Position numbers and translations under genes: made by a program. This document shows, one piece after another, positions 1 through 64,000 of a stretch of DNA of 64,000 nt. This stretch comes from Bryobacterales bacterium (lineage in GTDB: Bacteria; Acidobacteriota; Terriglobia; Bryobacterales; UBA6623). Each line of letters begins with the position of its first letter. Position 1 is the stretch's first letter. The notes under the pieces are model-generated. The model searched no databases. It saw only the letters and a program-made list of their open reading frames with translations, and was not told where the DNA came from. The stretch covers positions 6,331,658 through 6,395,657 of the forward strand of contig OZ252099.1 in assembly GCA_965248305.1 (NCBI GenBank), given 5' to 3'.

Positions 1-6
1 GGTCTT

Positions 7-3000
7 ATGAAATCGCATTTCTTGTGGGCTGCGGCCATGGCCGTGGTTCTAGCCATCGGAGTTCAGCTCGCCCCAGCCCAGGAGCTGCGCGGAAGGATCG
101 GCGGCACAGTGGCAGACGGGACGGGCGCTGTGATTCCCGCAGCGAACGTCACGCTTTCCAACGACGACACGAACGTCACGGCGACGGCGCAGACCAGCGC
201 GGCGGGACAGTACCTGTTCGACTTCGTGCTGCCCGGCATGTACACGCTCACAGTCGAGTCGGAGGGCTTCCGGTCGTTCCAGCAGCAGAACATTCTGGTC
301 CAGACCAGGGCCGACATCACGGTTGACGCCGCTCTTGAGATTGGTGCGGTCACCGAGACCGTGACGGTCGAGGAGGCACCTGTCGCGGTGTCGTTCACGA
401 CGACGACCATGGAGACCACGCTAGACACGCGGATGTCGCAGGAACTGCCGCTGCTCAACCGTAATCCCTACATGCTCGCGGCCCTGGATCCCGCCGTCAA
501 CTACCGCGGAGGCGCGGAGAACTCCCCGTACCACCACTGGGCAATGAGCCAGCTAGACGTGGGCGGCAACACGGCGAATCGCAACAACGTGCTGATGGAC
601 GGCGTGCCCCAGCTCGTCGGCGCCAAAGGCGTCTACACACCGCCGATGGACGCGGTCTCCGAGGTGAACGTCCAGCAAAACGCCACCGACGCCGAGTACG
701 GCCACAGCGCCGGCGGGATCGTCTCGGTGCAAATGAAGAGCGGCACCAACGACTGGCACGGAACTGCCTACTACTTCGGGCGCAACCCGGCGCTGAACGC
801 GCGGCCTAATGCGCTGTCGTCGCAGCAGAGCGTTGTGCGTCGCGGCGTCTGGGGCGTGAGCTCCGGGAACCCTATCGTCAAGAACAAGGTGTTCAACTTC
901 TTCTCCTACGAGGCCCAGGACGTTCGTTCCCCATCCACCGTCAACCTGACCTTGCCGCGCCAGGCCGAACGCTCCGGCGACTTCTCCAACAGCTTCAACC
1001 GCAACGGCGGCTTGCGCGCGATCTTCGACCCGCTCACAACCGACCCGGACGGCAACAACCGCACGCAGTTCGCAAACAACAACATCCCGGCCAGTCGGCT
1101 CGACGAGACCTCGCAGCGGGTCCTAGCCAAGACCTGGGCGCCGAACAACGATGGTGACAACGCTTCCGGCGCGAACAACTTCCGCCTGACCTTCCCGATC
1201 ACGTACGCCTATTGGAACCTCACGAACCGGACTGACTACAACGTCAGCGATTCCGTCAAGATCTTCGGGCGCTTCAGCCGATTCCACACGACCCAGAGCG
1301 AGCCTGACTACTCCGGCTCGGTGGCCCAGCGCCGCCAGGGCAGCGCGCGCAACAGCGCGCAGGCATCTGGCGACGTCGTGTGGACCATCTCCCCCACGAC
1401 TGTCTTCAACATGCGCGGCTCGTGGTCCAAGATCACGGACTCGTTCTACACGCCGGATTCCCAAATTGGCGCAGAGGGGCTGGCGGAGCTGTGGCCGAGC
1501 AACAACTGGTACGCGTCGCACGTGCGGGACATTCCGGCGGTGCACTTCCCGGAGATCAGAGTCGACGCGGACAGCACCACCTCGTTCGGACGCTCGGGCT
1601 TCTGGTTCCAAGAGCCCTCGACCTGGAACCTCGAGGCCAAGATCTCCAGGCAGATGGGCCGCCACTACGTAAAGTTCGGCGGGCAGTACCGCAAGCAGCT
1701 GGTGCTGGCGGCGCGTCCGCGCGGCATGCGGTTCCGCTTTAACGCGAACCCCACGGCGGATACCGCCAACAGCCCCAACACCGGCGAACTGGGCCACGCC
1801 TGGGCCTCGATGGCGCTCGGCCTCATGCAGGACAGCAACTGGAGCAGGGCACGGACAGTGGCGGTCAACCGCCCCCGCGTCGACGTGTTCGGTTTCTTCG
1901 TCCACGACGATTTCAAGCTGAATTCGCGGGTCACGCTGAACCTAGGCCTGCGCTACGAGTACGAGACCCCGATGCGGGATCCCGAGAACCGGCTGTCCCG
2001 CTACCTCGACTTGGGCCAGGCGCTCCCCGAGGTGGCGTCGGGAATGGGTGCGATTCCTGGCGAGATTCTGGCGATGCGCACCAGCCCGCTCGACATTAGC
2101 GGCGCGTGGTTGTTCACCGATGGCAACAACCGCAACGCGTGGAATGCCCAGACGAATCTCTTCCTGCCGCGAGCCGGCATTGCCATCCGGCTGAACTCCA
2201 GCACGGCACTGCGGATCGGCTACTCGCGCTACGCCACGCCGCCGATCCAGGAGAAGGGCGGGGGGGCCTCCGATGCGGGCCTCGACATCCTCGGCAGCAC
2301 GCCGTATCCGGGCTACGAGATCGAGGGCAGCCCGCTGCAGTCGATCAACGGTACGCCCAGGGCCTATTTCGCCGACCCGTTCCCCAGCGGCGGCGAGCAC
2401 CCCAATCCGCTGCCGGAGCCATTCGGACAGCGGTTCGGCCGCTTCGCGACCGTGGGGACGAACGAAGCGAGGTTCTTCCATCAGGACTGGTCGGCGGGCA
2501 TCAACGACCGCTTCAACATCTCGCTGCAGCGGGAGATCGTCAGTCGCATCGTGATCGATGCCACGTACTTCGCAAACTTCGGAAGCAACCAGCCCTACGA
2601 CCGTCGCCACAACCTGCTGGATCCGCGCATCGGCTACCAGTTCGGCAGCGCGATCAACGCCTCGACGCCTAACCCGTTCTACGGACTGCCGCAGGAGATC
2701 ATGCCCGGTCCGCTCGCCAACCGGCGCTCGGTGCGGGTCAGGGACCTGCTCACTCCATACCCGCATTTCCTGGCCGGCGGCATCAACGAGTATGTCTTCC
2801 CGGGTCGCCGGGAGCGCTACAACTCGCTGCAGCTGCAGTTGCAGCGGCCGTTCGAAGACGGCTTCAACTTCATCGTGGGGTACAACTACCACCGGGCGAG
2901 AAACGAGGACTTCTACGACGGAGTTGACGAGATCGACCAGCGGTTCAGCTTCCAGGATGACGTGCGGGGCCGCCACAAGTTCACCATGGCGGGCATCTAC

Positions 3001-3477
3001 GAACTGCCCATCGGGCGCAACAAGCCGCTGGGAACCAATGTCAGCGGCGCACTCAGCAAGATCGTCAGCGGCTGGCAGGTCAGCGGGCTGTACACCTACA
3101 TTGGGGGCGAGCTGCTCAGGTTCGGCGGTCTCCAGGTAAGCGGCGATCCCGTCATTTCCAACCCCACGAGGGAAAGGATGTTCGACACCGCCGCCTTCTC
3201 CAACCTGCCGGCGTTCACGCGGCGGTCGAACCCGTGGAGCTACAGCGGCGTGCACGGGCCGCGCTTGTCGAACCTCGACATCGTCTTCGCCAAGCGCACC
3301 CGTATATCGGAGAACTTGCTGTTCGAGTTCCGCATGGAATCGTACAATCTCACGAACAGCTTCATGGGGTCGAACCCGTCTACGAACGTCAACAGCGGCA
3401 ACTTCGGCCGGATTTCGAGCAAGCTGCGGACCCACTTCGGTCGGGAGTGGCAATACAGCGGCCGCTTCATCTGGTAG
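7..3477 (+). CDS. TonB-dependent outer-membrane receptor with N-terminal carboxypeptidase-regulatory-like domain
   Basis: 1156-aa ORF. Signal peptide MKSHFLWAAAMAVVLAIGVQLAPAQE, then GTVADGTGAVIPAANVTLSN...GQYLFDFVLPGMYTLTVESEGFRSF (CarboxypepD_reg pattern). Long beta-barrel region ending ...GREWQYSGRFIW with an aromatic C-terminus. Followed by a strong terminator. Confidence 0.9.
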   Translation: MKSHFLWAAAMAVVLAIGVQLAPAQELRGRIGGTVADGTGAVIPAANVTLSNDDTNVTATAQTSAAGQYLFDFVLPGMYTLTVESEGFRSFQQQNILVQTRADITVDAALEIGAVTETVTVEEAPVAVSFTTTTMETTLDTRMSQELPLLNRNPYMLAALDPAVNYRGGAENSPYHHWAMSQLDVGGNTANRNNVLMDGVPQLVGAKGVYTPPMDAVSEVNVQQNATDAEYGHSAGGIVSVQMKSGTNDWHGTAYYFGRNPALNARPNALSSQQSVVRRGVWGVSSGNPIVKNKVFNFFSYEAQDVRSPSTVNLTLPRQAERSGDFSNSFNRNGGLRAIFDPLTTDPDGNNRTQFANNNIPASRLDETSQRVLAKTWAPNNDGDNASGANNFRLTFPITYAYWNLTNRTDYNVSDSVKIFGRFSRFHTTQSEPDYSGSVAQRRQGSARNSAQASGDVVWTISPTTVFNMRGSWSKITDSFYTPDSQIGAEGLAELWPSNNWYASHVRDIPAVHFPEIRVDADSTTSFGRSGFWFQEPSTWNLEAKISRQMGRHYVKFGGQYRKQLVLAARPRGMRFRFNANPTADTANSPNTGELGHAWASMALGLMQDSNWSRARTVAVNRPRVDVFGFFVHDDFKLNSRVTLNLGLRYEYETPMRDPENRLSRYLDLGQALPEVASGMGAIPGEILAMRTSPLDISGAWLFTDGNNRNAWNAQTNLFLPRAGIAIRLNSSTALRIGYSRYATPPIQEKGGGASDAGLDILGSTPYPGYEIEGSPLQSINGTPRAYFADPFPSGGEHPNPLPEPFGQRFGRFATVGTNEARFFHQDWSAGINDRFNISLQREIVSRIVIDATYFANFGSNQPYDRRHNLLDPRIGYQFGSAINASTPNPFYGLPQEIMPGPLANRRSVRVRDLLTPYPHFLAGGINEYVFPGRRERYNSLQLQLQRPFEDGFNFIVGYNYHRARNEDFYDGVDEIDQRFSFQDDVRGRHKFTMAGIYELPIGRNKPLGTNVSGALSKIVSGWQVSGLYTYIGGELLRFGGLQVSGDPVISNPTRERMFDTAAFSNLPAFTRRSNPWSYSGVHGPRLSNLDIVFAKRTRISENLLFEFRMESYNLTNSFMGSNPSTNVNSGNFGRISSKLRTHFGREWQYSGRFIW

Positions 3478-3503
3478 CTTCCGACACGTGGCCGGAAACC
3501 CTT

Positions 3504-3537
3504 GGCAGGCGGGGCGTACGCCCCGCCTGCTCTTTTT
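3504..3537 (+). terminator. Rho-independent terminator after the first TonB-dependent receptor
   Basis: GGCAGGCGGGGCG-ta-CGCCCCGCCTGC perfect GC-rich hairpin, immediately followed by TCTTTTT, 27 nt after the stop codon. Confidence 0.7.
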
Positions 3538-4065
3538 CCGTCGCGGGCGAACGCACTAGCGCGCCGACGGGATGTGCTCGAGCACCCAAGCCTCGGCCTT
3601 CGTTTTCTCGTAAGAGCATGCGAGCCTCTCGCCGTTCGGGCAGACACGCACCGGCCCGGTCGCTTCCAAGGCGTCGGGGATCCGCTTCGCTCGAGGAGAC
3701 GGTCCCCATCCTCGAGCCGCCGGACGCCTCGGTGCCCACAAGCAGCTGCTCGTCGCCCGCGATCCATTCCAGCGGGGAAATCCCCCGTAGCGCGAATGCA
3801 GGAGGGATATCGACTGCCTCTTGCCGACTTTGAGGGTCTGCAGCGATTGCATCCGAGCGTCAGGTCCGGCGGCCAGCACGGACGCCAGCCGGTCGATTCC
3901 TCTGCGCTCGCCGCACCGACAGCGGCTGCAAGCGCCGACAGCAGGACGACTGGCATCGCCCTGCTTCGGGCGGTGCCTCTCGCCTCCGCGCATCCATGGC
4001 CTCGACTCCAGATGCAGGCGAGCCGGATAGTAACATAACCCTTGTCGAACGTGGTTTGCCCACCG

Positions 4066-5178
4066 ATGCTTGCAACTCGAGAGCCGAGATGGCTGCTGCC
4101 GGGGCTCATGGCGGCGGCGCTTCCACTGTTTGCACAGCCCCTGAACGTCTTCGACCACGTCCCGGAAGCGTACCTAGGCGCGGGTGTCTGCGGATCCTGC
4201 CACGCTGAGCAGTTTGCGAGCCAGTCCGCGAGCGGCCACGCTCTGTCGCTGGCCCGTGTAGCCGATCATCGGCTCGCGGCTTTATTCGTGCCGGCCGGGT
4301 CGCTGGCCCGAGCAGGCGGGGCCGAATACTCGTACCGCACCGACCACACCGGCCTCCACGTGGAGGTCGCAGTAGGCGGGGAGCAACTCGGCTTGCGGCT
4401 CGAGTGGGCATTCGGGGCGGGCGAGCAGGCGGTAACCTTCGTCGGCCATCCGGACAAGGACCGCTATGTCGAGCACCACTTCAGCTACTACGCGCCAACC
4501 GAATCACTGGCGACGACGCCGGGACATCGCGACGTGCCAGCTCGTGGCCCCGAGGACGCCCTAGGTGTGTACTACCCGACGTTTGGCCCCGAGCCCGCCA
4601 TCATGCGCTGCTTCCAATGCCACTCCACCGGGCCGCTGGCGCTCGGTGACGACGGATTCTCGCTGCAGCCGCGCGAGCTCGGGATTCGGTGCGAAGCCTG
4701 CCATGGCCCGGGCCGCCGGCATGTCGAGGCGATTGCTTCCGGCGATCTGGAGCAGGCGCGCGCGGCCGTCGACAATCCTGCCCGACTGGGGGGCGGCGAA
4801 CTGCTCCAGTTTTGCGGGGCTTGCCACCGCCCGCCGGCCTCAACCGGGGAAGTGATCGACTGGAGCGATCCCTGGAATGTCCGGCACCAGCCCGTCTATC
4901 TCTCCCGGAGCGCCTGCGTCCAGCCGAGCGGGCAGGCCCTGGCATGCATGCGCTGCCACGACCCACACCAGCCGCTGTCGCGCGAAGCGGCTCGCGACGA
5001 CGGGCGCTGTCTCGACTGCCACGCCGATCGTACTCCCCCCGTCGCAATCTGCCGCCAGGCCTCGGGCTTGGCATGCGCGTCCTGCCACATGCCGTCTGTG
5101 AAGCCGCAGGGCAACCTGCGGTTCACCAACCACTGGATCGGCATCTACGACCGGGACAGACCGCTTCGGCCGCGTTGA
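4066..5178 (+). CDS. Secreted multihaem c-type cytochrome (seven CXXCH motifs)
   Basis: ORF 4042..5178. The ATG at 4066 gives MLATREPRWLLPGLMAAALPLFAQP, which looks like a signal peptide. Seven haem-binding motifs are readable: CGSCH, CFQCH, CEACH, CGACH, CMRCH, CLDCH, CASCH. Confidence 0.85.
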   Translation: MLATREPRWLLPGLMAAALPLFAQPLNVFDHVPEAYLGAGVCGSCHAEQFASQSASGHALSLARVADHRLAALFVPAGSLARAGGAEYSYRTDHTGLHVEVAVGGEQLGLRLEWAFGAGEQAVTFVGHPDKDRYVEHHFSYYAPTESLATTPGHRDVPARGPEDALGVYYPTFGPEPAIMRCFQCHSTGPLALGDDGFSLQPRELGIRCEACHGPGRRHVEAIASGDLEQARAAVDNPARLGGGELLQFCGACHRPPASTGEVIDWSDPWNVRHQPVYLSRSACVQPSGQALACMRCHDPHQPLSREAARDDGRCLDCHADRTPPVAICRQASGLACASCHMPSVKPQGNLRFTNHWIGIYDRDRPLRPR

Positions 5179-5214
5179 AGATGTCAACGGTATGCAGCGC
5201 TACCAGTTATGTAG

Positions 5215-6086
5215 CCAAGCTTGGGCAACCTGCGGTCGGGGCTCGCTGTAACCGTGCCGAACACGACGTTTTCGTCCAGCGTCGCCATCACTGAATTGAC
5301 TGGAGTCGCTTCTCGCACCGTCGGCATCTGGATCGGGTGCCTGTTCTTCGACGCGGCGTTTTGTCCCAACTTGACGGCGATGATTCTAGGTCTACCGGGT
5401 CCAGTTGTTGCGGTATACATGACAGTCCTGCTCGCACTGCTGTTCGCGATCGGTATGCGAATTGTGACCCACGACGGCCTTGACTATCGCAAGGGCGTGA
5501 TCGTGGGGCTCGCGTCTTGGCTGGGCGTCAGCTTCCAGTTCGCAGAGATCTTTCCGGAACTGCTGACCCACAATCTGGGGGCGTTGTTGGAAAACGGCAT
5601 GACCGCAGCAGGCCTCCTCGCGATCCTGATGACGATCGCCCTAGAGACGGCTGCGCCCCGAGGTCGGAAGCTCAAGACAACTCTCGAAGTCGAGTCCATT
5701 CCGAGTGTCGACAAGTTCGTGCGTCGGTTCGCCAGCGACGAACGTTGGAGTGAGGGATCGGCGCAAAACCGCCAGCGAGGAGGCGATCTTGAGTCTGTAG
5801 CCTGGCGATGCTGCCCCTGCTGAGAAGGGCCGGCGACGCCTCATTGTGGTCGTGCGTGGCGACCGCGTCGGAGCGGACATGGAATTCATGGCGGCCCCGA
5901 GCGACCACAAACGTTCAGGACCACATCGCTTGGCTGGGGCCTTGGGCCGACCAGACCCATGAAGCCCAGCTTTCGCTACGGATGCCGCGCCATTATGCCA
6001 GCTCTGTGAAACACCAGCAGCTTCACGACATCGAGATGGTTTCCATCCACGTCAAGGCTGGTCGCTCGTCGAAGCGCCAAGCCTGA
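5215..6086 (+). pseudogene. Remnant of an NCS2 (xanthine/uracil-type) permease; N-terminal two thirds missing, C-terminal part frameshifted
   Basis: GLAVTVPNTTFSSSVAITELTGVASRTVGIWIGCLFF...GLLAILMTIALE matches the C-terminal TM helices of nucleobase:cation symporter-2 proteins. The frame only opens at 5215, 37 nt after the cytochrome stop. The cytoplasmic tail continues in other frames (..EEAILSL-TAG(5798-5800)-PGDAAPAEKGRRRLIVVVRGDRVGADMEFMAAPSDH, then NVQDHIAWLG..SLRMPRHYASSVKHQQLHDIEMVSIHVKA). Confidence 0.6.
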
Positions 6087-6102
6087 GCGGCGTTCGCAGC
6101 GT

Positions 6103-6855
6103 TCAAGCCCCCGGCTGCATGCGGCGGAGGTCGTCAGACAGCACGACTGCTTCAGCGACCTGTTTCATCGGAATGCGGCGGCGGCTTTCCTGCTGCAGTT
6201 TCAGGTATGCCTGCTCCTCGGTGAGGCCGAGATCGCGCTGCAAGATCCCCTTTGCGCGGGCAAGCAGCTTGCGGATTTCCAATTGGCCCGTCAGCTTGGC
6301 GACCTCGGAATCCAGCCGCGCCCGCTCAACCTCCGCGCCCACCAGGTTGCCGATTGTCGATACGAGCTTGACCTCGTGGGGCGGGTGCGCGTGGCGCTGG
6401 CGGTGCTGCAGGTTGATCACGCCGATGAGCCGTCCGCCAGCGAGGATGGGCACCGACAGAAATGCTTCGAAGCCGTCCTCGGGGAGCTGGCTGAAGCCGC
6501 GAAAGCGGCTGTCCTGCATGGCCCGCTGGGCGATCGCCACGGCCTCGCGCTTCTCGGCGACCCAGCCGGTGATTCCCTCTCCCAAGGGGATGCGCAAGTT
6601 GTCCACCGACTCGGGATGGGGGTTCTTGGACGCGCGCAGGACCAATTCCTCCCCTTCGAGCACGTAGATGAAGCACGAGTCGGCGCCGACGACATCATTG
6701 AGGAAGTCGACAATCTGCCCGAGCACTTCGTGCAGGGGATCGGCCACGGCGAGCCGCCCGCTGATATGGTGCAGGAACTCCAGGTGCGGGCCGCCGTCGC
6801 TGACACCCTCGTCGACCGGCTGGCCGAGCGCATCCGCTCCATGCGTCGGATCCAT
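6103..6855 (-). CDS. GAF domain plus ANTAR RNA-binding antitermination regulator
   Basis: 250 aa. The central region (LHEVLGQIVDFLNDVVGADSCFIYVLEGEELVLRAS...GVINLQHR) is GAF-like. The C-terminus LEIRKLLARAKGILQRDLGLTEEQAYLKLQQESRRRIPMKQVAEAVV is a typical ANTAR helix bundle. GGAAGGAG RBS before the ATG. Confidence 0.85.
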   Translation of the reverse strand: MDPTHGADALGQPVDEGVSDGGPHLEFLHHISGRLAVADPLHEVLGQIVDFLNDVVGADSCFIYVLEGEELVLRASKNPHPESVDNLRIPLGEGITGWVAEKREAVAIAQRAMQDSRFRGFSQLPEDGFEAFLSVPILAGGRLIGVINLQHRQRHAHPPHEVKLVSTIGNLVGAEVERARLDSEVAKLTGQLEIRKLLARAKGILQRDLGLTEEQAYLKLQQESRRRIPMKQVAEAVVLSDDLRRMQPGA

Positions 6856-6875
6856 CAGGCCAATCTCCTTCCTGA

Positions 6876-7879
6876 TTACGCACCAGCCCCAGCCAAAGTT
6901 AGGAGGCGGTAGGGTAGGGGCGGAGTGCGCACGGCGACATAGGCGAGGCGGGGCACGAGATCGGCCAGCTGGTAGCGGCGGTTGAAGCGGTAGGCGAATT
7001 CGGCGAGGTAGCGCCCCGCGTAACGCGCGGCGCAGGCGTGATAGGTGCCGTCCATCGCCCGCTTGACGTTGCCCAGCAGCGTGTTCACCCAGATCAGCCC
7101 GGGCGTCTCGCAGCTGCCCTTGCCACCTCCGGTGACGCGCGGCTGGTGCGTGCAGCGGGCCGCCTGCACCCCCCGGAAGCAGGCCAGCCCGTCCGACCGT
7201 ACGATGGTCCCCGGCCGTAGGTGCTGCTGCGCCCAGGCTTGCACTGCGCGGCGGCGGAAACCAACCACCGGGCTCAGCCGCAGCCGCTGCGGCCGCCCGT
7301 CCTCAGTGACTTGGGCCGTCGCCAGGAAGGGCGTCTTGCGGTCCGCGCCGCGACCGCGCTTGCCGCCGCTGGCTTCCCCGCCCAGATCGGCGTCGTCCAT
7401 CTCCACGATGCCCCCCAGCGGCTGGCTGTCATCCCGCTCGCGCATCGCCTGCATCAGTTTGTGCTTGAGCATCCAAGCCGTGTTGTAGCTCACGCCCAAC
7501 TGGCGCATCAGGTCCATCGCCGAGATGCCATTCTTGGATTGCGTGAGCAAGTAGATCGCCAGATACCAAGTGGTCAGCGGCAGCTTGGTGTGCTCGAACA
7601 CGGTGTCGGCGGTCAGCGAGACCTGCCGCTGGCAGCGGATGCACTGGAAGACCTTGCGGGTGTGCAGCTGGCAGTCCTTGTGCTAGCCGCAGGCGGGGCA
7701 GCGGAAGCCCTGCGGCCAGCGCGCTTGGAACACCGCTTGGGCGCATTGCAGCTCGGTTCCGTAGAGCTTGAGGAAGTCGCGCAGGCTCTGTCCTTTCTGG
7801 AACTGGACGTGGTTCTTAGGCATGTAGAACTCCTTTGTTATCAGATACTTATTATACATTCCACAGCGATTTAAGTCAA
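6876..7879 (-). mobile_element. IS1595-family (ISXO2-like) insertion sequence; transposase interrupted by one in-frame TAG
   Basis: Reads MPKNHVQFQKGQSLRDFLKLYGTELQCAQAVFQARWPQGFRCPACG-TAG(7683-7685)-HKDCQLHTRKVFQCIRCQRQVSLTADTVFEHTKLPLTTWYLAIYLLTQSKNGISAMDLMRQLGVSYNTAWMLKHKLMQAM...YLAEFAYRFNRRYQL. This shows the Zn-finger and DDE_Tnp_IS1595 hallmarks in one frame. It has its own promoter and AAGGAG RBS. Exact element ends and inverted repeats were not resolved. Confidence 0.8.
7851..7879 (-). promoter_or_regulatory. Near-consensus sigma70-type promoter of the IS1595 transposase
   Basis: The minus strand reads TTGACT-17 nt-TATAAT, then about 20 nt, then AAGGAG-7 nt-ATG (7823). Confidence 0.6.
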
Positions 7880-8444
7880 CCGGATCGAAGCCCGAATCCA
7901 AAACATTTCCGGCTCCTAAATGCGGCTGAGAGTCCTCGGTAATCAGGATCTCCTTTGTTGCTTGCATTGTGATTTCGAATCCCCTGCGCGAGATGCGGGG
8001 TGATGCCGTGGCGCGGAATCTCCCCGCCACGCGCTCCCGTAGGCCCGCACCTGCCGCGTCCAGCCGGATCGCAGCCACGGTGCCGAGTCCCAGCGTTGCC
8101 AGAACTGGTAAATATTCCTTGGCGGCCTTTGATCGGGCCGGGAATTCCCTCCTTGAGGCCAGCCCTCCCATCGGACGCCATCCCGCCGCGAACCGCGCTA
8201 CCGACGGACGCTGCAGCGAAAGCGTTCTCTATGGGAGTTGGAGCTGCTCGACGCGGAGGAGAGCGCTGACTACGCTTTCAGTGTAGTAGCGGGGCGCTGC
8301 GCTGGGGGCGCGTTATGCCCGCGATAAGAAATTCTTGCTTGACATGGCGCCCTGCGCAGGTTCGGGCGCGGACCGGATATGACGGCGCTTGTCGCTGCCA
8401 GGCTCACAGGAAAGAGTTTTTTGCTACAGTTTGCGCGTCTGCCC

Positions 8445-9713
8445 ATGAAGCAATTTGCCCTGATCACCGTTCTCGTTGCGGCTGTCGCCGTCGCGGCATC
8501 CCCAACAGCGCCGTCGCTGGTCATCCAAGTGGATGCGGGCACCCTGCAGCAGGCCGTCGATCAAGCCCCGCCGCATGCCGTTTTGGTGGCGGATCGGGAT
8601 CGGGAAGTCGAGGTGTCCAAGACCGTGCGCATCGACAAGCCGCTCACCTTGGCTGGACTCAACATGCGCCTCAAACCCGGACTTGCCAAGACTCCCATCC
8701 TCGAGGTTGTCTCGGAGCAAGTGAGTATCCGGGACTTCACGCTGGAGGGCAACGGCGACTCCGTAACCCAAGCGGAGCGGGCGCCCCTCATCGTCGTGCG
8801 CCGCGGCCGGTTCACGATCGAGAACGGTCGGACCGACAACAGTGCCAAGGACGGCGTCATGATCACTCCGGTCGCGGAGTTTGGCAACATCGAGCACGGC
8901 GTGATCCGCAATCTAACGGCCCGTAACACGATTCGAGACGTGGTGTCGATCGGAGGGCGCGGCGACGAGGGCTTGTATGTCCGGCATCTGGTTGTGGAGA
9001 ACATTCGCAGCTACGGTTCCAAGCTGCGCGGGCCGGTCGAGATATCGGACGGCAGCGAGCACATCACGGTACGCGATATCTACGCTGAATCCAGCTTTTA
9101 TGGCGTGGACGTGCAGGATCACGGCCGGGAAGGGATGATCAACCGCCAGATTGTCATCGATGGCGTGCAGGTCAAGGACTGCGTGACGGCCATCCGCACG
9201 GCGAACAGGGACTTTGGGCACGACGGCCTCACGATTCTCAATGTGACCGGCACGGACTTCCGGCCAAGTGATAGCTGGAGCCCCCTGCACGTGCGCAACA
9301 CGAGCAACGTCCTGATCGAGAATGTCAGAATCCAAGGCGGGCCGGCTGACGCCCCGTGGGTCCTGATCGAGAATGTCGACAACGTTTCGATTCGTAATCT
9401 CACACTGGTTGACGCGAACCATGACGGAGCGGCTGTGGTGGTCGAGGATGCGGACAACGCCTTGCTCGACAACATCGTCTTCGCGGGCAATCAGCAGCCG
9501 GCGCGCGGGGTCGAATACCGAGTGCGCTCCAACGAGCGCTTCGGTGGTCTGCGGATCCGCAATGTCGTTGCGCCGGGCGCCCGCGAGGCAGGGATCACGC
9601 TCAGAAACCTGAGTGACTCCGGCGCTCTCGACTCCTACGCGATCACGGACAACATGGCCACGGTCAAGGCGGATTTGGACGCGGCCAAGCGCGTTGTCGA
9701 GGGGAATCTGTAG
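8445..9713 (+). CDS. Secreted right-handed parallel beta-helix (pectin-lyase-fold) repeat protein
   Basis: The ATG at 8445 gives the signal peptide MKQFALITVLVAAVAVAASP. After it come many repeats of hydrophobic-x-I/V-x-N turns (VIRNLTARNTIRDVVSI, ITVRDIYAESSFYGVDV, VLIENVRIQGG, VSIRNLTLVDAN, LLDNIVFAGN). Confidence 0.7.
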   Translation: MKQFALITVLVAAVAVAASPTAPSLVIQVDAGTLQQAVDQAPPHAVLVADRDREVEVSKTVRIDKPLTLAGLNMRLKPGLAKTPILEVVSEQVSIRDFTLEGNGDSVTQAERAPLIVVRRGRFTIENGRTDNSAKDGVMITPVAEFGNIEHGVIRNLTARNTIRDVVSIGGRGDEGLYVRHLVVENIRSYGSKLRGPVEISDGSEHITVRDIYAESSFYGVDVQDHGREGMINRQIVIDGVQVKDCVTAIRTANRDFGHDGLTILNVTGTDFRPSDSWSPLHVRNTSNVLIENVRIQGGPADAPWVLIENVDNVSIRNLTLVDANHDGAAVVVEDADNALLDNIVFAGNQQPARGVEYRVRSNERFGGLRIRNVVAPGAREAGITLRNLSDSGALDSYAITDNMATVKADLDAAKRVVEGNL

Positions 9714-9799
9714 GGCGCTATCAGGGCGATCGCGCGGGATCTAGCCGCATCCATTCGAGGAAGCTGGCGCGGGGCTCTAGGGGCCGGGGTAGCGGCCTA

Positions 9800-10553
9800 C
9801 GAGCGCTTCGGCGCGTGGTGCCCAGCGACAACGCTGCTGGCTCGGGAACTCGATCCATCTGCGGACGAGTTGGCGAGCCAGCGCACTGGATTGCATCGAG
9901 GCTCTACAGCAACTGGAATCGAGGCGCTATGCCTCATGGAATCAGCCTCTGACCAGTCCGCCAGAGGCGCGTCCTGACGCGAGCGGCCGAACCCGGATGA
10001 AACCGCACTTGACCTCGCGGCCAAGGCGATCACACAAGCGCCGGGAAAGAATCCACCCAGCGATCGCGACGATGGCTCGGTCTCCAAGCGCTCCTCAAAC
10101 TCCGGAATGCTGCCCGGAGTTCCGACCTGCGGCGCGAACTAGCGCCCTTGGACGACAGGCAGGTCCCGTTTGTTGCTGACGAGCAATGCTGCCAACCGTT
10201 TCAAGCGCAAGAACAAGCGATCCCGCTGGCAAGGCGACATTTCGTCAACGGCAGACCGGATCAGTTCGGACAACCAGCCGACTGTTTCGGAGTTGTGGCT
10301 GGCACGGGGAAGAGTCTGCTCGGACGGATCAGCTGCGATTCCCTTGATGTCGCGGCATTGCGCCCGCGATGGGGTAGGCCAACAACAGTTGAAGGCCTAG
10401 TTTCTTCCAAAGCCAACACTGAAGCGTCTTGACGGGAACGGATTGCTCCCCCGCTAATTGCTTGCCGGCTTCGGCCGTGACGCACACTGGGCTCGCGGCG
10501 CTCACAGCCAACTTCGGACGATGCGGTATTTTATAGCTGCGGCGGAAGATCAT
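9800..10553 (-). pseudogene. Possible heavily decayed IS630/Tc1-like transposase N-terminal remnant
   Basis: HTH-like strings are split over three minus-strand frames with stops: ..VTAEAGKQLAGEQSVPVKTLQCWLWKK.., ..GLPHRGRNAATSRESQLI.., MSPCQRDRLFLRLKRLAALLVSNKRD.. No intact ORF. The identification is weak. Confidence 0.3.
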
Positions 10554-10584
10554 CGTTACCCGCGTCGCGGGGCATCCTTAGCCT

Positions 10585-12810
10585 GTGAATCAGCAAGCCC
10601 AGATTCCCGACCGGGAGGTTTTGTCTGGCTCGGTCGAACGGGTCGTGTTCCACAGCCCCGAGAGCGGCTTCTGCGTGCTCAGGGTCCAGGTTCGCGGGTT
10701 GCGCGACCTGCAAGCCGTCGTCGGCCGGACGCTGTCGGTCAGCCCCGGAGAGTGGATCACCGCTTCCGGGCAGTGGGTCAATGACCGCTCGCACGGCCGC
10801 CAGTTCGAGGCGAGCTTTATCAAGGCCTCCGAGCCCGAGACCGATTCCGGCATCGAGAAGTACCTCGGCTCCGGCGCGATTCCCGGGATAGGCCCGGTCT
10901 ACGCGAAGAAGCTCGTCGCCGAGTTCGGCGCCGAGGTCTTCGACGTCATCGAGAACGACTCCGCGAGGCTCCGGCAAGTTCCCGGCATCGGGCCGGTCCG
11001 CGCCCGCCAGATCACCAACGCGTGGGACGAGCAGAAGGTTGTGCGGGAGATCATGATCTTCCTGCACAGCCATGGCGTGGGCTCGGCGCGCGCCGCCCGC
11101 ATCTACAAGACCTACGGCGCCGATGCGCTGCAAGTGATGTCCGAGAATCCATACCGTCTGGCCCGCGACATTCGGGGTATCGGGTTCAAGGTCGCCGACG
11201 CCATTGCCATGAAGCTCGGCATTGAGCGCACCGCCGACGTCCGCGTCCGCGCCGGTATCGCGTACGCCCTCACCGAGGCGATGAACGACGGTCATTGCGG
11301 TCTGCCGCGAGACGAATTGCTCAAGACGGCGCGCGATCTGCTGGACATTCCTGCCGAATTGATCGGGCCGGCATTGGTTGCCGAGGCGGCTGCAGGTACG
11401 GTCAGCGAGGACTCGGTCGGCGATCAGGCCTGCGTGTTTCTGGCCCGGCTGCACCGTGCCGAGCGGGGCATCGCCCGGGCTCTAGGCAGGTTGGCACGAG
11501 GGGCGCCACCGTGGCCTGCCGTCGATGCTGAGCGCGCTATCCCATGGATGGAGCGCCAGATCGACTTGACGCTGGCACCTAGCCAGCTCGCGGCTGTGCG
11601 CACTGCCCTGCGCTCGAAGGTCATGGTGATTACAGGCGGGCCGGGAGTTGGCAAGACCACGATCGTGAATGCCATCCTCAAGATCCTGTCCGCCAAGGAT
11701 GTGGAACTCGCACTGTGCGCCCCTACCGGGCGCGCTGCCAAGCGCCTGAGCGAGACCTCCGGGATGGAGGCCAAGACGATTCACCGACTGCTCGAGTTCG
11801 AGCCGGTCCGTGGCGGGTTTCGCCGCACGCCCGACAATCCGCTCGAATGCGACCTGCTCGTTGTGGACGAGACTTCGATGGTCGATGTGCCGCTGATGCA
11901 ATCCCTGTTGCGGGCGCTGCCCCAAGCGGCGGCGCTGCTGCTGGTCGGGGATGTCGACCAGCTGCCCTCCGTGGGCCCGGGGCAGGTGCTGGCAGATCTG
12001 ATCGACAGCGGCGCGATTCCCGTCGTGAGGCTTGTCGAGGTCTTCCGCCAGGCGGCGAGCAGCCGGATTGTCATCAACGCGCATCGCGTCAACCTCGGCG
12101 AGCTGCCCGAGATGGGCAGGCCCGAAGGGAAGAGCGATTTCTATTTCGTGCCTGCCGAGCAAGCAGACCTCGCCATTCGCCGAACCGTCGAGCTGGTCCG
12201 GACGCGCATCCCCCAGCGGTTTGGCTTTGACCCGGTTCGCGAGATCCAGGTCTTGTGCCCCATGAATCGCGGCGGCATGGGCGCCCGGGTCCTCAACGAG
12301 GAACTCCAAGCGGCCTTGAACCCACACGGCGCGCTCAAGGTCGAGCGCTTTGGCTGGACCTATGCCCAAGGCGACAAGGTGATGCAGGTGGAGAACGACT
12401 ACGATCGCGACGTTTACAACGGCGACATCGGCTATATCGCCTCTCTCGACGAGGAAGAAGGCGACCTCGTGGTCGACTTTGAGGGGCGCAAGGTCACCTA
12501 CACGTTTCGAGAGCTTGACACGTTGGTGCCTGCATTCGCGATCACAATCCACAAGAGCCAAGGATCGGAGTACCCCGCTGTGGTGATCCCAATCATGGAC
12601 CAGCATTTTGTCCTGCTGCAGCGCAACTTGATCTATACCGGCATTACGCGCGGCAAGCGGCTCGTCGTGCTGGTCGGGCAGCGCAGCGCCGTCAAGCGCG
12701 CTGTCCAAACGGCCACCCACTCTCGCCGGTGCTCGAAGCTGAAGGAATTCGTCAGGGCTGAGATCAACGCGCGCGCGGAGCGCCAAGGCACCCTGCTGGA
12801 AGCGCGGTGA
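10585..12810 (+). CDS. recD2: RecD2-type SF1 ATP-dependent DNA helicase
   Basis: 741 aa. N-terminal SH3/HhH region (GIGPVYAKKLVAEFG, PGIGPVRARQI), Walker A VITGGPGVGKTT, DExx LLVVDETSMVD, LLLVGDVDQLPSVGPG, C-terminal AITIHKSQGSEYP. Confidence 0.9.
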   Translation: MNQQAQIPDREVLSGSVERVVFHSPESGFCVLRVQVRGLRDLQAVVGRTLSVSPGEWITASGQWVNDRSHGRQFEASFIKASEPETDSGIEKYLGSGAIPGIGPVYAKKLVAEFGAEVFDVIENDSARLRQVPGIGPVRARQITNAWDEQKVVREIMIFLHSHGVGSARAARIYKTYGADALQVMSENPYRLARDIRGIGFKVADAIAMKLGIERTADVRVRAGIAYALTEAMNDGHCGLPRDELLKTARDLLDIPAELIGPALVAEAAAGTVSEDSVGDQACVFLARLHRAERGIARALGRLARGAPPWPAVDAERAIPWMERQIDLTLAPSQLAAVRTALRSKVMVITGGPGVGKTTIVNAILKILSAKDVELALCAPTGRAAKRLSETSGMEAKTIHRLLEFEPVRGGFRRTPDNPLECDLLVVDETSMVDVPLMQSLLRALPQAAALLLVGDVDQLPSVGPGQVLADLIDSGAIPVVRLVEVFRQAASSRIVINAHRVNLGELPEMGRPEGKSDFYFVPAEQADLAIRRTVELVRTRIPQRFGFDPVREIQVLCPMNRGGMGARVLNEELQAALNPHGALKVERFGWTYAQGDKVMQVENDYDRDVYNGDIGYIASLDEEEGDLVVDFEGRKVTYTFRELDTLVPAFAITIHKSQGSEYPAVVIPIMDQHFVLLQRNLIYTGITRGKRLVVLVGQRSAVKRAVQTATHSRRCSKLKEFVRAEINARAERQGTLLEAR

Positions 12811-13506
12811 TCAGTTCGCAGACGAGTTGGATTGATGCAGCCGACCGTGCTCAAACCGGAAGACGCGGTCACACAGCGCCGCGAACGCAGCGTTGTGCGT
12901 TGCGAGCAGCAGCGCGAGGCCTTCTTCTTGCACCAATCCGAGCAACATCTTCATGACGGCCGAGCCCGTGCGCTCGTCGAGGTTGCCGGTCGGTTCATCC
13001 GCAAGCAGCAATCTCGGATTTGATACCAGCGCGCGGGCAATTGCCACGCGCTGCTGCTCGCCGCCGGAGAGTTCGCCCGACTGGTGGTCGATCCGGGCGC
13101 CGAGGCCGACGCGTTCCAGCCAATGCCGGGCGGACTCGTGCCCGGAATCCCGCTGATTGCCTTGGATGCGCAGCGGGAGCGCGACATTTTCAACCGCGGT
13201 GAACTCTGGAAGCAGATGGCAGTTTTGCCAGACGTAGCCGATATCCCTGTTGCGATAGGCAGCGAGCTGTGCCTCATTCAGCGAGCCGAGCGCATCGCCG
13301 CAGAACAGCACCCTCCCGGCAGAGGGCTTCTCCAAGGCACCGAGTATGTGCAGCAGCGTGGACTTCCCCGCGCCAGATTCGCCGACCAAGGCTATGCTCT
13401 GACCCTCGGCGATCTCAAATGTCAGCCCCGCGAATATCGTTAGCGAATGCGCGCCCGTGCGGAAGGTCTTGCCCAGGCCTTCGGCCCGGATCACTGGCTC
13501 AGCCAT
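12811..13506 (-). CDS. ABC transporter ATP-binding protein (LolD/FtsE/MacB-ATPase-like)
   Basis: 231 aa. Walker A GESGAGKST, signature LSGGEQQRVAIARAL, Walker B LLLADEPTGNLD. No cognate permease gene is adjacent. Confidence 0.85.
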   Translation of the reverse strand: MAEPVIRAEGLGKTFRTGAHSLTIFAGLTFEIAEGQSIALVGESGAGKSTLLHILGALEKPSAGRVLFCGDALGSLNEAQLAAYRNRDIGYVWQNCHLLPEFTAVENVALPLRIQGNQRDSGHESARHWLERVGLGARIDHQSGELSGGEQQRVAIARALVSNPRLLLADEPTGNLDERTGSAVMKMLLGLVQEEGLALLLATHNAAFAALCDRVFRFEHGRLHQSNSSAN

Positions 13507-14065
13507 CAGCGCGCAGCCCCTGCACCCATCCTAGCTCGAAGATCTGTTGCAACACTGCGGCGGGGTCTGCGGAAGCATCGACCCTGGAGTCCGCCTTCGC
13601 GTACGCAACCTGCCGCGTCGCGTGCAATTGCAAGAAAGCCCTGTGGTCTCGCGCGAGCGGACGGTGCGCTTCATGGCGCACTCGCTCCCACAGCGTCGAG
13701 GCATCGGCGTCCAGCCAGAGCGTCGCTCCAGCAGAGCGCAGCAGGTCCTGGTTCCTTGCATTCGCGTAGGTGCCGCCGCCCAGTGCCAAGACACGCGGGC
13801 TGCCGGCGCGGCTGAGGTCGGCCTGCTCCCGCAGAGCGGCGTGCTCGCGCTCGCGGAACCCGTCTTCTCCGTGTTGGGCGAATATCTCGGGAATCGTCTG
13901 CCCAGCACGCCTCTCGATCTCATCGTCAAGATCGATGAACTCCCAGCCCAGCCGGTCTGCCAGCGCTCTGCCGACGGTCGATTTCCCGGACCCCATGAAG
14001 CCGGCAAGGAAGATTGCCCCCGGGCGCTTGTCGCCCGCGCCGGGCGTGCGTTCGTGCGCAGTCAC
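13499..14065 (-). CDS. aroK: Shikimate kinase
   Basis: GAIFLAGFMGSGKSTVGRALADRLGWEFIDLDDEIERRAGQTIPEIF..GEDGFREREH..LALGGG. The GTG start at 14065 overlaps the upstream stop (GTGA). The stop overlaps the downstream ATG (ATGGCTGA). Confidence 0.85.
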   Translation of the reverse strand: MTAHERTPGAGDKRPGAIFLAGFMGSGKSTVGRALADRLGWEFIDLDDEIERRAGQTIPEIFAQHGEDGFREREHAALREQADLSRAGSPRVLALGGGTYANARNQDLLRSAGATLWLDADASTLWERVRHEAHRPLARDHRAFLQLHATRQVAYAKADSRVDASADPAAVLQQIFELGWVQGLRADG

Positions 14066-14883
14066 TTCGTATCGTCCCGCAGCAGAGAGCGCGCCATCAA
14101 ATTGTGCAAGGGGCGAGGGAACAGACGCTCGGCCGCGATCACCAGCCAGCCGAGGCGAGGGATGACGACGGTGCGCTTGCGTTTTCGAATGCCCGCGCGA
14201 ATCGCGTCGGCGCATTGCTCTGCCGTGATGGCAAAGCGCCCCCTGCTGGGCAGCGCCGTGGGGGAAGCCCCCTGCAGCATGTTTCCGACAAACGGCGTAC
14301 TGACGTAGCCCGGGCAAACACTTAGTACATGGATGTGCCTTCCCCGCAATTCGGTGCGCAAGATATTGGCGTACGCATTCAGGGCGTGTTTCGATGATGC
14401 GTACACTGCCATGCCGGGAAACGACAGCTTGCCCGCGATCGAACTGACCGTCACGATCATCCCTCCGGCCGGAATCAGCGGCAGCAGCCGGCGCGTGATT
14501 TCCACGGGCGCGAGGAAGTTCAGCGCCATCAGCTGTCTTGCGCGTTCTGGATCGGTTGCGTACGACGGTGCGCGGATGCCCACGCCCGCATTGTGGACCA
14601 GCACGTCGATTGTCGGGACATCGGCGAGAATCCTGGCGCAGAACGACGCGACCGATTCGGCGTCCGTCAGGTCCGCTTCAATGATCTTGGCCCCGCCGAC
14701 TTGGCGCGCGGTCTCTTCCAGCGCGTCGCGTCGCCTTCCGCTCAGGATCAGCTGGGCGCCGTCGCGCGCGCATCCGGCGGCGCAGGCGCGGCCAATCCCC
14801 GAGGATCCACCCGTGATGAGCACGGTCTTGCCACGAAGCTGCAATTTACGTGCGGGCCAGAGGCGGAAGCGCCGGAAGGGCAT
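14062..14883 (-). CDS. Short-chain dehydrogenase/reductase (SDR) family oxidoreductase
   Basis: From the ATG at 14883: MPFRRFRLWPARKLQLRGKTVLITGGSSGIGRA.., NNAG-like VHNAGVG, catalytic YASSKHAL. The longer ORF to 15063 is an Arg-rich antisense extension. A TTG start 13 codons further downstream (the first Leu of LQLRGKT) is an alternative. Confidence 0.85.
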   Translation of the reverse strand: MPFRRFRLWPARKLQLRGKTVLITGGSSGIGRACAAGCARDGAQLILSGRRRDALEETARQVGGAKIIEADLTDAESVASFCARILADVPTIDVLVHNAGVGIRAPSYATDPERARQLMALNFLAPVEITRRLLPLIPAGGMIVTVSSIAGKLSFPGMAVYASSKHALNAYANILRTELRGRHIHVLSVCPGYVSTPFVGNMLQGASPTALPSRGRFAITAEQCADAIRAGIRKRKRTVVIPRLGWLVIAAERLFPRPLHNLMARSLLRDDTK

Positions 14884-14891
14884 ACTGTAAC

Positions 14892-15524
14892 ATGGCTCAG
14901 AAAGCGCTGCTACCGCTGTTCCCGCTCGAGCTGGTATTGCTGCCAGCCGAGCCCTTGCCCCTGTACATCTTCGAGCCGCGGTACCGCAGGATGATTTCTG
15001 ACGCGCATGCGCACGGCACCGAGTTCGGGATCGTCTGGCAGACGGACGAAGGCGCCGCTGCAACCGGCTGCTCGGCCGCTGTCGAAGCAGTGACTGAGCG
15101 GTTTGATGACGGTAGCTTCAACGTCCGCGTGATTGGTAAGACGCGCTTCGACGTGGAGTCATGGACCTTGTTCGAAGGGTGCGTGCATGCCAAGGTTGAG
15201 TTCTTCCATGACGAACCCGGTTCGGAGCCGGACGCTGAAGTGTGCGCGTCGCTGCTCGAAATGGCCGACGAGCTGAGGCGGTTCGGTGACATCGAGCTTC
15301 CGGTGAGCGAAGAACCGTGGCGGGCGGATCTGCCCGGCCTGTCGTTTCGGATTGCGAGGGACCTCCACTTGCCAGCGGTATTCAGGCAAGTGCTGCTAGA
15401 GGATCGCTCGGAGGCCCGTCGCAGCGAGATCCTCGCGACCGTGCTGGAGGGACTGTTAGAGGAGCGCGCCAAGCTGGAGCGTCGCTCGGGTCGCGCGAGC
15501 GGCAACGGCAACTTGGTGAATTGA
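14892..15524 (+). CDS. LON peptidase substrate-binding (Lon N-terminal) domain protein
   Basis: MAQKALLPLFPLELVLLPAEPLPLYIFEPRYRRMISDA is the canonical Lon-N start, in a protein of about 210 aa. Confidence 0.8.
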   Translation: MAQKALLPLFPLELVLLPAEPLPLYIFEPRYRRMISDAHAHGTEFGIVWQTDEGAAATGCSAAVEAVTERFDDGSFNVRVIGKTRFDVESWTLFEGCVHAKVEFFHDEPGSEPDAEVCASLLEMADELRRFGDIELPVSEEPWRADLPGLSFRIARDLHLPAVFRQVLLEDRSEARRSEILATVLEGLLEERAKLERRSGRASGNGNLVN

Positions 15525-15567
15525 GGCTGATGCAATCGGGGACCACGGACCTTGCGAGAGTCTCGAA

Positions 15568-16923
15568 ATGATCAGAATTGCAAACGGTCAAGGATTTTGG
15601 GGCGACTGGCTGGAGGCCCCTCGGCGTCTCGTCGCGGACGGCCCGATCGATTATCTCGTGTTGGACTACCTCTCCGAGGTCACGATGTCAATCTTGGAGA
15701 AGCAAATGCGCCGGGATCCCCTTAAGGGCTACGCCTCTGACGCGGTCGATCTCGCCGTTTCCCTGTTGCCGCGAATGCTTGCCGGCGGCATCAAGATCGT
15801 GACCAATGCGGGCGGCGTGAATCCGAAGGCCTGCGCGCAGGCCATCCTTGACCGTGCCCGGGACACAGGCATAGGCGGCGTCAAGGTCGCTGTGGTGCTA
15901 GGCGACGACATCAGTGACCGGATCGACGGGATGGCAGCGCGTGGCGTCCGCTTTGATGAGATCGACACCGGTCGTGGCATCGAAGATATTCGCGAGGAAC
16001 TGCTTAGCGCGCATGTCTACTTGGGCGGATTTCCACTCGCTGAGGCACTGGCGACTGGAGCGCAGATCGTCATCGCCGGCCGGTCCACCGACACTGCCCT
16101 CACGCTTGCCCCGATGATCCATGAGTACGGCTGGGCGGAGCGTGATTGGAATCGTCTGGCAGCTGGCACGATTGCGGGGCACATCATCGAGTGCGGCGCG
16201 CAATGCACGGGTGGGAATTGCTCGGTGGACTGGCAGTCGATCCCAGACATGGCGAATATCGGATTTCCCGTGGTCGAAGCCAGCGAAAGCGGAGACTTCG
16301 TGGTAACCAAGCAGCCTGGGACGGGCGGGCGCGTCACGCTCGCCTCGATCAAGGAGCAACTGCTGTACGAGCTGGGCGACCCGCAAGCCTACCTAACGCC
16401 CGATTGCCGTGCAGATTTCACGAGCCTGACGCTGCACCAAGACGGCCCTGACAGGGTGGCAGTCGAGGGAGTGCGCGGAGGGCCCCGCCCGCCGACGCTG
16501 AAGACCTCGATCACTTATGCCGCCGGCTATCAGGCAGTCGGGACGTTGGTGTACAGCTGGCCTGATGCGCGCCAGAAGGCGCAAGCAGCCGAGGCGATCG
16601 TCCGCCGGAGGCTGGGCGACCTCGGTTTGCGCTTCGAAGACATTCATGCCGAGCTGCTCGGCGTCGATGCCTGCCACGGCCCGGCAGCAGCGCCCAATGC
16701 GGATCCGCCAGAAGTCCAGCTGCGCATTGGGGTCCGTGCTCACGAACGCGCGCCGGTCGAGCGCTTCAGCCGCGAGATGATTCCGCTGGTGCTGAACGGC
16801 CCGCCGACGGCGACTGGCTTTGGAGACGGGCGCCCGCGGGTCAGGCAGGTGGTGGCCCACCATGCTTCGCTGCTGCCGCGCGAAGAGATCCAGACCAGCG
16901 TCGAAGTGTTCGAATCGAGTTGA
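15568..16923 (+). CDS. Acyclic terpene utilisation AtuA-family protein (DUF1446)
   Basis: MIRIANGQGFWGDWLEAPRRLV..IDYLVLDYLSEVTMSIL..IVTNAGGVNP..GHIIECGAQCTGGN, typical of the DUF1446/AtuA family, 451 aa. Confidence 0.8.
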   Translation: MIRIANGQGFWGDWLEAPRRLVADGPIDYLVLDYLSEVTMSILEKQMRRDPLKGYASDAVDLAVSLLPRMLAGGIKIVTNAGGVNPKACAQAILDRARDTGIGGVKVAVVLGDDISDRIDGMAARGVRFDEIDTGRGIEDIREELLSAHVYLGGFPLAEALATGAQIVIAGRSTDTALTLAPMIHEYGWAERDWNRLAAGTIAGHIIECGAQCTGGNCSVDWQSIPDMANIGFPVVEASESGDFVVTKQPGTGGRVTLASIKEQLLYELGDPQAYLTPDCRADFTSLTLHQDGPDRVAVEGVRGGPRPPTLKTSITYAAGYQAVGTLVYSWPDARQKAQAAEAIVRRRLGDLGLRFEDIHAELLGVDACHGPAAAPNADPPEVQLRIGVRAHERAPVERFSREMIPLVLNGPPTATGFGDGRPRVRQVVAHHASLLPREEIQTSVEVFESS

Positions 16924-17375
16924 CAGTTGCGGCTGGGCGTTGCGCCATCGAGACGGGATTGTTGTAAGCCCCTTTCTTGCCCCTAGGGCGTGGGCGCGCT
17001 GACCGGGCTGGCGGCAGCGTCAACACTTGTTGAAGCGATGGACGAGCGAGCCAAGGCGCAGGTCGTCGAGGACGGCGAGCTGGTCGAGGATGCGCTGGCG
17101 GCGGGCTTGGAGCGCCGCGATGTCGGGGGTGGCGGCATCCGGCATGTCATTAACAGATCACGTTAACGACACAATGGAGAGCCAACCGCTATAGGCAAAG
17201 AGACCGCGAACTACTCGTGGCTAACTCGGAGCGCAATTGATCGGATACGAATCTGGTGCCGTACACCCCTTGTGTGCAAGCGGCAGGGCGCACGAGCGGA
17301 TCCAACGTGTTTTCGCGACCTATTTGCGCGGGAACCTTACAACCCAGCGCAGCCTGTGGGCGAGGTGACCTGCCG

Positions 17376-17825
17376 CTAGCGTGCAGGGAGCATGTTCCGG
17401 ATTGCCCCGATCTTCCATTCTTCGTCAACTCGCACGCAGACGAAAGTGCTCCACATCTTACGGTCCGCAGCGCCGCCGGTGCCCTTGATGACGTAGCGGG
17501 CATCGGCCACCGCCACGTCGGCCGTGGGAAAGCTCACCGTTTCCACCGTCAAGGTGCGTGTCCCAGTATTGCGGCGGGAGCTGCCCAGCATGCCCTCGAC
17601 GAGCGCCTCGCGCCCCCGGCGCCAAACGCCTGACGACACGAGCTGGTCGGCGGTGTCCGTGAAGAGCTTCCGGATCGCTTCCGGATCGCGCGACTCACGC
17701 GCCGCCGAGTACTGGCCAACCAGTTCTTTGATAGCCTCCGCATCGTCGGCGCCCGGCAGCGAAGCCGGAGCGGCGGCGACCAGTACAACGAGCAGCGCGG
17801 AGATTGCGATCCGCAGTGTCAGCAT
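17376..17825 (-). CDS. Secreted NTF2-like (SgcJ/EcaC, DUF4440-type) protein
   Basis: The ATG at 17825 gives the signal peptide [26 protein letters not shown]. Then [32 protein letters not shown]...[12 protein letters not shown], the SnoaL/DUF4440 pattern. Confidence 0.7.
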
Positions 17826-17848
17826 GGTGTCCTCCTGCGCGGCGGCGG

Positions 17849-18931
17849 TCAGTAGACGCCGACCGTGACCGAACCGGCCTTGGGGTCCCGGTACGGCCGC
17901 ACGTTGCGCACGCCGTCCCAAGGATACAGGTCGATCGGAGGTTCGCGCTCGCAGATGTCCCGTTCCGCAAACCGGGGCATGAAGAATTCCTTCGTCAGCG
18001 TTGTCAGCACGCCTCGCCCGGTCTCGCCGTAGCCGACTGTCTCGACCAATTGGTCGGGGTTGCAGACCTCGAGCACGGCTCTTGGCTGGGGCGGATAGTA
18101 GATGATCGCGTGGTCGTCCGCCGGATCAAATGGCTTGTGGCAGGCCAAGCCCATCAAGGTGTTGCCATAGGTGGCCGCGAAGTAAGCCCCTTCGAGCAGC
18201 TCTTCCCTGGCGAACCGGTGGAACTCGGGAGTCATCTCCGTCCCGCCGCAGAACACCCCGGTGATGCCGAATTTCTTGAGAGAGGTGCGATCGCACAGCC
18301 CCTCCAGCAGCTTGGGCGTGGCGAAGAGGCAGCGGATGCCCGGATGCGCCTTGAGGATCGTGAGCGCTTGGTCGATGCAGTGCTGCTTGTAGCGCTCCGC
18401 CTCTTCGTGATGGCCCCGCTTCAACAGCTTGACTACCCAGCGCGGGTCAAGGTCCACCGAGAAGCAAATCCCTCCCCGCACCTGCGCCAAATACTCGACC
18501 GCCAGGCGCAGCCGGCGCGGGCCGCTCGGCCCGAGGTGCAACCAGTCGGAGCCCGGCGGAAAGAACTCGTCGGGCAGCGTCTTCGAAAACTCCGCGTAGT
18601 CCGTCCGAAAGTCCTCCACGTTGATGCGGGACTTCGGCACGCCGGTCGTTCCGCCGGTCTCGAACACATACACGGGCTTGTGCGCGAGACCCTTCGGCAC
18701 CCAGCGCCTCACTGGGCCCCCGCGCAGCCATTCGTCCTCAAACGGCGGGAGCAGGCTCAGGTCGCTGAACCCACCGATTCGGTCCCGGGGATCCCAGGCG
18801 AGGCGCTCGCGGGCGAACTCTAGCCAAAACGGGCAGCCGGTCGCGGGGTCGAAGTGCCAGGCGACCGTTTGGCGGACATGCTCATCCAGGGCGGCGCGGG
18901 CCGTGTCCAGCTTGTCTTGAAGGCGGTCCAT
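17849..18931 (-). CDS. Adenylate-forming (ANL superfamily, PaaK/CapK/F390-synthetase-like) enzyme, putative
   Basis: The [12 protein letters not shown] motif resembles the (S/T)GTTGxPK AMP-binding loop. About 360 aa with no signal peptide. The family assignment rests on the motif only. Confidence 0.55.
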
Positions 18932-18941
18932 TGCGATCGCC

Positions 18942-20369
18942 TCAGTCCGCCGCGATCGCATACAGATGCGAGCGGGTCATGATGAACAGTGCGCCGTTTG
19001 CCGCGACCGGCGTCGAGTAGATCACATTGCCGAAGTTGAGCTCCGACAGGACCTCCATCTCGCGTCCGGCTCTCAGAATGGACAAATCGCCGTCCTCATC
19101 GCCGATCAGCACCTTGCCGTCAACCACATAGGGCGATCCCCAGACCGCGGCTAGCATGTCGTGCTCCCACAGCATTGCGCCAGTCGCTAGGTCGAGGGCG
19201 TGGAAGAATCCGGAGAAATTCGCCGCGTACACGATATCGTCGTGGATCGCGACCGTCGAGATGGTCCGCCGGAACGGATGGCGCCAAACGACGTGGCTCG
19301 CAGTCACGTCACCGCTGCCAGAGGCATCCACGGCCCACAGGTGGCCGACACCCTCGCCGTGCTCAGGGTCTTGGCCCACGGCGACATAGACCTTGCCGTC
19401 CAGCATGACCGGAGTCGCGATGATGTTGTTGCGGTCGCCGCGGCCCTGCTTCCACTCCGAATCTTTTGGATTGGCGTCGAACTTCCAAATCAGGTCGCCG
19501 GTCTCGGGCACGAAACTGTACAGCCAGCCGTCGCCGCCGGCGAAGATCACCTGAGGCTTTCCGCCTGCCTGCCCGTAGGCCGGGGACGACCACTGGCCGT
19601 GCAGGATGTTCCGGCCGGGAGAGCGATCCTCCCAGACGATCTCGCCGGTCTTGCGGTTCAACGCCAGGAAGCTGGGGCTCCGTGGCGATGGAATGTTGAT
19701 GTGGCTCTCGTCAACGCCGTTCGACGTGTTCACAAAGAGCAGGTCGTCGACGACGAGCGGCGAGGTCGCGGCCATGTTGTGCGGGAACACGCCAAGCTCG
19801 TCGTACATATTGACCGACCAGATCACGTCCCCGTCCGTCGGGTCTTGCTTTTCCTCGTCTTGGTACGGCCCGTCGTTCTCACCGTCGCGGAAGCCCTCGG
19901 TGTCGAGCGCGAGCACTTCCGCGCGATTGGAAACGTAGTACACCATGCCATCGACAACGGCTGGAGACGAGCACACGCCCTGCTCCGGCCAGTCGTTGAC
20001 CCTGCCCGCGGCCAGCTTCGCGTGGGTCATCTGCCAGAGGAACTCACCGCTCTGCTCGTCGAACGCCATGAGCACGCCGCGGTCTCCCCCATAGGCCGCG
20101 TCCCGCATCATCTCGTTGTTGGTGCCGAGAAAGACCTTGCCGTCAGCAACGACCGGGTTCCCATACGACTGCGATCCGATTTCGGCTACCCACTTGACCT
20201 TGTCCTTGGCCTTGATGTCCCAAGTCCGCGGGATGCCGGTTTCAGCCGACACCATGTTCCTCGAGCCGTTGCCACCCCACATCGGCCAGTCGGCGCCTAG
20301 CGCCGGCGTCGCCAGTGCGAACGCTAGGGAGATGGAGAGCCAGTGGCTCGGAATTGGACGGGCAAACAT
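18942..20369 (-). CDS. Secreted PQQ-like beta-propeller repeat protein
   Basis: The ATG at 20369 is preceded by GGAG-6 nt. Signal peptide MFARPIPSHWLSISLAFALATPALGADWPMWGG. Repeated W/G-x-S-P-x-v-x-G-x-vy blades (GNPVVADGKVFLG, SSPAVVDGMVYYV, ATPVMLDGKVYVA, GSPYVVDGKVLIG). Confidence 0.8.
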   Translation of the reverse strand: MFARPIPSHWLSISLAFALATPALGADWPMWGGNGSRNMVSAETGIPRTWDIKAKDKVKWVAEIGSQSYGNPVVADGKVFLGTNNEMMRDAAYGGDRGVLMAFDEQSGEFLWQMTHAKLAAGRVNDWPEQGVCSSPAVVDGMVYYVSNRAEVLALDTEGFRDGENDGPYQDEEKQDPTDGDVIWSVNMYDELGVFPHNMAATSPLVVDDLLFVNTSNGVDESHINIPSPRSPSFLALNRKTGEIVWEDRSPGRNILHGQWSSPAYGQAGGKPQVIFAGGDGWLYSFVPETGDLIWKFDANPKDSEWKQGRGDRNNIIATPVMLDGKVYVAVGQDPEHGEGVGHLWAVDASGSGDVTASHVVWRHPFRRTISTVAIHDDIVYAANFSGFFHALDLATGAMLWEHDMLAAVWGSPYVVDGKVLIGDEDGDLSILRAGREMEVLSELNFGNVIYSTPVAANGALFIMTRSHLYAIAAD

Positions 20370-20391
20370 TACAGTCTCCGGTGCGTTGCGG

Positions 20392-22632
20392 TCAGTCACC
20401 GTAGGGCGTGACCTTCAAGTTGTCGTAGTAGATGTCCGCGGATGCGTAGCCGTAGATGCCGGGGCTTCCGTTTGCGTGTCCGATGTCATCGACAGCCTCG
20501 ATCGTCCACGCAGCCGGTTCCTCTTCGTCTCTGGGCCAGACTTTGCCGCGAATCGCGGTGCTGCCGTCGCTGCCGGGCTCCACCCGCAGCTTGACCCTGT
20601 ACCAGATGTCGGGGTCCCACTCTAGCTGGATCTCTTTTGAGAAGCGGCCCAGTTCAGACATCCAGGTGCGGATCATCAGCGTCTGGGCGTTGCCCATCAG
20701 CGCAAGGGTGTAGCGGTGTGATATCAGGCCCATGTCCGCCATGCGCCTGCGCTGCTCCGTGGACATCAGCTCGGCTTCGATCTCGTAAGCACTCTGCCGG
20801 GGCGTGCCGACGTACACAGTCGTGCGCCAGCTGCGGGGGTTGAGCGAGGGCTTCTTGAGCAGTTTTTCACCGTCGATCTCGACCACCGAAAACCGTCCGC
20901 GCGCCGCGGACCAGCCGTCGGGCACCGACTCCGGGGCGTAGCGCCCGAAATCTTCGACGAACCCGCCGGCGGGTCGCACGGCCACGCGCGCCTTGCCAGT
21001 GAGTCCGCCGATTGTCGCGGCGACCAGGCCGCCTTGCGGAAATTGGCTTCCGGCGGTGAAGTCGCCGTCCGGGCCCAAGCCTCCCTGCAGAGGCCCCTCG
21101 AGCGCCCAGTCCGCTTCCCGCTCGCCAATCAAGCGTCCTGTGGCGTCGAACAGCCGCGCCGTGAACTTAGCCCTGCCGCCCGGAGCTAGGTTGATCTCGC
21201 CGGGTATGACCTGCAGATGCGCGGGTGCGGCACCGGCCGGGGCCATGGCCGGCTCGGCGAGGGCGGGCGGGGCGGGGCCGGCCCGGCCCGCAGGGCCGCC
21301 GATGCAGTAGAGCGTGTTGTTGGTGATGAAGTAGACGCGGCCATTCGCGATGGCCGGGGATCCGTTGATCTGAGTTGCGCTGCCATCACTGTTCTTGAAC
21401 TCGTCAAGATCGGTCTTGCTCGGCTCTTGGCGTCCTGCCAGCCGAAATATGTGCAGCTTGCCATCCACGTCTGAGACGTACAGCTTGCCGTCGCCGATGA
21501 CGGGCGAGGCACGCTGGGCTATGCCGATGTTGCTCGTCCACAATCTCACCCCGGTCGCGCCGTCGAACGCGACTAGGTTCGCGGAGTTGTCAACGTGATA
21601 CAGGATGCCGTCCCGAATGACGGGCGTCGCGTAACCCGCGCCGAAGCCGTCGACCATCCACAGCTGCCGAGGCCTGCCATCCGTGATCTGGGAGGCGTCC
21701 AGCGCGACGAGCCGGCCCATCGAGGTGCTGGCGTCGACGTTCTCCTCGCTGTGGGAAGCGTAGACGGTTGAGCCGTCTACGACCACCGAGGAGTTGATGC
21801 CGCGCTTGGAGAGCGCGAATTCCCAGACCTTCAGGCCGGTGGCGACCTGCATTGCGTAAATGCCGCCGTCGCCGTTGCCCGTGATCAGGAGCCGCTGGCC
21901 CCCAATCTCGCGCACAATTGGCGCGGTGTAGGTGGTGTCATAGGGGGCATTGCCCGGTGTCGACAGCCAGATGGTCTCGCCCGTGCGCTTGTCGAGTGCG
22001 TAAAACCGATGGCGCGGGATGAATGTCGAGCCCCAGCCGGCCGAAAGAAAGCTCACGATCAGCAGGTCGTGATCGATGATGGGGGTCACGGTCCGCCCGC
22101 CGAAGCCCGAGATCCGCCCGATCTCCTCCGCGGTGGATCGTTCCCACAGCACGGTGCCCTCGGGGTCGAACGCGATCACCATGCCTTCCACGCCGTGAGC
22201 GAAGACATTCCCGGTGCTGGGATCGCCGACCAGGCTGGCCCAGCCGAGTCGGTGATGCGGAATGTCCGTCTGAAATACGCTGTAGCGGTACTCCCAGACG
22301 AGTTCGCCTGTGTCAGCGTCGAGGCACGCAATTTGCTCTTGCCAGCGGGTCTGGGTGTCCGGCTCGGCCAGCCGAATCACGCACACGCGCCCGCCAACCA
22401 CGACCGGCGCTGATCTGCCGCCGTAGGGCGCCTGCCACAGCAAGTTCTCGCCGTCGGGAGACCAGGTTTCTGGCAGGCCCGTGTCCGGGGAAACCCCGTC
22501 AGAGGCCGTGCCGCGCCAGGACGCCCAGGAATCAGCGGCAGCCGGCTGCGCGTGCAACGCCAAGGCCAGCACGAACGGGAGCGCTGTGGCTCGAAGAAGG
22601 GACTGTCGCGTTCTCATTTGACTGATTCGCAA
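20392..22632 (-). CDS. Secreted PQQ-like beta-propeller protein with C-terminal Ig-like and concanavalin/DUF1080-like extension
   Basis: 746 aa. Signal peptide, then WASWRGTASDGVS and propeller blades (RSAPVVVGGRVCV, ASPVIGDGKLYVS, GSPAIANGRVYFI). The C-terminal roughly 250 aa (..YEIEAELMSTE..YTLALMGNAQTLMIRTW..WYRVKLRVEP..GSPGIYGYASADIYYDNLKVTPY) resemble a lectin/LamG-like jelly roll. Confidence 0.8.
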   Translation of the reverse strand: MRISQMRTRQSLLRATALPFVLALALHAQPAAADSWASWRGTASDGVSPDTGLPETWSPDGENLLWQAPYGGRSAPVVVGGRVCVIRLAEPDTQTRWQEQIACLDADTGELVWEYRYSVFQTDIPHHRLGWASLVGDPSTGNVFAHGVEGMVIAFDPEGTVLWERSTAEEIGRISGFGGRTVTPIIDHDLLIVSFLSAGWGSTFIPRHRFYALDKRTGETIWLSTPGNAPYDTTYTAPIVREIGGQRLLITGNGDGGIYAMQVATGLKVWEFALSKRGINSSVVVDGSTVYASHSEENVDASTSMGRLVALDASQITDGRPRQLWMVDGFGAGYATPVIRDGILYHVDNSANLVAFDGATGVRLWTSNIGIAQRASPVIGDGKLYVSDVDGKLHIFRLAGRQEPSKTDLDEFKNSDGSATQINGSPAIANGRVYFITNNTLYCIGGPAGRAGPAPPALAEPAMAPAGAAPAHLQVIPGEINLAPGGRAKFTARLFDATGRLIGEREADWALEGPLQGGLGPDGDFTAGSQFPQGGLVAATIGGLTGKARVAVRPAGGFVEDFGRYAPESVPDGWSAARGRFSVVEIDGEKLLKKPSLNPRSWRTTVYVGTPRQSAYEIEAELMSTEQRRRMADMGLISHRYTLALMGNAQTLMIRTWMSELGRFSKEIQLEWDPDIWYRVKLRVEPGSDGSTAIRGKVWPRDEEEPAAWTIEAVDDIGHANGSPGIYGYASADIYYDNLKVTPYGD

Positions 22633-22769
22633 TACATGGCCCTTGAGAAAAGGCCATTGTATCAGTAGGCATGGCGATTCAACCGGCTGGGTGGTTTCTC
22701 ACGAGTCCGTCCGCAGGCGCCCGTCTGCGAGCGGCAGCAGTGCGACTTGATTGAGTAAGATGGGCCCCT

Positions 22770-23192
22770 ATGGCGCAACGCCCGTCCGCACCGCCGATGC
22801 GCGTGCTTGTGGCCAAGCCCGGCTTGGATGGTCACGATCGCGGCGCGAAGATTATCGCTCGGGCCCTGCGCGACGCCGGGATGGAAGTGGTCTACACGGG
22901 CCTCCGGCAGACCCCCGAGCAGGTGGTCAATGCGGCCCTGCAGGAGGACGTCGAATTCATCGGACTGTCGATCCTGTCGGGTGCACACATGGCGATCGTT
23001 CCGCGCGTCCTCGCCTTGCTTGAGGACGCCGAAGCGACCGACATTCGCGTCATTGTCGGCGGCATCATCCCGGACGCCGATGTGGCGGCTCTGAAAGAGC
23101 TGGGGGTTGCCGAGATCTTCCAGCCGGGCGCTTCGCTGGCGTCAATCACGGCGTATCTGGCAGAGCATCGTCCGCAGCGCGGTCTGGACTGA
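22770..23192 (+). CDS. Cobalamin (B12)-binding domain protein (methylmalonyl-CoA-mutase C-terminal-domain-like)
   Basis: [64 protein letters not shown] contains the DxHxxG B12-binding motif. Stand-alone, 140 aa. Confidence 0.85.
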
Positions 23193-23277
23193 TCCGCTGC
23201 AGTGTGCGAAACGACTTGCGCTGCCGTCCGTCTCTATAAGGACAGCCGTGCGGATCGACACGCCATAATGGCCGTCT

Positions 23278-24135
23278 GTGCCACAGCGTAAGGTTCTCGG
23301 GATCGTCGGGGCGGGCAGCGTCGGACAGGCGCTGGCCCGTCTGCTGGCGCCGCACTTCGAGCTGCTCATCGCTTCGCTGCGGAACGCCGAGAACGCCGCC
23401 GCATTCGCCGGCGGCGGTGCGCGGGCTGTCACGCCGAAAGCACTGGCAGGTGCCTGTGAGTGTGTCTTGATCGCCGTGCCAGACTCCCATGTCCCGCCGG
23501 TAGCTGCCAGCCTTGTCGGGGACGGCGCGCGGATCGTGCTGCAGACGTGCGGAGGCCTGGGGCCGGCCAGTATGGGCGCGCGCTTGGATCCGGGCGTTTC
23601 CTGCGCGACGTTCCACCCGTTGCAGACGTTCCCTACGCCTCAGGCGGGCGTGAAAAAGCTGCCCGGATCGTTCGTAGGCGTCTGCGGCGATGGCGAGGCC
23701 CTGGCGTGGTGCGAGCGCTTGGCATGCGTGCTCGAAGCCACGCTCGTGCGCATCACGGAGGATCGCATGCCGATGTATCACGCAGCGGCGGTGCTGGCGA
23801 GTAACTGCACTGTCGGTTTGGTGGATGCCGCTGTTGCGCTGCTGGAAGACGCTGGAATGGAGCGCGCCGCTGCGCGTGAGGCGTTGCGGCCGCTGATGGT
23901 GGCGAGCTTGGAAAATGCCCTTACAATGGAATCGGAGCAAGCGTTGACCGGGCCCATTTCTAGGGGAGATGCGGTTACGGTGCGGCGCCACCTCGATGCC
24001 ATGCGGAATCTGCCCGCACCGCTCGCCGAGTTATATCGAGCATTCGGGTTGTATCTGCTGCCGCTAGCGTTGCGTGGCGGCTTGGGGACGGACGCCGCGA
24101 CCGAGGTCCGGTCGGCCCTTGCAAAGGAGCACTAG
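23278..24135 (+). CDS. Rossmann-fold NAD(P)-binding plus DUF2520-type protein (candidate PanG-like ketopantoate reductase)
   Basis: N-terminal VLGIVGAGSVGQALARLL dinucleotide fold. The C-terminal half (PMYHAAAVLASNCTVGLVDAA..LTGPISRGD) has the DUF2520 pattern. Sits immediately upstream of panB and panC. Confidence 0.7.
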   Translation: MPQRKVLGIVGAGSVGQALARLLAPHFELLIASLRNAENAAAFAGGGARAVTPKALAGACECVLIAVPDSHVPPVAASLVGDGARIVLQTCGGLGPASMGARLDPGVSCATFHPLQTFPTPQAGVKKLPGSFVGVCGDGEALAWCERLACVLEATLVRITEDRMPMYHAAAVLASNCTVGLVDAAVALLEDAGMERAAAREALRPLMVASLENALTMESEQALTGPISRGDAVTVRRHLDAMRNLPAPLAELYRAFGLYLLPLALRGGLGTDAATEVRSALAKEH

Positions 24136-24136
24136 C

Positions 24137-24967
24137 TTGCGACCTGCCGATCAAGTTGTGCGAGCCCCCGACCTGCTGCGCATCAAGCGCGGCGGCGAGC
24201 GGATTGCAATGCTCACGGCCTACGACTTCACCATGGCGCGACACTTGGACCGGGCGGGGGTCGACGTGCTGTTGGTGGGAGACTCGCTTGGCATGGTCGT
24301 GTTGGGGCAGGAGAACACGCTCTCGGTGACCCTCGACGCCATGGTCCATCACTCGGCGGCCGTATCGAGAGGTGTTTCGAGGGCGCTAGTGGTGGCGGAC
24401 ATGCCATTCCTGAGCTGTCACACAGGCGTGCCTGACGCTGTTCGAGGCGCCGGCCGGCTTGTGAGCGAGGGCGGAGCGCACGCCGTCAAGGTCGAAGGCG
24501 GCCACCAGGTGCTCGAGGTCGTCCAGAGACTCGTGGAGGCGGGAATCCCGGTCATGGGGCATTTGGGTCTCACGCCGCAAGCCATCCATCAGATTGGCGG
24601 TTTTCGCAAGCAGGCGCGGGGCGAAGCCGAGGCGCAGAAGTTGCTCGTGAGCGCCCAGGCGCTGGAAGCGGCGGGCGCGTTCGCGATTGTGCTCGAGTCG
24701 ATTCCAGAGCACGTCGCCGCTGACGTGACCCAGACGCTGGACATTCCGACCATCGGCATTGGCGCGGGGCCGCATTGCGACGGCCAAGTGCTCGTCAGCC
24801 ATGACGTGTTGGGGTTATATGACGAGTTCACGCCGGGATTCGCGAAGCGGTACGCGGAATTGGGCCGCGAAATGACAGCAGCGGCAGAGAGCTACGTCCG
24901 CGAAGTACGCGACGGCAAGTTCCCGGTGGCGAGAAAGCGGGTCCTGAACGGACGCTATTCGGGCTGA
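24137..24967 (+). CDS. panB: 3-methyl-2-oxobutanoate hydroxymethyltransferase
   Basis: TTG at 24137 with AAGGAG 8 nt upstream. LLRIKRGGERIAMLTAYDF..LLVGDSLGMVVLG..VVADMPF..AVKVEGG..VMGHLGLTPQ is the canonical PanB pattern. Confidence 0.9.
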   Translation: MRPADQVVRAPDLLRIKRGGERIAMLTAYDFTMARHLDRAGVDVLLVGDSLGMVVLGQENTLSVTLDAMVHHSAAVSRGVSRALVVADMPFLSCHTGVPDAVRGAGRLVSEGGAHAVKVEGGHQVLEVVQRLVEAGIPVMGHLGLTPQAIHQIGGFRKQARGEAEAQKLLVSAQALEAAGAFAIVLESIPEHVAADVTQTLDIPTIGIGAGPHCDGQVLVSHDVLGLYDEFTPGFAKRYAELGREMTAAAESYVREVRDGKFPVARKRVLNGRYSG

Positions 24968-24972
24968 GCCCA

Positions 24973-25836
24973 ATGGGGACGGAGCGCATCGCGCAGATCG
25001 CGAGGCTGCGCCAGCGCGTCGGGGCCGCCAAACGGAAGGGCCTGCTGGTGGGCTGCGTGCCGACCATGGGGGCTCTCCACGCGGCGCATACGGCGATGTT
25101 CGACCAGGCTCGCAAGGAGTGCGGTCTGCTCGTCGCGACGATCTTCGTCAATCCACTGCAGTTTGACCGGCGCGATGACCTGCGCAGCTATCCAAGGGAT
25201 CTCAATACGGACCTTGATATTTGTGAGCGGCACGGTGTGGACATCGCCTTCGCGCCGAAGCGGCAGGAGATGTACCCGCGCCCGCCCATAGCGACGATCG
25301 AGCTCGCGGGCTTGGCCGAGGGGCTTTGCGGCGCGCGCCGTCCGGGACACTTTCGAGGCGTCGCGACGGTGGTGCTCAAGTTGATGAATGCCGTCCAGCC
25401 GGACGTGGCCTACTTCGGCGAGAAGGATTACCAGCAGCTCGTCATCGTGCGGCGGTTGGTGGAGGATGCCTGCCTGCCGGTGCGCATCGCGGCCGTAGAG
25501 ACGGTGCGCGAGCCAGACGGTCTTGCCTTGAGCTCACGGAACGCCCTGCTGAGTCCGGACGAGCGCTCGGCCGCGCCAGTGATTGCGCAAGCGCTGCGGC
25601 GCGCACAGGCTGCGATCCGACAAGGCGAAGCCGATGCGGCCCGGGTCATCGAGCAGGCCGCAGCCAGCTTGTCACGCGAGCCCTTGCTGCGGCTCGACTA
25701 CTTCGAGATTGTCGATCCCGACAGCTTGCAGCCCGTGCGGCAGATCACCGGCCCGGTGCGAATCGCAGCAGCTGCCTTCTTCGGGAGCACGCGTTTGATC
25801 GACAACGTTCACGCGTCTCCGGCGAAGGCGCGATAA
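24973..25836 (+). CDS. panC: Pantoate--beta-alanine ligase
   Basis: GCVPTMGALHAAHTAMF (the HxGH-type motif), ATIFVNPLQF, RPGHFRGVATVVLKL, AYFGEKDYQQL. Confidence 0.9.
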   Translation: MGTERIAQIARLRQRVGAAKRKGLLVGCVPTMGALHAAHTAMFDQARKECGLLVATIFVNPLQFDRRDDLRSYPRDLNTDLDICERHGVDIAFAPKRQEMYPRPPIATIELAGLAEGLCGARRPGHFRGVATVVLKLMNAVQPDVAYFGEKDYQQLVIVRRLVEDACLPVRIAAVETVREPDGLALSSRNALLSPDERSAAPVIAQALRRAQAAIRQGEADAARVIEQAAASLSREPLLRLDYFEIVDPDSLQPVRQITGPVRIAAAAFFGSTRLIDNVHASPAKAR

Positions 25837-25891
25837 TGGCGCCAATGCGCCGAACCGCTCGTTCCTCACCTGTCTGCTGCTGTGTTGCTCG

Positions 25892-27145
25892 GTGGCTGGC
25901 GCCGCTCCGAACATCGTCCTGCTCTTCGCGGACGACCTCGGCTACGGCGACTTGGGCAGCTACGGCAATCCCACGATCCTTACGCCCAATCTCGACCGTC
26001 TCGCATCCGAGGGCATGCGGATGACGTCGTTTTATTCGGCGCCGTCCTGCGTCCCGGCCCGCACACAGCTGCTGGTGGGCCGGTATCCGAGCCGCGCCAA
26101 TGTGAGTCGCACGTCTGTGGGCGGCGATGGCGGGCTCCCCGCCGAGCTGATGACGCTGGCGCAGGGCCTGGGCGCCGCGGGCTACCGCACGGCGATGGCG
26201 GGCAAGTGGCATCTGGGCTACGCCCGGGAAGAGTACCTTCCGGTCGGCAAGGGCTTTGACCGCTGGTTCGGGTTGCCGTATTCCAACGACATGATCAAGC
26301 CGTGGGTGCAGACAGACGAGCCGCTCTGGCTGTACCGCTACGCCGAGCGGGTCGAGCACCCGGTCGACCAAGATCAGCTGACGATGCGTTACACAGCGGA
26401 AATTGTGGACGTGATCCGCGAGAAGTCCGCCCAGCCGTTCTTTGCATACTTGGCGTACAGCATGCCGCACTTGCCGCTGCGCACTGCCGGACGCTTTCGC
26501 GGCACGTCCAGGGCGGGGCTGTTCGGCGATGTGATTGAAGCGATCGACTGGTCGGCAGGTGAGATCCTGCAGGCGCTGGAGGAGGTTGGCAAGCGGGACG
26601 ACACCATCGTGATCTTCACCAGTGACAACGGCCCCTGGCTCAACCTGCCCGATCGCATGGTATCCGGCGGAGTAGTGCCGTGGCACGCCGGTTCGCCGGG
26701 CCCGCTCCGGGGAGCCAAGCACACGACCTACGAGGGCGGGGTGCGGGTGCCGTTCATCGTGCGCTGGCCGGGCAGGGTGTCGGCTGGGACAGTCACGGCG
26801 GAGATGGGCGCGACGTTGGATCTCTACACGACACTGCTGACGGCCGGCGGCGGCGAGGTTCCAGCCGGTTGCGACGGTCATGACCTAACGCCCTTGTGGG
26901 CGGGGCAGACCGGACAGTCTCCGCGGCGGGAGTTTGTCTACCACCGCGGGTCCGGTGTCCAAGGCATCAGGGTCGGTCCGTGGAAGCTGCGGACGATCGA
27001 TGGCGATGAGCTGTTCCAGCTCGACCGTGATCCATCCGAGCGGTACAACGTAGCCGCCGACCATCCGGAGATCGTTGCAGAACTGCGCGGACGCCTGGGC
27101 GAGTTCGAATCGCGCGTGGCGGCCGAACTGGCACCCTCGCAGTAA
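25892..27145 (+). CDS. Arylsulfatase-family (formylglycine-dependent) sulfatase; 5' end problematic
   Basis: PNIVLLFADDLGYGDLG.. and the SAPSCVPARTQLLVGRY (CxPxR) active-site motif, GKWHLG, SDNGPW. The first in-frame start is the GTG at 25892, but signal-peptide-like codons lie in frame upstream without a start codon (see findings). Confidence 0.8.
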   Translation: MAGAAPNIVLLFADDLGYGDLGSYGNPTILTPNLDRLASEGMRMTSFYSAPSCVPARTQLLVGRYPSRANVSRTSVGGDGGLPAELMTLAQGLGAAGYRTAMAGKWHLGYAREEYLPVGKGFDRWFGLPYSNDMIKPWVQTDEPLWLYRYAERVEHPVDQDQLTMRYTAEIVDVIREKSAQPFFAYLAYSMPHLPLRTAGRFRGTSRAGLFGDVIEAIDWSAGEILQALEEVGKRDDTIVIFTSDNGPWLNLPDRMVSGGVVPWHAGSPGPLRGAKHTTYEGGVRVPFIVRWPGRVSAGTVTAEMGATLDLYTTLLTAGGGEVPAGCDGHDLTPLWAGQTGQSPRREFVYHRGSGVQGIRVGPWKLRTIDGDELFQLDRDPSERYNVAADHPEIVAELRGRLGEFESRVAAELAPSQ

Positions 27146-27221
27146 CGTCTTTGAATTGGCGGGGGATGCCCGCCGGAACTGCGCGAACTACTGGGAGATC
27201 GCTGACCTCGCGGCCGAGCGC

Positions 27222-28379
27222 CTAATCCGTGGTGGGTGCCGGCAAGGGCAGCGGGATGGCTCTGCGTTCGGCGGCGGACAGTTTGGCCGCCTCCAGAATC
27301 TGCACGGCGTCCACGTTGATGTCCAGCGCAACGATGTGCTCTAGGGGCTTGTCGCCGGAGACGCGATCGATCATGTAGCGCACGGGATGGCTCGCTGCCG
27401 GGGCGAGATCCGGCAAATCCACCGGTGCAGCGCCGACGCGCCCCTTGCTCCGCGATAGCGAATCACGTGCCAGCGACAGGCTTCCCTCGAGCCCGAACAC
27501 TTCGAGGTGCTGGAAGCCTCGCGGAAGATCCCAGCTCGCTTCGAAAACACCCACGCTGTCGGGGTACGTGAGCACGAACACGGCGTTGTCCTCCACCTTT
27601 GGGAATCGATCCGGCTGGAGGTGGTTGACCGTGGCATAGACGTGTGTCGGCAGGCCCAGGTGCCACATTGCCCAAGTCGCGCTGTAGATGCCGAAATCGA
27701 CCAGCGCGCCTGCCCCGTTGGCGACCGGGTCGGTCAGCCAGTCGAAGAACACCTTGCGCTGCAAGTCGCGCGGGGAGGGGCCTCCGTTGCCCACGACACC
27801 GTGCAGCCGCCAGACCTTGCCGATTTTGCCGGAAGCCGTCAGGCGGCGCAGCTCGTGATTGGCCGACCACCATGCCATCTGGTAGTTGGTCATGACCTTG
27901 ATGCCGTGTTGGTTGGCGATCTCGCGGATGCGCACCGCATCGGCGTAGCTGCCTGCCAAAGACTTTTCGAAGATCACATGGACACCCAGTGGGGCGAGGA
28001 ACTCGACGAGTTCAAGATGCCGGTTGTTCTCGACGAAGGCCCACACGATCTCGGGCTGCGTTTCCTTGACGAACCTGCGGTAGTCGGCCTCGTAGCGGGC
28101 ATCCGGCTGGATCTGCTTGGCGGCTTCGACCAGGCCGGGGATCGATTCGGCGACTCCTACGAACTCTGCTTCCTGGATGCCCGAGATGTCGCTCAGCTGG
28201 CGCCAGCTGTGGCCATGTCGCAAACCGATGAAGCCGATCTTGGTGGCCGCCAAGACGGCGTCGCCCGCGAGCAGCAGGCAGAGCGAGAGCAGCAGGCACT
28301 GAGAGCCGTTAGGTAGGAATTGGTTGCGTGGCACGAAAGCTATTGTTACAAACCCACCACCCGACAATTTGAAACCCAC
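27222..28379 (-). CDS. Gfo/Idh/MocA-family oxidoreductase (exported)
   Basis: A hydrophobic leader, then KIGFIGLRHGHSW.., EFVGVAES.., VIFEKSLAGSY, typical of the GFO_IDH_MocA N- and C-terminal domains. Confidence 0.85.
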   Translation of the reverse strand: MGFKLSGGGFVTIAFVPRNQFLPNGSQCLLLSLCLLLAGDAVLAATKIGFIGLRHGHSWRQLSDISGIQEAEFVGVAESIPGLVEAAKQIQPDARYEADYRRFVKETQPEIVWAFVENNRHLELVEFLAPLGVHVIFEKSLAGSYADAVRIREIANQHGIKVMTNYQMAWWSANHELRRLTASGKIGKVWRLHGVVGNGGPSPRDLQRKVFFDWLTDPVANGAGALVDFGIYSATWAMWHLGLPTHVYATVNHLQPDRFPKVEDNAVFVLTYPDSVGVFEASWDLPRGFQHLEVFGLEGSLSLARDSLSRSKGRVGAAPVDLPDLAPAASHPVRYMIDRVSGDKPLEHIVALDINVDAVQILEAAKLSAAERRAIPLPLPAPTTD

Positions 28380-28893
28380 GCATGCACCAGATGTCGCCGA
28401 CGAGGCGTTCCAAGCTGACTCTTGGAGGGGAGTTCGGATTCATCAGACGCATTCAATTCTGAAAATTGTGAACGACAAATTGTCTGAAATCTGGAACTTG
28501 CTCCTAGCGGCGCTGCTAAGCGCTTCCTTGGTGCGCTACTTCGTTATGCCTACAGTCCCGAGGGATCTTGGTCCGGGTTGGTTTGTGGTGCCGCGGGCTC
28601 CTAAGTCCTTCGTGGCTGCGCGACAAATTTCCGCACGTTATTAAACCGGGGCGGCTGGGCAGGTCCATTCGAGTGCGCCACCGCCCCAGCGAACTTGGTG
28701 CTCGCAGCCCCGTCTTTCGTTCGCAGTCCCCGCTGCGCGAAGGATGCTCAGGATTCGTTCTTTGTCCGCATTTTCGCGACTGCATTCCCCACGAAACATG
28801 TATTCTTGAGATCAACCCCAAAAAACCAGCGAAATCAATTTGACTTCGGGGCATTCCGGGCTGAACCTTAGAAGGCATAAGAGGAGGATCATC

Positions 28894-31800
28894 ATGCGCT
28901 CACGCGTTCTATTGATTTCATTGCTAATTTTGCTCACAGCAGCACCATTGCTGGCGCAGATCAACAGCGGGACAATTCTGGGCACGGTCCGGGACAGTCA
29001 GGGAGCTGTCATCCCAGGTGCGGATGTTGCGGTCACCAACACAGATCTGGGGGTGTCCGTCGACCTGAGCACGAACGAAGTCGGCGTGTTCCAGGCTTCC
29101 GGCCTTCGGCCGGGGCTTTACGAGGCGCGCGTCGAGTCCCCAGGGTTCAAGGTTGCAATCAGAGATGGGATTCAACTTGCGATCCAACAGCGTCTTGAAA
29201 TTGGGTTCACCCTTGAAGTTGGCGATATCACCCAAGAGGTCAAGATCGTTGCCGCCCCCGTGGACGTGGAAGCGGAGAGCGGCCAGCTGGGCACCGTCAT
29301 CACAGGGGATACGATTGCGGACCTGCCGCTGGACGGTCGTCGCTACTCCGACCTGATCCTGCTGAGTCCGGGCGCGGTCCCGGCCCCGGGAGCGGGGTCC
29401 AATCCCCGCGAAGCCAGAATCAACGTCGATGGCAACTTCTCGCTGCAGAACTACTTCGCCCTCAATGGGGTGGACAACAACACGTTCACGACCAACGCCC
29501 AGGAGCGCAGCCCGCAGGCGGTCCAGCCGCCCCCCGACGCGCTGCAATCGTTCAAGATCCAGACGCGGACGTACGACGCCGAGTTCGGCTGGAGCCAAGG
29601 TGCGGTCATCAATGCCGAGATCAAGTCGGGCGCCAACAACATCCATGGATCCGGCTGGTATTTTCATCGCAATGACAAGCTGAACGCCAACAACTTCTTC
29701 AACAACGCAGCTGGCGTGGAGCGCGGCGTCGAGAGCCGCAACCAATACGGATTCACCGTGGGCGGACCGGTCGCGCAGAATCGAACGTTCTTTTTTGCCG
29801 ATTATCAGCGCACGGACGCAAGCAAGGCCGGTGGCTCAAACGGCACGGTTCCAACGGCTCAGATGAAGCGCGGCGTTTTCACCGGGGACCGCGACCTAAA
29901 AATCACTCGCGATGCGAGCGGCCAGCCCTTCTATCCAGAGATCGTGCCTTGCGTGGACGAAGTTAACGATGTCCTCAATCTCACGGCGAACCGAACCGAC
30001 GGGCGGCCTTGCGCGGACGCTGCTGGCATGGCTCTGGTCGAGCTGTATCCGGAAGCCAACTCGGGGAAGTTCGGCTACCAGTCCGCTCTCGATGTGCCCT
30101 TGGAGCAGAACTCCTTCGATGTCAGGATCGACCACAATCTCTCTGACAAGGACGTCTTGTACGCGTCCTACAGCTTCCTCCAGACCGATACCATCGTCGA
30201 GCAGGGCCCGTTCCCCAATCCGCTGGCGACCGGCGGCTTCACCGCCAACAGCTATGTCCGCGGGCAACTCCTTGCGCTCACTTGGAATCGAATCTTCAGC
30301 CCGTCTGTATTTAACAGCCTTAGATTCGGATTCAATCAAATCTATTCGACGTCGGATCCGGTTGCCCCCGAGGGTGACGTCGGGCCCGAATACGGCTTGA
30401 ACTCGCTCCCTGGTACGTTCGCTTACGGTCTCCCTCCGATCCGCGTTGACGGCTACACGATTCTCGGAACCTCCGAGTGGAGGCCCCAGTTCCAGGTGTC
30501 GAAGGTCTTTCAGCTGCTGGACAACCTAAGCTGGATTAAGGGGAATCACTCGCTCAAGTTCGGGTTCGAGTACAAACGAGCCCTGAACGACTATCTGGAC
30601 GTCAGAGCGCCCAATGGCGCCCTACGTGTTCCCAATTGGTTTATCGGTGACGGAGTCGCCAACCTGCTGCTGGGCACGATTCGGGAAATCCGGTCCACCA
30701 CGGCGCTTGTGCCCGAAACCTACACCGACGGTGTGATGTTCTATGTCCAGGACGCGGTCAAGGCCAGTTCCAAGCTTACGCTCAACTACGGCGTCAGATA
30801 CGAGTACTTCACCCCGATGCTGGAAAAGAATGACCTGATGTCCAACTTCGATCCCAGCGCGAATGGTGGCAGGGGGGCGTTGATCACGGCCAATTCGAAT
30901 CTTGGTCAAGTCCCCTGCGACTTCGAATGCGTGCAGCCAGTTCGGGGAGACGGTATTTTCGGCAGGGCTCTGGTCAATCCCGACCGCAATAATCTGGCTC
31001 CCCGGTTGGGAGCGGCTTATCGCGTCTCGGACAGGACCGTCATCAGGGGCGGCTATGCGATCTTCTACCAAGCGATCGATCGGATAGGGAGTTCCGCCGC
31101 CCTTCCGCTGAATCCACCCCAGTTGATTGAATTCCGCGGCTTCAGAGCCTCGGCCTCCAGGCCGTCATCGGCGTTGCTGCGTGATCCTTTCCCTGCGGGC
31201 ACCAGCGTATTCAATCCCCAGACGATCGATCTCCGCAGCCGCAGCTTCGACGGCACGTCCCCCTGGTCTCAGCAGTACAGCTTCGGGTTCCAATTCCACC
31301 TTAAAGAGAACCATCTGATGGATATCTCGTACGTGGGTGGAGACTCCAACAGGATCCGCAAGCTCCAAGCCCTCAACCAGGGCTACGTGCATCCGGACGG
31401 GCAGGTGTCGCGGCCCTTCCCGGACTGGCCGCGGTTGAGCGACCATTTGGCCAGCAACGGCAACGCCAATTACAACGCCCTGCAGGTGAGCCTGCGACGC
31501 GCCATGAGCGGAGGCTTGGCCTTCAACATGAACTACACGTGGAGCAAGGCGCTGGGAGACACGCAGGACAATCTCTCTGGCGGAGCATCGGCTAATCTGG
31601 TCCGGCCTCAGAACGCCTATGACCTGAAAGCCGACTATGGACGGCTGGTCTTTGACCAGAACCATCGGTTCGTCATGAACTGGACGTGGCAAATCCCGTT
31701 CGGAAGCGACGGGTCCGCGCGGCACCTCTTGGGCGGCTGGCAATTCAACGGCATCTGGAGCTCGACTTCTGGCACGCCTATCGGGATCAGCGGCCCCGAC

Positions 31801-32178
31801 CGCAGCGGAACGGATAGCCAGAACGCTCGTGCAGACTGTGTCGGTGACCCGCAGGGACCCAGGACCGTCGAGCAATTCTTCAACACAAGCGCTTTCGCTC
31901 CGGCTCAGTTCGGGACATTCGGCAACTGCGGAGTTGCCAGCTTGAGCGGCTGGCCACATCACAACATGGACCTTTCCCTGTTCAAGAATTTCGGCTTGGG
32001 TTTCAGCGAAGACGCCAAGGTGCAGATCCGGTGGGAGTTCTTCAACGCCTTCAACACGCCGCAGTTCGGCAATCCGAATCGGAGCGTGACCAATGGTCGG
32101 TTCGGCCGAACGACCGGTGTCTTGGATCCGCAGAGAGAAGGCCGCGTGATCCAGTTAGGACTGAAGTTCATCTTCTAG
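28894..32178 (+). CDS. TonB-dependent outer-membrane receptor with CarboxypepD_reg domain (paralogue type of 7..3477)
   Basis: ATG at 28894 after a GAGGAGG RBS. Signal MRSRVLLISLLILLTAAPLLAQ, then GTILGTVRDSQGAVIPGADVAVTN..GLYEARVESPGFK. Barrel ends ..RVIQLGLKFIF. Confidence 0.9.
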   Translation: MRSRVLLISLLILLTAAPLLAQINSGTILGTVRDSQGAVIPGADVAVTNTDLGVSVDLSTNEVGVFQASGLRPGLYEARVESPGFKVAIRDGIQLAIQQRLEIGFTLEVGDITQEVKIVAAPVDVEAESGQLGTVITGDTIADLPLDGRRYSDLILLSPGAVPAPGAGSNPREARINVDGNFSLQNYFALNGVDNNTFTTNAQERSPQAVQPPPDALQSFKIQTRTYDAEFGWSQGAVINAEIKSGANNIHGSGWYFHRNDKLNANNFFNNAAGVERGVESRNQYGFTVGGPVAQNRTFFFADYQRTDASKAGGSNGTVPTAQMKRGVFTGDRDLKITRDASGQPFYPEIVPCVDEVNDVLNLTANRTDGRPCADAAGMALVELYPEANSGKFGYQSALDVPLEQNSFDVRIDHNLSDKDVLYASYSFLQTDTIVEQGPFPNPLATGGFTANSYVRGQLLALTWNRIFSPSVFNSLRFGFNQIYSTSDPVAPEGDVGPEYGLNSLPGTFAYGLPPIRVDGYTILGTSEWRPQFQVSKVFQLLDNLSWIKGNHSLKFGFEYKRALNDYLDVRAPNGALRVPNWFIGDGVANLLLGTIREIRSTTALVPETYTDGVMFYVQDAVKASSKLTLNYGVRYEYFTPMLEKNDLMSNFDPSANGGRGALITANSNLGQVPCDFECVQPVRGDGIFGRALVNPDRNNLAPRLGAAYRVSDRTVIRGGYAIFYQAIDRIGSSAALPLNPPQLIEFRGFRASASRPSSALLRDPFPAGTSVFNPQTIDLRSRSFDGTSPWSQQYSFGFQFHLKENHLMDISYVGGDSNRIRKLQALNQGYVHPDGQVSRPFPDWPRLSDHLASNGNANYNALQVSLRRAMSGGLAFNMNYTWSKALGDTQDNLSGGASANLVRPQNAYDLKADYGRLVFDQNHRFVMNWTWQIPFGSDGSARHLLGGWQFNGIWSSTSGTPIGISGPDRSGTDSQNARADCVGDPQGPRTVEQFFNTSAFAPAQFGTFGNCGVASLSGWPHHNMDLSLFKNFGLGFSEDAKVQIRWEFFNAFNTPQFGNPNRSVTNGRFGRTTGVLDPQREGRVIQLGLKFIF

Positions 32179-32186
32179 CTGACGTT

Positions 32187-32221
32187 GCAGCGGGCGGGCC
32201 GTCGCGAGGCCCGCCCGCTGC
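32187..32221 (+). terminator. GC-rich hairpin after the second TonB-dependent receptor (probable terminator, no U-tract)
   Basis: GCAGCGGGCGGGCC-gtcgcga-GGCCCGCCCGCTGC, a perfect 14-bp stem starting 9 nt after the stop. Confidence 0.45.
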
Positions 32222-32425
32222 CAGCACCGCAACAGGCACCTGTAGTCCGGTGACGTTCGTTGTGCAGTGCATCCCATAAGTGGCTGATTAGTAGTCAGTT
32301 ATTACTCATTTCGGACACCTCAGCCAGTCAGAACGCCTTGCGAGATCCGCGCCCTTCCCGGATGCAATAGGGGAATCGAAAGCGGAAACCACACGGGGCA
32401 CACAACGCGAAGAACCAAGCCCCGT

Positions 32426-32713
32426 GGCCGCCATCCCGACAAGGCCCTCTCGGACGCCTTCGTCCGCTCCACCCGGCAGGCACTGCGACGCAACGGCTTG
32501 TACCTCTTCGTCCAGCCCTGCGGAACCCGTAGGTGTGTCCAGCGCCTCGTCATCCGAGGCCGGAAACGCAAACTCGGACTCGGCAGCACGGCGCTGGTTT
32601 CGCTCGCCGACAAGCGCCCGGTCCGGAGTGTTCCCACGTTCGCCGACACCGCAACCGCCTTGGTCGAGCAGAAGCGATCCGGCTGGCGCAACCCCGAGCA
32701 GACAAGGGACTGG
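32426..32713 (+). pseudogene. N-terminal remnant of a P4-type tyrosine integrase (arm-binding DUF4102-like region)
   Basis: GRHPDKALSDAFVRSTRQALRRNGLYLFVQPCGTRRCVQRLVIRGRKRKLGLGSTALVSLADKR..VPTFADTATALVEQKRSGWRNPEQTRDW matches the conserved start of DUF4102/phage-integrase proteins. It has no start codon, an internal gap, and loses similarity after RDW. The catalytic domain is absent. Confidence 0.7.
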
Positions 32714-32847
32714 CGTTGGAAAAGGCCATCGTCACGTGTAAGCCGGGCAGCAATCGAAAGGCTGGTTTGCGCTTACATGTCGACGCGACGCGGTGACAGC
32801 GGGTCGGCCTGCAACTCCCGATTTCCTACAGTGGTCCCCAGTGGGCG

Positions 32848-33264
32848 TCAGTCGACAGGACGTGGACGCCACTGCGACGCGACCGCCAGCTCCTGTGCGT
32901 GTCGAGTCTGCTCTTCCCGATCCATCTTGGCGAAATCTGGCAGCACGATGTCGCCATGATACGGATTCCTCTTGGGTATGGGCGTGGCCACCACGTCGCG
33001 GCCGTTTCGGCGCGCCACTCCGGCGTCCACTGCCGCCCAACCGTAGAACGTGCGACAGCGCTCCGCAGCGGCGGCCTCCGCCAAGGCAAGAACCTCGGAT
33101 TGCGGTGCCACGCTGAGCTTGTCGACGGAGATGCGGGTCTCGCCCTGCCTGGTCAGGAAGACATGGTGCGGAATGGTTGACCGCAGAGCGCGGTTGGCAT
33201 GCCTCTGCGAAAAGACACTCCATCCCAGCTCTTCATCAAAACCGATTTTCGGGGAAATGCTCAC
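32848..33264 (-). CDS. Hypothetical protein (138 aa), downstream partner of a coupled ORF pair
   Basis: The GTG start overlaps the upstream stop (GTGA). The sequence is protein-like (..RISVDKLSVAPQSEVLALAEAAAAERCRTFYGWAAVDAGVARRNGRDVVATPIPKRNPYHGDIVLPDF..). I could not name a family. Confidence 0.5.
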   Translation of the reverse strand: MSISPKIGFDEELGWSVFSQRHANRALRSTIPHHVFLTRQGETRISVDKLSVAPQSEVLALAEAAAAERCRTFYGWAAVDAGVARRNGRDVVATPIPKRNPYHGDIVLPDFAKMDREEQTRHAQELAVASQWRPRPVD

Positions 33265-33617
33265 GAAGCCTGATCCGGGAAGTCCAGATCACCGAGGGCT
33301 TCCCGGACGAAGCCGTCGGGCAGCGTGGCGGCGGTGGAGTACCGGGCGCGGCGATGCTGGCCGCTCAGGTTGACCGAGCACAGGACACCGCCGTCCGAGT
33401 CGCACAGCACGAGCACCGACTGCCCTCGCCCGCCCGGCGCGACGAGGGCAGTCTCCCCGTCCGGCGTCGGATACACTTCCAAGCGGGAGGGGCGAAGCCT
33501 GTAGAGATCCTGTAGCAGGAATCTAGCGTTCTTCAGCGCCAATTGGGACGGTTGCGGGAAGCCCTCCTCCCGTGCTTCCTCGGCTGCACCTTCGAGATCG
33601 CACAAGGAGGCGCTCAA
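33261..33617 (-). CDS. Hypothetical protein (about 115 aa), upstream partner of a coupled ORF pair
   Basis: Only TTG starts are available (33617 or 33605). The sequence ..FPQPSQLALKNARFLLQDLYRLRPSRLEVYPTPDGETALVAPGGRGQSVLVLCDSDGGVLCSVNL.. is protein-like. 4-nt overlap with the downstream ORF. Confidence 0.45.
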   Translation of the reverse strand: MSASLCDLEGAAEEAREEGFPQPSQLALKNARFLLQDLYRLRPSRLEVYPTPDGETALVAPGGRGQSVLVLCDSDGGVLCSVNLSGQHRRARYSTAATLPDGFVREALGDLDFPDQAS

Positions 33618-33897
33618 TTCTCGGCGGCCGGTGGCGGCTCGGCCGAAGTGACCACCGCCTGGCTCTGTCCCGGCGGCAGTACGAGGGAGAAGAACGCTAG
33701 CTGCAACAGTTGGGACGGTTGCTGTATGTCCAAGCTCAAGACATTATCGAGCATCTGGGTCTCTTGAGGAGGGGGACCACTGAGTCGTCGCCAGAATTCG
33801 GCTGCCCCTGCGTTCGTTGGCAGCAGCGGGTCCTGTGGGCTCCTGACGATCATCTGGCCGATCGCGCCGGGGTTAGCCGCGTGCGGCTGACCCCTTC

Positions 33898-34158
33898 TCA
33901 GCCATCGTTCATTCTATCCAACGACGCGTGAGGTTGTGCATCTGATTTCTGGTTCTGCCAGCCCTTTTTCTGACCGTTTCTGACGGGTTCTGCTCTCGCT
34001 TTCTCCAATAAACAGGAATTCAACACTCCGATGAGCTTCGCCTTCGCGGCTCCCCACGCCTTCCACGGGACCAGTATCGGCCCCGCCATCGCCCCGATAC
34101 CGCTGGCGGCATATTTCACGAGCAGGTCGAACGCAGGGACCTTCAGGTTCACATCCAT
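33898..34158 (-). CDS. Small hypothetical ORF (86 aa), possibly an N-terminal fragment
   Basis: ATG at 34158 preceded by GGAAGGG. MDVNLKVPAFDLLVKYAASGIGAMAGPILVPWKAWGAAKAKLI.. in a locally lower-GC stretch. It resembles the N-termini of DUF2806-like proteins from memory only. Confidence 0.3.
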   Translation of the reverse strand: MDVNLKVPAFDLLVKYAASGIGAMAGPILVPWKAWGAAKAKLIGVLNSCLLEKARAEPVRNGQKKGWQNQKSDAQPHASLDRMNDG

Positions 34159-34388
34159 CGTCGTTAGGACCCTTCCACGTTCATCAGCCGCCGCCGGAAT
34201 TCGTAGAGCAACGCTTCGACCTGCACGAGAGCTTCGCCGCAGTCGAGCGGTCCGGCCCCCATATCTTGGGTATCTTAGCGGAGTTGAACGGCATAGCAGC
34301 CCGTTGAAAAAGTCGGGTCTTTGATGGCGGAAGCGGGTTGGGGCTTCCAAGGCCATCCGTAGAGTCTCAGGCCGCGACCGAGTGAATT

Positions 34389-35040
34389 TCACGCGAGTTT
34401 CGCAGCAATCGCGCCACAAGGCCCGGAAACGGGCCGGAATTGCGCGAAATGGCCGTTTTGAGCGCCGATAACAGCAAGGCTCGCTCCGCTCCCTTGCAGG
34501 CTTCGTGGCGTACCGATCCCCGTCAGGGACCGCATTAACACGCCCAGATTGTAGCCGCACGCGTGGATCAGCACCCGCTTCTCCACATTCGCGCGCCCCC
34601 GTAGCCAGACCCGTCGCAGCCCCCCCGTCGCGTACATGTGGGCCATTGACCGCTCGGCCTTCTCCGTCCGCAGCTTCGCCAGGGCCTTGCCCTGCAAGCT
34701 GGCCGCCCGCTCCTGATTCCGCTCGTACCACTGCTGCGCGGCCGGCTTGCCCTTCCAGTTGCGCTGCTGCCGTTGCGGCTCCGCACCCGTCGCCGCTACC
34801 CGCTCCAGCGTCGCGTCGCTGTGATAGCCCTTGTTCAGCACCACCTTCTGGGGCGCTTGCCCCTGGGCTGCCTCCACCGCTGCCAGCGTCTTGGGCAGAC
34901 TCTGTGGGTCGCCCAGATCGGCTCTCTGCACCGTCACCGCCACCAGCGCTCCGCTGTCCAAGTCCACCGCATGCTCGGCTTTGTAGGCCAGTAGGGCCCC
35001 CGCGTCGTACCGTCGCGGACCATTCGGGGTTGAAACACGC
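34389..35040 (-). pseudogene. C-terminal fragment of an IS5/IS1182-type DDE transposase
   Basis: ..LAYKAEHAVDLDSGALVAVTVQRAD..VVLNKGYHSD..EKAERSMAHMYATGGLRRVWLRGRANVEKRVLIHACGYNLGVLMRSLTGIGTPRSLQG.. carries the DDE-region and YREK-like hallmarks. The N-terminal half is absent. Confidence 0.7.
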
Positions 35041-35330
35041 CTCCTCGCGTATCATCAGTGGTAGGCGGGGGCCCGGCAGTCACGCCCCCTTCAGTCATTC
35101 GTGCCCATGCCCCAAGGCCAGTCTGGGTCCGAGCGGGCCATCATTCATTGGCGAGGCCTCCCCGGAGGCTCTCCCCCAAGCCAGAGTCCACAGTTCACGC
35201 CACCTCGGGCCGGCGCCGCCCGCCCCTGAGCCCCGCTCAGGCACAGCACGGGACTCCGCCACGGGCCGTCACAGCCCGTGGGGTGGGGGGGTGGTCTGCC
35301 CGCCGGCCCTCAAAAGCGCCGCAGGTGTTT

Positions 35331-35417
35331 CAAGCGGCTGAAGGGCTTCCTAGAGGGCGACTACGTGTTGGTTCTCGGTTTATTCCGGCCCAAAACGGCC
35401 ATTTTTTCTCGAAATAA
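35331..35417 (+). pseudogene. Second short tail fragment of the same transposase family, in opposite orientation
   Basis: QAAEGLPRGRLRVGSRFIPAQNGHFFSK-stop parallels ..GIGTPRSLQGSGASLAVIGAQNGHFAQF.. of the 34389-35040 fragment. The shared DNA core is CAAAACGGCCATTT. Confidence 0.4.
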
Positions 35418-35600
35418 TTTGGCCGATGATTACATGTAGATCAGAATATTCTGACAACGATCATGACATCGGAGTGCTCGCAAGTACCGTTTCTACAGCG
35501 CATTCAAGTAGGATCCGCCGCACTACTTCTTTCGGCAGGAGCAAATAGTGTGAGAATTGATGATTCCCTACCGCCGGATTAATCCGGGGATTTTACATCT

Positions 35601-36002
35601 GTGCAAACTGAGCGCCTACACTACGAACGCCTCATCCAGCAGATTGCTGGCACCGTTGCACCTGACGCTTCCGCCGAACCCGCCACAGTCGGTGCCGTTC
35701 GTGTCACCCCAAATACGCTGACCGAAGCGTCCAATCTGCTCGCGCAGCATCAGGAGCCGGAACGCTCCCGGTTCTTCGAGCCGCTCGGGGTTCTCATCGA
35801 GAACAGCAAGGAAATCGTCGTTGCCAGCGTGGAAGGCTCCCGAACCGCCGCGTTCGCGAGACTCGGACTGACCGACGCCGCACTCTTGGAGGTCGCGTCG
35901 CCAGAAACTCCCCCGCTTACTGTCGACGTCAACTTGTACCACGCGGTTGCGAAGCGGGGTCACCGGGCGGCTGTGAATTTCCGCCATCTACTGCCCCTGT
36001 GA
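35601..36002 (+). CDS. Hypothetical protein (133 aa), possibly the C-terminal part of a PIN-like nuclease
   Basis: GTG start after an AT-rich stretch. ..FARLGLTDAALLEVASPETPPLTVDVNLYHAVAKRGHRAAVNFRHL resembles the LTxD end of PIN-type toxins, but no N-terminal acidic motif is visible. Confidence 0.35.
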   Translation: MQTERLHYERLIQQIAGTVAPDASAEPATVGAVRVTPNTLTEASNLLAQHQEPERSRFFEPLGVLIENSKEIVVASVEGSRTAAFARLGLTDAALLEVASPETPPLTVDVNLYHAVAKRGHRAAVNFRHLLPL

Positions 36003-36017
36003 CATTACCGACACGAG

Positions 36018-36167
36018 TCACGGCGCCCAGCCGGCAGACAGGATCTCAGCCTGCTCCAGCACCGTCCGCGTGGCTGCCTCCTGCCTATCCGGCGGATAGC
36101 CGTACTTCCGCAGGACGCGCGTCACGGATGCACGAGATTCACCCATGATCCACTCGACCGGGCAGCT
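36018..36167 (-). pseudogene. C-terminal tail remnant of a type I restriction enzyme R subunit (HsdR)
   Basis: ..[40 protein letters not shown]-stop is the characteristic HsdR C-terminal (DUF3387-type) ending. The open frame is only 49 codons. Confidence 0.6.
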
Positions 36168-36285
36168 TCAAATCCGGTACAGGAACCGTCTCGAATCGGG
36201 GATTCTTCATCAACCTGCTAAGCGCCGCCGACTCACGTGATTGACGGGGACTGAGCAGCCGTCCGAAAATCGATCAGAGGAACCT

Positions 36286-37584
36286 ATGGCAGCGACGCTT
36301 GAAAGCTTCTTCAGTCTGGCCCAGCGCGGCACTGACGTGCGGACAGAGGTGAGGGCGGGTGTGACGACATTCCTGACGATGGCCTATATCGCCTTCGTCA
36401 ACCCCCAGATCCTCTCCGAGGCTGGCATGCCGTTCGACGCGGTGTTCGTTGCCACCTGTCTGTCCGCTGCGTTCAGCACCCTGGTGATGGGGCTGTACGC
36501 CAACTACCCGATCGCGCTGGCCCCGGGCATGGGACTCAACGCGTTCTTCGCTTACGGTGTCGTCCTCGGTCTGGGCCACACCTGGGAGGTCGCGCTCGGC
36601 GCGGTCTTCGTCTCGGGTGTGCTGTTCCTGATCCTCAGCATACTGCCGGTGCGACGCTGGATCATCGAAGCGATCCCCCAAGGACTGAAACTGGCCATCG
36701 TGGCCGGGATTGGCCTCTTGCTTGGGGTCATCGCGTTGCGCAACGCCGGCATCATCCAAGCCGGCGAAGCGACACTGGTCACCGCCGGTGAGTTGATGAC
36801 GCCTGGGCCGGTGTTGTCCCTGCTCGGTTTCTGCACAATCGTGGCGCTGTCGGCGCGCCGTGTGCCCGGCGCTGCGATCATCGGGATGCTGGGTGTCGCC
36901 GGTGCCGGTCTCGCTCTCGGTGTCTCTGAGTGGCAGGGCATCGTGTCGCTACCACCTGATCCGACGCCGACGCTGCTGGCCCTAGACATCGCAGGGGCGC
37001 TGCAGGCGGGCATGATTGTGGTCATCCTAGCGTTCCTCATGGTCGACTTGTTCGACACGACCGGGACGCTCATCGGTGTCGCACACCAGGCGCAGCTTCT
37101 GGACGAAGGCGGACGTCTACCGGGCATGCAAAGAGCGCTGATCGCCGATTCGACGGGCACGATAGGCGGCGCCCTGCTCGGCACCTCCCCGGTGACGAGC
37201 TACATCGAGAGCGCAACGGGTGCCAGCGCAGGTGGGCGTACGGGTCTGACCGCAGTTGTGGTCGCCGGGCTGTTTCTCTCCTGCCTTTTTCTCGCGCCGC
37301 TGGCCGGGTCCATACCACCCCAGGCGACGGCAGCAGCCATCCTGTATGTCGCATGTCTTATGGTGCGACCACTGGCAGAGCTGGACTGGCGCGACGTCAC
37401 CGAGGCCGCCCCCGCCGTCATGACCGGGATCGCCATCCCGTTGACGTTCTCGATTGCCGACGGTCTCGGCCTCGGCTTGCTCACCTACGTCTTGATCAAG
37501 GTGTTAGCGGGACGCCGGGGTGAGTGTTCGCCGACATTAATCGCGGTGGCATTGCTCTTCGCCGTGAAGTTCGCCTGGCTGTAA
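36286..37584 (+). CDS. NCS2-family purine (adenine/guanine/hypoxanthine, AzgA/PurP-like) permease
   Basis: ATG at 36286 after AGAGGA. FSLAQRGTDVRTEVRAGVTTFLTMAYIAFVNPQILSEAGM.., many TM helices, ..SYIESATGASAGGRTGLTAVV.. Confidence 0.9.
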   Translation: MAATLESFFSLAQRGTDVRTEVRAGVTTFLTMAYIAFVNPQILSEAGMPFDAVFVATCLSAAFSTLVMGLYANYPIALAPGMGLNAFFAYGVVLGLGHTWEVALGAVFVSGVLFLILSILPVRRWIIEAIPQGLKLAIVAGIGLLLGVIALRNAGIIQAGEATLVTAGELMTPGPVLSLLGFCTIVALSARRVPGAAIIGMLGVAGAGLALGVSEWQGIVSLPPDPTPTLLALDIAGALQAGMIVVILAFLMVDLFDTTGTLIGVAHQAQLLDEGGRLPGMQRALIADSTGTIGGALLGTSPVTSYIESATGASAGGRTGLTAVVVAGLFLSCLFLAPLAGSIPPQATAAAILYVACLMVRPLAELDWRDVTEAAPAVMTGIAIPLTFSIADGLGLGLLTYVLIKVLAGRRGECSPTLIAVALLFAVKFAWL

Positions 37585-37747
37585 CGACATTCCCGAAAGG
37601 TGGAATCAAGGCCGCCGCCGACCCCGACGAGGGTGTCTGCTTACACCCCCTGCCGATGCCCCTGGTGCGGTCGCTCCCGTCGAAATGTTTCCTCGCGGGA
37701 AGGCCGTGTCCGCTGTCACCGTTGACACGAGGCGCGTTCACAGAGAG

Positions 37748-38470
37748 TCACCGAAGTGCCCTGACGAATTCCGCCGCGCGCTCAGCGAATTCCGGAATCA
37801 CCCACCGCGGCGGGCTACGCTGGATACTCGTGTGGCCACCGAAATCCCCGAACACCTGCTGCATCTCCGGCGAGAGTCTGTGCAAGAAGCCGCCGCTCCT
37901 GTTCTTGCCAACCGAGCTAATGCGCCGGGCCTGCTGCAGCAGCCTGCTTCCGGTAGCACCCTTCACTAGAACCAAACGACCCTTTTGATCTTCGAAGACG
38001 GCCCGGTGCCTGACATGAAAGTTGTTCCCGAACATTTCGGTCAGCTCTGCATGGCTGAACGACTCTGCCAAGCCGGCATTGGCGACCTGGAAGTATCCGA
38101 CGATGTACAGAGCTGGTGCGCAATCAAAGTCCCAACCTTGGAGACCGGCATAGAACACCAGTAGGCTGCCCTCGTCGAGCCGTCTCAGAGAATTCTTGGG
38201 GCGGGTTGGATCGCCGTACGTGAACGTCTCAAACTCTGGATCGAAGTGGACGGATTGGTCGTCCATCTTCGTACGACGGCTCTTCGGAAAGTACCCAACC
38301 AACCGCTGCCCCTTTCGAGACAACGTGTTTCCATATGTTCGTTCGTCAACACCCCGACCGCCGAAGTGGTCCGGGATTGGAATGTACTCGAATGAACCGT
38401 CGCGGAATAGCGGGCCATGAATGCCCCCAGACCCAGTGTCTATCCCGACTCTCAGCAAGACTACATGCAT
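37748..38470 (-). CDS. Hypothetical protein (240 aa); N-terminus reminiscent of Nmad3-type predicted nucleotide-modification proteins (unverified)
   Basis: From the ATG at 38470: MHVVLLRVGIDTGSGGIHGPLFRDGSFEYIPIPD..LLVFYAGLQGW..ALYIVGYFQV..FHVRHRAVFEDQKGRLVLVKG. 10-nt overlap with the upstream ORF. GC is lower than the flanks. Confidence 0.6.
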   Translation of the reverse strand: MHVVLLRVGIDTGSGGIHGPLFRDGSFEYIPIPDHFGGRGVDERTYGNTLSRKGQRLVGYFPKSRRTKMDDQSVHFDPEFETFTYGDPTRPKNSLRRLDEGSLLVFYAGLQGWDFDCAPALYIVGYFQVANAGLAESFSHAELTEMFGNNFHVRHRAVFEDQKGRLVLVKGATGSRLLQQARRISSVGKNRSGGFLHRLSPEMQQVFGDFGGHTSIQRSPPRWVIPEFAERAAEFVRALR

Positions 38471-38985
38471 CGTTTGACAGGCGGTGCCGCAGGATCGCAC
38501 CGGGTGTGTCCCTGCCGCTGGGGCGGCAGGCGAGGATGACATCCGCTCGACGGGTGCGGCGCGCCTTGATACCGGCATTCAGCGAACCTCGAAGGCGGAC
38601 ACTCCTTATATCGCCGTACGAGCTCGTCAACCTCGCATTGAACCTCGAGCGGCAGGGAGTCCGACTTCCGTGCCCGAACCATGTGCGTCGCAAGGAGCGG
38701 CGCACATTCGCCGAGTAGCGGTCCCTGATCGTCCATAAGACAAAAGTGGTCGAACGTCACGTGTGGTCCGCGGTAGCCCGGTGACCGGTGCTTATGCGGC
38801 CGGATTCCTACCCACGTGAGCCGACCAGCGATCCCCTCCGAGCCCCGATCCGGGCGATCCACGCCGACACCCAGCACGGCATCGTAGTGCCAGGAACGGT
38901 CTTGTCCCATGCAGTCATTCACGCCGAAGATCCCGCACTGGCAAGGATCACCAACATGCGTTCGACGATAGATGAACACTCTCAA
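38461..38985 (-). CDS. Hypothetical protein (174 aa) with Cys/His-rich tail
   Basis: TTG at 38985 with AAGAGGG 7 nt upstream. (M)RVFIYRRTHVGDPCQCGIFGVNDCMGQDRSWHYDAVLGVGVDRP..GIAGRLTWVGIRPHK..GPHVTFDHFCL.. No family recognised. Confidence 0.55.
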   Translation of the reverse strand: MRVFIYRRTHVGDPCQCGIFGVNDCMGQDRSWHYDAVLGVGVDRPDRGSEGIAGRLTWVGIRPHKHRSPGYRGPHVTFDHFCLMDDQGPLLGECAPLLATHMVRARKSDSLPLEVQCEVDELVRRYKECPPSRFAECRYQGAPHPSSGCHPRLPPQRQGHTRCDPAAPPVKRCM

Positions 38986-39487
38986 CGTGCAGCCCTCTTA
39001 AACGTGCCGAGCAGTCTATCACCCTGGCTCGAAACGGTCATGTGTGCACGGCTTGGGAGATGCGCACACCTCGCGCTACCGAGGCGCTGCCGCATCCTGG
39101 CCGCCGGCAACCTGGAGAATTCGATCGGACGGTCGCCGAGGCGACCGACTGCTCTGGCGCGGTCTGTTCGTCGGCCGCGGGAGGTCGCCTGCTGCAGACC
39201 ACCCACTCCATCATCTGCAATGAGCACCCCCCACTGGGCGCCTACGGTCATCGGGAGGCGACCCCGGTACGAGCAACCAAGATCAGCTCATCCGCCGAGG
39301 GCTTCCGTAGTTCAGCAGAATCCCGCTCAGCAAGACGGATCGAACGCGAGAATCATGGTTGTCGAAAAATGCATAAGGCGTTGACTATGAATAACTTGCA
39401 AGAACAGGGCGACTAACAGCACCGTAATCACGCTCGGAACCACGCTCGGCGAGACAGCCAGTTGGGTATACTCGCTGGACGATCAAG

Positions 39488-40867
39488 ATGCAGACCGAAC
39501 ACGCGCCGCGGCAAGACTCTGGAGATGGCCTGATCCGCGGTCTGGGCCTGAAGGAAGCCGTGTCGGCCAATGTGGTCGAGATGCTGGGCATCGGACCCTT
39601 CATCACCATTCCGATTCTGATTGCGGCCATGGGCGGGCCGCACGCCATGCTGGGATGGCTGCTGGGGGCGGCGCTGGCCGTCTGCGACGGCTTGGTGTGG
39701 GCCGAGCTGGGGGCCGCGATGCCGGGAGCGGGCGGCTCCTACATCTACCTCAGGGAGGCTTACGGCCCTCAGCAGATGGGGCGCTTGATGTCGTTCCTGT
39801 TCGTCTGGATGATCTTCTTCACCGCCCCGCTCTCGGTGGCGACGGGGGCCGTCGGGTTCGCGCAGTACGTGCAATATTTGGGGCCCGAGATTTCTCCTCT
39901 GGCCACCCAGTTCATCGCGGTGGGTCTTTGCCTGCTGATCACCTTCGCGCTTTACCGCGGGATTCGCGCGATCGGACGGCTGTCCTTTGTTCTCATGCTC
40001 GTCGCGGTCGGCACCATTCTGTGGGTGATTGTCTCGGGGCTTCCCAACATCCGCTCCGAGCTGCTCTTCGATATTCCCGAGGGATCCTTCGGTTGGTCGT
40101 GGGAGTTTGTTTCGGGCCTAGGGGGCGCCGCACTGATTGGTATCTACGGGTACGGCGGTTACAACAACATCTGCTTCCTCGGGGGAGAGGTGCGCAACCC
40201 AAGTCGGAACATCCCCTTCGCCGTCATCGCCTCCATCGCCCTCGTGGCGCTGCTGTACATCTTCCTAAACACCACGATTCTGGGCGTCGTGCCTTGGCGC
40301 GAAGTGATGGCCTCGCAACACGTGGTGTCCGACTTCATGGAAATTGTGTACGGACCGTGGGCGGCCCAGGTCTTGACCTATCTGGTCTTGGGTGCATCGG
40401 CCGCATCAGTGTTCGCCTTGCTGCTCGGCTATTCGCGCATCCCCTATGCCGCCGCCAAGGATGGGCGCTTCTTCGCTGTCTTCGGCAAGCTGCATCCGAC
40501 CAAGCGATTCCCCCACGTATCGCTAGTGACGCTGGGGCTGGCCTCGACGGTGTTTTGCTTCTTCGATCTGGGAAACATCATCCAGGCGCTGATCGTGATT
40601 CAGATCATCATCCAAGTGCTGGGGCAGATCCTCGCCGTGACCCTGATTCGAAAGTACCGGCCCGATATCCGCCGGCCATTCCAGATGTGGGGGTACCCGA
40701 TCCCCAGTCTGGTGGCCATGATCCTCTGGCTCCTCGTGCTGGTTTCGACCGGGGCCACCATCGTCGGGCTGGGGCTGCTGGTGCTGGCGTTTGGCATCGG
40801 CCTCTACATGCTCAGGGCTCGCTTGGCCGGGGAGTGGCCGTTTGGTCAGCCGGTTGCTGAATCGTAA
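39488..40867 (+). CDS. APC-superfamily amino-acid permease
   Basis: 459 aa and about 12 TM helices. ..GIGPFITIPILIAAMGGPHAMLGWLLGAALAVCDGLVWAELGAAMPGAGGSYIYL.. is typical of the APC family. Confidence 0.9.
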   Translation: MQTEHAPRQDSGDGLIRGLGLKEAVSANVVEMLGIGPFITIPILIAAMGGPHAMLGWLLGAALAVCDGLVWAELGAAMPGAGGSYIYLREAYGPQQMGRLMSFLFVWMIFFTAPLSVATGAVGFAQYVQYLGPEISPLATQFIAVGLCLLITFALYRGIRAIGRLSFVLMLVAVGTILWVIVSGLPNIRSELLFDIPEGSFGWSWEFVSGLGGAALIGIYGYGGYNNICFLGGEVRNPSRNIPFAVIASIALVALLYIFLNTTILGVVPWREVMASQHVVSDFMEIVYGPWAAQVLTYLVLGASAASVFALLLGYSRIPYAAAKDGRFFAVFGKLHPTKRFPHVSLVTLGLASTVFCFFDLGNIIQALIVIQIIIQVLGQILAVTLIRKYRPDIRRPFQMWGYPIPSLVAMILWLLVLVSTGATIVGLGLLVLAFGIGLYMLRARLAGEWPFGQPVAES

Positions 40868-42623
40868 TCTGCTGCCCGGGCGCGACCCCTTCCAGGACCG
40901 ACATTTGGCCGCCCGGCCAACGAACCTCCACCGAGTCCGCCCGCGCACTGGCACCGATTCCGAAATGGAGCACTAGGTCGCTTTGAGAAAGATAGCTGCC
41001 GCCGCTGCGAACCTCCCGCAACTGGACGAGATCTCCGGTCCGGACCCTGACTTGCGCCCCTAGGGCGAGACGATTGGCCCCGGCACCGACCAAGCGGACT
41101 CCGAGGTGCTGATTCTGGTCGGCAGTTTGATTCCAGAAGAGCGCCGGGCCGGAATCGATGTTACTGAGGACTAGGTCCAACCTCCCATCGCCGTCGAAAT
41201 CGGCAGTGGCCGCTCCGCGGCTGGATTGTTCGTGATCGATAGCCAGCAGGCCCGGCTGTTCTTGAAACCGGCCATTGCGCAAGTTGCGAAAGAGCTGGCT
41301 CGCCTGGCGGTAGGGAGCCACGGACGAAGGCTGGATCTGATCGACGTTGGGAAAGACATGTCCGTTGGCGACGAAAATGTCCAGCCAGCCATCGTTGTCA
41401 AAATCCAAGAAGACCGTCCCCCAGCCAACGAACGGGAGCGTGGGGCGGTCCAACCCAGCCCGGGAGGTGATATCCGAGAAGTTGAGGTGACCCTCGTTGC
41501 GGTAGAGCGTGTTGTAGTCTTCGGAAAAGTGCGTGACGTACAGCGAGAGACGACCCTGATTTAGAAAATCCCCGGCTGCGACGCCCATTCCGGCCTGTTC
41601 GACCCCGTGGGCGTTGAAGGCCACGCCCGAAAGCAGTCCGATCTCTTCGAATCGCGCGCCGCCGAGGTTCTTATAGAGCAGGTTGGGGGTCGCGTCGTTT
41701 GCGACAAAAAGATCCGGCAGGCCGTCGTCGTCAAGGTTCGCGAACAGCGCCCCCAGCCCGAAGTGCGCCTGCGGGTCGGCCAGTCCGCTGGCACGGGATT
41801 GGTCTTCAAAGGTGCCGTCCCCCCGATTGAGAAAGAACGAGTCACCGGCACCCTTGAGCCCGCGCGGGCCGCACATCACGGAGAGCCCCAGATACTTGCA
41901 GCCCAAGCCTGACCGTCCCATCGAACCGTAGGCCGGACTGCCGGGTTCGGGCAGATTGCTCGGATCCAGCTCGATGTAGTTGGCCACGAACAGATCCAGA
42001 TCCCCGTCGAGATCGACATCAGACCATGCAGAACCGGTCGACCAGCGGGAGTCATCCACGCCTGCTTTCCCGGTGACATCCTCGAAGGTTCCAAGGCCTT
42101 GGTTGCGCAGCAGTTGGTTGGGGCCGTACGCAGTGATGTAGAGGTCGGGAAGCCCATCCGCGTCGTAATCAGTGACCGAGCAGCCCATGCCCCAATGTCC
42201 GTTTCCACCCGCGCCCGCCGCCTGCGTGACCTCCTCGAAGGATCGGCTGCCCAGATTGCGGAACAGCGCGTGCCGCAAGCTTGAGGGGGCGCTCTCTTGG
42301 AAGTCTTCCAGGCGCCCTCCGTTTACGAAGAAGAGGTCCGGACGGTTATCTGAATCGAAGTCGATGACGCACACGCCGGCGGAACTCGCTTCAACGATGT
42401 AGCGCTTGCGGTCATCACCGCTAGTCAAATGGAATCCGCTCAGGCCGGCAGCATCCGCCGACTCGTCGAAGCGCGGCTGCGACCAACCATGGCTCAGCGA
42501 CGAAGGCATGGAATGCGCCATCAGCCCGACAAGGACAAGCGGGAAGAGCCAGCGCCAGCGACGCAGGGCAGCCACTACCGCCGACGTAGCCAGCGCAAGC
42601 ATGTCCAGCCGTTCTCGATGCAT
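40812..42623 (-). CDS. CRTAC1-family FG-GAP/VCBS repeat protein with ASPIC-UnbV C-terminal domain
   Basis: Repeated D-x-D-x-DG-x-xDL/I-FVxN motifs (DYDADGLPDLYITAYG, DVDLDGDLDLFVANY, NLDDDGLPDLFVAND, DFDNDGWLDIFVANG, DFDGDGRLDLVLSN). The C-terminus ..REVRSGGSYLSQSDLVLHFGIG.. is the ASPIC/UnbV pattern. The start is uncertain (42623 or 42602). Confidence 0.85.
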   Translation of the reverse strand: MHRERLDMLALATSAVVAALRRWRWLFPLVLVGLMAHSMPSSLSHGWSQPRFDESADAAGLSGFHLTSGDDRKRYIVEASSAGVCVIDFDSDNRPDLFFVNGGRLEDFQESAPSSLRHALFRNLGSRSFEEVTQAAGAGGNGHWGMGCSVTDYDADGLPDLYITAYGPNQLLRNQGLGTFEDVTGKAGVDDSRWSTGSAWSDVDLDGDLDLFVANYIELDPSNLPEPGSPAYGSMGRSGLGCKYLGLSVMCGPRGLKGAGDSFFLNRGDGTFEDQSRASGLADPQAHFGLGALFANLDDDGLPDLFVANDATPNLLYKNLGGARFEEIGLLSGVAFNAHGVEQAGMGVAAGDFLNQGRLSLYVTHFSEDYNTLYRNEGHLNFSDITSRAGLDRPTLPFVGWGTVFLDFDNDGWLDIFVANGHVFPNVDQIQPSSVAPYRQASQLFRNLRNGRFQEQPGLLAIDHEQSSRGAATADFDGDGRLDLVLSNIDSGPALFWNQTADQNQHLGVRLVGAGANRLALGAQVRVRTGDLVQLREVRSGGSYLSQSDLVLHFGIGASARADSVEVRWPGGQMSVLEGVAPGQQITIQQPADQTATPRPSEP

Positions 42624-42952
42624 CCACTCGGCGTCTCGTTCACCCGGGGACCGCCGGATTCGCAGGCCGGCTGCTGTGCCGAAGGGAGACACCACGTCTT
42701 GGTCAACTGGCCGGCAACCCCTGGGCCGACCGGGGACGCGACCGGGTTCAGTATAGGTCGCCGACGACGCGGGGCCTACAGATATACCTGCCGGAAGAGC
42801 GTGACGATCTGTACCGGTTCGAATCGGCAAGGACCGAATGGTCGAAGGCCTCGCTGATACGCGAGGATCTACTGCAAGCCCTGATTAGGTCTATTGCTAG
42901 CGGCTTTATCGATTCCTTGGAGAGATCCTCGATGGCTTAGACTGATTCCGGT

Positions 42953-44737
42953 ATGGCTCGTACCGTGGACGGCAGCCAGATGATGGCGTCCCGCAGACTT
43001 GGCTGGACGTCCCGGGCCTTTCGTGCCGTCCAGGCTTGCTCTCTCGGGCTAGTCTTGCTCGGTATTTACCAGCCGCTACCCGGGACTCCGGATGCCCGAG
43101 TCCCGGCCGAGGCTGCCCCCGAATTCGACCGCGCCCTCGGCCACTTTCGTGCCGGCAGCTACGAGGCAGCCCTCCTAGTCATGGAGCCGCTCGGCCGCCA
43201 GCATCCGGAGGTCGCCGAGGTCCAGCACTTGCTGGCGATCATTCTCGATCTCAGCGGGAGGCCGGAAGCGGCCAACCAGCACTTCGAGCGGGCCGTGGAG
43301 TTACAGCCCGAATCGGTCGCTCTCCGGACCAATTTCGGCGCCAACCTGATGCGCATTGGGCAAGCTTCGGAGGCTGCTGAGCAATTCCGCGAAGCTCTGG
43401 AATTGGAGCCAAATCACCCGACGGCGAGCTTCAACCTAGGCACCATTCTGTTGCAACAGGGCGATTTCGAGCGGGCCCTCCCCCCGCTGGAGAAGGCGTT
43501 TGAGATTCAGCCGGATGTCTATCAGAACGCCTACCAGCTCGCCTATTGCCGATTCTTGCTGGGCAAGTACGAGGCGGCTGACTCGATCTTGACTCAGCTG
43601 GCGGGCACAGCGGACTCGCGGGCGGAGCTGCGGCTGTTGAGGTCGCTCACCGAGCGCGCGCTGGGACGTGCCGACCGAACGCTGGAAGTATTGCAAGAGA
43701 TCAGGCCGTTGCTGAATGGTCAGCCGCAGCTGCAATTTCAGGTGGCAATGCTGCTGCTGAGTCAGGATCTGCTCGAACCCGCCGAAGAGCTGCTCCGGCT
43801 GGTGACACAACAGCTGCCGGCATCGTATCGGGCCCGGTTCAACCTAGCGCTGGCTCAAGAGGGACTGGGCCGGCTGCCGGAAGCGACTATGACCGCAAAG
43901 GCTGCCCTCACCCTAGAAGAGACCGCGGACGTTCACCTCCTGCTGGCCGATCTGATGGAGTCGCAGGGGAATTCGCTCGAAGCAGTGGAGCACTATCAGC
44001 AAGCGGTGAGGCTTGACCCCACCCCCGCCAACTACTTTGCGCTAGGTCTTGAGTTTCTGACTCACTGGAACTGGGAAGCTGCGGCCCAAGTCTTTGCAGC
44101 GGGTCTCGAGCGCCAACCGGACTCTTGGCATCTCTGGGTGGGCTCGGGCTCGGCCGCGCTCGGTCTGACGCAATATGACGAGGCGACGCAAGCCTTCTTG
44201 AAGGCTGTTAGCTTGAGGCCTGCGGCACTGATGGGCTATCAACTGCTCGCCCAGTCGTTCGACAGGTCAGACGAGGCCTTTGATAACGCCGTGCGCTGCT
44301 TTCGGGAACTGCTCGACCGAGACGCCGCGAATCCGTGGGCGCGCTATTTCGAGGCATTGGCTACCTTCCGCCAGGCTGCCCGGTCAGGAGACTCAAGTCA
44401 GATAGCGGCCCGGGTCGAAGCGGTAGAGCAGCTCACCCGAGAAAGCTCCGCCTTTCTCGAAGCGCAACTGTTGCTGAGCGAGATCCAATTCGAGCTCCAG
44501 AACTGGGCCGCCGCGGCGACGGCGCTTCGGCAAGCTGTCCAGCTCGACCCGAATCACGTGCTGTCCCACTATCGGCTAGGGCTCGCATTGCAGAGGTTGG
44601 GCCAGTCAGAGGACGCTCAAGAGATGCTCCAGCGCTACCAGATGCTCAAAGCGCGGGAGGACCAGACGGTCGGAGACAGGATTGCAGCCACCACGCGGTT
44701 CATCGTTGAGCTAAGGCAAGATGACGATTTCCGGTAA
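42953..44737 (+). CDS. Tetratricopeptide (TPR) repeat protein
   Basis: 594 aa. N-terminal hydrophobic segment, then many 34-residue A/L/Y-rich repeats (..YEAALLVMEPL.., ..AEQFREALELEPNHP.., ..AVEHYQQAVRLDP..). Confidence 0.8.
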   Translation: MARTVDGSQMMASRRLGWTSRAFRAVQACSLGLVLLGIYQPLPGTPDARVPAEAAPEFDRALGHFRAGSYEAALLVMEPLGRQHPEVAEVQHLLAIILDLSGRPEAANQHFERAVELQPESVALRTNFGANLMRIGQASEAAEQFREALELEPNHPTASFNLGTILLQQGDFERALPPLEKAFEIQPDVYQNAYQLAYCRFLLGKYEAADSILTQLAGTADSRAELRLLRSLTERALGRADRTLEVLQEIRPLLNGQPQLQFQVAMLLLSQDLLEPAEELLRLVTQQLPASYRARFNLALAQEGLGRLPEATMTAKAALTLEETADVHLLLADLMESQGNSLEAVEHYQQAVRLDPTPANYFALGLEFLTHWNWEAAAQVFAAGLERQPDSWHLWVGSGSAALGLTQYDEATQAFLKAVSLRPAALMGYQLLAQSFDRSDEAFDNAVRCFRELLDRDAANPWARYFEALATFRQAARSGDSSQIAARVEAVEQLTRESSAFLEAQLLLSEIQFELQNWAAAATALRQAVQLDPNHVLSHYRLGLALQRLGQSEDAQEMLQRYQMLKAREDQTVGDRIAATTRFIVELRQDDDFR

Positions 44738-45695
44738 CTCGGAAGTGCTGGCCTGCGCGGGCGAGCTTTTCACGGACTTCATCTTTTTCGACCTGCAACG
44801 GCTGCCGGAACTGGGCCAGGAACTCAAGACAGACGACTTTGCCATCTCGCTGGGTGGCGGTGCCGGGATCACCGCGACTGCAGCGGCGCTACTAGGGCGC
44901 GCGACCGAGTTGGTCACGGTTTGGGGCGAGTCCTTGCTCGACGCCCAAACCCGCGAGCGCCTTGACGAGGCGGGCGTGTCTCGCATGTGGTCCGAGATCA
45001 GGCCGAACGAAATGTCCGGCGTCTCGGTGGCGGTCTCCACGCGTGAGGATCGATACTTCCTAACCCACCCCGGCGCCAACCGCAGCGTCGAGGAGCACTT
45101 GCTTCGCGCGGAGACTGTCACGCGCCTGAGCCTCGCCGGCCATGTCCATTTCGCTCTGACGCCCAGCCGCTGGGATCCATTCCGGGAAGCGGTGAGGCGG
45201 ATCCGCGACCAAGGAGTGACCGTGTCATGGGACCTGGGCTGGGATCCCGCGGCCGGCAGTTCCCAAGGCTTCCAAGATTTGTGCCGAGAGCTGGAGGTGC
45301 TCTTTTTCAATGAGCTGGAGGTGCGCAAGTATGCCGGCACCCCTTCCACTCGAGAGGCTCTGGCCAGTTTTTCCCATCCGCACAACACCGTGGTCGTCAA
45401 GCTGGGCGGGGCAGGCGCGATCGCCTCGCACCATGCAGCTGCACCGATTCAAGTGGCGGGAATCGAAGTCGAGGCAGTCGAGAGTACAGGAGCCGGCGAC
45501 GCTTTCAACGGAGGGTTCTTGCATGCCTGGATGCAGGGGCAGACCTTGGAAGAGGCGCTACTGGCCGGAAACATCTGCGGCGGGTTGTCGACCCGTTTGC
45601 CGGGAGGCGTGCGGGCACTGCCGCAGCGAGAGGAATTCGACCAGCAGCTGGAGCGGTTGAGCAGGGCGGGAAGCAAAGCAAGGAGAATCGGATGA
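44721..45695 (+). CDS. PfkB-family carbohydrate kinase
   Basis: ..GGGAGITATAAALLG.. near the N-terminus and ..VESTGAGDAFNGGFLHAW.. (the PfkB signature 2 region). Overlaps its neighbours (17 nt, and an ATGA). Confidence 0.85.
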   Translation: MTISGNSEVLACAGELFTDFIFFDLQRLPELGQELKTDDFAISLGGGAGITATAAALLGRATELVTVWGESLLDAQTRERLDEAGVSRMWSEIRPNEMSGVSVAVSTREDRYFLTHPGANRSVEEHLLRAETVTRLSLAGHVHFALTPSRWDPFREAVRRIRDQGVTVSWDLGWDPAAGSSQGFQDLCRELEVLFFNELEVRKYAGTPSTREALASFSHPHNTVVVKLGGAGAIASHHAAAPIQVAGIEVEAVESTGAGDAFNGGFLHAWMQGQTLEEALLAGNICGGLSTRLPGGVRALPQREEFDQQLERLSRAGSKARRIG

Positions 45696-47062
45696 AGCTA
45701 ACGATCATTGGGGGCGCCGGGGTCCGCGTGCCGCTAGTTACTAATGGCCTGTTTCGGACTGGGTCCACCCTGACCGTGGACGAGCTGTCCCTGTTCGATA
45801 GCGATCCGCAGCGCCGGGAAACCATCGCTCGCATCGCGGCGGCCATGGCGATCAGGGCCGGCGGAACGCTGCGGGTCTCGCAGCCCGCAACACTCGAAGA
45901 GGCGCTGGAAGGGTCGTCGTTCGTGCTGTCAAGCATTCGCGTAGGCGGGCTCGGAGGGCGGGTGCATGACGAGCGCATCGCACTCGAGCATGGAGTGCCT
46001 GGGCAGGAGACTGTCGGGCCCGGCGGGTTTGCGCTAGCCCTGCGCACCATCCCCGTTCTGGTGCAATACGCTCGCAGAGTGGCCGAGCTAGCTCCTCAGG
46101 CCTGGCTGATCAACTTCACGAATCCCGTCGGCATCATGGCCGAGGCATTCATCCGGGAAGGGGTCAGCGACCGGTGCATCGGCGTTTGCGATACGCCCCG
46201 GGAGCAATTTCTGCATATCGCCGAAGCCCTCGGACATTCCCTGGAGACGGCGTCCTTCGACTACCTTGGCCTGAATCACTTGGGCTGGATCCGGTCAGTC
46301 TTCGCAGACGGGCGGGATGTCCTGCCGGACCTGTTGGCATCGGAGGAGGCGCTGGAGCGCGCGTATTCTGCCCCCTTGTTTCCGAAGCCGTTCCTGCGAT
46401 CCCTCGGGTTGCTTCCCACGGAATACCTGTTCTACTATTACTTCCCGCACGAGGCCTACCGCAGGACGGCAGCCTCGGGAAACACCCGCGGCGGCCTGAT
46501 CCAGCAGCTCGAGCAGCGCCTGCTGCAGTCGGTGGCCGAAGCTGGCGGCGATGAAACCAAGACTCTAGAGGCGTACGACCTCTATCTCGCAAGCCGCAAC
46601 GCCTCCTACATGGCGCTCGAAACGGACAAGGCGTTCGACAAGGGGCGGGTTGACGAGGCAAGAGGCCACCTGTACCAAGGCGCGGCCGGCTACGAGCGGA
46701 TCGCTTTGGATGTCATGAGCGCGATCCATAACAACGAACTGCGGGTCATGCCGGTCGACGTGGCCAACCGGGGCGCCATTCAAGACCTCGATTCCGACGC
46801 GGCAGTGGAAGTGCCCTGCGCGATCGACTCCAACGGCGCGCGGCCGCTGGCCGCCGGGCGGCTTCCAGAGCAGGTTCGAAAGCTGCTGCTCCAGGTCAAG
46901 GACTACGAGCGAATCACCGTCGAGGCCGCGCTGCAGGGCTCGCGATCGCTGGCCATTGACGCCCTGACTGTCAATCCGCTGGTCGAGCGCCGCGATTTAG
47001 CCGGGAAGTTGGTGGACGCGTACCAAGCAGCCCACGCCCCTTTGCTGGATTATCTGGCATAG
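45692..47062 (+). CDS. Glycoside hydrolase family 4 (NAD/Mn-dependent 6-phospho-glycosidase-like)
   Basis: MKLTIIGGAGVRVP.. Rossmann start, ..INFTNPVGIMAEAF.., ..IGVCDTP.., ..LGLNHLGW.. are characteristic of GH4. Confidence 0.85.
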   Translation: MKLTIIGGAGVRVPLVTNGLFRTGSTLTVDELSLFDSDPQRRETIARIAAAMAIRAGGTLRVSQPATLEEALEGSSFVLSSIRVGGLGGRVHDERIALEHGVPGQETVGPGGFALALRTIPVLVQYARRVAELAPQAWLINFTNPVGIMAEAFIREGVSDRCIGVCDTPREQFLHIAEALGHSLETASFDYLGLNHLGWIRSVFADGRDVLPDLLASEEALERAYSAPLFPKPFLRSLGLLPTEYLFYYYFPHEAYRRTAASGNTRGGLIQQLEQRLLQSVAEAGGDETKTLEAYDLYLASRNASYMALETDKAFDKGRVDEARGHLYQGAAGYERIALDVMSAIHNNELRVMPVDVANRGAIQDLDSDAAVEVPCAIDSNGARPLAAGRLPEQVRKLLLQVKDYERITVEAALQGSRSLAIDALTVNPLVERRDLAGKLVDAYQAAHAPLLDYLA

Positions 47063-47209
47063 TTCGCCCGCCGGCTGGCCATAAAATGGCCCGTGGAGCG
47101 CAATTCGGGGGTTCTCCTGCCCGCCCGCATGGACTATCCCCGGGTTGGGCCGTACACTGAGGCTTCGATTCGAGCGCCAGTTCGCGCTTGAGGCCTCAAG
47201 GAGGGCAAC

Positions 47210-49957
47210 ATGCGACTTCGCCTCCGGGTCGGTGACCCCATTCTTTCCGCATTGCTAGCTGGATGCCTACTGGCTGGCGCGACGCAATCTGCCGTCGCTC
47301 AATCCGCGCCCAATCTGGACCGCGTCCTGACATTGGCGGAGTCCAGAACCGGACCCGCTTCCCTCGCCGTGGATCGGGGCGCTGCCGGCCTATGGCAGCG
47401 CCTGCTGCGCCTGCAGACGACGGCGAGCGCCCTGTACACCGCAGCCCATCCAGATGACGAACAGGGCGGGACGCTCACCTACCTCAGCCGCGGGCAGGGC
47501 GTGCGCACCTCAATGCTGACTCTCAACCGAGGAGAGGGTGGGGCCAACGCCATCGGAGCCGAGCTGTTCGACGGAGTGGGCTTGATTCGTACGGAGGAGC
47601 TGCTCGTCTCCGATCGCTATTACGGGCTTGACGACCAGTACTTCACCACCCTCATCGACTACGGCTATTCCAAGAATCTGGATGAGGCTCTCCGGCAGTG
47701 GGGCCGGGAGAACGTCCTGCGGGATGTCGTGAGAGTCATTCGGATCAATCGTCCGCTGGTGCTCGTGGCGCGCTTCTACGGGGGGCCAAGAGACGGTCAC
47801 GGGAATCATGAAACTGCCGGAGCAGTTACCCAGGAAGCATTTGCCCTGGCCGGCGACCCCGACCGGTTTCCCGAGCAGATCAGTGAGGAGGGCCTAAGGC
47901 CCTGGCAGCCTCTCAAGGTCTATCGCAGCAATCTGCGGTCGACGCGCCTGGCGGGCCCCAGCAGCCAGCCGCCCGATCACCGCTGGCATGTCGACATCAA
48001 CGCCGGGACATTCAGCCCTTGGCTGGGCGAGAGCTACGAGGAATTCTCGGGCCTGGGCTTGAGCTTCCAACGCTCCCAGAACAGTGGCCGTCGGCGCGAG
48101 CGGCCCGGGGCTCACCACCACTTCTTCGAACGGGTGGACAGCCGCGTTGAGGCTCCGGAGCGCGAATCCGGATTCTTCGACGGCATCGATACGTCAATTT
48201 CGGGCATCTACCGGCTGGTAGGCGGGACGCCCCCGGAGGGGGTTTCCGCGATGCTGGCGGAGACCGAGAGCCGGGTCCAAGACGCCGTAGCGGCGTACAG
48301 CGTCCACAACCCCGCCGCGGCCGTGCCCTTTCTGGTCCAGGGCCTGCGGCTGATCCGCGAGGCGGCCCGGCTGTCCGCGGGCCACGACGAGGCGCTCTTC
48401 CTGCTGACGATCAAGGAACGCCAGTTCCAGGATGCCATCAACACGGCTCTGGGACTGCAGTTCCGGGCCGTGTCGGCCCCGCTCGATACGCCAGGGCCGA
48501 CTTCCCCGTTCGCGCGGCCCGCCACGATGGGCGCGGTTGTACCCGGCCAGGAATTCCAAGTGGATGTTGCGCTGGTCAATCCCTCCAGCCTGCCGATCGA
48601 GACCGAGCGGATCTCGCTGGAAAGTGCAGGGGACTGGGGAGTTGAGGGGGATTCGCAATCAGGGAAGTCGCTGCATTCGGGAGAGGCGCTCGCGGCCAAG
48701 TTCGCCGTCACAACGCCTCAGGGTGCGACGCTTGCCCAGCGCTATTTTCGGCGCGAGTCGGTCCAGGATAGCCGCTACCAGATTCGGGAGCCGGAATACT
48801 TGCATCTGGCCGGCCGCCTGCCGGCCCTGTCGGCCGCAGTCGACTACTCGATCGGAGGGCAGCGGGTCCGGGCGAGCGCGGTGGTGCATCGCCGGGAGGC
48901 GAATCTCCCGTACGGCTACGAGTACCGCGAGCTGAAGGTCGTGCCAGCCGTTTCGGTCAACGTCTCCCCGGCCAATCTGATCGTCCCACTTGGTTCGCGG
49001 CGGAACCAAGTGTCGATCGAAGTGGAGTTGTTCAACAACCAGAGAGCAGGAATTCAGGGCGAGATCGTACTGGAGCTGCCCGACGGCTGGCGGGCCCAGC
49101 CCAATCGCCAGAGCTTCCAGTTCTCCCAGGCCAACGCGCGTCGCAATTACAGCTTCTCGGTCACGATCCCCGAACTGGAAGCGGGGACATACGACCTGCA
49201 AGTCGTCGCCCGAGCGGACGGCAGGGATTACCGCCAGGGATATCAGCTGATCCGCCATCGAGACTACGACATTCGCTACCTGTACCGGGATTCGGTGACT
49301 CGCGTCAGAGGCGTCGATGTCAAGCTAGCTCCCCGCTTGAAGGTGGGCTACGTCATGGGCGTCGGGGACGAAGTGCCGAGCGGGATTGAACAGCTGGGCG
49401 CGGAGGTGACGCTGCTGGGCGCCGAGGACTTGGCGACCGGAGACTTGGATGCCTACGGAGCGATCGTGGTCGGCACGCGAGCCTATGCCGTGCGCCAGGA
49501 CTTGATCAACTACAACCAGCGGCTGCTCGACTACTCGAGTGCCGGGGGCAACCTCATCGTGCTTTACCAAACCCAGGAGTTCATCCCCGGCAACTGGGCC
49601 GCGTTCCCGGCCGATCTGCCTCGGCGGGCCGAAGAGGTATCCGAGGAGGACGCGCCAGTGAAAATCCTCGCCGCCGAGCACCCGGTCTTCCAACGGCCCA
49701 ACAAGATCGTGGCGGCTGACTTCGACGACTGGGTGGAACAGCGCGGTTCAAAGTTCTTTTCCAGTTGGGACGACGCTTACGTTCCGATGATCGAGACGCA
49801 GGACCAAGGGCAAGAGCCGCAGCGGGGGGGGTGGCTGACGGCACGGCACGGCACGGGGTACTACACGTATTTCGCCTACGCCGTGCATCGCCAGGTGCCC
49901 TACAGTGTGCCCGGCGCGTATCGGATTTTCGCGAACCTGCTATCGCTGGGCCGGTGA
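47210..49957 (+). CDS. Large secreted PIG-L/LmbE-family deacetylase domain protein
   Basis: Signal peptide, then ..LYTAAHPDDEQGGTLTYLSRGQGVRTSMLTLNRGEGG.. (the PIG-L PDDE motif). A 915-aa multidomain remainder is unassigned. Confidence 0.8.
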   Translation: MRLRLRVGDPILSALLAGCLLAGATQSAVAQSAPNLDRVLTLAESRTGPASLAVDRGAAGLWQRLLRLQTTASALYTAAHPDDEQGGTLTYLSRGQGVRTSMLTLNRGEGGANAIGAELFDGVGLIRTEELLVSDRYYGLDDQYFTTLIDYGYSKNLDEALRQWGRENVLRDVVRVIRINRPLVLVARFYGGPRDGHGNHETAGAVTQEAFALAGDPDRFPEQISEEGLRPWQPLKVYRSNLRSTRLAGPSSQPPDHRWHVDINAGTFSPWLGESYEEFSGLGLSFQRSQNSGRRRERPGAHHHFFERVDSRVEAPERESGFFDGIDTSISGIYRLVGGTPPEGVSAMLAETESRVQDAVAAYSVHNPAAAVPFLVQGLRLIREAARLSAGHDEALFLLTIKERQFQDAINTALGLQFRAVSAPLDTPGPTSPFARPATMGAVVPGQEFQVDVALVNPSSLPIETERISLESAGDWGVEGDSQSGKSLHSGEALAAKFAVTTPQGATLAQRYFRRESVQDSRYQIREPEYLHLAGRLPALSAAVDYSIGGQRVRASAVVHRREANLPYGYEYRELKVVPAVSVNVSPANLIVPLGSRRNQVSIEVELFNNQRAGIQGEIVLELPDGWRAQPNRQSFQFSQANARRNYSFSVTIPELEAGTYDLQVVARADGRDYRQGYQLIRHRDYDIRYLYRDSVTRVRGVDVKLAPRLKVGYVMGVGDEVPSGIEQLGAEVTLLGAEDLATGDLDAYGAIVVGTRAYAVRQDLINYNQRLLDYSSAGGNLIVLYQTQEFIPGNWAAFPADLPRRAEEVSEEDAPVKILAAEHPVFQRPNKIVAADFDDWVEQRGSKFFSSWDDAYVPMIETQDQGQEPQRGGWLTARHGTGYYTYFAYAVHRQVPYSVPGAYRIFANLLSLGR

Positions 49958-50249
49958 GCGGAGAGGCCCATAGTCCCAAATCCCCGGTTAAATCTTGGGT
50001 GGGCGCAGGGTCGACGGATTTCGGGGCCGAACGCGAACGGAAGATGAACTTCCAGTGGCTGGAGACGGCTGCGGTGCGCCGCAAGACGCCGCCGGAAACG
50101 ATCTGCATGCTCCAACGGCGTTCGATCCGCGACCGAATCTCGCTGACGGCCAGCGGCTGCCCTGCGTTCCGGCTGCGCTGGGGGCGTGTGCCCGCGCACC
50201 GAGCCCCTCGGCCGCTTCCCGCTGCCGCGTCCTAGCCGCCCAACTCCGC

Positions 50250-50408
50250 CTAGCCGGGCGGTTCCAAACACAGCCACGCCTGCGCCAGACAGCCCAGCCG
50301 CCAATTGCCGCGGGCGAACCGCAGAGCGGCCGTCTGACTGGCGATCGTCCCGCTGTCCTTCTGGCGGTCCGATGACACGCGGGCATAAATGGCGACTGTC
50401 TTGTGCAT
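50250..50408 (-). pseudogene. N-terminal remnant of a serine recombinase (resolvase-domain catalytic motif), truncated and frameshifted
   Basis: MHKTVAIYARVSSDRQKDSGTIASQTAALR.. is the canonical Y-x-R-V-S-S-x-x-Q catalytic start. The frame stops after 52 codons. Weak continuation in other frames down to about 49960. Too short to appear in the ORF track. Confidence 0.65.
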
Positions 50409-50533
50409 CTCTCAGGTCCTCCTGCGCAGTAGGCCGCTGCCGGAGCGGGGCGAGCCGGGCGTAGGCCCGGGCCAGCTTGTCGGGCAGGTGGCGATCAAAA
50501 CGGTACTCGAGGCGCAGCACCAGCGGAACGCCC

Positions 50534-50863
50534 TCAGGCATGGGGTTCCCGGGCTGCGAGCAAGGCTTGCAGGGCGCGCGCCACCAGCTCGCTGACCGCC
50601 GTTCCGGTGGAGCGCGAACGCTGTCGCAAGCGCTGGATCAAGCCGCGCGGAAGCCGGACCGACAGCACGTCCTTGCCGTCGGGGACGGGCACGGGCGCGG
50701 TCAGTTGCTGGGCTTCGCGCAGGTAGCGGTAGGCTTGCCGAGTCGAGATGGTGAGCTGGCCGGCGAGGCGTTCGACGGCGTCCGGCAAGTGCGGGCACTG
50801 CTTCAGCAGCGAGCGGGCGAGGTTGAGCCGGTGGGCTTTCTCGGCATCGCTGACGCGGGCCAT
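50534..50863 (-). CDS. Small DNA-binding protein: N-terminal HTH plus C-terminal ribbon-helix-helix (CopG-like)
   Basis: ..LTISTRQAYRYLREAQ.. (HTH-like) and ..VLSVRLPRGLIQRLRQRSRSTGTAVSELVARALQALL (RHH-like), 109 aa. 8-nt overlap with a following small ORF that leads into the recombinase remnant. Confidence 0.6.
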   Translation of the reverse strand: MARVSDAEKAHRLNLARSLLKQCPHLPDAVERLAGQLTISTRQAYRYLREAQQLTAPVPVPDGKDVLSVRLPRGLIQRLRQRSRSTGTAVSELVARALQALLAAREPHA

Positions 50864-50870
50864 GTGGCAT

Positions 50871-50900
50871 ATAATATATACAGTACATGTCTAATGTCAA
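50871..50900 (-). promoter_or_regulatory. Near-consensus sigma70-type promoter placed for a leaderless or near-leaderless transcript of the HTH-RHH gene
   Basis: The minus strand reads TTGACA-18 nt-TATTAT (or 16 nt-TATATT)-7 nt-ATG (50863). There is no room for a Shine-Dalgarno sequence. Confidence 0.5.
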
Positions 50901-50939
50901 TCCTTGTTGCGGAACTCGCAGACGCGCTCGAACGCAAAG

Positions 50940-51269
50940 TTACCTTTTGCGTTGGGGGAGTGCTCGGGCCTCCTCTGGCAGCATCTGGATTTGCAGCCCG
51001 CGCAGCAGCAATTGCGCCAACTGCCCGCACAGGTAATAAGCCTGGCTGGCCGCGTACGACTTGCACGGCGGGTGGTGCAGGTTCAACTTCCGCAGCGATC
51101 CCTTGAAGGCGTTCCCCTAGCCCTGCTTGGCCCGGTGTCGCCGCACCAACTCGGCCAGCGGCAGATCGTCCCGGCTCACCAAAATGAACGAGCACTGCGG
51201 CACCAGCAGGCGTTGCCCGTCCTCGTGCGTGCGCCGAATCACCACATACACTTCCTCCCGGACTGTGAC
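50940..51269 (-). pseudogene. C-terminal fragment of an IS4/IS1380-superfamily DDE transposase with an in-frame TAG
   Basis: VTVREEVYVVIRRTHEDGQRLLVPQCSFILVSRDDLPLAELVRRHRAKQG-TAG(51117-51119)-GNAFKGSLRKLNLHHPPCKSYAASQAYYLCGQLAQLLL.. carries the Y-x2-R-x3-E-x6-K region of DDE_Tnp_1-type transposases. Everything upstream is missing. Confidence 0.65.
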
Positions 51270-51402
51270 TCACACAGAAGCCGTTGCGGTGGGACGAAGT
51301 CAACGACGTCCGGCACGGCCAGTGCCCGTTCCGAGTCGCGCATGCCGAGAGAGCAACCTCGAGACTAACGCTCTCGGGGCATCTGCGCAGCAGTGCTCGC
51401 TT

Positions 51403-51852
51403 CTAGGTGCGGGAACAGCAAAGGTGACAGATTACGCGGCCGTACGCCGGACCGGCTACGTCTCCAGCGCCGGAGTGCGTGATGTCCTCGAGTGTGCCCA
51501 ATTTGCTGGTCCACTCACCAGACACCAGTTGCCGAGCGGCGTGAGTTAGTACTTCATGCCCACGAGGGCCAATCCCAAACAGGGCAACTTTCTCTGTCCC
51601 GGGCTCAGAATCGCCGCTAGGGCAGGGGGAGAATCCCAAGGTGCCGAAAGCGCTTATGAAGGCCTCCCTGGTTTCTGAACGAACAACGCCCCTAGGCCAA
51701 TAACCAATGCCCCGCGCGTCCGGCCACCAGTTCCGATCTACCACACCTGCCGCCCAAGCGATGCAGTTGTACCGATTTGTGAGCGGACTCGTGACTATAG
51801 CGTTATCGGAATTCAGGCCGGGTAAGTCTTCTACACACCAGCTACCAATCAT
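51403..51852 (-). CDS. Hypothetical protein (149 aa) with a Cys...His arrangement suggestive of a papain/NlpC-like hydrolase (unverified)
   Basis: ..TNRYNCIAWAAGVVDRNWWPD..GYWP..EKVALFG..VLTHAARQLVSGEWTSKLGTLEDITH.. 11-nt overlap (ATGATTGGTAG) with the upstream ORF. Low GC. Confidence 0.6.
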   Translation of the reverse strand: MIGSWCVEDLPGLNSDNAIVTSPLTNRYNCIAWAAGVVDRNWWPDARGIGYWPRGVVRSETREAFISAFGTLGFSPCPSGDSEPGTEKVALFGIGPRGHEVLTHAARQLVSGEWTSKLGTLEDITHSGAGDVAGPAYGRVICHLCCSRT

Positions 51853-52456
51853 TTTCCTTTCGTTCGCCCCAGTCCAACCAAGCTTGCGCCATCTTCATGT
51901 AATTCCCACGGTCCTCGTCGTTGACAGCCTGCTCACCGGTGATCACTTCCAACGCCCAAAACCACTGGTCGGGATCCTTTCCCTCGGCCCTCAGCCGCTG
52001 GAGAATCAACGGCACAGCCCGGCGGCCCATTCCAATGATGCTCTGGTATGCCGGGCAGAGGGCGCTCTGTGTAATCGAGGACAACACGCCTCGCTCGGCT
52101 TTCCACTGCTCCACGAAGCGCCGGAACACCATCCAGTCTTCTTGACACTCTGAAATCAACGTTAGACTTTTGACGTGATCGAGTGTATCCTCTCGTAACT
52201 CCATCAAACAGTCTTGCGGTTCCAGTATCGCGGCTATTTGACCGACGCGAGTCAGCGGCTGGTCTGAGTCGATTTCGATCTCGGGGGCTGGATGTCGTCC
52301 CCAGTAGAACCCCGCCTTCAAGCCCAGATCAGGGGCGAAGCCGCGGTTGAGTCCCCCCGGAAGCTTCTCAGAAAGAAGATCCTGATACGGGGATCGCACC
52401 ATGTAGGTTCCGGAACTGTCCGAAACGGTACTGTCCGTTGCTAGTGCCTCTGGCAT
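51842..52456 (-). CDS. Hypothetical protein (204 aa)
   Basis: ATG at 52456 preceded by GAGGTG, which overlaps the upstream stop. The C-terminal helical region is ..CPAYQSIIGMGRRAVPLILQRLRAEGKDPDQWFWALEVITGEQ..MAQAWLDWGERK. No family recognised. Confidence 0.6.
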   Translation of the reverse strand: MPEALATDSTVSDSSGTYMVRSPYQDLLSEKLPGGLNRGFAPDLGLKAGFYWGRHPAPEIEIDSDQPLTRVGQIAAILEPQDCLMELREDTLDHVKSLTLISECQEDWMVFRRFVEQWKAERGVLSSITQSALCPAYQSIIGMGRRAVPLILQRLRAEGKDPDQWFWALEVITGEQAVNDEDRGNYMKMAQAWLDWGERKENDW

Positions 52457-52465
52457 GGTTGCACC

Positions 52466-52801
52466 TCATTGAACTTGATCTGATGTATCGAGAGTAGGCT
52501 TAAAAAGGTGGTCCGCAGCATCCACCGTGAGGATGTTGGTTGACCGGACCAAATAGACCGGAGAACCGTCAGCGTCGAATTCATCCTCCAAACGCATCAC
52601 ATTCGTGATGATAGTCTTAAGGCGCAAGGACGAGCCATCTTCGAGGCTAATATCCGTCCATCGCTCCGTTGATTCGTCGATTTTCACTTTGACTGCTTTG
52701 CGGGCCTGGTTCTTGTACGTGATCGTTGTTCTCTTCTCTGGCATTTGCTTACATCCCTGTTCATACGAAGCCCAAGAACCCAGGAAGTCCTCGCAAGCCA
52801 T
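52466..52801 (-). CDS. Small hypothetical protein (92-111 aa), first gene of a low-GC operon
   Basis: Beta-strand-like sequence ..TITYKNQARKAVKVKIDESTERWTDISLEDGSSLRLKTIITNVMRLEDEFDADGSPVYLVRSTNILTV.. The start is ambiguous (ATG at 52801 or ATG at 52744). Confidence 0.5.
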   Translation of the reverse strand: MACEDFLGSWASYEQGCKQMPEKRTTITYKNQARKAVKVKIDESTERWTDISLEDGSSLRLKTIITNVMRLEDEFDADGSPVYLVRSTNILTVDAADHLFKPTLDTSDQVQ

Positions 52802-52906
52802 TCCAATCGAAGATGTTCCTGTAGCGTACTATGCGAGAGCCTCTCAGACGACCTGTTGTTTCTGCCGCTTGCTGAGGAATCGGCCCTGTGCACGGTAGAA
52901 TGATGC

Positions 52907-54364
52907 ATGGTCTTGGAACCGCCGCCGCTTGCCCTAACCTTCGACGACGTACTCCTGCTGCCCGCCTATAGCGCGGTCCTGCCTTCCGAAGTCGCCACCC
53001 GTACCCAGGTCACGCGCGGCATCAGCATCAACATCCCGATCCTGAGCGCCGCCATGGACACGGTGACCGAGTCCGCTCTGGCGATCGCGCTCGCCCGCCA
53101 TGGCGGGATGGGCATGATCCACCGGAACATGTCCATTGCACGGCAGGCCGAGGAGGTCGACCGCGTCAAGCGCAGCGAGTCCGGCATGATCGTCGACCCG
53201 ATCACGATCTCCCCGGATCACCTCATCCAGGACGCTATGGCTCTGATGTCGCGCTACCGGATTTCAGGTGTACCGGTGACGCAAGACACCAAGTTGGTCG
53301 GGATCCTCACCAATCGAGACCTGCGCTTCGAGCGCCGTCTCGACCTGCCTGTTCGAGATGTGATGACGAAGGACAATCTAGTCACCGTTCCGATCGGCAC
53401 GACTTTGGATGAGGCCGAAAAGCTCCTGCACCGACACCGCATCGAGAAGCTGCTCGTCGTCGATGCGCAGGGCGACCTGAAAGGGCTCATCACTGTTAAA
53501 GACATTCAGAAGAAGCGCAAGTTCCCGAACGCCTCGAAGGACGACAAGGGGCGTTTGCGCGTGGGCGCGGCGGTCGGCGCGAAGGGCGACTATCTGGAAC
53601 GGGCGCAGGAACTGCACGCCAAGAAAGCCGACATTATCGTCGTCGATACGGCGCACGGCCACACCAGCGGCGTGGCCGAGGCTGTCAGTGCGCTGCGGCG
53701 CGAGCTGCCGGACGTGCAACTGGTAGCCGGAAACGTCGCGACCGGCGAAGCGACCGGCGACCTGATCAAGCTCGGGGTGGACGCGGTCAAAGTTGGGATC
53801 GGGCCTGGCTCGATCTGCACGACGCGGATCGTGTCGGGAGCGGGCGTGCCGCAGATCACGGCGGTTTCCGAATGCGTCCAGGCGGCTAAGGGCTCCGGAG
53901 TCCCGATCATCTCCGACGGTGGCATCAAGTACTCGGGCGATATTTCAAAGGCGATCGCGGCCGGCGCGCACAGCGTGATGCTGGGCAGCCTTCTGGCGGG
54001 GACCGAAGAGAGCCCCGGGCAGACCGTGCTGTACCAAGGCCGCACCTACAAGACCTACCGCGGCATGGGGTCTCTCGGGGCGATGCAACAAGGCAGCGAC
54101 CGCTATGACCAAGCGGGCAGCAGCGGCAAGCTGGTCCCGGAAGGCGTGGAGGGCCGAGTGCCCCATAAGGGCCAGCTCGGTGATCTTATCCACCAACTGG
54201 TCGGCGGCCTGCGTGCTGGCATGGGCTATTGCGGGTGTGCGACGATCGAGGCCATGCGGGCCAAGACCCGCTTTGTGCGCATCTCTCCCGCAGGGCTGCG
54301 CGAAGCGCACGTCCATGACGTGCTGATCACGACCGAAGCGCCCAACTACCAGGTCGAGAATTGA
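52907..54364 (+). CDS. guaB: Inosine-5'-monophosphate dehydrogenase
   Basis: [33 protein letters not shown], a CBS pair, ..[14 protein letters not shown].. (catalytic Cys loop), ..[15 protein letters not shown].., 485 aa. Confidence 0.95.
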
Positions 54365-54503
54365 TCCCGACGCACGCTTGTCGTCCCGCGCGGGCGTGCA
54401 ATACTCAACCTTAGGCCAGCGTGACACCCCGCGCAGGCGCGTACCGTTCCGCTTGCACCTCGACTGGTCCGCGGCCGGTTCACGCATTAGATCGAGGACT
54501 CCC

Positions 54504-57257
54504 ATGGAATTCGCACTTCAATACAAGCTTCCCCTCATCCTGTTGCTGGGGCTCGCGTGCTCGGCTTGCCTGCAGACGGCTCCGGTCAAGGCCCCGCTCG
54601 ACATTCAATTTACGAAGTTCGTGCTCGACAACGGCTTGACGCTGCTCGTCCACGAAGATCGCAAGGCCCCGATCGTGTCGGTCAACGTCTGGTATCACGT
54701 CGGCTCGAAGAACGAGAAGCCCGGCAAGACCGGCTTCGCGCACCTGTTCGAGCATCTGATGTTCAACGGCTCGGAGAACTTCAACGACGACTACTTCCAA
54801 GCCTTGGAGCGGGTCGGCGCGACGAATCTCAACGGCACGACCAACGAAGACCGCACCAATTATTTCCAGGACGTGCCCAAGCCGGCGCTTGACCTTGTTT
54901 TGTGGATGGAGTCTGATCGCATGGGCCACATGCTTGGCGCCGTGGACCAGGCCAAGCTGGACGAGCAGCGCGGAGTCGTGCAGAACGAGAAGCGCCAGGG
55001 CGAAAACCAGCCGTATCGGATTGCCTATGAACTGATCACCAAGAACACGTTTCCACAGGGCCACCCGTATTCTTGGACGGTCATCGGAGAAATGGAGGAC
55101 TTGGACGCCGCCTCCCTAGAGGATGTGCATGAGTGGTTCCGCACGTACTACGGCGCCGCCAATGCCGTCATCTCGATCGCGGGCGACATTTCGGCCGAAG
55201 AGGCCCGCGAAAAGGTCGCGCAGTACTTCGGCAGCATCCCCGGCGGCCCGCCCGTCGCCAGGCAGCAGTCTTGGATCGCCCGGCGTACCGGCGAGCATCG
55301 CCAGACGGTCCAGGATCGCGTGCCGCAGGCCCGCGTGATGAAGGTGTGGAACGTGCCCGAATGGGGCACTCGCGAGGCCGTCATGCTGGATCTGGCGACC
55401 GATGTCCTAGCGGCCGGCAAAAGCTCGAGACTCTTCAAGCGCTTGGTCTACGAGGATCAGATCGCCACCAGCGCGAGCGCCTACATCGCTGCCCAGGAGA
55501 TCGCGGGCCAAGTCGTCCTGCAAGGCACGGCCCAGCCGAACGGAGACCTCGCCGCCGTGGAATCCGCGCTGGACGAAGAACTGGCAGCGTTCCTGCAGTC
55601 CGGTCCGACAGCAGACGAACTCGAGCGGGTCAAGATGGGCCGCAAGGCGCGCTTCATCCGCGGTGCCGAGCGGATCGGCGGCTTTGGCGGCAAGTCGGAC
55701 ATCCTCGCTCGGAATGAGGTTTACACGGGGAACCCCGCCCATTACCAGCAGATGCTCGCGTGGGCCGAGCAAGCGACGGCCGAAGACATCCGCAGCGTGG
55801 CTGCCGAGTACCTTTCGGACGGCGCCTATGTGCTCGAGATCCATCCTGCTCCCGAGCGCAGCGTGACCGAGAGCAAGGTGGACCGCTCCGAGCTGCCCAA
55901 GTCCGACGGCTTTGCCGAGTTTTCGTTTCCGGACACGAGCGAGACCGAGCTGTCCAACGGGCTGAAGGTGGTGCATGCCACTGTGCAGTCGATTCCGACT
56001 GTTGAACTTGCGCTGCTCTTCAAGGCCGGCTTTGCGGCCGACCAAGGCGGCACGCAAGGCCTTGCCGGCATGACCGCCGAGATGCTGGAAGAAGGCACCG
56101 AGAACCTCTCCTCACTGGAGATCAGCGACGTGGCCGAGCGCTTGGGGGCGCGCGTCTCGGCGTCGGCGTCGCTGGACACCGCCAGGGTGTCGCTGTCGGC
56201 TCTCTCAGAAAACCTCGCGGAATCGCTCGACCTATTCGCCGATGTCGTGCTGCGTCCCTCGTTTCCGGAGCAGGAGCTGGACCGCCTGAAGCGGCTCCAA
56301 GTGGCTGGCATCCAGCAGGAGATGGCGCAGCCCTTCACCGTCGGCCTGCGACTGCTGCCGCAGCTGATCTACGGGGACGGCCACGCCTATGCCGCCCCGC
56401 TGACGGGAAGCGGCACCGTCGAATCGGTCACGGCGCTAAGCCGGGACGACGTGGTGGCGTTCCACCGCGCATGGTACCGGCCTGACAGCGCCACGCTGGT
56501 CGTGGTTGGGGACCTGCCGATGGACGAGCTCAAGCCGATGCTGGAGGAGCGCTTCGGGGGCTGGGAGGCTGAGGGCGAGTTGCCGCAGCTGAACTTCGAA
56601 ACCCCGGCCATGGCGGACAGCCGCGCCGTATATGTGGTGGACAAGCCCGGCGCGCTGCAGTCTGTGATCATCGCTGGATTGCCCGCGCCTCCGACCAACA
56701 ACCCCGACGAGATCGCGATCGAGGCCATGAACTCAATTCTCGGCGGAAGCTTCACCTCGCGGATCAACATGAATCTGCGCGAGGACAAGCATTGGAGCTA
56801 TGGCGCCAGGAGCACGCTGATCGATGCCGTAGGTCCGCGCGTGTTCATGGCATACGCCCCCGTGCAGACCGACAAGACCAAGGAATCGATGATCGAGCTG
56901 GATCGCGAGCTGCGCGGCATTCTAGGCCCGCGCCCGCCGGAAGCCGACGAGCTGGCGAAGGCGCAGCAGAACCGGACCTTGAGGCTGCCCGGACAGTACG
57001 AGACCAAGCGCGCCGTGCTAGGGGCGCTGGTCAAGATCCTGGTGCACGACTTACCGGAGGACTACTTCGAGACCTACGCGGGCCGCGTGCGTTCGCTGGC
57101 GCTGGCTGAGATCCGCGGCGCGGCCGCGCGAATCGTGCATCCCGACCGCATGGTCTGGATTGTGGTCGGCGACCTCTCGGAGATCGAGGCCGGTGTGCGC
57201 GAGCTGGGTTTTGGCGAGGTGCGCCGCCTCAGCCCGGAAGGCGAGATCCTCGAGTGA
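54504..57257 (+). CDS. M16-family (pitrilysin/insulinase-type) zinc peptidase, double-length, lipoprotein-type leader
   Basis: ATG at 54504 after GAGGA. The leader ..LLLGLACSAC is lipobox-like. HxxEH zinc motif in GFAHLFEHLMFNGS. Two tandem M16 active and inactive domain pairs. Confidence 0.9.
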   Translation: MEFALQYKLPLILLLGLACSACLQTAPVKAPLDIQFTKFVLDNGLTLLVHEDRKAPIVSVNVWYHVGSKNEKPGKTGFAHLFEHLMFNGSENFNDDYFQALERVGATNLNGTTNEDRTNYFQDVPKPALDLVLWMESDRMGHMLGAVDQAKLDEQRGVVQNEKRQGENQPYRIAYELITKNTFPQGHPYSWTVIGEMEDLDAASLEDVHEWFRTYYGAANAVISIAGDISAEEAREKVAQYFGSIPGGPPVARQQSWIARRTGEHRQTVQDRVPQARVMKVWNVPEWGTREAVMLDLATDVLAAGKSSRLFKRLVYEDQIATSASAYIAAQEIAGQVVLQGTAQPNGDLAAVESALDEELAAFLQSGPTADELERVKMGRKARFIRGAERIGGFGGKSDILARNEVYTGNPAHYQQMLAWAEQATAEDIRSVAAEYLSDGAYVLEIHPAPERSVTESKVDRSELPKSDGFAEFSFPDTSETELSNGLKVVHATVQSIPTVELALLFKAGFAADQGGTQGLAGMTAEMLEEGTENLSSLEISDVAERLGARVSASASLDTARVSLSALSENLAESLDLFADVVLRPSFPEQELDRLKRLQVAGIQQEMAQPFTVGLRLLPQLIYGDGHAYAAPLTGSGTVESVTALSRDDVVAFHRAWYRPDSATLVVVGDLPMDELKPMLEERFGGWEAEGELPQLNFETPAMADSRAVYVVDKPGALQSVIIAGLPAPPTNNPDEIAIEAMNSILGGSFTSRINMNLREDKHWSYGARSTLIDAVGPRVFMAYAPVQTDKTKESMIELDRELRGILGPRPPEADELAKAQQNRTLRLPGQYETKRAVLGALVKILVHDLPEDYFETYAGRVRSLALAEIRGAAARIVHPDRMVWIVVGDLSEIEAGVRELGFGEVRRLSPEGEILE

Positions 57258-57260
57258 GGC

Positions 57261-57854
57261 TCATTTCCCGTCCGCAGCGGAGTTGAGTTTTTGCAGATCG
57301 GTCGTGGCCACGTTCATCAAGGGCAGGCCAAGGCCGCTGCCAATCTCTGACAGCGCTTCGAAATCGACGGGTCCCAGAATCTTGAGGACGGTCACTTCGT
57401 CCGGATCGCTGGACACCACTGTCATGCCGGCGACCTTCTCGTTCTTGTAGTAGGAGTAGACCGAGAGCGATTCCGGCGTTCGGCGATCAGCGGTCTCGAT
57501 CAGCTGCACCCAGCCGTCATCGGCGAGTTGTTGGTGGACGGGCTTGACGTCGTCCTCGCTGGCGCTGCCGCGACGGAAGCGATACGTGCGCCGGTAGACG
57601 GCCGTGAGACCGTTCATGAAGGTGCGCACCGATCCGGTCACGTTCTTGCGTAAGCCCAGCAGCCTCTTGGCTTGCTCGAGCGGACGGCCCCACAGGTTGA
57701 CCTTGACGACCTCGTCCGCCTTCTCCTCCAGATTGGAGAACTCGAGGGCGGTATCGCCCGACGCGTCCTGCGCCCGGATCGTCGCAGGGTTGCCGACGAA
57801 GAGCAATGCGAGCAGGACTCCGGCCGGGATCTTGAGAAATACAGTCTTAGTCAT
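57261..57854 (-). CDS. DUF4252-domain exported protein
   Basis: Signal peptide MTKTVFLKIPAGVLLALLFVG.., ..EVVKVNLWGRPLEQAKRLLGL.., and its position downstream of an anti-sigma/ECF-sigma pair, as is usual for DUF4252. Confidence 0.8.
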   Translation of the reverse strand: MTKTVFLKIPAGVLLALLFVGNPATIRAQDASGDTALEFSNLEEKADEVVKVNLWGRPLEQAKRLLGLRKNVTGSVRTFMNGLTAVYRRTYRFRRGSASEDDVKPVHQQLADDGWVQLIETADRRTPESLSVYSYYKNEKVAGMTVVSSDPDEVTVLKILGPVDFEALSEIGSGLGLPLMNVATTDLQKLNSAADGK

Positions 57855-57864
57855 GATTTTCGTC

Positions 57865-58218
57865 CTATTCCGACCCGAATGCCGCTTCCTGTGCGCGCAC
57901 CCACTTGCTGCCCGCTAGGTGCAGTACTTCGGCAAGCTCCCGCTCGGCTTCTTGCATGGCGATCGCTTCCGCTTTCAAACCCTGTGTCTCATCGGGCGCG
58001 ACGAGCACGACGAGCAACACGCCGGCGCAAGCGCAGCCCGCCAGTGCCCACGCCAGCCGGAAGGAGCGCCTCGGTGCGGAGCGAAGCCGAGCAGGCCGGT
58101 CGGCCTCTCGGTGGATCTGGGCCATGACCCTGGCGCCAAACCCACTCGGTGGGGCTGACCGTACCAACGTCCGGCGCAGTTGGGACTCAAGGCGGCTGTT
58201 ATCGTCCCGTCGGGGCAT
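57865..58218 (-). CDS. Putative single-pass anti-sigma factor
   Basis: 117 aa with one TM helix (LAWALAGCACAGVLLVVLVA). 20-nt overlap with the upstream ECF sigma gene. Confidence 0.55.
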   Translation of the reverse strand: MPRRDDNSRLESQLRRTLVRSAPPSGFGARVMAQIHREADRPARLRSAPRRSFRLAWALAGCACAGVLLVVLVAPDETQGLKAEAIAMQEAERELAEVLHLAGSKWVRAQEAAFGSE

Positions 58219-58753
58219 AGGAAATCACCTGTCTCAAGTGGGCGACTTTGGGCCGGAGTCGAATCAGCGCGCGTCGCAGCAGTGTCTTCACGGTGTTGAC
58301 TGGGATGTTCAGCGTTTCGGCGATCTCGCCGAGCTTCAAGTCCTCTTGGAATCTCAGGATGACGACCATTCTCATCTTGGCCGGCAGGTCGGCGAGCTGG
58401 CGCTCCAGTTCCTCGGATAGCCTCGGGTCGGGCTCGACAGGCGCGACCTGTGGTTCCGGCACAGAGTCCAGATCGAAGTGCGGACGGTGCTTTTTGCGGC
58501 GCGAGTAATCGATGCATTTCCGCGTCGTGGTCTGCCGCAGCCAATTCACCATGTGCATATCCGAGTCCAGCTTGTGCAGATTGCGGAAGAGTTCCAAGTA
58601 CGCTTCTTGAGCCAGGTCTTCGGCGAGCTGGCGATTCGCGAAAAACCCGAAAGCCACACCGTAGACCATAGGCTGCGTGCGATCGACGATCGCCGCGAAC
58701 GCCTCCGGAGCGGAGCGCGCCGCATTCAGCAGCCTGCGTGGGTCTGTCTCCAT
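58199..58753 (-). CDS. ECF-type RNA polymerase sigma-70 family factor
   Basis: Region 2 ..DLAQEAYLELFRNL.. and region 4 ..LPAKMRMVVILRFQEDLKLGEIAETLNIPVNTVKTLLRRAL.. Confidence 0.9.
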   Translation of the reverse strand: METDPRRLLNAARSAPEAFAAIVDRTQPMVYGVAFGFFANRQLAEDLAQEAYLELFRNLHKLDSDMHMVNWLRQTTTRKCIDYSRRKKHRPHFDLDSVPEPQVAPVEPDPRLSEELERQLADLPAKMRMVVILRFQEDLKLGEIAETLNIPVNTVKTLLRRALIRLRPKVAHLRQVISYAPTGR

Positions 58754-58810
58754 CCGTTTCTCAGCGGGCAGCGCAATCGGGCCGTTGGGCCAGTTCCCTT
58801 CAGTTCATCC

Positions 58811-58837
58811 TACGCCTGCCCGGGCGTTATAGGTTCA
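58811..58837 (-). promoter_or_regulatory. Candidate ECF-type autoregulated promoter
   Basis: The minus strand reads TGAACC-17 nt-CGTA (AAC/CGT-type ECF promoter pattern), about 55 nt upstream of the sigma-factor ATG. A second GGAACT candidate lies nearer the start. Confidence 0.35.
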
Positions 58838-58968
58838 GCCCGGCCCACAAAGCGGCTCGGAAGTTTCGCCGCGACGACCCTTGCCCGGCTGCCAGCACAC
58901 ACTGGCGAGCCAGCCCATACGCCACTGCCCCGAGGGTGCGAGTTTGCGCAGGCGAGAAGCCTATGACC

Positions 58969-60201
58969 TCAATCGCTCGGCCAAGCCGGGCCCTGCTGCT
59001 TCTCAGTGACCGGCGCCAAGCCCTTGTACAGGAACCTCTGGACGCGCTGTCCCCGATAGGTCTCGGTCGTGTAGAGGTTGCCCTTGGAGTCAGTCGCCAC
59101 GCTATGCACGGCATAGAACTGGCCCGGCTGCCGCCCGCCATCGCCGAAGCTTGTCAGCATTTCCAGCGACTCACGCTCAAGAATGTGAATCCGCTGGTTG
59201 GCGCCGTCCGCGACGTACAGGTATTTCTGCCCCGGATCGCGCGACAGCGCAACGTCGAAAGTCGACCCGTCTCCCAGCGTGGCCGGCTCGACCCAAGTCT
59301 CCTTCACAAACTCCCCCGCTGTAGTGAAGACCTGGATGCGGTCATTCGTGCGGTCGCAGACGTAGACCATGCCATCGTCGGACAGCGCGACCGCGTGCAC
59401 CGGCGTGCGGAACTGGTCAGGCTTGTCGCCGGGCGTGTAGGCGGGCAGTTGTGTGTCGTCGGGCTCGTTGCCGTAGGCGCCCCAATGGCGCTTGTACTCG
59501 CCGGTGTCGGCATCAAGGACGATCACTCGCCGGTTTCCGTAGCCGTCGGCGATGTAGAGTTCGTTCGTGTTCGCGTCGACCAGCGTCTTGGCAGGCATCT
59601 TGAAGTTCTTCAGGTCATTGCTGCCCTCGCCCATGAACGGCTTGCCGACCTGCATCAAGAATTCGCCGGTGCGGGTGAATTTCAGCACCATGCTGTCGTG
59701 GACCCGTCCCTTGCCCATGGCGTCCTCGTGGTGCGGTAGCGCCGCTGCCGCCCTGGACGCGCCGCGGCCGTTGCCGCCGATCCAAACATTGCCCTTGTGA
59801 TCGACGTCAACACCGTGATTGGAGGCCGGCCAGTCGAAGCCCTCGCCTGCCCCGCCCCAGTGCTCTATCAGCTCGCCCGCTTGGTTGAATGCCAGCACTG
59901 GCGGTGCCGCGTAGCAGCAGTACGATGCCGGTGGGTCCCAGGTCGCGTAGAGTTCCTTTTCCTCAAGAGAGCTGCCACGATGCACGATCCAGACGTTGTC
60001 TTGGTCGTCCACGTCCACGCCGATGACCGTTCCCAGCAGCCAGTGATTCGGCAGCGGCTTGGGCCAGAGCGGATCGACCTCGAAGCGGGGCGCCATGGGC
60101 CCCTCGGCGTCTGCCATCGGTTCCCCGGATGGAGTGGAACACGCCATCAGCAGGGCAATCAGTGCAATGGCGGCAAGCGTGGTTCGAGGTGAAATCTTCA
60201 T
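58969..60201 (-). CDS. Secreted NHL-repeat six-bladed beta-propeller (PAL-like) protein
   Basis: Signal peptide plus lipobox-like ..LLMACS. Repeats ..LYIADGYGNRRVIVLD.., ..VYVCDRTNDRIQVF.., ..LYVADGANQRIHIL.., ..LYTTETYRGQRVQRF.. Confidence 0.75.
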   Translation of the reverse strand: MKISPRTTLAAIALIALLMACSTPSGEPMADAEGPMAPRFEVDPLWPKPLPNHWLLGTVIGVDVDDQDNVWIVHRGSSLEEKELYATWDPPASYCCYAAPPVLAFNQAGELIEHWGGAGEGFDWPASNHGVDVDHKGNVWIGGNGRGASRAAAALPHHEDAMGKGRVHDSMVLKFTRTGEFLMQVGKPFMGEGSNDLKNFKMPAKTLVDANTNELYIADGYGNRRVIVLDADTGEYKRHWGAYGNEPDDTQLPAYTPGDKPDQFRTPVHAVALSDDGMVYVCDRTNDRIQVFTTAGEFVKETWVEPATLGDGSTFDVALSRDPGQKYLYVADGANQRIHILERESLEMLTSFGDGGRQPGQFYAVHSVATDSKGNLYTTETYRGQRVQRFLYKGLAPVTEKQQGPAWPSD

Positions 60202-60271
60202 GGTTGGGTAGTTCCGGCCCTTTCGGCCAAGGCCATCATACTTGCATATGTAAAGGTAGGCAAGCGGCTTC

Positions 60272-61552
60272 GTGCTTCGTTTCTGTGCATTCTTGCTGGG
60301 TTTAGGCCTCGTGTCGGCCGGGCCGGTGTCTTCGCATGAAATCCCGAATCAAGTCGTTGCCCGCATGCTCGCCAAGGCCGACGGCGAGCGCTTCCGCATT
60401 GTTGTGCGCGTTCCGCTGAATTCCATGCGGGACATCGAGGTCCCCGAGTTCGGGCCTGGATATCTCGACATTGCGGCGCTCGAGCCGCAGCTAACTCAGC
60501 TGGCGACGCAGTGGATCGTCCCGTTCGTGGGGATCTACGAAGGCGCAGACAGGCTGCCGCCGCCCAGGGCCGTCGCGACCCAGATCTCGCTACCCTCGGA
60601 CAGGTCCCTTGCGTCGTTCGAGCTCGCGCTCGAGCACTTGGCAGAGCCCAAGCCTGCGAATTCGGAGAACCTGGTTTGGGATCAGGTGCTGCTGGACGTC
60701 TTGCTGGAGTACCCGATCCGCTCCGAGCAGTCCGGGTTTTCGATTCGCCCCGGTCTGGATCACCTGGCGGAACGAGTGGTGACCGCTCTCCAGTTCCAAT
60801 TGCCTGGCGGCAGTGCGCGGGCATATCAGTTCTCGGGCGATCCCGGACGCGTCCCCTTGGATCCGAGCTGGCTGCAGGCAGCTTGGCGGTTCGTCCAGCT
60901 TGGCTTCATCCATATTCTGGACGGCCCCGATCACTTGCTGTTCGTGCTGTGCCTGGTGGTTCCGCTGCGGCGCTTCAAGCCGCTGGTGCTGATCGTCTCG
61001 GCATTCACCATCGCGCATTCGATCACGCTCATCGCCAGCGCCTTGGGCTTCGCTCCGGACGCGCTTTGGTTTCCGCCGCTGGTCGAGGTGCTGATCGCAG
61101 TTTCGATCGTGTACATGGCGCTGGAGAATATCGTCGGCACGGCGCGCCACCGCTGGCTGGTGGCGCTTGGGTTCGGGCTGGTCCACGGGTTTGGCTTCTC
61201 GTTCGCGCTGCAAGAGACGCTGCAGTTTGCCGGCTCGCACTTGGTGACATCGCTGCTCGCCTTTAACGTCGGTGTGGAACTTGGGCAGCTCGCGGTGCTC
61301 GCCGTGCTAGTCCCAGCGTTGGGGGGCCTTTTCCGCTACGTGGTGGCCGAGCGGGTCGGCACGATCATCATCTCGGCCTTCGCCGCCCACGAAGCGTGGC
61401 ACTGGATGTTCGAGCGGGCGGAGGTGCTGGGACGATTCCAGACCAGCTGGGGCGGGGTACTGCCGGGGGCTGTGGCTTCGGCCGGCCTGATCGGTGCGGC
61501 GGTCGCAGGATTGCTCTCTTATCGTCACTGGCGAGCGCGGCAGGTCGGCTGA
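60272..61552 (+). CDS. HupE/UreJ-family membrane protein with N-terminal periplasmic domain
   Basis: Signal peptide, then the C-terminal half with ..HILDGPDHLLFVLCLVV.., ..FTIAHSITL.., ..GLVHGFGFS.. typical of HupE/UreJ. Confidence 0.8.
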   Translation: MLRFCAFLLGLGLVSAGPVSSHEIPNQVVARMLAKADGERFRIVVRVPLNSMRDIEVPEFGPGYLDIAALEPQLTQLATQWIVPFVGIYEGADRLPPPRAVATQISLPSDRSLASFELALEHLAEPKPANSENLVWDQVLLDVLLEYPIRSEQSGFSIRPGLDHLAERVVTALQFQLPGGSARAYQFSGDPGRVPLDPSWLQAAWRFVQLGFIHILDGPDHLLFVLCLVVPLRRFKPLVLIVSAFTIAHSITLIASALGFAPDALWFPPLVEVLIAVSIVYMALENIVGTARHRWLVALGFGLVHGFGFSFALQETLQFAGSHLVTSLLAFNVGVELGQLAVLAVLVPALGGLFRYVVAERVGTIIISAFAAHEAWHWMFERAEVLGRFQTSWGGVLPGAVASAGLIGAAVAGLLSYRHWRARQVG

Positions 61553-61904
61553 CGCTGGCTGGGCTCGCGCATGGACTCGGCTGAACCCCGCCCTGACGGT
61601 TGGCTCGAACGGCCCCGGTGGACTCGCATCAACCGCACAGTATCGTAGGGAGCGACTGATTTCGGCCAGTAGCGAAGTGCATTGGCTGATTGAAAACCGC
61701 GGACTCTAATTCGCCGTTTGCGGCTCCAGTGCCAGGAAGGCCCGACGAGGCGCGGCAAATCGACCGTCGCCGGAGCTTCCAGACCGCGGCGTGACGGAGC
61801 CGCGCGCATGTTCGGTGTCAACAGCAAGCGGCTACCATGAAGTCGGATCGGCTCGCGGTCAGGCGGTCCCTTCGACCGTGTCACGAAACCGGTAGAAGCG
61901 GCGT

Positions 61905-62480
61905 ATGGCGCGAGGAAGACCGAGGAAGCAACGAGAGCAGATCGTGGCGGCGGCGAGCGGCGACGCCACGACCGGTTATGAGGCCAAGCTGTAGGCGATG
62001 GCCGACGCGTTGCGCGGCACGATGGACGCCGCCGAGTACAAGCACGTCGTTCTCGGACTGATCTTCTTCAAGTACCTCTCCGACGCCATCGAGGAACGCG
62101 GCGAGGCCGTGCTCGCCGAGTGGCGCGAGGATGCCGCCGAGGATCGCGACGAATACGTCGCCGAGAACATCTTCTGGGTGGCAGCCGAGGCCCGCTGGAC
62201 GCATCTGCGGGAGCAGGCAAGGCAGCCGACTGTCGGGCTGACTGTCGATCAGGCGATGGCGGCCACCGAGCTCGATAATCCAGCGCTCAAGGACGTGCTC
62301 CCGCGGGACTACGCCCGGCAGGCACTCGACAAGCGGCGGCTCGCGAAGATGAACCTCGCCATCCGGGGCATCGAGGGCCAGATCGCCCACGGCGACAGAT
62401 TCCATTGCGACCGCCAACCCGACCTGAAGGTCCCCTTCATCCTCGCCAACCCACCGTTCAACGTCTCGGACTGGGGGGCA
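61905..62480 (+). pseudogene. hsdM: Decayed type I restriction-modification methyltransferase subunit
   Basis: [32 protein letters not shown](61992-61994)[31 protein letters not shown].. (HsdM_N). ..[17 protein letters not shown] then jumps directly to [30 protein letters not shown], so the AdoMet-binding core is deleted. Similarity ends after the NPPF motif. Confidence 0.75.
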
Positions 62481-62484
62481 ACGA

Positions 62485-64000
62485 GTGACGGTGTGGGACG
62501 AGGACATCCGGCAACGGCTCAGGCTGGGCGAAGACAGTCGGTGGGAGTTCAAGCAGGTCGAGTTCGCGGGTAGCCGCCCGACCAGTCCCGCCCGCGACGA
62601 TCTGGCGGACGAAATGATCGCGTTCGCCAACGCGAACGGCGGCGTGCTCCTGTTGGGCGTGGCGGATGACGGACTCCTTCAGGGGATGTCGCAGGAACAG
62701 ATGGCGGCGCTCAGCAACCTGGTGGTCGAAGTAAGCACCGACAGCATCGAACCCGCCCTGCGCATCGACCTCCACCATAGGGAACTTGATAGCAAGGCCT
62801 TCGTCGTGGTCGAGGTGCCCCAAGGTGACTCCCTGCACGAGCGCGGCGACCGAAGCTGGCTCCGGGTCGGTGCAAGCAAACGTCGAATGACCAGCGACGA
62901 GCGAATGCGCCTGGCGCACAGACGGGCGCAGGCCCGTTACCTCTGGTTCGACAGGCAGGCAGTTCCCAGCACCGGCTTCGAGACGCTCAGCGAGCGGCTA
63001 TGGGGGCCGCTGCTGAGCGTTGCTGGGGCCACCGATCCGATCCGCGGTCTGGCGAACATGCGCCTCCTGGTCCGCGATGAGGCTGACGTGCTCCGCGCCA
63101 CGGTCGCCGGAGTGCTCGTGTGTGCCAGGATGCCCCAGGAGTGGCTGCCGCATGCAGTCATGACGGCGACGCACTATCGGGGCGGAGATCGTGCCTCCGA
63201 ACAGCTCGACGCGCAGGAGATTGACGGTCCGCTCCAGAGTCAGATCGCCGATGGGATGAAGTTTGTCGCCAGAAACATGCGGGTGGCCGCCCGCAAGTCA
63301 CCGGCGCGCGAGAACATGCCGCAATACAGCACGGCCGCAGTCTTCGAGGCCCTCGTCAATGCCCTGGCGCACCGCGACTACTCGATGTCTTCGCGACGGA
63401 TCAGGCTTTCGATGTTCGCGGATCGGCTTGAGATCGATACACCTGGACAGCTCCCCAACGGGATGACGATCGAGAGCATGCATGACAGTCAGGCAACACG
63501 CAACGAAGTTATCGCTTCCGTCTTCGGGAGGATTCCGGTCGGCAGCGTGCCCGGGTCGGCGCATCGCGCGTTCCTGATGGAGCGCCGCGGTGATGGCGTC
63601 GCCATCATCCTCAAGGAGACGCAGGAGACGGCTGGCGTGCCGCCGAAGTACAGCCTGGTGGGCGAGTCGAGTCTGGTCCTGAGCATTCCTGCCGCCAAGC
63701 TCCATCTCACCCCGGCGGAGGCCACCATCGCGGTGCACTCGGCAGGAGAGCCGCTGCCTGGAATCGACGTTCTCGCGCTCTTTCCGAACAAGACATGGAG
63801 ACGGGGGAAGACGGACGAAGACGGTGAAGTAGCCTTCGACCTGCACAGCACGCATTTGCCGATGACCGTGTACGCCGCCGCGCCGGGTTACGTTGCGGGG
63901 CTTCAGCGCGAGTGGATTCCGCAGCAGGGCGGCCTTCTGCTTGCTCTTGACCGGCTGCCGACCGGCGGCTCGGCCATCTTCTCCCGGGAAACCGGGCATC
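62485..64000 (+). CDS. AlbA_2 (Schlafen-like) DNA-binding domain plus HATPase_c_4 ('RecG-like') protein with an extra beta-sandwich extension; 3' end outside the window
   Basis: My own translation from the GTG at 62485 gives 505 codons with no stop up to the window edge, so it is absent from the ORF track. ..[35 protein letters not shown].. (AlbA_2). ..[41 protein letters not shown].. (HATPase_c_4). ..[49 protein letters not shown].. (CarboxypepD_reg/PEGA-like). Confidence 0.8.

Follow-up and report, generated by a model that had tools for sequence, protein, structure and literature searches.

A decaying copy of a putative toxin-antitoxin-like gene cassette in a Bryobacterales bacterium points to a family spread across bacterial phyla

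A truncated pair of overlapping genes in a Bryobacterales genome

The stretch of DNA analyzed here, referred to below as the window, covers 64,000 nucleotides of contig OZ252099.1 from a Bryobacterales bacterium. It carries two small overlapping genes, which we named A and B, together with remnants of the region upstream of them (Table 1). A preliminary description of the locus had listed three minus-strand ORFs, with a GTGA overlap between the two main ones and a TTGA overlap (33617-33614) joining a third, ORF C, to A, and had quoted parts of the predicted peptides; all of this is correct in the window sequence. It had also taken both main products to be real proteins. Because the window is rich in G+C (approximately 62%) and packed with shadow ORFs, the coding status of A, B, and ORF C needed testing. 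Measured against six related loci, dN/dS was 0.24-0.39 for the A core and 0.18-0.34 for B. Taken together, the many homologs, the purifying selection seen in dN/dS values of 0.18-0.39 across the two genes, and an adjacency kept in many phyla place the pair well beyond chance: both genes encode real proteins and are not shadow ORFs, in agreement with the earlier claim.

Table 1. Features of the A-B locus in the window.
Feature	Position	Strand	Description
Gene B	32848..33264	-	138 aa, GTG start, full length; candidate effector
A core	33261..33617	-	118 aa as ORF, TTG start at 33617; candidate neutralizing partner of B
A/B junction, GTGA	33261..33264	-	Stop codon of A overlaps GTG start of B; translational coupling
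2-bp insertion, GA	33619..33622	-	GAGA versus GA in relatives (DNA alignment)
ORF C (third ORF of the preliminary description)	33614..33853	-	79 aa, ATG start
Remnant of the N-terminal tail of long A	33623..33895	-	Includes ORF C; own start codon and first ~18 codons absent
Sigma-70-like promoter match, TGCACA-18-TAGAAT	33911..33940	-	Consensus match only, weak evidence
DDE transposase fragment	34389..34967	-	Pfam DDE_Tnp_1_6 and DDE_Tnp_1; occupies the position of X in complete loci

ORF C had been put forward as a possible third coupled gene. However, a relative that is 97% identical (P0047) reads through C into A without a break ('..TSAEPPPAAELSASLCDL..'; also given as '..PPAAELSASL..'), and a DNA alignment showed GAGA in the window where five conspecific assemblies and the more distant loci L001 and L007 have GA. 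This +2 insertion gives rise to both the stop codon of ORF C and the apparent TTGA coupling, so that the proposed third gene does not stand: the junction is the product of a window-specific insertion inside a longer A gene. ORF C is part of the fast-evolving N-terminal tail of this longer A, split off by the insertion, which may be either a real mutation or an assembly error, as the sequence fits both.

The upstream part of the operon is incomplete as well. A tblastn search aligned positions 33895-33644, in the frame of ORF C, with residues 19-104 of the long A protein of L001 at 50% identity, and no sequence resembling X, the gene that precedes long A in complete loci (see below), was found anywhere in the window. 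As the tail matches only from residue 19 onwards and X-like sequence is absent, long A has lost its start here and X is missing entirely. Their place is now occupied by an 86-aa orphan ORF and a fragment of a DDE transposase, which marks the 5′ truncation of the operon. Conspecifics carry the same transposase fragment, and the truncation is common to five conspecific assemblies, so that it is fixed in this lineage. The sigma-70-like site is the only such match in the region and lies directly upstream of the truncated tail, where it could drive transcription of the remnant. An Rfam scan of positions 31500-36500 detected no RNA families.

The B gene of the window carries Trp15 at the position of a near-invariant arginine, Lys49 where the family has arginine, and Val128 where it has aspartate; Trp15 and Val128 are also present in the B protein of a conspecific (P0001). 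Given the loss of X and of the 5′ end of A, the +2 frameshift, and the tryptophan at position 15, the window copy is probably attenuated or dead. Judged from its sequence, it is best read as a decaying remnant in which the A core is intact and B is possibly disabled.

A and B occur together across phyla, and B is lost first

A scan with an A profile over one genome per GTDB species returned 127 relatives, of which the best 79 loci were used for analysis. These best 79 loci belong to Vicinamibacterales, Bryobacterales, Nitrospirales, Latescibacterota, Gamma- and Alphaproteobacteria, Rhodothermales, Binatia, Dehalococcoidia, Caldilineaceae, and Spirochaetia. The preliminary description had suggested a search for conserved co-occurrence of the two genes as a check, and the pair passed it in both directions. 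Of the 79 A-centered loci, which represent about 10 phyla, 65 have B-like sequence immediately after A. Conversely, 16 of 16 B-centered loci (12 from metagenomes and 4 from look-ups) have an intact A core immediately before B, and this set reaches a pair only 42-47% identical to that of the window. Translational coupling, suggested earlier from the GTGA overlap in the window, recurs across lineages: a 4-nt stop/start overlap is found in 24 of 45 intact pairs (GTGA in 12, TTGA in 9, and ATGA in 3), and the junction measures at most 25 nt in 38 of the 45. On these counts, the pairing of A with B is obligate.

The two genes decay asymmetrically. Of the 79 loci, all with an intact A core, 46 also have an intact B; in 3 loci B is frameshifted, in 16 only part of it remains, and in 14 it is missing. 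Look-ups centered on X found long A intact at 6 of 6 places, and in one locus (L109) both X and A are intact next to a B that is scrambled by stops, the B of its sister copy (L108) being intact. No intact B without A was seen among the A-, B-, and X-centered loci, a result to be read with the bias of A-centered loci towards retention of A and with the size of the B- and X-centered samples, which comprise only 16 and 6 loci of fairly close relatives. Decay of B alone is the pattern expected if B is harmful and A is protective. One genome contained two copies of the cassette. From its distribution, the cassette appears to have spread horizontally, with the A-B pair as its constant core.

A conserved core with a hypervariable tail

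The relatives of A form at least 209 clusters, in which the core either serves as C-terminal domain in a longer protein or stands alone as a protein of approximately 124 aa. The long form consists of an N-terminal tail of 103-211 aa followed by a core of 115 aa. Mean pairwise identity was 0.65 for the A core, 0.50 for B, 0.44 for X, and 0.18 for the tail of A, which is practically unalignable across lineages. The core was more conserved than B in 164 of 171 pairs, is 51-92% identical across phyla, and contains many invariant polar residues, namely E55, S67, C72, C80, N83, and the stretch H88-R-R-A-R-Y. For the tail, dN/dS was 0.42-0.69. Over 19 complete loci, some with a G+C content of approximately 40%, its frame contained 0 stops in 2,423 codons, versus 56-111 stops in each of the other frames. 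With a frame that stays open at an identity as low as 0.18, the tail is evidently translated and evolves fast. Two apparent giant proteins with A as their C-terminal domain (1,470 aa in L072 and 854 aa in L060) were rejected: both are shadow frames rich in Arg and Gly, with GC1 > GC3, and overlap genes that are read in a different frame.

With a cut-off as loose as E ≤ 1, neither A nor ORF C had a match in Pfam, NCBIfam, or PADLOC; scans of long A against these collections gave no match above noise, and a sequence-profile search of the PDB with A returned noise only. No DNA-binding domain could be recognized in A or its tail with Pfam or NCBIfam, and the structural model of A does not have a DNA-binding fold. 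This AlphaFold model (pLDDT 92.4, pTM 0.84) comprises three helices, a five-stranded antiparallel sheet, and a C-terminal helix, and Foldseek found no significant fold match for it in the PDB. The best whole-domain neighbors were the type III secretion chaperone SycT (TM 0.46) and the immunity protein CdiI, both weak and not significant (TM 0.36-0.46, E 0.5-0.9).

A third gene linked to the tail of A

In 32 of the 79 A-centered loci, long A is preceded by a conserved gene for a protein of approximately 235 aa, which we named X. Its conserved stretches read '..VVLVAxSNNPSIINPDFLRYNxIVD..VPHVPYxAIGINPKG..LFQANIHRD..', and its stop codon typically overlaps the start of long A by 4 nt. The full module thus consists of three genes in the order X, long A, and B. 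X and the tail are closely linked: at least 90 open codons precede the A core in 32 of 32 loci with X, versus 14 of 47 loci that lack it (Fisher p = 2e-11). Lineages without X typically have the short A of approximately 124 aa, and many of them keep A-B or A alone.

The 276 relatives of X are unnamed without exception and lack Pfam domains, and X itself matched nothing in Pfam, NCBIfam, PADLOC, or the sequences of the PDB. Profile-profile comparisons detected no homology between X and either A or B. Relatives of X are also encoded on cyanobacterial plasmids (HMM E = 1e-40 to 1e-50), in one case between hsdR and hsdS. A trio of genes on a Picosynechococcus plasmid, encoding an X-like protein and proteins of 197 aa and 146 aa, was considered as a homologous operon but is not claimed as one, since the X-like protein is homologous (E = 1e-50) but the other two were within the noise of the A and B HMMs. 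X-like matches in L002, L004, and L005 were discounted as an artefact of an over-long query ORF.

B belongs to a large family with an invariant serine and histidine

For B, a word-indexed search yielded relatives in 46 clusters, and an exhaustive profile search yielded 843 representatives at 50% identity, of which nearly all stand alone and measure 130-150 aa. Across 104 diverse relatives, Ser46 and His103 are the sole invariant residues, and Gly14, Arg15, Asp48, Arg49, Trp76, and Asn100 are at least 90% conserved. An N-P-Y-H-x-D-I motif had earlier been singled out as conserved-looking from the window sequence alone. Its residues N100, H103, and I106 are invariant among 37 relatives, and the conservation across the 104 relatives, with H103 invariant throughout, marks the motif as a real signature.

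The AlphaFold model of B (pLDDT 92.5, pTM 0.83) is of the alpha/beta type, with the order b-a-b-a-b-a-b-b-a-b. Against the PDB, Foldseek gave a best E of 0.93 with TM < 0.3, and nothing significant was found in BFVD. A lead towards the RNA 2′-phosphotransferase/ADP-ribosyltransferase fold (TMq 0.36, E = 0.8) was too weak to be relied on. B had no Pfam, NCBIfam, or PADLOC match even at E ≤ 1, its 104 diverse relatives had no Pfam match, and PDB sequence-profile searches at two depths returned noise only; the noise from such searches with A, B, and X included a B-box-like stretch of TRIM21 (E = 0.14). Specifically, neither sequence nor fold matched any of the known toxin superfamilies RelE/ParE, MazF/CcdB, PIN, HEPN, RES/ART, Fic/Doc, GNAT, Zeta, and HipA. 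A Macro domain upstream of A in a Dehalococcoidia genome (L063) was considered as a sign of ADP-ribosylation by B and set aside, as it is part of a complete DarG that has its own DarT. The earlier view that neither A nor B falls into a named family is therefore upheld by empty Pfam, NCBIfam, PADLOC, and PDB sequence searches and by an AlphaFold/Foldseek check that gave no fold match.

Genomic context and habitat

Three independent in-frame fusions join the A core to parts of known toxin-antitoxin (TA) systems. In L063, a full-length DarG, encoded immediately behind DarT and ahead of B, has the A core at its C-terminus. In another case (P0159), the core is fused to a whole Phd/YefM antitoxin, the only fusion that adds a Phd domain. 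In the third, it is fused to a truncated HepT downstream of MntA. Among the complete modules were three diverged X-A-B copies (identity of X 0.42-0.69) that lie between genes for an SNF2/NOV_C helicase and a DUF1156 methylase, adjoined by genes for an AAA_15/21 ATPase and ApeA. Other copies were found near type I restriction-modification (R-M), TIR, ImmA/IrrE, or TA genes.

The preliminary description had further placed the pair on an island. As a general trait, this did not hold up: the 145 nearest flanking ORFs of the 79 loci contained no conserved neighbor outside the cassette, those with Pfam matches were mostly unrelated housekeeping genes, and the copies within defence operons form a minority. 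No relatives of A, B, or X were detected on 2.9 million viral contigs, and plasmid searches detected no relatives of A or B.

The phyla found here match typical sponge consortia. Among the 12 B-centered metagenome contigs, 8 originate from the sponges Petrosia ficiformis (LXNJ), Sarcotragus foetidus (LXNI), and Aplysina aerophoba (MKWU), and the seawater assembly from the same study (LXNH) yielded no B-centered contig (PMC5099237). In addition, several of the metagenome-assembled genomes (MAGs) that carry the cassette bear names of the series SB06xx and PNG..._C_bin, which are listed among sponge-associated genomes (PMC7883664). Sponge microbiomes have been described as rich in defence genes (PMC5099237, PMC5649159).

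A possible role for the cassette and its alternatives

We tentatively read the window copy as a decaying form of a horizontally spread cassette that is most likely a TA-like module, serving addiction or abortive defence, a reading that we prefer without regarding it as secure. We infer a toxic B, a neutralizing A, and an accessory X. B would be a harmful effector built around the invariant Ser46 and His103 and the near-invariant Arg15, Asp48, Arg49, and Asn100. The A core, made just before B from the same message, would bind and neutralize it. X would probably act on the tail of A as a regulator, sensor, or stabilizer of A, because X and a tail of approximately 100-200 aa are gained and lost together.

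A role in TA or defence is suggested by the decay of B next to intact A, by the fusions of A to DarG, Phd, and HepT, and by the copies that lie in defence operons. The scattered genomic sites and the presence of two copies in one genome, as in mobile TA cassettes, also count in its favor, and SycT and CdiI, the weak structural neighbors of A, are small binding proteins, as a neutralizer would be. Several features count against it. Classical type II antitoxins usually carry a DNA-binding domain, which A lacks in our searches, and B resembles no known toxin family by sequence or fold. Toxins are usually more conserved than antitoxins, and the reverse order of conservation seen here hints at a constrained function of A's own. 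The mostly housekeeping flanks and the lack of copies of A, B, and X on viral contigs, and of A and B on plasmids, also count against the TA-like reading. The TA, abortive-infection, or immunity module that had been proposed from size, coupling, and island location is thus partly supported: size and coupling fit it, as do the decay of B alone, the TA fusions, and the copies in defence operons, but island location is not a general property.

A more far-reaching and more doubtful version of this proposal is that X-A-B constitutes an undescribed tripartite conflict system for addiction and/or abortive defence. It would consist of three orphan families, two of them with confident models that match no fold in the PDB, in which B is a new type of effector enzyme organized around a Ser/His pair with a conserved Arg and Asn, A is its inhibitor, and X reads or protects the tail of A. 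Such a system would have spread horizontally over at least ten phyla, with a concentration in sponge (and probably coral) microbiomes. We consider this possible, and put it forward with less confidence than the TA-like reading of the window copy itself.

Several other explanations were weighed. The cassette could be a dedicated three-component anti-phage system, in which X senses infection, the tail of A is regulated or targeted, and release of B aborts the infection. This overlaps with the TA-like explanation, the main difference being the selective benefit. It would fit the three diverged copies that sit as cargo in the helicase/DUF1156 defence operon with its AAA_15/21 ATPase and ApeA genes, the other copies adjoining type I R-M, TIR, ImmA/IrrE, or TA genes, the plasmid-borne X relatives of cyanobacteria (one located between hsdR and hsdS), and the defence-rich background of sponge microbiomes (PMC5099237, PMC5649159). 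The fast-evolving tail of A, with its identity of 0.18 and dN/dS of 0.4-0.7, likewise resembles an arms-race surface. However, none of 5,027 PADLOC models matched, the flanks are mostly housekeeping genes, and many lineages maintain A-B or A alone without X, so that we regard a dedicated anti-phage role as rather unlikely. Alternatively, X, A, and B could assemble into a complex that is not toxic and has a cellular or symbiosis-related role in host-associated bacteria, with A as the functional core. The unusually strong conservation of the A core across phyla (51-92% identity), a set of invariant polar residues that exceeds the needs of a simple binder, the many genomes with an intact A alone, the skew of the distribution towards sponge-associated lineages and metagenomes, and the mostly housekeeping flanks would all agree with this. 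Such a complex leaves unexplained why the distribution is patchy over many phyla and sites, why B alone so frequently becomes a pseudogene, and why there should be fusions of A to DarG, Phd, and HepT or copies within defence operons; moreover, no conserved metabolic or regulatory neighbor accompanies it. We judge this explanation unlikely.

The polarity of the pair could also be reversed, with A as the toxin and B as the antitoxin or immunity protein. The higher conservation of A would suit a toxin, since toxins tend to be the better conserved partner, and in some TA families, such as higBA, hicAB, and mqsRA, the toxin gene comes first. Yet A is intact in 33 loci in which B is broken or gone, and likewise in L109, a state that would be lethal if A were toxic; A is fused to the antitoxins DarG and Phd, and no intact B without A was found. 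These observations make the reversed arrangement highly improbable. The idea that A and B are chance open frames draws on the approximately 62% G+C of the window, its many shadow ORFs, and the occurrence of such frames upstream of A in L072 and L060. It is refuted by hundreds of homologs, dN/dS well below 1, confident structural models, and a gene order that is conserved across phyla, including genomes with approximately 40% G+C, and we assign it practically no probability.

X, A, and B are labelled 'hypothetical' in all databases checked. If the role proposed here is correct, they would represent a new toxin family, a new neutralizer family, and a new accessory component. The cassette would also serve as a testable marker for the transfer of genes between phylogenetically distant inhabitants of the same sponge host, whose communities have a dense content of defence and TA genes that is known and poorly resolved. 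The window copy in itself is a modest case of ordinary decay, and its chief value is as a pointer to the family.

Comparison with known systems

The A-B pair has the generic gene arrangement of a type II TA system: two small, adjacent, co-oriented genes that overlap or lie close together and are inherited together. Neither A nor its tail contains a DNA-binding domain of the kinds found in type II antitoxins (HTH, RHH, AbrB, or Phd/YefM). Compact helix-and-sheet folds of approximately 115 aa are shared by A with SycT (PDB 2bsh, 2bsi) and CdiI (PDB 6cp9), which are single-partner binders; they differ from A in that they show no sequence similarity to it and have no comparable set of invariant polar residues.

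The link to DarT-DarG, a DNA ADP-ribosyltransferase toxin (DUF4433) paired with a macrodomain antitoxin, is confined to the fusion of the A core to the C-terminus of DarG in one Dehalococcoidia genome and to a faint, non-significant resemblance of the B model to ADP-ribosyltransferases. In contrast to B, DarT and DarG of this locus (L063) pass the NCBIfam cut-offs as separate genes, whereas neither the adjacent B nor A or B of the window has a match. The fusion looks like a cassette that landed beside another TA locus rather than a sign of shared mechanism. Cassettes carried as cargo by defence operons, such as ApeA or the AAA_15/21 ATPase pairs in R-M-like loci, offer another parallel, with three diverged X-A-B copies occupying the same slot. 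They differ in that only a minority of X-A-B copies are found there, and in that X-A-B has no PADLOC match. A search of PADLOC-DB v2 at E ≤ 0.1 returned nothing for X, B, the A core of the window, ORF C, and two of three long A proteins; the match of the third long A to PDC-M32A (E = 0.03, 11 bits) was taken as noise.

In its behavior, the module resembles type II TA systems, above all three-gene ones such as the toxin-antitoxin-chaperone (TAC) systems. X-A-B shares with these its small, coupled genes with the presumed protective gene first, its scattered, horizontal, and sometimes multi-copy spread, and the preferential loss of the presumed toxin, which leaves orphan partners behind. In TAC systems, the chaperone acts on an extension of the antitoxin. 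As in the arrangement of HigB, HigA, and a SecB-like chaperone, X-A-B has an optional third gene that is tied to a poorly conserved extension of the presumed antitoxin. It differs from TAC systems in that this extension is N-terminal and 100-200 aa long, in that X comes first in the operon, and in that X is not SecB-like by sequence, having no match in Pfam, NCBIfam, PADLOC, or PDB sequences, which places X-A-B outside TAC proper. It differs from TA and TAC systems in general in that X, A, and B lie outside the known families of toxins, antitoxins, and chaperones, in that A has no DNA-binding domain, and in that A is more conserved than B. The cassette would thus follow a TA- or defence-like logic that is built from three unannotated families, and the strict link of X to a hypervariable tail suggests that regulation resembling chaperone addiction has been reached with unrelated parts.

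Fusions and variants of the cassette

The core of A, the presumed neutraliser, is fused in-frame to genes of other toxin-antitoxin systems in three independent cases (DarG, a truncated HepT, and Phd), and the 3′ ends of such operons seem to be a recurrent insertion site for the cassette. Several of the variable N-terminal tails of A share an element, [DH]FPV[RQL][LF], located immediately before the A core.

In the window, B, the presumed effector, departs from its family at three near-invariant positions (see table); these substitutions may have inactivated it. The B of a conspecific genome (P0001) carries the same Trp15 and Val128, but retains Arg49. Elsewhere, B was found in truncated form: one Gammaproteobacteria MAG contains two copies of short A, both on OY761822.1 (loci L031 and L035), and 3′ of each lie only the first 34–54 codons of B. 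A like truncation of B is therefore present twice in this genome.

At another locus (L052), the place of X, directly 5′ of long A, is taken by a gene of 235 aa that is unrelated to X (17% identity). This gene had no match in NCBIfam or PADLOC, and may be a functional stand-in for X.

Features of the window and of related loci
Feature	Location	Strand	Remarks
B substitutions	window 32848-33264, codons 15, 49, 128	-	Trp15, Lys49, Val128; family near-invariant Arg, Arg, Asp
Orphan ORF	window 33898-34158	-	86 aa
DDE transposase fragment	window 34389-34967	-	
ORF without family	window 35601-36002	+	133 aa
Nmad3 (nucleotide modification associated domain 3) gene	window 37748-38578	-	match E = 4.5e-31
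A core fusion	L063 4240-6780		DarG
A core fusion	L099 2-1393		truncated HepT
A core fusion	protein P0159		Phd
Gene in place of X	L052 4981-5688		
Split TonB-dependent receptor	L096 7089-10374		
X homolog and two hypothetical genes	L105, NZ_CP016487.1, 4254-6004		

Genomic surroundings

Upstream of the cassette remnant, positions 33898-36240 form a junkyard of orphan ORFs and a transposase fragment. In the corresponding stretch of conspecific assemblies, a 42-aa C-terminal fragment of a type I restriction R-subunit is annotated, and in one conspecific (L093) the stretch also carries an IS110 insertion. The Nmad3 gene may be polymorphic or decaying, because its called length differs between conspecific assemblies (276 aa in some, 172 aa in others). 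In one of them (L096), the neighbouring TonB-dependent receptor is broken into two ORFs of 605 and 494 aa; the gene is a pseudogene, or else the assembly is wrong here.

A possible distant relative

A clear homolog of X, followed by hypothetical genes of 197 and 146 aa, was found on a plasmid of Picosynechococcus sp. PCC 8807. The trio is flanked by hsdR on one side and hsdS on the other, both belonging to a type I restriction-modification system, and HepT/MntA and VapC lie close by. In HMM comparisons with A and B, the two hypothetical genes scored no better than noise; they resemble A and B in size, order, and some motifs. The trio could represent a highly diverged form of the cassette, carried by an organism that is cultured and tractable.
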